Positions 1 through 22,605 of a stretch of DNA of 22,605 bases are shown piece after piece. The notes under the pieces were generated by a model, which saw only the letters and a program-made list of their open reading frames with translations, searched no databases and was not told the DNA's origin. Source of the stretch: Atractiella rhizophila (lineage: Eukaryota); assembly GCA_021432655.1 (NCBI GenBank), contig MU271234.1, positions 107,086 through 129,690 of the forward strand. The letters run 5' to 3'. Numbering within the stretch: the stretch's first letter is position 1; each line of letters begins with the position of its first letter. A program made the position numbers and the translations under genes.

Positions 1-686
1 TATGATGCCATCAAAGCTTTCATGAAGACGTTTGTAGATTCTTATTACACGGACGATGGCATGCTGGTCACAGATATCGAATTGCAAGCCTTTCTCGCTG
101 AAGCCGTACCTGCCCAGATTGTCGATTTTCCAAAAGAGTTGAAGAGTAGAGATGAGCTCGTAGACCTGATGTCTCACTTCGGATACCTTGTCTCAATCCT
201 CCATGGTGTGTTGAACGGGAACGATCCTGTGCATTCCACCGCGACGTAAGCGCCATTCCTCCCCGTTCTCAAAACATTCGCGACGTTGATTCTGATATAT
301 GGATATAAATGTTCAGGCTCCCCCTCCACCCCGCAGCCTTCTACCAACCCCTTCCAACTAAAAAAGGGCTGACAGACGCCGAGTTACTCGCCTTCATGCC
401 TTCACTCTCTCAAAGTTGCGGCCAAATAGTCCTGCTTGGCGCCTTCAACCGCCCTTACTTTGAAGACAGCCCACGCACGTTGAGCGAAATGTTCGACGAC
501 TCTGAGCTCTTGTCAAGGTCGAACGATGCAACGAGAGAGGCAGCGGGAGAGTTTAAGTCCAAGATGTTGGCTTTCAGTGATGTCGTCAGTGTAAGGACAT
601 TTGATGAGAACGGGTTGAGCCAGGGAATGCCTTTCATTTGGAAGGTACTTGATCCTTTGACTGCTGCCTTTTATCTCACTATTTGA
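1..686 (+). CDS. Lipoxygenase, fungal manganese-lipoxygenase type, 3' part only (exons <1-245 and 317-686)
   Basis: The frame from base 1 reads YDAIKAFMKTFVDSYY...LMSHFGYLVSILHGVLNGND, containing the H-x3-N metal-ligand motif. A GT-AG intron at 246-316 joins it in frame to ...TLPLHPAAFYQPLP...RTFDENGLSQGMPFIWKVLDPLTAAFYLTI*. The terminal Ile and the GLSQGMPFIW..LDP..FYL tail match my recollection of fungal Mn-LOX C-termini. Confidence 0.88.
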
Positions 687-932
687 GCACTTACTCCCTT
701 CGACTTGGGTCACTCAAGTTCTACCCGGTGTGTTTATAGAGTCCGTCCTTACTTAGTTGAAATGATGAATGTAGAGCAAATGATAGGTGGTCTGCGAGAC
801 GACCTGCGTCACTTCGCAACTGGAAAGTGCGTCAGATGAATCCATCCTAAATCCCTGCTTAACAGTATAATTGTGTTGTCTACTACTCACTGAAGCTTGT
901 CGCTCCAGACATTCCAATCACCAATGAGGTCA

Positions 933-3039
933 TTACCACTTTACGTCAAAAGAGCCGAATTTGACAGTCTTCATCCACTTCCACACATAAGTAGAAACTC
1001 CTTCAGGATGCTCGCTAATGTCGTCCCATCCCAAATAGTCGCATAGTTCCCAAGTCATGTGCAAAGAATCAGGAGTGCCCAGGACTTCAAGATCCCATGC
1101 AAGATCCTTTGAGTTTAAAGCGCTGTCGTCCATGAAAATGCCACAGTTCGACATTCCAAAATCCAGAAAAACAGGATTGGGCACTCCCGATCCATCGCTA
1201 TGGCAGATGATTTGATCTGGTCGCTGGTCAATGTCGGTGTGATTCACGCCTAGCAGCAACACGGCACCAATCATCGTCATCGCGTTGATGTACTAACAAA
1301 ATCAGCGAACGACAACTACGAATAAAAATACTCACAAATGCCCGCTGATCATCGGCTGAAAGTGATTTCAGACCTGCTTTGTCTATATGAGGACCTTCCA
1401 CAAACTCTAGCAGGTGTGCTGGTGCCACCGTTCCATCCGACAGCCGTACCTGTCCCACTTCAGTTCCGAGGCAACCCACTAAACTCACCTCGTAGAAACC
1501 ATAAGACCTTGAGATAGCTGACCCTTGAAGCAGTTGCAAAGAGGTATAAGCAGATTGCTCCCGTATCAAGCAATCCTGCGCGTCAGGCCAACGGCGAATG
1601 CGTTTCGAAGCTTCCTCCCCCGCTCCGTTCCAGGCCGGAAACGGGTACAATCGCTCCTCATAAATCTTCAGGACAAGACAGGTACCGCTGAGTTCTCTGC
1701 CAGGGATTGTAACTTCGTAAACCTGGCCCCACAGTTGTGGCCCAGACCTGAGCGAACGAAGAAGCTGTATGGATTCGCCGATTTTGAGATCAATGGCTGG
1801 CAGGGAAGATCGTTGCTTCGACATGGCGTGAAGCATGATGTTCTGTCGGAAAAGCACAAGAGGATCAGTGGTGTGCTGAGAATCAGTGTAGGGCTAGTGG
1901 ACGTGGACTCCGTAACCTTGAGAATAGACACAACCGGCAGATCCTCTCCAGGTAATCGCAAATCATCAAGCCACAACTTCCCTTCCTGCAAGCGAGCGTG
2001 ATGCCATGATATAATGGCTTGTTGGAAAGTATAGCCGGCAGCCTGAACGTCAAATAAATCAAATTCGGATGATTTGGAGATGGCCGTCAAATCAGTTTGT
2101 AGCCCAGCCGAAGGATCTCTTCGACATCCCGAAACAGCTAAGTGCGGGAAAAGTGGCAGTCCAGTGCGGCAGGAGTACTGCCCGAGACATGAATTTTTGG
2201 TAAAAAGCTCACAAAGCAAGGCCATGAGAGGCAGATAAGGCTCCTGCAAATGAAACGCATAACGTATCGTGTAGTTCAGTCGGAGTGTAACGGATGAGTG
2301 CATGTCGCAAAGAACAGCCGTCGATTCCAATGGCTCGGAAGCCATGATATCTGCGAGAACACTTAGGTATTGTCCTGAAACTGTGTTGCCCAAGTCGTCG
2401 AAATCTGTCTTGTTAAACTCTGCCCAATCCTGCTCACAAAGCACTCCATGAGGCTGCAATGACGGGATCAGCTGCCTAACTCTCCGGGCAAAATGAGCTC
2501 ACCAGAAGCACGATTGTCATCATACATCTATCTTCACGAAGTATGCGTACAACCTGCAACGCAGGAGCAGATGGTGCAGAAGCTGGTGATCTGTCAATCT
2601 GGATTTGAACTGGCCCTAGACACTGAGAAGGGTGAATGTATGGGAGAAGATGACGTAGGTCGTCGATGAATGCGGCCCCTTGGTCCGAAGCAGCACTGCC
2701 CCAAATCAAAGCGCAACAGTGATTTAGAGGCAGCAACAGTAACGAGACTAACGCCAAGCCTGTTACTGTGATTTGGTCATGAAATGGCGCGAAATCGAAG
2801 TGTCGCAATGCTTCGAGTTCACCCTTGAGGTGATCCTTGTAAGCGACGTCGAAAAATCTGCCAGTGTCTCGGGAAGGAAGGTTGAAGTCTTCGCTTTTGA
2901 CCCTATACCACAGACGTAAGAGAGATTGATCTCTTGCGCCGGAAGGGGGCAATGCCGAATTGATATGGAATGCAGGCGACCTCATCTGCTCCACCGAAGG
3001 ATCCGGTTTGAGAAATCCTTGAAGGCGTAGATTACGCAT
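933..3039 (-). pseudogene. Atypical protein-kinase-like gene, paralogue 1, frameshifted (probable pseudogene)
   Basis: Same exon layout as 12659-14790 (introns at 1293-1335, 1450-1488 and two upstream). Kinase-like motifs are LVLKIY, REQSAY, HLLEFV, HTDIDQRPDQ and LDFG. A 2-nt insertion near 1872-1875 (CTC AGC ACA CCA CTG vs CTC AGT ACC TCC GAT in paralogue 2) splits the big exon into ORFs 1668-2459 and 1228-1857. Confidence 0.75.
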
Positions 3040-3256
3040 GGTCCGCTCGACTTCCTGAGGAAATATTGTATAAGGTCAACGATGGTAGATAGCTATGTGA
3101 AGAATCTTCACCCGTATGAGGTTTTATGGATACAGAGTGGAAAGGACAACCAGGGCAGTCCTGCACCTGTTTCAAACAAGTGCAACCGAGGGAGAGAAGG
3201 AAATCGTCAAATCTTTCATGTCATGCTTCGTGAAGGCTCCGTTTTTTGTGTAAACA

Positions 3257-3520
3257 TCAGATGACAGATTGAGAGTCTACCAGGGCCTTTGACATATGGA
3301 TGTCCCAGGCAAAAAGAGTCTCAAATTTATCATGCCGCAGGTCCTCATTTACACTAAATGGTACGGAACGGACTACATTCACCTCGCTGACCCACAAAAT
3401 CAATCTTGTGATGCAGATTCCAGCTCTAACATGCATCGAATCGGCGTCTGTGAAGGCGAATGAGCTGTGCATGGCTGTTACATTTTGTGTCCTGTTAGGC
3501 ATGAAAGCCCTTGGGCTCAA
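3257..3520 (-). pseudogene. Degenerate coding-like block upstream of kinase-like paralogue 1, homologous to about 16141-16430
   Basis: VSEVNVVRSVPFSVNEDLRHDKFETLFAWDIHMSKALVDSQSVI aligns with VSKENVVRSIPFRVSQNLQQGIFETVGGWDAIVPIALVDSQAVI in ORF 16141-16329. Both lie in the same orientation upstream of each kinase-like copy. Confidence 0.55.
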
Positions 3521-4699
3521 TCACAGAGGCTGCGTAAGAAAGAAAATCTGAGGATGCGACGATGGAGAGTCACAGGCGACGGAGCACAGGTCGGGAAGTA
3601 AGGAGTCATCAAGACGGAAAGAGCTATGAAGTAAATGTATCTTTGGGATAGCTGCAACTTGTCAAACTTGAACAAATCTGCAACCTGGAGTCATGTTGCA
3701 GAAGAGGTAATCTGTTATATATCATATGTCTCGTAATCTGTGTAAATTGTGACGCTGATGATATGCTGTTGGAAAGTACAAAATGGATCGAGATGAAAGC
3801 TTACTACGACATATTGTCCTGGAACTGGCAGCTTGACCTTCTTGGAAAACATCATATGCATCATTTAATTTTAAGGCAACAACTTGAGACGAAACGTTGA
3901 GGTTTATTTGGTTGTTCGGCTTTCAAAGTTGGCGGGTTTCAAGTAGCTTCGCTATCCGTATTGTGTGAGACTCTACTACAAAAGCGGGTTCCCTTAGCTC
4001 AACTAGAGCGAGAATTAAAATGCTCAATCAATTATTGAGAACTTAAACGAAAGAGAGACAAGGAACTTATGCCAGTCGCACTGAAGTGTGGGGCTGCTTA
4101 TCAAGCTATTTGGCCTCAGAACTCAGAGAGCACTTCTTACAGAGACGCCTCTAAGGCCGGTGGAATTTACCTCGATTCTTATGAGCGCTTTCTAATGTGA
4201 GAGCGGTAAAATGGTGAGGATACGATGAATTTCCGATTGAAGAGGGAAGGCCACTTTATAGGTTTGAGGAGCGGAGACAAATTGCAAAAGGTAGTGAGAG
4301 ACTCGCAGCACAAACGTAAATAGAAATATTGAGGATTGAGAGAGGACAGGATCAAGGAATGCTCACCTAGGATTGGCGGATCTAGCCTGTCAGCCTCTAG
4401 ATACTGGCTGAAATAATATGCAGCCTCCTGTTCCTTCTACTGCTGTCAATTCTAAGCCCTAGAGCCAAATGGAGAGGTAGGCACGCATGGAACTGGTGGA
4501 CTAGGTTGCGGTTGAGCCTTTCCAAGACAGGCAAACGCCGCTTCCAGAATTGGACAATACTGCATTTTGACAAGCTCACCGCTTCCTGACACTACAGCCG
4601 TAGTTACTTGCCTACGTAACCAAACAGAACTTAGCCAGTCCCAGCAGTGTGAGGTCTTGGAATTAGCTCAGCAGACCAGCAGAGGCAGAGTCGAGCGAA

Positions 4700-7037
4700 A
4701 TGGCAAAGATAAAGCGGCGCGCGTCTCGCCCGCGAAAAGGCGCGTCCTCCTCGACATGCTGCTCGAGTGCTCACCCATTTCCATGCAGTCGCGCTCGTCA
4801 CTGACTTCTTCTATCCCAAGATTGGCAAGTTTCTCATCCCTTGCCTTTCGAACCGCTAAGTGATGCGTTCGAGAACAGGCGGAGTCGAATCGCATGTGTA
4901 CATGCTCTCACAACGCCTCCTTGCGCGCGGATGGAGTGTCGTGGTCATCTCACACCTCTATCCTCCACCTGCTAGCGCTTCAGCTTCAAAACATTCGCAT
5001 CCAAGAGACCAGGCACCCAGAGCGGGTGTCAGGTGGTTGTCTGGCGGTTTAAGGGTGTACTACATTCCATTACAACCGTATGTTTTTGTTCTTTACGGAT
5101 TCTGAATTGTGATGAACACCAGAGGCTGATAGACAATAGGATTCCGCCGGTATCGGCGCACGCCACCCTCCCGCAATACTTCGCTTGTCTCGTCCGTTCC
5201 TTCTCTCCTTGAGTAAAACACGCAACTAAATCTGGAACGCAATCAGCCCCTTATCCGCAACATCCTCCTCCGCGAGCGGCCCCAAATCGTACACACCCAA
5301 GGCGCGCTCACCTCTCTCGGTCTCGAGGCGCTCATGCACGTCCGCACCCTCTGCGCTCTCTCCCGTCCCCCTCCTTCTCCTTCTTCCAAGCAAGCTTCCA
5401 AGCAGAGTTCGAAGGAGGAGGTCGGAGACGAAGGCATACGAATACGCACCGTCTTCACCGACCACTCTTTGTTCGCCTTCGGTGCGGTCGGAGCCATGTT
5501 TGGGAATAAAGTGCTACAAGGGGTGTTGGCGGATACGGACGCTTGTATCGCTGTTTCCCACACTGGGTGCGTCAGGCTTCCTGTCTCTTTCTCTCTCGTT
5601 GTTTCGTTGTTTCGTTGTTTCGTTGTTTCGTTGTTTCGTTGTTTCGTTGTTTCGTTGTTCACTGAGAGGAAGATGCTGACGGATTGAGGAAGGAAAGAAA
5701 ACTTGGTATTACGAGCTGGTCTCAAACCCGAAAACGTATCCGTCATCCCGAACGCTCTCGTTTCTGACCAGTTTCGACCGCATGAGCGATGCGAAGAGAT
5801 GTTCCCGCCTACGGACGGATGGAGTGCGTACACTTTTCTTTCTTCCTTTCTTCCCTTGCTTGTAAGAGTAATGACGACAGGCATGTGGGATACTGAGAGA
5901 CTCGCTGGGATGGGATACAGTCACTATCGTACTATCGTGCTCCTCTCCCGTCTCGTGTACAGGAAAGGAATCGACCTCCTCATCTCCGCCATCCCCAAAC
6001 TCTGCACTCTCGACCCCAAAATCAAGTTCCTGATCGGTTCGTCCCTCCTCCCTCATCCTCCGCCTTTCAGAAGATGTGTTCATCTGCTTACTGCTGGAGG
6101 TAGCCGGAGAGGGACCGAAGACGATCGAGCTCGAACAGATGCGCGAAAAATACCAGTCGGTGCTGGACGGGAGGGTGCAGCTCGTTGGAGCTTTACGGCA
6201 CTCGGACGTTCGAGAGGTGCCTTCCCCTCCCCTCGCAACATATCAAGTGTTTGCTGAGTGCGATGGACGGGACAGACGTTGATCAAGGGCCAAATTTACC
6301 TCCAGACCTCCCTCACGGAGGCTTTTGGGATAGGGATCCTCGAAGCCGCCTCCTGCGGCCTTTATGTCGTCGCTACCCGAGTGGGAGGCGTGCCTGAAGT
6401 CCTCCCTGACGATGGGACGATGGCGACGTGGTGCGAGGTGGACGTAGACGGTCCGTATTTCACTTCCTCCTTTTGTCGCTTCGTCGTCAGTTCACCAAAT
6501 CCTTACGCGTGTTTCGGTGTGGGGGCAGACGTGGTTCGTTGTGTGGTGCAGGCTGTGCGGCGCGTGAGGGAGGGAAAACATGTGCCATGGAAGAGCCATG
6601 AGAGGGTGAGGGGAATGTATGATTGGGACGAAGTGGCGAGGAGGACGGAGAAGGTGTACGAGGATGCGTGGGCGATGGACGATGTCGAGGTCGAGGAGAG
6701 GTTGAGGAGGTTCGTCGCTTCGCCTTCTAATTTCAATATATTTCCCTCTGGCTTGTTGGATGAGATGAATTGATAAATAGGTATCATGCATGCGGAGTGT
6801 ATTTCGGAAAAGTCCTATGCATCATCCTCATCGTTCAATGGTGGTGTTTTCTTCTCCTAGACTGGTGGAATCCGAGAGAGGAGATCGATTTAGCGGGAGA
6901 CTTGGACGTCGGGAAATTGGCTGAGGTATGTTTTTGACTTGACCATTCTGCGGAACTGAGAGAAATGGATGCAAAAGATTGTTGAAGAGGCGGCAACTGC
7001 CGCGGAAAGGAAAGATGACATCAATACGGAGCGCTAA
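4700..7037 (+). CDS. GPI3: GPI-GlcNAc transferase catalytic subunit (GPI3/SPT14/PIG-A, glycosyltransferase family 4). Exons 4700-4739, 4789-4824, 4879-5077, 5140-5191, 5247-5566, 5693-5823, 5921-6036, 6104-6216, 6276-6450, 6529-6709, 6781-6925, 6978-7037. Frame disrupted at 5923-5938
   Basis: The spliced translation gives [112 protein letters not shown] and a C-terminal hydrophobic segment [37 protein letters not shown]. These are all PIG-A hallmarks. Confidence 0.93.
5596..5659 (+). repeat. Perfect 8-bp tandem repeat (TCGTTGTT)8 inside GPI3 intron 5
   Basis: Eight exact units read directly; they lie within intron 5567-5692. Confidence 0.97.
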
Positions 7038-7315
7038 TGTTGCAAAAAATTGCACCGTCGCATTGTTTTGCATTCCAAGTAGATATCTATCATGCATTAG
7101 AAAGATGACATCAATACGGAGCGCTAATGTTGCAAAAAATTGCACCGTCGCATTGTTTTGCATTCCAAGTAGATATCTATCATGCATTGCATTTTAATAG
7201 TTACTCCATGGCATGACCGGACTCAGAATCCTAGCTACCTTCCTCCCATTGGTTAATATGTGTAGGTCGCACGAAAGATTCGGATGTCTAGTAAATGGTT
7301 ATCAATCTCAAGGGA
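6739..7315 (+). repeat. Direct repeat copy A (GPI3 last two exons plus 3' flank), partner of 12006-12485
   Basis: Colinear high similarity from TATTTCCCTCTGG through CTCAAGGGA, with scattered substitutions. Confidence 0.95.
7010..7188 (+). repeat. Exact 89-bp tandem duplication (7010-7098 and 7100-7188, 1-nt spacer) spanning the GPI3 stop codon
   Basis: GAAAGATGAC...ATCATGCATT occurs twice with a 90-nt period. Only one unit is present in the partner copy near 12269-12357. Confidence 0.97.
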
Positions 7316-8006
7316 CGGCATCCGGAACGCAAGACAGTAGTATCATTGATCTCCAACAGACCTGCCAGAACAACGCGACCATCTTTCGTGTTCGTCTTTC
7401 TACTCTGGGAAACTGGCATGATGGCTCACACTCTCCACAGTGAATTTACTTTGCTACTGTGACAAACATTGTTATTGCTTCTATTCGTCTTCTTGAACTC
7501 GTTCTTGAATTTCTATTGCCTGTCTAAATTCAAATTCCGATTACGTCGACTACTGTAAAGGATCGAAAGCTCAGAGTTTGCTGAGATGAAATGCTGAGTG
7601 TGTCGTAAAACTGATGGCTCTCGGCCTGATTTTCAGACACAGAAACCTAAAATAAAAGAAGTTTTGGACAAAAGGGCATAATAACCGTTGGCGTTCCAAA
7701 GGTTCATTGTGAGCTCAATCCATCTAACTTTTTTGGGGGATCAATGAAGGCACGATGTTAGGAAGCATAATACATTTGAGACACAAAAACCGAATTACTT
7801 GCAAAGTGTGAGGTCATGGAGTAAGAAAGCTATGTAATTTTGAACAGGCGAATAGGCAGGAATAGGGTCACAAGAGCGAATGTATCTCAGAAGAGAAGCC
7901 CAGTATTACTGTGCGATAAAGAATGTCGGCAAAATAGAACATACTCGACAAAAGGAAACATTCTGACAAGAAACTGCGAAAACAGCGTCCAGCCCATTAT
8001 TGGATC

Positions 8007-8557
8007 TCACAACCCTTCTCCCTTCCTCTTGAACCAATCGACAATCATCTTGACCTTGGGAACCGTGTCATTCTCTAACGTCTCGATTCGCTTCTTGTGG
8101 TCATCCCGATCTGCCAACAGAATTGCTAATTGCTGGTCCAATTTGCTTATTTGAAGCATCTGGGCCATGCCTTGCGCTTCAAGGATGGCGATTTTGTTGT
8201 TCTGGATATGACATAGCTTGTCGACGTTTGCCTGTCGCATGGACTCGTTTTCCTTTCGCATAAACTCGTTTTCCCTTCGCCTAAACTCGTTTTCCCTTCG
8301 CATAAACTCGTTTTCTCTTTCCAAGACTCCTACTCGAGCAGCCAGATTGGACCACTATTCTTCTCATCAGCCAAATCAAGAATGAAGGGTGTCGCAAACC
8401 TCACCTCATTGAATGCTGTCGGTGGTGCTGAAGACTGCACTGACACGTTCAGCTGTTCTGAGGAGGATTGAGGGGATGATGTGCGAGAAGCTGCGGAAGC
8501 TGAAGAGGTATCGAAACCCTGGCCACTCTGACCACAAATAAATGCCGCTGAATGCAA
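8007..8557 (-). CDS. 3' exons of an unknown gene: Ser-rich segment plus coiled-coil-like tail (intron 8355-8404); 5' part appears decayed
   Basis: A GT-AG intron with a GCTGAT branch site joins ...PPTAFNE to WSNLAARVGVLERENEFMRRENEFRRRENEFMRKENESM...GEGL* in frame. About 3.5 copies of a 21-bp unit at 8243-8320 encode the 7-aa repeat. Confidence 0.5.
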
Positions 8558-8759
8558 TCTCTATCACGGTAAATGGCTTACTCTGATTTGTCTAAGACTC
8601 GAGGTTTCCGGTTGAACGTCAACCTCGAGTGTGCTGGCGGATCGTTCTTCCCGTCGTTCCACAAACGTGCAGCAGGGAGTGGCTAAAGAACGGTCAAACC
8701 CAGGAATGCACAGTGCTAAAACCTACGTCGGCGTAGCGTGTTATCAACCCCTGTCATCA

Positions 8760-9060
8760 TGGATGGTGGGAGGCTTGTTTCGCGTCAGAAATGGATGTAA
8801 GGTGCCGTGCCAGTGGCGGAGTCGGTTCAAACTCCGTGTGTGATGAAGATGAAAGAGTGTTGGATGGCGTTTCGAGTTCGGTAGTCACTGTTGGATGCCG
8901 GGGAAATTGGTGTTGGATAAGAGCTCAAGCTTTCACGTTGCTTGCTGTGGAAGAAGCTGGTTGGTTGAGGTTGGCAGTAGGCAAAACGGTTTGTAGGTCG
9001 TGGTTCATCATCACCATCGATGCATCACTTCCACCAGTCAGCCTTCTCTTCTGGAACAAT
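8760..9060 (-). pseudogene. Ser/Thr/Pro-rich reading frame with one in-frame TGA, abutting the 9061 insertion; likely part of the same decayed gene
   Basis: About 100 codons (IVPEEKADWWK*CIDGDDEPRPTNRF...SHHP) with a single internal stop, and an open Ser/Val-rich antisense shadow ORF at 8791-9072. Confidence 0.35.
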
Positions 9061-10747
9061 CCCCTGAAATAACGCACTTCCTTTAGTTAGCGGCCTCGTA
9101 GTGTTGACTTAGGGGTCGCGGCTCGAGTGGCTTAAATCTTGGCCAAAATAACCGTAACACCACTCGAACACCATCCAACAACGTCAAATCGGCGCTACTT
9201 GAGCTTATAAATTACGTTGGATAGTGGTAAAGTAGTGTTAGGATAGTGTACCCTATTTCGTTCAATGGTCTTTGGATAGGGTATTTATGGTGTTCTTGTT
9301 TCGTTCCGCTTTCGTCCATTTACCGTTCTCTAGGTTTGGAATTTCTTTAGGTAGCGTTTGCCTTTGGGTCAAATAGTGTTATTATTTTGAAAGTAATCGT
9401 ATTACTGCATATTCTTATATCTCACTGCCTCCCCATTCCTCTCCCACCGCTCGTTATTGGTAAGGACAACCCAAGCTCTTCTCCAGGTTCCACTGCTTCC
9501 AATCCTCCCCTCACCGACACCAAAAAACTTGGCAAAAGTCGAATAGACGAGTCGCTTTGAAGGCTCCTATCGATGGCTTGAAGCAAGTCTCGCCGGGTAA
9601 AAGCTGGATTTCAGTATAGCGAACTTGGAGAAGGTGTAGAATAACAAGGACGACCGCGTTGCAGCGAGAAGTGGTCGATGGGAGAGGTGGGAGAAGGAAG
9701 AGGGAAGGGCGGGAGAGGACGCCAAGTGGCGAGGTGGCTTCTAATCGTTCCTTCCTTCGGCGAGTTCCTTGCGATGCAGCCCCTATAAGACAAATCGAGG
9801 CGAAAGGGAGCAATCAGCCACAGTGCTTGAATGCTGGAGATGAGGAAAGACGGGGATCTACGGACCCAAACAAACTATTAGCTCTACTAACTGAAAAGAG
9901 AGAAGAGAAAACAGGATAGAAAGCGGGGGAAACCACATACCTTGCGTGGCCCAGGCACAAGGAGATCAGTTTGAGGATGTAAGAGGAAGGAAATGAAACA
10001 CTTACAAGTCACGATACGTCGACTCATTCGGATAAGAAGGCTTGACAGGGCAAATTGCTGGGTTAAACAGCGAACGGGGATCAGAATGCGTCTGACTGGT
10101 TAAGGAGCAGCCGCTTACCTTTGCATGCGGCAAGACGAACCAAGGTATTATTGGTTTCCTAGTAGCATCCCCTTCTAAAGTCCAATCACTCTGAAAACAA
10201 ACTTTTCTGACTTGGTGTAACCATCACGTCGATTCAGACCCACTTCATCCCGTGTATAGCCACCCAAAGAGAATCATATCCAAATTTGGTGTCAAAATAT
10301 CGCGTTTCGACGAAATTGAGGTGTGCACAAAGTCACGTCGATGAGGCCAGCAGAATGCGAAACATGCAAAGGAGCTTGTTTCGAACGGCGCTGCCATCCC
10401 AATTTAGTTGATAGGTATCTGAGTCTGTGGGAGAGTTTGACGCGTCGATCGTGAACTTGAGGAGCGAAATTGTCGACTTTGTCGTTTTGGACCTGGTGGT
10501 CAGATGCGAGATAATCATTTTTAGCCTTTCTAGGAGTGACTCATGGTGCGGCTTATATTTGTGCATTGTGCAAGAGCTTTTATGTTCGTTTCTGTTTTTA
10601 ATTCAATATTGAGGATTTCGATTTCGATTCGACATTTCCCTCAACACTATCCTAACACCATGCAAGCACCAACCCATAAGCCCACCCTATCCTAACACCA
10701 CGACCACCAGCGAAACACTATTCCGTAACATCGCTTTTTGCCAGGGG
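9061..10747. mobile_element. Candidate non-autonomous DNA transposon with short terminal and subterminal inverted repeats
   Basis: Ends are CCCCTG (9061) and CAGGGG (10742-10747). A 15-bp perfect inverted pair lies at GTGTTAGGATAGTGT (9235-9249) and ACACTATCCTAACAC (10644-10658), with further variants at 9217, 9272 and 10687. No transposase ORF and no clear target-site duplication. Confidence 0.5.
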
Positions 10748-11339
10748 TTACCCCTTCTCTCTGATGGAACGAACTCAATCCTACTCACTGCGCTCGACTC
10801 ACACTCCTCACCTCCCTGACCGCTCGACGGCGGTGAAAGAAACGTCGAACCTCATTCCTCGCCCTTCGGAACCTCAAAATGTAACGACGATATGACGATA
10901 TGTAGGATATCGCCCCAGTACTGCATGGTGGATTCGTCCGACTTGCCAGACTTTATTTGCTGGCTGTTTGGGGATTGGCGAGGAGGGGAGTTGAGAAGGG
11001 CTGAATGGAATGAGGACGTGAGATGGTGTTAAGGCTCCTTTATTCGTTAGAGAGTGGACCGAGGAGGAGATCGTGTCTGTGAATAAGATGACAAGAGAAA
11101 GTGTATCAGGCTGGTACTCAGATGTTGAAGTGTAGCCACGACGTCAAAGTGCCTGTGAACACGACGTCGCTCACCCGAGGACTGTTTTTCTTAACAGACC
11201 TACCAATTATGTTACGAGCCGAGTCGATACCACGCACCGGTAGCGTACCAAGAAACCTGCGGCGACAGATTGATATGTTGATGGGATCGCTGAGAGCTAG
11301 GTTACTGTTCGGTGGAAGGAGGCAGAACTTGAAGTTTTA

Positions 11340-11730
11340 TTCTGGCGTCGTTTGGTCATTACATGTTCCTAAGCTCATAGTATGTCTGTCTCCTTTTCAC
11401 TCAGCTTAATCGTCTTCTCACTATCAACGGTTGTTGCAGGCTCGTACACTCAGTTGGCATATTGCATTGAGTGGACCCAGAACGTCTTCCCCTTACTCCA
11501 AATGATACCTGTTTATGGACCGCTTGCACACTTGTCTTCGCTCCTTCATGATGCTCTCACAACGAGAAGCGAGGTGGGGGACTTGGTGTTGGTTAGGCAA
11601 CTTCCAGCACGGGATGTCTTCCTGCTATGGCCACTTTCTCTGGGTTACCCGATGACTAAATCGTCTTGTGGGAGCCGTTTGTATTCGAGATCGAGATATG
11701 AGAGCTCCTCTTCGTCACAATCAACCAAGC
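11340..11730 (-). pseudogene. Possible decayed coding segment with multiple stops
   Basis: One frame reads VDCDEEELSYLDLEYKRLPQDDLVIG*PRESGHSRK...GIIWSKGKTFWVHSMQYAN*VYEPATTVDSEKTIKLSEKETDIL*, with protein-like composition and a Ser-rich antisense shadow ORF (11382-11756). Stop density is not clearly below random. Confidence 0.3.
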
Positions 11731-12005
11731 AGATTATGGTAGCAGCAGTATACTAGGCCGTCGAATGGACTTTGTCAAGCTGCATCCTCAGTTGCGGCCA
11801 GTTGCTTAAGCCTCAACCTGACACACGGAACTCTCGCAGCAAATACGTGCTTCATTATTCCATAGATGCTTTCTCAATTGAAAGTACCTTCTGCTCGACT
11901 GCCCCGTCAATGTGCGGCACGCTTGCGATCTGCTGGCTGTCCTGATGATGGGAGCGAAAATATCTTTCAGGAGCGCAAGACAACGTTGGGACTGCCAATT
12001 TCTTT

Positions 12006-12485
12006 TATTTCCCTCTGGATGAGATGAATTGATAAATAGGTATCATGCATGTGGGGTGTATTTCGGAAAAATCCTATGCATCATCCTCATCGTTCAATGG
12101 TGGTGTTTTCTTCTCCTAGACTGGTAGAATCCGAGAGAAGAGATCGATTTAGCGTGAGACTTGGACGTCGGGAAATTGGCAGAGGTATGTTTTTGACTTG
12201 ACCATTCTGCGGAACTGAGAGAAATGGATGCAAAAGATTGTTGAGGAGGCGGCAAGCGCCGGGGAAAGGAAAGATGACATCAATACGGAGCGCTAATGTT
12301 GCAAAAAATTGCACCGTCGCATTGTTTTGCATTCCAAGTAGATATCTATCATGCATTGCATTTCAATAGTTAGTCCACTGCATAACCGGACTCAGAATCC
12401 TAACTACGTCCCTCCCATCGGTCGATATGTGTAGATCGCACGAAAGATTCGGATGTCTAGTAAATGGTTATCAATGCTCAAGGGA
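12006..12485 (+). pseudogene. Orphan duplicate of the GPI3 3' end (last two exons, intron and 3' flank) with a premature stop
   Basis: Homologous to 6739-7315. TGG at 6866-6868 corresponds to TAG at 12125-12127, and no upstream GPI3 exons precede it. Confidence 0.9.
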
Positions 12486-12658
12486 GTGAATGTCGCCTAG
12501 CAATGTGAAGAGAGCGAATATTGAATGAGCGATTAGATGGATAGGGGAGCCACTGTCCGAAGGCACTGTCAAAGAATGCAGCATCAGGGAGTGTGATTGT
12601 GTAGTCTACTCATCATTATTAAAACGTGTATGTCCAGACATTGCAATCAAGAATGATA

Positions 12659-14790
12659 TCAATCCCACTTCACCTCAAATGGACCAAAGTTGACGGTCTT
12701 CATCCACTCCCAAACATAAGTCGAAACTCCTTCAGGATGCGCACGGATACTTCTCCATCCCAAGTAGTGGCACAATCCCCAGGTCATGTGCAACGAATCT
12801 GGAGTGCCCAGGACTTCAAGATCCCATGCGAGATCCTTTGAGTTTAAAGCGCTGTCGTCCATGAAAATGCCACAGTTCGACATTCCAAAATCCAGAAGAA
12901 CAGGATTGGGCACTCCGGATCCATTGCTATGGCAGATGATTTGATCTGGTCGCTGATCAATGTCGGTGTGATTCACACCTAGAAGCAACACGGCACCAAT
13001 CATCGTCATCGCGTTGATGTACTACCAAAATCAGCGGATAGGAAGGGGATAGATGAGGAGCTACTCACAAATGCTTGCTGATCTTCAGCTGAAAATGATT
13101 GCAGACCTGCTTTGTCGATATGAGGACCTTCCACAAACTCTAGCAAGTGTGCGGGGACGAATGTTCCATCCGACAGCCGTACCTAGTCTCTCTTTCAGTT
13201 CTGATGTGATGCAACCACAAAACTCACCTCGTAGAAACCGTAAGACCTCGGTATAGCTGACCCTTGGAGTAAGTGTAATGAACAGTAAGCAGATTGCTCC
13301 CGTGCTAAACAATCCTTCGCATCAGGCCAGCGCCGAATGCGCTTCGAACCATCCTCCTCTGGCCCGTTCCAGGCTGGAAAGGGGTACAACCGCTCTTCAT
13401 AAATCTTCAGGACAAGACGGGTACCGCTGAGTTCTCTGCCAGGGATTGTCACTTCGTAAACCTGTCCCCACAGTTGTTGCCCCGACCTGAGAGAACGGAG
13501 CAGCTGAATAGATTCACCGACTTTAAGATCAATGGCGGGCAGGGAAGATCGTTGCTTGGACATGGCATGAAGCATGATGTTCTGTCGGAAAAGTACAAGA
13601 GGATCGGAGGTACTGAGAATGAGCAGAGGTTCAGTGGACCTGAGGTTTGTTGACTCGAGAACAGACACGACCGTCAGACTTGCTCCAGGTACTTCTAAAT
13701 TATCCAGCCATAACTTCCCTTTGTGCAAGCGCTCCTCATGCCACCTTATAATGGCTCGCTGGAAAGTATAGCCGGCAGTCTGAACATCGAATAAGTCGAA
13801 TTCGGAAGATGTAGAGATGGCCGTCAAATCAAGTTGCAATCCAGCTGAAGGATCTCTTCGACATCCCGCAACAGCTATGTCCGGGAAAAGAGGCTGTCCA
13901 GTGCGGCAGGAATACTGTCCGGAACCCGATTTGGCACAAATCTCACAAAGCAAGGCCATGAGAGGCAGATAAGGCTCCTGCGAATGAAAAGAATAAGCTA
14001 TTGTGTAGTTTAGGCGGAGTGTCACAGATGATTGCATGTCGCAAAGAACTGCCGTCGACTTTAATGGCTCTGAAGCCATTATACCTGCAAGAACCTCCAG
14101 GTATTGTCCTGAAACGGTGTTGCCCAAGTTGTCGAAATCTGTCTTGTCAAACTCTTCCCAATCTTGATCACAAAGCACTCCATACGGCTACCATTAGGTG
14201 GCGAGTCAGCCGTTTGCGAACAGAAGTGAAACAATGGCACACCAGAAGCAAGATTGTCATCAAACATCTATCTTCATGAAGGATCCGCACAATCTCTAGC
14301 TCAGGAGAACCACAGGCAGGGGTTCTGGCCGTGAACGTGGATGTACACTGAATTTGAACAGGTTCTAAGCATTGAGAAGGATGAAAGTACGAGAGAAGAT
14401 GGCGCAGGTCGTCTGTGAATGAGGCCAACATGTGCGAAGCATCGCTACACCGAAAATTGAGGGGCTCTAAAACCGCGATTCAAAAGTAAGAGATAAAGCT
14501 TACATCAATCCTGTCACCAGAATCTGCTCATGAAATGGCACGAAATCAAAGCGCCGCAGAGCCTCTAGTTCTCCTTTGAGGTGATCCTTGTACGTGACCT
14601 GGAAAAGCCTTCCAGTGTCGAGAGACGGATGATTGAAATCTTCTTTTTTAATTCTATACCACACATTCAGCAGAGAATTATCTCTTTCGCCCGATTGGAT
14701 TGCTGTTGAGTTGAGACGCAGTGCAGGGGACCTCATCTGCTGCACCGAAGGGTCCGGTTTGACAAATGATCGAAGGCGTAAATTGCGCAT
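12659..14790 (-). CDS. Atypical protein-kinase-like protein, paralogue 2, 641 aa. Exons 14790-14504, 14444-14243, 14187-13228, 13182-13069, 13021-12659
   Basis: Four GT-AG introns with compatible phases give 1926 nt without internal stops. C-terminal kinase-like motifs are GQQLWGQVY, LVLKIY, REQSAY, IPRSYGFYE, HLLEFVEG, NHTDIDQRPDQII and LDFG. The N-terminal ~370 aa is unrecognised. Confidence 0.75.
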
Positions 14791-14899
14791 CTTTCACTCG
14801 CGTTCCTTTGAGGAAATTGTTAGATAGAGATGCAGGAACATTGTGAATTGAAAGGGGTCGGCTCTCATGGATGTGTGGGCAACAAGAAGGCAGTTTTCT

Positions 14900-16430
14900 T
14901 TACCTTGTTTAAACAAGCTGTGGCGAGGGAGTAAGGAGACAAATCAGAAAATGAAGACAAAAGACACTGTGCGTGTTAGAAGATGGAGGAACGAGAAAGG
15001 GTGAAAATTCTCAAAACCATGGAAACAAGGCGAGATACGCGAGGAGACAAAGCCGAATAAGGATCACTTGTGCAATCAGGTCTAGGGTTTGGAACAAAGC
15101 AAGCTTCAACTCAAAAAAAAGTCCAAACGTAGGAACAAGGACAGCTTCTGTTTTGCCGACAAAAGGAGTAGATGCAGGTGGAAACTTAGCGAAGGTATCA
15201 ATACCAGGTCGCCTGACCGTCCATGCCCCAAGCATTCGCCTTCCCCATCAAGATGTCACACAAGTTTGTTTGGTCTTCCGAATACGCGGAGAAACAACTT
15301 GAGTCTCATAGGATCGATTTTAAACCTCCTTCTGAATACAGTCAAGCCATTTCTGGACGTCGATCTCTGGACAAGTCGCGAAAGATGCGTCACCTACAGA
15401 TTATTCTTCCAAAGGGTAAAACAAGAAGCAAAAACACGGCTGAAATGTGAACGTATCGTGTTCAAGTGAACCAAATGGTGGCGTTTTGCTGATCGCTCCT
15501 AGGATCTGAAAGGAAATTTGAAAGAATGTGATTATTGTCAGTTCAAGAAGAGTATCACCAAGCACTCTACCCCTGGTCTTGGAAATATTGCGATGGCGCT
15601 CCAGATGGTTCCTGTGCGTTGCGCTCGCCCATCCTTTGACGAGGCTAGGAATGTGGCCGACATTATATGAGTGTTTCAACCTGAAAGAAGTAAATCTCAG
15701 AGATCGGTCAGGGGGCAAATACAAAGGATTGCAGTAATGCCGTCTCTCTTGCGTCAAACAGGTACGCGGTAGCATTATGCAGGAGCACATGCAGCAGGAG
15801 ATGACAGATTTCCAACTCCATTTTACGCGAAGGCTCAACAGCGTTCGGCCAGCGCTCAGACCCCGCCTGCATCGTCAGTGCATCTCGGATACGTGACATC
15901 CAAGGTACCTCAGGTATCTAAATCGTTGCGGTGAAATAATCTGACCCAAACCTTCAGTGGGAGTCGATCATTGATTCCGCATCGTGGAAAACTCTGCCAC
16001 GGCTGAAAAGAAGGAACGAAACATTTTACTGCAAGGAATCGAGGCAAGACATTCCTTTGTTTCAAAGCAGCTGTTGACAGGTTAAGATCTTAATATAGGG
16101 ATAGAAAATACTTGTCTTTACGGAAGCAGACATAGACGAGCTAACCGACAGAATGCCTTCTGATGACGGCTTGAGAGTCTACAAGGGCTATTGGCACGAT
16201 GGCGTCCCATCCACCAACGGTCTCAAAAATACCCTGCTGGAGGTTTTGAGATACACGAAATGGTATGGAACGGACCACATTCTCCTTACTAACCATCGAA
16301 CAAACGTTGTGATGTAGATTACCGATCATTCAGACCCACTGTACATCGAATGGGCATTCAGTAAGGTGCGCATGGCTGTTGTATTTTGCGGCCGGGTTGG
16401 GTCTGAATGCGATTGGGCTTTATGACTCAC
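14900..16430 (-). other. Exon-like fragments upstream of kinase-like paralogue 2 (separate or decayed gene; model unresolved)
   Basis: Several minus-strand splice-like signals and short ORFs (15011-15235, 15401-15838, 16141-16329). Both ends resemble sequence next to paralogue 1 (about 3165-3200 and 3257-3520). Confidence 0.3.
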
Positions 16431-17352
16431 GCTTTCATAAAAAGACGATGGAGTCAATGGAGAGTTCAGGTTGTCATGACTAAGTAGTTTTCGTGACTAA
16501 GTATTGTCACCAAAGAGTAAAGAATTGCACACTGGTTATGCGCGAAGGAATGTAGCCTCTGAGATAGTTCAAACTCAGTGCATAAATGAAGAACCGGGAT
16601 GGACGCTGTTCTCTCGGATAACCAACTTCTCCTATGAGGGTATTCTGTTCGAAACGCTCGTTCCTCTCCTGTCTTCTGAGTTGATCATGCGCACGCATGG
16701 AGCGAAAGGGACAAGTCTAGTCCGTCTTCAAGCAAGCTGCAGTTGAGAGCAAGCCAAGCAAAAGGGCGAGAAGAAGAAAACACCCTCAAAATGAGCACGG
16801 ATGTCCTCTGAAGAATCAGAAAGAGTAGCATGACAGATGGAGACAAGGTCAAGATGGTTGTGCAGAGATCTGGCGCAAACAAGAGGGAGTCGAGAACCTC
16901 ACAAAAGCAGTTTATAGATGAACAAAGCAACTGTGCCTTCAAAAGAGAGGAACTTAAAATTAACTGGACTCACCTTCGCGTCCCAAAGACACTCGACCAA
17001 CTTCAAGTTGAAATCAAACCACTTATACCGCAGCACGTGACGACCAAGCCCCACGGACGCAGCTTCTAAAGGAGCAAACTTTTCTGTAGCAACGAAACTA
17101 ATCCTTTCGAGACAACAAACTATTGGCACATTGCTGAACGCTGTGAAGATTTCGGAGGAACAGCTGAGGGCTCAATGATTTGCATTTGGACTCACAACAC
17201 GAGAGCTTTACAATAACTTATTGTACTATCTCCAGCGACACCAAGCAAGATGAAGCTAGGCAGGTCAAGATTGCAAGTCTTGTACATATACACGTCTTTG
17301 GCTCTTTCAATAGCCCTTCATCGTCAACAGAACATTGTCACGTCGGTTGGGT

Positions 17353-20300
17353 TCAATTTTGGACGAGAGTGAACCAAACTTTGAAGTCTCCCACTTCCTG
17401 CTCCTCATGTAAAATGACTGCTTTCCCCGCATATGTTTCTTCCTTCCCCTTCTTCGCCTTCTCAGGTAACTGTTTGAGCACTTTAAGAAGCACATCTTTT
17501 CTGCTTTCCAAGACTTTGTCGAGGTCGGCTTGGTGATTTTCGCTCCAGTAATAGTAAAGGATGTCGTCCGTCGTCTTCAGGCCAGCCTTCTTCCTCATCC
17601 GCTGGATCCTGTTGATGATTTCCCGCGCAAGACCTTCCTCGACTAGATCTGGACGTAGGAGAGCATCAAGAAGAATGACGACGTCGTTATCAGTATTGGA
17701 TTCGTAGTCGGACTTGTCCTCCGCTTTCGTGACCGCGGAGACGTCGACGTATCGGGTAGTGGTCAATTCTCCCTCTACTAATTCATGCCCTTCAATCGTA
17801 ATCTTCTTGTTAGCAACGAATCCTTTGACCTCATCGCTGCTGAGCTCAGTGATGCCCTTTCGGACTTTCCCCAGGTCCTTTCGAAGCTTCTTCCCTAACG
17901 CCGGCCAGTCTGCGTCAGCTCGATATCGGACACCGCACCGTGATTCGTCTGTTGTGTACTCGATATTCTGGACGTTCAATTCTTCATAGATGTAGGGCGA
18001 TAGTGATTGTACGTCATCGAGATACTCTTGACCCGAGTGAAATACGATGATCTCTTTCAGAGGCACTTTGAGAGGAAGCGTTCGTCGTTCTCGTGCTTGA
18101 CGACCGAGATCGATAACGGTTTGCATACGAGTGACTTGTCGCTCAATAACAGGATCGAAGTACTCTTCACGGACGTGAGGGAAGCTGAGGAAGTGCACGG
18201 AGCGTGGATCATTTCCAAACTCTAGGGCCTGAATGTCCTCCTGTGATGTGGGTAGGAAAGGTCGGAGGCCTTGGTAGATGTTTTCGGTGAGGAACGGGGT
18301 GAAGGAAGACTATATTTCGGTTAGGATTGCATAATCACAGGTAGAATCGCTTACCATTGTTCTACAAAGGGTTAAAAGAGCTTCGAAGAGAGTATTCAGA
18401 GCGGCAACAGTATCATCCAGTCCATTCGCGCCTTTCAGTCGTAAGCGGTTGAACCGGATATACCAGTTGGTGAGCTCGTCAATTAGACCTAATAACCGAG
18501 GTAGTATGGTGTATAATCGGTAAGCTATCACGATTTTTAGCCAGTAATAATATTTGCCATACTCAACTTTACCTTCCATCTCCGTCTTGACCAACCGGAT
18601 AAGGCTTTGGCATCGGGCCAAAATCCAGCGATCCATGACATTCTCTGACTTCTTTGCGTGGACATTGAACGTGAATTCCACTTGCGAGGTTTTCTTGAGA
18701 AGCTCGACTTGTCCAAGGAAAAAGCGGAACGAGTTAAGCCACGGCAACAGAGCTCGGCTGATGACTTCCTTCACCCCTGAGTCCTTGAAGCGAAGGTTCT
18801 CTCCTCGAACGACAGGTGAATTAATGAGGTATAATCTAGCAGGCTGCTCAGCAAGTCCACTGGCCATACAAAGCACGCACCGTAAAGCATCAGCGCCATA
18901 TCGTGCAAGGATCTCATTCGGATCAGGGTAATTCTTTAGACTCTTGGACATTTTACGACCGTCCCTGCAAAAAGTTAAACGGCATAACCATACAATCCAA
19001 AAAAACAGCGTACTCTGCAAGGACGATGCCAGTCACAATCAAATTCTTCCATGGGGCGGTATCGAAGAGAAGGGTTGCAAGGACTAGAAGGGTGTAGAAC
19101 CAACCGCTACAACGCCATTAAATCGACGCGCAAGAAGTTTGAGTTCAAGGCATACCGCGTCTGGTCAAGACCTTCTGCAATGAAGTCAGCGGGAAACCGC
19201 TCATTAAAGCCTTCCTTGTTCTCGAAGGGGTAGTGGATCTGAGCGTAAGGCATGCTAGAATGTCTTGAGAGTCGTGAATAGGGAAGAAACAGCGAAGACG
19301 TACCTGCCAGACTCAAACCAGCAATCAAATACCTCCTCTACACGCCGAAGTTGGCCTTTACCCTTTTTCGAAGGGACACTAATCTTGTCAACTGTTTCTC
19401 GATGAAGGTCAGTGAGTATGCCGCAACCAGCTAGCTCGTTTAATTCCTCTAGCGATCCAACACAGACAATCTAATATTTCATCAGCAATCTGTAGATTTC
19501 CGGCGCGACGAACCTCTTCCAAGTCTTCACTAGCCCAGAGCGGCAATGGCGTTCCCCAATACCTATTCCTGCTGATGTTCCAATCCCTAGCGTTCTTGAG
19601 CCAATTCGCAAATCTCGAATCGGAGACTGATTGTGGAACCCATCTTGTCTGGGCATTGTTGTTGACAAGCTGTTCAGTCGAATTGGCGACACGGATGAAC
19701 CAAGCGGGCACAGAGCGGTAGAGAAGAGGAGTGCCAGAACGCCAACAGAAGGGGTAAGAGTGAGTGAGTGTGCCTTGATGCACAAGACAATTCATAGCTT
19801 TAATGGCGCGCGTGATGCCTTTATCAGCATCCTGCACCAAGCGTGAGAACACTTCTTTATTGTCATAGGAAAGTGGCATAGTGGCATATCATACCTTCAC
19901 GTACTGTCCCTCGAACTCCGGAATGTAAGACGTGTACTTGCCCGTCTCATTGATGGGACAAGGTGGCATTTCATCTTCTTTCAGCACTCCTTCTCGCACA
20001 CAAACTCGATGATCGTCTTCTCCAAAAGCAGGAGCTTGATGAACGATTCCGGTACCAGCATCAGATGTGACGTAATCGTCGTTGACGACCTTCCATGCTT
20101 TCGTTTTGTACTATTTCCCAGTCAACATTTAATCAAGTTATCAGTGTACAAAGTCGACAAACTTGTTCGTAGAAGTGCTGGAACATGGGTTTATACCTCC
20201 ACCCATTTAGGTCCTTCCCTTTCCATTCCTGTAATTTCTTGAATTTCGCCTTCTTGGGATCCTTGTAGATGGCATTCAGAAGTTTATCACAAATAATGAA

Positions 20301-22292
20301 ATTCTGTTTCTTCTCCTCGTCGAAGATCTTGATGTAAGTAAACTCTGGATGCACGCACAGCGCCATGTTGCTGAAGAGCGTCCACGGAGTCGTCGTCCAC
20401 GCGAGAAGGGATGTCTCTGGATCATCGATGAGGGGGAATGAAACCACCACTGTTCCACAGATTTGATGGTCAGAATACAGTTGATTTGTGGGAACGGACA
20501 GCGAACCAGAAGGATCTACAACGTCCCTGTAATCCAAACCCGCCTCAAAATTGGACAGGGGTGTAGTCAACCCAGTTGAATAAGGCATAACTTTCACGCC
20601 TTGATACACCAGATCCTTGTCCCACAGTTGCTTAAATACCCACCAAACGGTCTCCATGAATGAAGGATTAAGCGTCTTGTAATCATTATCGAAGTCAATC
20701 CATCGTCCCATTCGCTCTACTGTGCGTCTCCATTCGGCGGAATAACGCATCACGATTGCTCGACACTCCGCATTGTACTTGTCGATACCCATCGCCATCA
20801 CGTCCGCCTTCCCCGTGATGTTGAGCTTTTTGTCGATCTCGTGCTCGACGGGGAGGCCATGCGTGTCCCATCCAAATCGCCGTGAGACGTGATAGCCGTT
20901 GGTGTGCGCGAAACGAGTAACGACATCCTGAAGTGATCATATATCAGTTCAAACTGCCACAACTGAAGAAATCGGACAAAGTCGACAAACTTGTTCGTAG
21001 AAGTGCTGGAACATGGGTTTATACCTCCACCCATTTAGGTCCTTCCCTTTCCATTCCTGTAATTTCTTGAATTTCGCCTTCTTGGGATCCTTGTAGATGG
21101 CATTCAGAAGTTTATCACAAATAATGAATTTCTGTTTCTTCTCCTCGTCGAAGATCTTGATGTAAGTAAACTCTGGATGCACGCATAGCGCCATGTTGCT
21201 GAAGAGCGTCCACGGAGTCGTCGTCCACGCGAGAAGGGATGTCTCTGGATCATCGATGAGGGGGAATGAAACCACCACTGTTCCACAGATTTGATGGTCA
21301 GAATACAGTTGATTTGTGGGAACGGGCAGCGAACCAGAAGGATCTACAACGTCCCTGTAATCCAAACCCGCCTCAAAATTGGACAGGGGTGTAGTCAACC
21401 CAGTTGAATAAGGCATAACTTTCACGCCTTGATACACCAGATCCTTGTCCCACAGTTGCTTAAATACCCACCAAACGGTCTCCATGAATGAAGGATTAAG
21501 CGTCTTGTAATCATTATCGAAGTCAATCCATCGTCCCATTCGCTCTACTGTGCGTCTCCATTCAGCGGAATAACGCATCACGATCGCTCGACACTCCGCA
21601 TTGTACTTGTCGATACCCATCGCCATCACGTCCGCCTTCCCCGTGATGTTGAGCTTTTTGTCGATCTCGTGCTCGACGGGGAGGCCATGCGTGTCCCATC
21701 CAAATCGCCGTGAGACGTGATAGCCGTTGGTGTGCGCGAAACGAGTAACGACATCCTGAAGTGATCATATATCAGTTCAAACTGCCACAACTGAAGAAAT
21801 CGGCCGGGAATCTAGAAGACAGAATGCAGGGTGATTTATCTAACTTTCGCAGAAAGTGAGGTGGGAATGAGCCGTTCTGCTGGACAGTTCATAGAGCCAG
21901 CAGCAAGCCATCTTTGTAGCACTTGATTCGAAGTGTTACCATCCGCTTCAATACAAAGACTAATAAACAAGGCGATATCAAGAGTGTTGTAGCGATAATT
22001 CAATCTCACTCAAGCTCTCCCTGGACTTGGACCAAGCAGCTACGATTGAGCTCACCTTGACTGTTCCTAGTAGCAAATGCCCATAATGTGGCAGACCCGT
22101 TGCAAATGGCGGGCCATCATAGAAAGTAAACTCTTTCCGTCCCTCCTTCAAACTCTGTCTAACAGATTCTTGAAAAGCATCGATCTCCTTCCAGTAAGCC
22201 ATCACCTTCAGCTCCTCATCTGGGAAGGAGAACGGAGCAGCCGTATCGTGCGCAGGAAATGCGGACTTTGATAGATCTTGTGAAGTGGACAT
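17353..22292 (-). CDS. ILS1: Cytosolic isoleucyl-tRNA synthetase. Exons 22292-22056, 21755-21335, 21277-20991, duplicates 20927-20507 and 20449-20163, then 20110-19895, 19831-19514, 19470-19304, 19254-19156, 19106-19014, 18964-18881, 18835-18573, 18524-18355, 18309-17353
   Basis: [16 protein letters not shown] (HIGH motif), WTTTPWT and [15 protein letters not shown] (CP1 editing domain), [41 protein letters not shown] and the C-terminal [12 protein letters not shown]. All introns are GT-AG with consistent phases. Confidence 0.98.
20148..21803. repeat. 828-bp head-to-tail tandem duplication inside ILS1 (20148-20975 and 20976-21803)
   Basis: Constant 828-nt offset. Five differences seen by eye, at 20301/21129, 20358/21186, 20498/21326, 20736/21564 and 20757/21585. 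Confidence 0.97.
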
Positions 22293-22389
22293 TATCTCAA
22301 CAGTTTCTGAAGAAATCTATGGACGTTTTATAGGTAGATCTGCTCTTAGTCGGCTCAGCGCGACTTGGAGAATTTTGGCACCCTTATCA

Positions 22390-22409
22390 TGACTCAAAGT
22401 GTTGACTCA
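22390..22409. promoter_or_regulatory. Two TGACTCA motifs (Gcn4/CpcA-type bZIP response elements) about 100-117 bp upstream of the ILS1 ATG
   Basis: TGACTCA at 22390-22396 and 22403-22409. Aminoacyl-tRNA synthetase genes, including yeast ILS1, are known targets of general amino-acid control. Confidence 0.65.
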
Positions 22410-22605
22410 ACAGGACAAATCTTGCCAACCAGTAATATCGAAACCGTGGAAAGCTGTTGGACCCGAACCTGAAGGGTACGATAGGAGATAGGATAGACAG
22501 AACAGAGAGGGAAAGGCTTAAAAGAGAACTCCGAATGAGACTCTCGATCCCACAAATCCCGGTTTACGCGGCAAAATCGCCATTTGTTCACATTCCGCGA
22601 TCTCT

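Follow-up and report, generated by a model that had tools for sequence, protein, structure and literature searches.

A tandem 828-bp duplication in the isoleucyl-tRNA synthetase gene of Atractiella rhizophila: a probable assembly error or single-isolate variant

The DNA analysed here, referred to below as the window, is a stretch of 22,605 nt from Atractiella rhizophila (contig MU271234.1, positions 107,086–129,690, assembly GCA_021432655.1), and all coordinates are positions within it. The minus strand at 17353..22292 carries a gene for a cytoplasmic isoleucyl-tRNA synthetase (IleRS), whose start codon at 22292 and stop at 17353–17355 are those of the assembly. The deposited protein at this locus, P0001, which its source names A. 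rhizophila IleRS, is 1354 residues long, and tblastn places residues 1–1354 at 22292–17356. Precomputed Pfam assignments on P0001 are PF00133, PF08264, PF09334 and PF19302, and comparison with the solved eukaryotic IleRS chain 8wnd_A gives an E value of 0. The sequence contains both GLPHYGH and KMSKS, and the PF00133 catalytic domain together with these HIGH-type and KMSKS signatures identifies the product as a class I cytoplasmic IleRS. WTTTPWT, the threonine-rich peptide of the CP1 editing domain, is present in both copies of the repeat described below and aligns with the same peptide of 8wnd_A. In its full-length match, its motifs and its domain order, the protein thus resembles eukaryotic cytoplasmic IleRS of the ILS1 type (8wnd, 9wqs, 7d5c). 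It differs from them in that the residues equivalent to 75–249 of 8wnd_A are present twice, and in its length of 1354 residues compared with 1025–1148 in the full-length relatives listed.

Within the gene, 20148–20975 and 20976–21803 form a head-to-tail duplication of 828 bp. Comparison at a period of 828 reveals five mismatches, at 20301, 20358, 20498, 20736 and 20757, and no gaps, and self-BLAST of the two units returns 99.396% identity over 828 bases with five mismatches and 0 gaps, a similarity far beyond chance. The copies abut directly, there being 0 N in the window, and no bases are shared at the junction. The upstream copy, U (20976..21803, minus strand), takes in 48 nt at the end of intron 1, the whole of exon 2, intron 2 and exon 3, and 15 nt at the start of intron 3; the downstream copy, D (20148..20975, minus strand), is the same unit with the five mismatches. 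Elsewhere in the window, at 7010–7189, a further 90 nt are duplicated in tandem with a clean junction, and a dispersed sister copy of that region at 12016–12485 holds the unit once.

The gene model, all of it on the minus strand, begins with exon 1 (22292–22056), which encodes 79 residues and ends in phase 0. It is followed by intron 1 (21756..22055; 300 nt, phase 0), inside which the upstream breakpoint lies at 21803/21804, and by exon 2 (21755–21335; 421 nt), intron 2 (21334–21278; 57 nt) and exon 3 (21277–20991; 287 nt) of copy U. A hybrid intron of 63 nt with GT..AG ends (20928..20990) leads into exon 2 (20927–20507), intron 2 (20506–20450) and exon 3 (20449–20163) of copy D, after which come intron 3 (20111..20162; 52 nt, phase 0), with the downstream breakpoint at 20147/20148 inside it, and exon 4, from 20110. 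The hybrid intron is made of 15 nt from the donor end of intron 3 and 48 nt from the acceptor end of intron 1, and the junction falls between 20976 and 20975. Exons 2 and 3 together amount to 421 + 287 = 708 nt, or 236 codons, and the result is an in-frame repeat that begins immediately beyond HYGH and extends into the editing domain. Four of the five differences between the copies are exonic, three of them synonymous and one a replacement, and the fifth is in intron 2; both copies keep an open frame. The two 236-residue units accordingly differ at a single residue (100% and 99.576%), which is N in D (20301) and K in U (21129). The coordinates, counts and anatomical features given in a preliminary description of this DNA all hold on period-828 comparison, self-BLAST and tblastn; its statement that skipping either copy restores the normal frame is also borne out by the exon geometry.

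The deposited model reads through a GT..AG intron of 45 nt (18880–18836), and the corresponding residues are absent from 99 of 100 relatives. The 1354-residue model was therefore not checked against transcripts, and it provides no evidence that both copies are present in mRNA.

Contigs from four public sequencing runs, the DNA run X1 and the RNA runs X3, X4 and X5, were compared with the locus. The best-matching public run shares only 0.72 of the sequence words, and the source reads are thus not among the public runs found. X1 has four two-letter sites within the unit at which both window copies agree, and eight sites without the letter of the window; moreover, the window's letters at 19787, 19789 and 19927 are matched by none of the four runs (the first two positions are not covered in X5). 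From these differences it follows that all four come from isolates other than the assembled one, and that absence of the junction from them says nothing about the source DNA.

The runs are nevertheless informative about the letters by which the copies differ. All five differences between U and D (20301 A>T, 20358 C>T, 20498 A>G, 20736 G>A and 20757 T>C) are variant sites at which other runs hold exactly the letter of the other copy. At 20301 the U letter is found in X1 and X3 and the D letter in X4 and X5. X4 and X5 have exon 2 with U letters and exon 3 with D letters, X3 has exon 3 with U letters and exon 2 with both, and X1 shows a single letter at each of 20301 and 20498. In no run are both letters present at every site, so that we are dealing with alleles of a single-copy gene and not with fixed differences between paralogues. 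X1 contains 10 two-letter sites in about 1776 covered bases (0.56%), revealing two haplotypes in this DNA run, and the divergence of U from D is 5/828, or 0.60%; the agreement of these values indicates that isolates of the species are heterozygous at this level. U and D are therefore two alleles' worth of sequence rather than copies that diverged in place, which favours the caveat in the preliminary description that the five differences resemble allelic divergence.

The pattern in X4 and X5 was considered as exon 2 of the upstream copy spliced to exon 3 of the downstream copy, and this was rejected: at 20388 and 20859 the two runs have a letter found in neither copy, and they depart from the window at several downstream sites as well, among them 19377, 19379 and 19927, and they therefore represent another haplotype. 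Relative to the window, X1 has variants at the final base of D (20148) and at 21805, which is 2 nt away from the other breakpoint. These variants were considered as the mark of a contig end, an idea we dropped since both window copies share the same letter at 20148/20976 and the site would then not be heterozygous in the source of a misassembly.

No contig of X1, a single DNA run from another isolate, crosses the junction at 20975/20976, and contig depth is 0 in all four runs in the last bin, 20998–21035. Both X1 contigs extending to 20975, where the unit starts, continue into intron-1-like sequence, and another contig passes from the unit end into intron 3. The RNA contigs of X3, X4 and X5 display the joins of exon 1 to 2, 2 to 3 and 3 to 4, except that X4 has no listed 3-to-4 joint. 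Removal of intron 3 is seen as a 20110/20163 joint in X3 and X5, and that of intron 1 as a loose end of the exon 1 to exon 2 join at 20929 in all three runs; the introns spliced in RNA contigs at the locus are 43–63 nt long. A join of exon 3 back to exon 2, which would mark the spliced hybrid intron, was not found in the RNA contigs of these three runs from other isolates, in which the five joints listed are all forward intron skips; RNA contigs cannot tell U from D over identical stretches.

Contig depths in X1 are about 290–345 in the flank and about 350–430 in the unit, and the depths sum to 298.7 at one two-branch site inside the unit and to 498.8 at one in the flank. These values are inconsistent with one another, and contig depth is not copy number, so their use as such was abandoned. 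A 30-nt stretch across the DNA junction had 0 matches in metagenome contigs, as did a 26-nt stretch from the end of exon 3 used as a positive control; the collection thus lacks the gene of this species and the scan for the junction is uninformative.

Among relatives, the near-identical repeat is confined to the protein from this assembly. It is absent from all 119 other IleRS proteins listed (1 of 120 has it), and the cluster of this assembly's IleRS has one member. Orthologues from Pucciniomycotina show 85% identity across exon 2. The matches listed include no further A. rhizophila IleRS, the next best being 85% identical, and the annotation of the assembly thus lacks a separate second allele. 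Among proteins of <744 residues, a 100-residue query around the exon 3–exon 2 join gave 866 candidates, 826 of them with E <= 0.001. None of the 120 listed spans the join; the highest identity among them, 88%, comes with 51% coverage, and the broadest coverage, 83%, with 38–42% identity. They include no fragment from this species that could serve as a positive control.

The assembly thus contains the duplication, whose two copies carry standing alleles, and none of the other haplotypes and relatives sampled has it. We consider it probably either an error of assembly or a variant private to one isolate, and we lean towards the former, in which two alleles were placed in tandem by the assembler. 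On this reading the gene of the species would be an ordinary single-copy cytoplasmic IleRS with exons in the order 1-2-3-4 and so on. The sequenced isolate would be heterozygous, and probably dikaryotic or diploid, and its two alleles would have been laid one behind the other over 828 bp as a false heterotype duplication, the breakpoints having fallen in introns 1 and 3 by chance. The protein of 1354 residues, the hybrid intron and the 236-residue repeat would then be products of assembly and gene prediction and not of the fungus, and the junction would be absent from the isolate's own DNA. An artefact is favoured by the match of all five differences to standing alleles and of the divergence of U and D to the heterozygosity of X1, and by the lack, in other isolates, of an X1 contig over the junction and of an RNA join from exon 3 to exon 2. 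The occurrence of the repeat in one of 120 IleRS proteins listed, and of one A. rhizophila IleRS among them, may be counted on the same side. Against it, the junction is clean with no gap (0 N) between the copies, and the location of both breakpoints in phase-0 introns, so as to give an intron of normal size, is a coincidence under an artefact. Graph-based assemblers normally write no junction without support from reads, which also counts against it. Had the assembly been built from long reads, a false tandem copy of 828 bp would be unusual; a literature search found no published description of the assembly method or the ploidy of A. rhizophila, and PMC13347111 acknowledges a colleague for 'unpublished genome data for Atractiella'. 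Moreover, one ordinary homologous crossover after a real duplication would also leave U and D with different standing alleles; unless such a duplication were brand new, the alleles thus do not distinguish it from an artefact.

A true duplication confined to the assembled isolate or to a rare haplotype is a serious competitor, to which we give somewhat less than an even chance. It could have arisen by non-homologous joining or template switching from intron 3 to intron 1, and would have acquired its standing alleles either because the event took place between homologues or by later homologous crossover with a single-copy allele. Short fungal introns are recognised one by one, so the default mRNA would have the 63-nt hybrid intron removed and both copies included, giving an IleRS of 1354 residues (about 1339 without the 45-nt intron) with a 236-residue internal repeat; such a protein would be tolerated, or else a normal allele carried by the second nucleus would shelter it. 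The clean junction without N and the breakpoints in phase-0 introns argue for this origin, as do the derivation of both halves of the hybrid intron from introns spliced in RNA contigs and the open frame of both copies, with three synonymous changes and one replacement. As the 90-nt case shows, this assembly does contain small, blunt tandem duplications, and with the source reads not among the runs compared, the junction is not contradicted in the isolate itself. On the other hand, the absence of the junction from X1 and of the exon 3 to exon 2 join from X3–X5 makes such an allele rare at best, 119 other listed IleRS proteins lack it, and the divergence of the copies equals the allelic divergence within an isolate (X1). 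In addition, two half-domains, corresponding to residues 75–249 of 8wnd_A matched twice, would have to loop out of an essential enzyme, and such an IleRS would be hard to tolerate in a haploid phase, through which the allele must have passed if its letters were acquired by meiotic exchange. That the junction is real and the hybrid intron is spliced to yield an IleRS with the repeat, or that a normal enzyme is made by choice between identical splice sites, we regard as unlikely; the repeat would there consist of half of the Rossmann fold and the start of the editing domain, in a root-endophytic basidiomycete.

The headline of the preliminary description, a nascent alternative-exon cassette, goes further in proposing that real DNA gives IleRS of normal length from either copy, as K or N isoforms, by splicing exon 1 to exon 2 of copy D, or exon 3 of copy U to exon 4, the choice being regulated or useful. 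What speaks for it is geometry only: 708 nt of exon per copy, flanking phase-0 introns and the 63-nt GT..AG hybrid intron, with duplicated splice sites that are identical, so that either pairing is chemically possible and skipping keeps the frame. However, the RNA contigs of X3, X4 and X5, in which the copies are indistinguishable over identical stretches, have only ordinary joins, and K and N are simply two alleles present in other runs. Skipping would need introns of about 1128 or 880 nt, compared with the 43–63 nt spliced in RNA and the 300 nt of intron 1, and exon skipping is uncommon in fungi. Nor is the arrangement conserved in related strains or species, being found in 0 of 119 other listed proteins and its junction in no X1 contig. 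The proposal thus draws no support from three of three RNA runs, from the relatives or from a gene model unchecked against transcripts; since all the runs are from other isolates, it is not refuted either, and we judge it highly improbable. At least as improbable is a young intrachromosomal duplication whose copies have since acquired new mutations in situ. Their identity of 99.4% would suit such an origin, which is contradicted by the variants in the runs: all five differences match these variants in place and letter, in runs without both copies, and with about 1% of sites variable, five new mutations would not all land there with the same letters.

The preferred reading, of alleles placed in tandem, has a published counterpart. 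In the account of Ko et al. (2022, Genome Biol 23:205, PMC9516828), the predominant type of duplication error when heterozygous genomes are assembled is the heterotype false duplication, false exon duplications within a single scaffold being among the forms described. The marks of false duplication given there include 'gaps between duplicated pairs', haploid-level (half) read depth over each copy, and discordant or missing reads across the junction. As in that account, two allelic versions are adjacent in one haploid assembly, with haplotype-specific letters and an inflated gene model, in a species about 0.6% heterozygous in the IleRS gene; unlike the cases described there, the IleRS copies have no gap between them and a clean junction. 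Intragenic tandem exon duplication is reported to give rise to mutually exclusive or alternative exons, an animal example being U2AF1 exons 3/Ab (PMC5224494), and the IleRS exon copies resemble these in being tandem and frame-compatible with duplicated splice sites. In the known cases the copies are ancient and divergent, are conserved between species and have been demonstrated in transcripts, whereas the IleRS copies are 99.4% identical, comprise two exons and an intron, and occur in one assembly of a short-intron fungus, without transcript support.

If the duplication is an artefact, the deposited IleRS of 1354 residues is wrong by 236 residues, and by a further 15 from the unspliced 45-nt intron, and is unfit for alignments, domain statistics or claims of novelty in gene structure; similar errors, with alleles placed in tandem, may sit elsewhere in the assembly. 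If the junction is real, a multi-exon duplication in an aminoacyl-tRNA synthetase would have been caught in the act. It would then be of moderate interest, yet a single-isolate variant, offering a rare natural test of internal repetition tolerated by the catalytic core of an essential synthetase and showing how a short-intron fungus chooses among duplicated splice sites.

Comparison of the window with itself at a period of 828 revealed a head-to-tail duplication of 828 bp in the minus-strand isoleucyl-tRNA synthetase (IleRS) gene, with a downstream copy, D, at 20148–20975 and an upstream copy, U, at 20976–21803. The copies differ at 20301, 20358, 20498, 20736 and 20757 and are 99.396% identical over 828 bases with no gaps in a self-BLAST; immediately beyond them, mismatches become dense. 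The window contains no N, and the copies share no bases at their junction, 20975/20976. The deposited 1354-residue IleRS, P0001, maps by tblastn over residues 1–1354 to 22292–17356 on the minus strand. Exon 1 (22292–22056; 79 residues, ending in phase 0) is followed by intron 1 (22055–21756, 300 nt) and then, in copy U, by exon 2 (21755–21335, 421 nt), intron 2 (21334–21278, 57 nt) and exon 3 (21277–20991, 287 nt). A hybrid GT..AG intron of 63 nt (20990–20928) leads to the same elements in copy D, exon 2 (20927–20507, 421 nt), intron 2 (20506–20450, 57 nt) and exon 3 (20449–20163, 287 nt), after which come intron 3 (20162–20111, 52 nt) and exon 4, from 20110. Each copy contributes 708 nt of exon, or 236 residues, and the two units differ at a single residue, Lys in U and Asn in D; three of the four exonic differences are therefore synonymous, the fifth difference lying in intron 2. 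The preliminary description had given this anatomy correctly in all its numbers. Both copies of intron 2 are in frame and stop-free, so that the open reading frames 20133–20801 and 20949–21629 run through it uninterrupted; if retained, it would lengthen the protein by 19 residues and not cut it short.

The exon 2 translation matches P0001, named isoleucyl-tRNA synthetase of Atractiella rhizophila at source, with 100% identity, and the next-best matches are cytoplasmic IleRS from other Pucciniomycotina at 85%. P0001 contains HYGH, KMSKS and WTTTPWT and aligns with a solved eukaryotic IleRS (8wnd_A, E = 0) in two stretches, residues 17–264 with 4–249 and residues 326–1316 with 75–1040. P0001 therefore holds two versions of the segment that begins just past the HIGH-type motif and reaches into the editing domain. 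The 236-residue unit is matched by all 120 proteins among the matches listed, with more than one local match in three: P0001 has two full-length, near-identical matches, the second match in P0002 is only 49% identical, and that in P0019 is a split continuation of the first. The repeat is thus found in one of the 120 listed proteins, this assembly's own. P0001 is the only member of its cluster, the next longest protein among the matches listed has 1148 residues, and no second near-identical IleRS occurs among those 120. Among the proteins listed by a search around the exon 3–exon 2 join, none spans it and none is an A. rhizophila fragment, so that this negative has no positive control. P0002, a sea urchin entry labelled 'LOW QUALITY PROTEIN', matches the unit at residues 66–298 (57%) and 554–739 (49%) and may likewise be a faulty IleRS model, derived from a highly heterozygous genome.

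A search of public sequencing runs with window positions 18000–22605 listed 20 runs, the best sharing 0.72 of sampled words. Contigs from four of these, X1 (DNA) and X3, X4 and X5 (RNA), were compared with 19200–21035, which takes in copy D with the flank downstream of it, crosses the junction and extends 60 nt into copy U; it was picked to avoid a long internal repeat. At all five sites that distinguish the copies, the U letter is the alternative letter in at least one run, and no run has both letters at every site. X1 has both at 20358, 20736 and 20757 and U only at 20301 and 20498; X3 has U only at 20301 and 20358 and both at 20736 and 20757; X4 has D at 20301 and 20358 and U at 20736 and 20757; X5, which does not cover 20358, has D at 20301 and U at 20736 and 20757. 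The intronic site 20498 is covered by none of the RNA runs. From this pattern we conclude that the U/D differences are recombining alleles of a single-copy gene and not fixed differences between paralogues. In X1, 10 of about 1776 covered bases (0.56%) show two letters, so the heterozygosity of isolates in the IleRS gene matches the divergence between U and D (0.60%). The caution expressed earlier, that the differences resemble allelic divergence, is thus the better reading; divergence in place after a recent duplication is scarcely credible, being ruled out by the standing-allele letters and the matching level of heterozygosity. Across 19200–21035, X1 carries non-window letters at 18 sites, at 13 of which the window letter is plus-strand A, a lopsided spectrum.

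X1 behaves as DNA, its contigs covering introns with no intron-skipping joints. Both contigs extending to 20975, where the unit begins, go on into sequence that agrees with the window's intron 1 at 28 of 30 positions, and one contig passes from the unit end across intron 3 and enters exon 4. The RNA-like runs show five joints, all forward GT..AG skips of 43–63 nt on the minus strand, among them intron 2 (X3, X4 and X5) and intron 3 (X3 and X5), and each run has a loose end at 20929 reading into exon 1. The ordinary gene and transcript of the species are therefore single-copy, with exons in the order 1-2-3-4. No X1 contig crosses the junction (depth 0 in bin 20998–21035), and no backward exon 3 to exon 2 joint is listed in the X3, X4 and X5 contigs, but none of these runs comes from the assembled isolate. 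Only three of the seven two-letter sites of X1 in the unit are U/D sites, and at the others, 20360, 20388, 20859 and 20892, both window copies carry the same letter. X1 lacks the window letter at 8 sites; X1, X3 and X4 have non-window letters at 19787, 19789 and 19927, as does X5 at 19927, the only one of the three that it covers. Absence of the junction from these runs consequently tells us that the species does not normally carry the duplication, and says nothing about the source DNA. A scan of metagenome contigs gave 0 matches to the junction and 0 to an exon 3-end control, and so had no positive control. No genome paper, and hence no printed account of the assembly method, was found in the literature; PMC13347111 refers to Atractiella genome data as unpublished.

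We judge the chance that the duplication is an assembly artefact to be slightly better than even. An artefact would account for copy differences that are allelic in kind and level, in a species heterozygous in the IleRS gene, and for an annotation with no separate second allele. According to PMC9516828, false duplications of the heterotype class, among them false exon duplications, are frequent in assemblies of heterozygous genomes. The same paper gives a gap between copies as a hallmark, whereas here the junction is clean and gapless, which counts against an artefact, as does the position of both breakpoints in phase-0 introns, leaving a working donor and acceptor. These features speak for a real duplication private to the isolate, for which we allow an appreciable, though less than even, chance. 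Different standing alleles would likewise end up in U and D after a single homologous crossover involving one duplicated and one normal allele, and the allelic differences therefore do not separate the two explanations. It counts against a real duplication that, during a haploid phase, the allele must have encoded an essential enzyme carrying two additional half-domains, unless one copy is dropped in splicing; that would require introns of about 0.9–1.1 kb, whereas the RNA-spliced introns of this gene are 43–63 nt.

The suggestion of a nascent alternative-exon cassette found no support, and we regard a working cassette as very improbable. Both halves of the hybrid intron derive from introns spliced in the RNA contigs, its 63 nt lie inside the local size range, and the 48 nt from intron 1 hold a branch-like CTGAT motif about 18 nt before the AG. 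If the duplication is real, intron-by-intron recognition would by default give an mRNA with both copies in frame; a normal-length mRNA would arise only if, of two identical acceptors, exon 1 joined the distal one, or if, of two identical donors, the proximal one joined exon 4.

Elsewhere in the window, a second clean tandem duplication (7010–7189) has a 90-nt unit twice, with 89 of 89 bases identical and one differing junction base; it sits inside an element of about 560 bp whose dispersed sister copy (12016–12485, 94–97% identical) has the unit once. A 2.2-kb dispersed direct repeat (904–3064 and 12633–14817; 80.7% identity, many indels), with long open reading frames in both copies that have no Pfam match, may represent an older pair of paralogues or a repeat of unclassified type. 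Two neighbouring plus-strand reading frames at 5703–6773 match glycosyltransferase group 1 (PF00534, PF13692), the second with E = 7e-9 and the first under the curated cut-off, and are probably one intron-split gene.

The deposited P0001 model also reads across an in-frame 45-nt GT..AG intron (18880–18836, minus strand), adding 15 residues that are absent from 99 of 100 relatives covering the site and from 8wnd_A; this intron was probably left unspliced in the model. For this reason we discount P0001 as evidence that both copies are present in the mRNA. The chief use of the finding is as a caution over this IleRS gene model.
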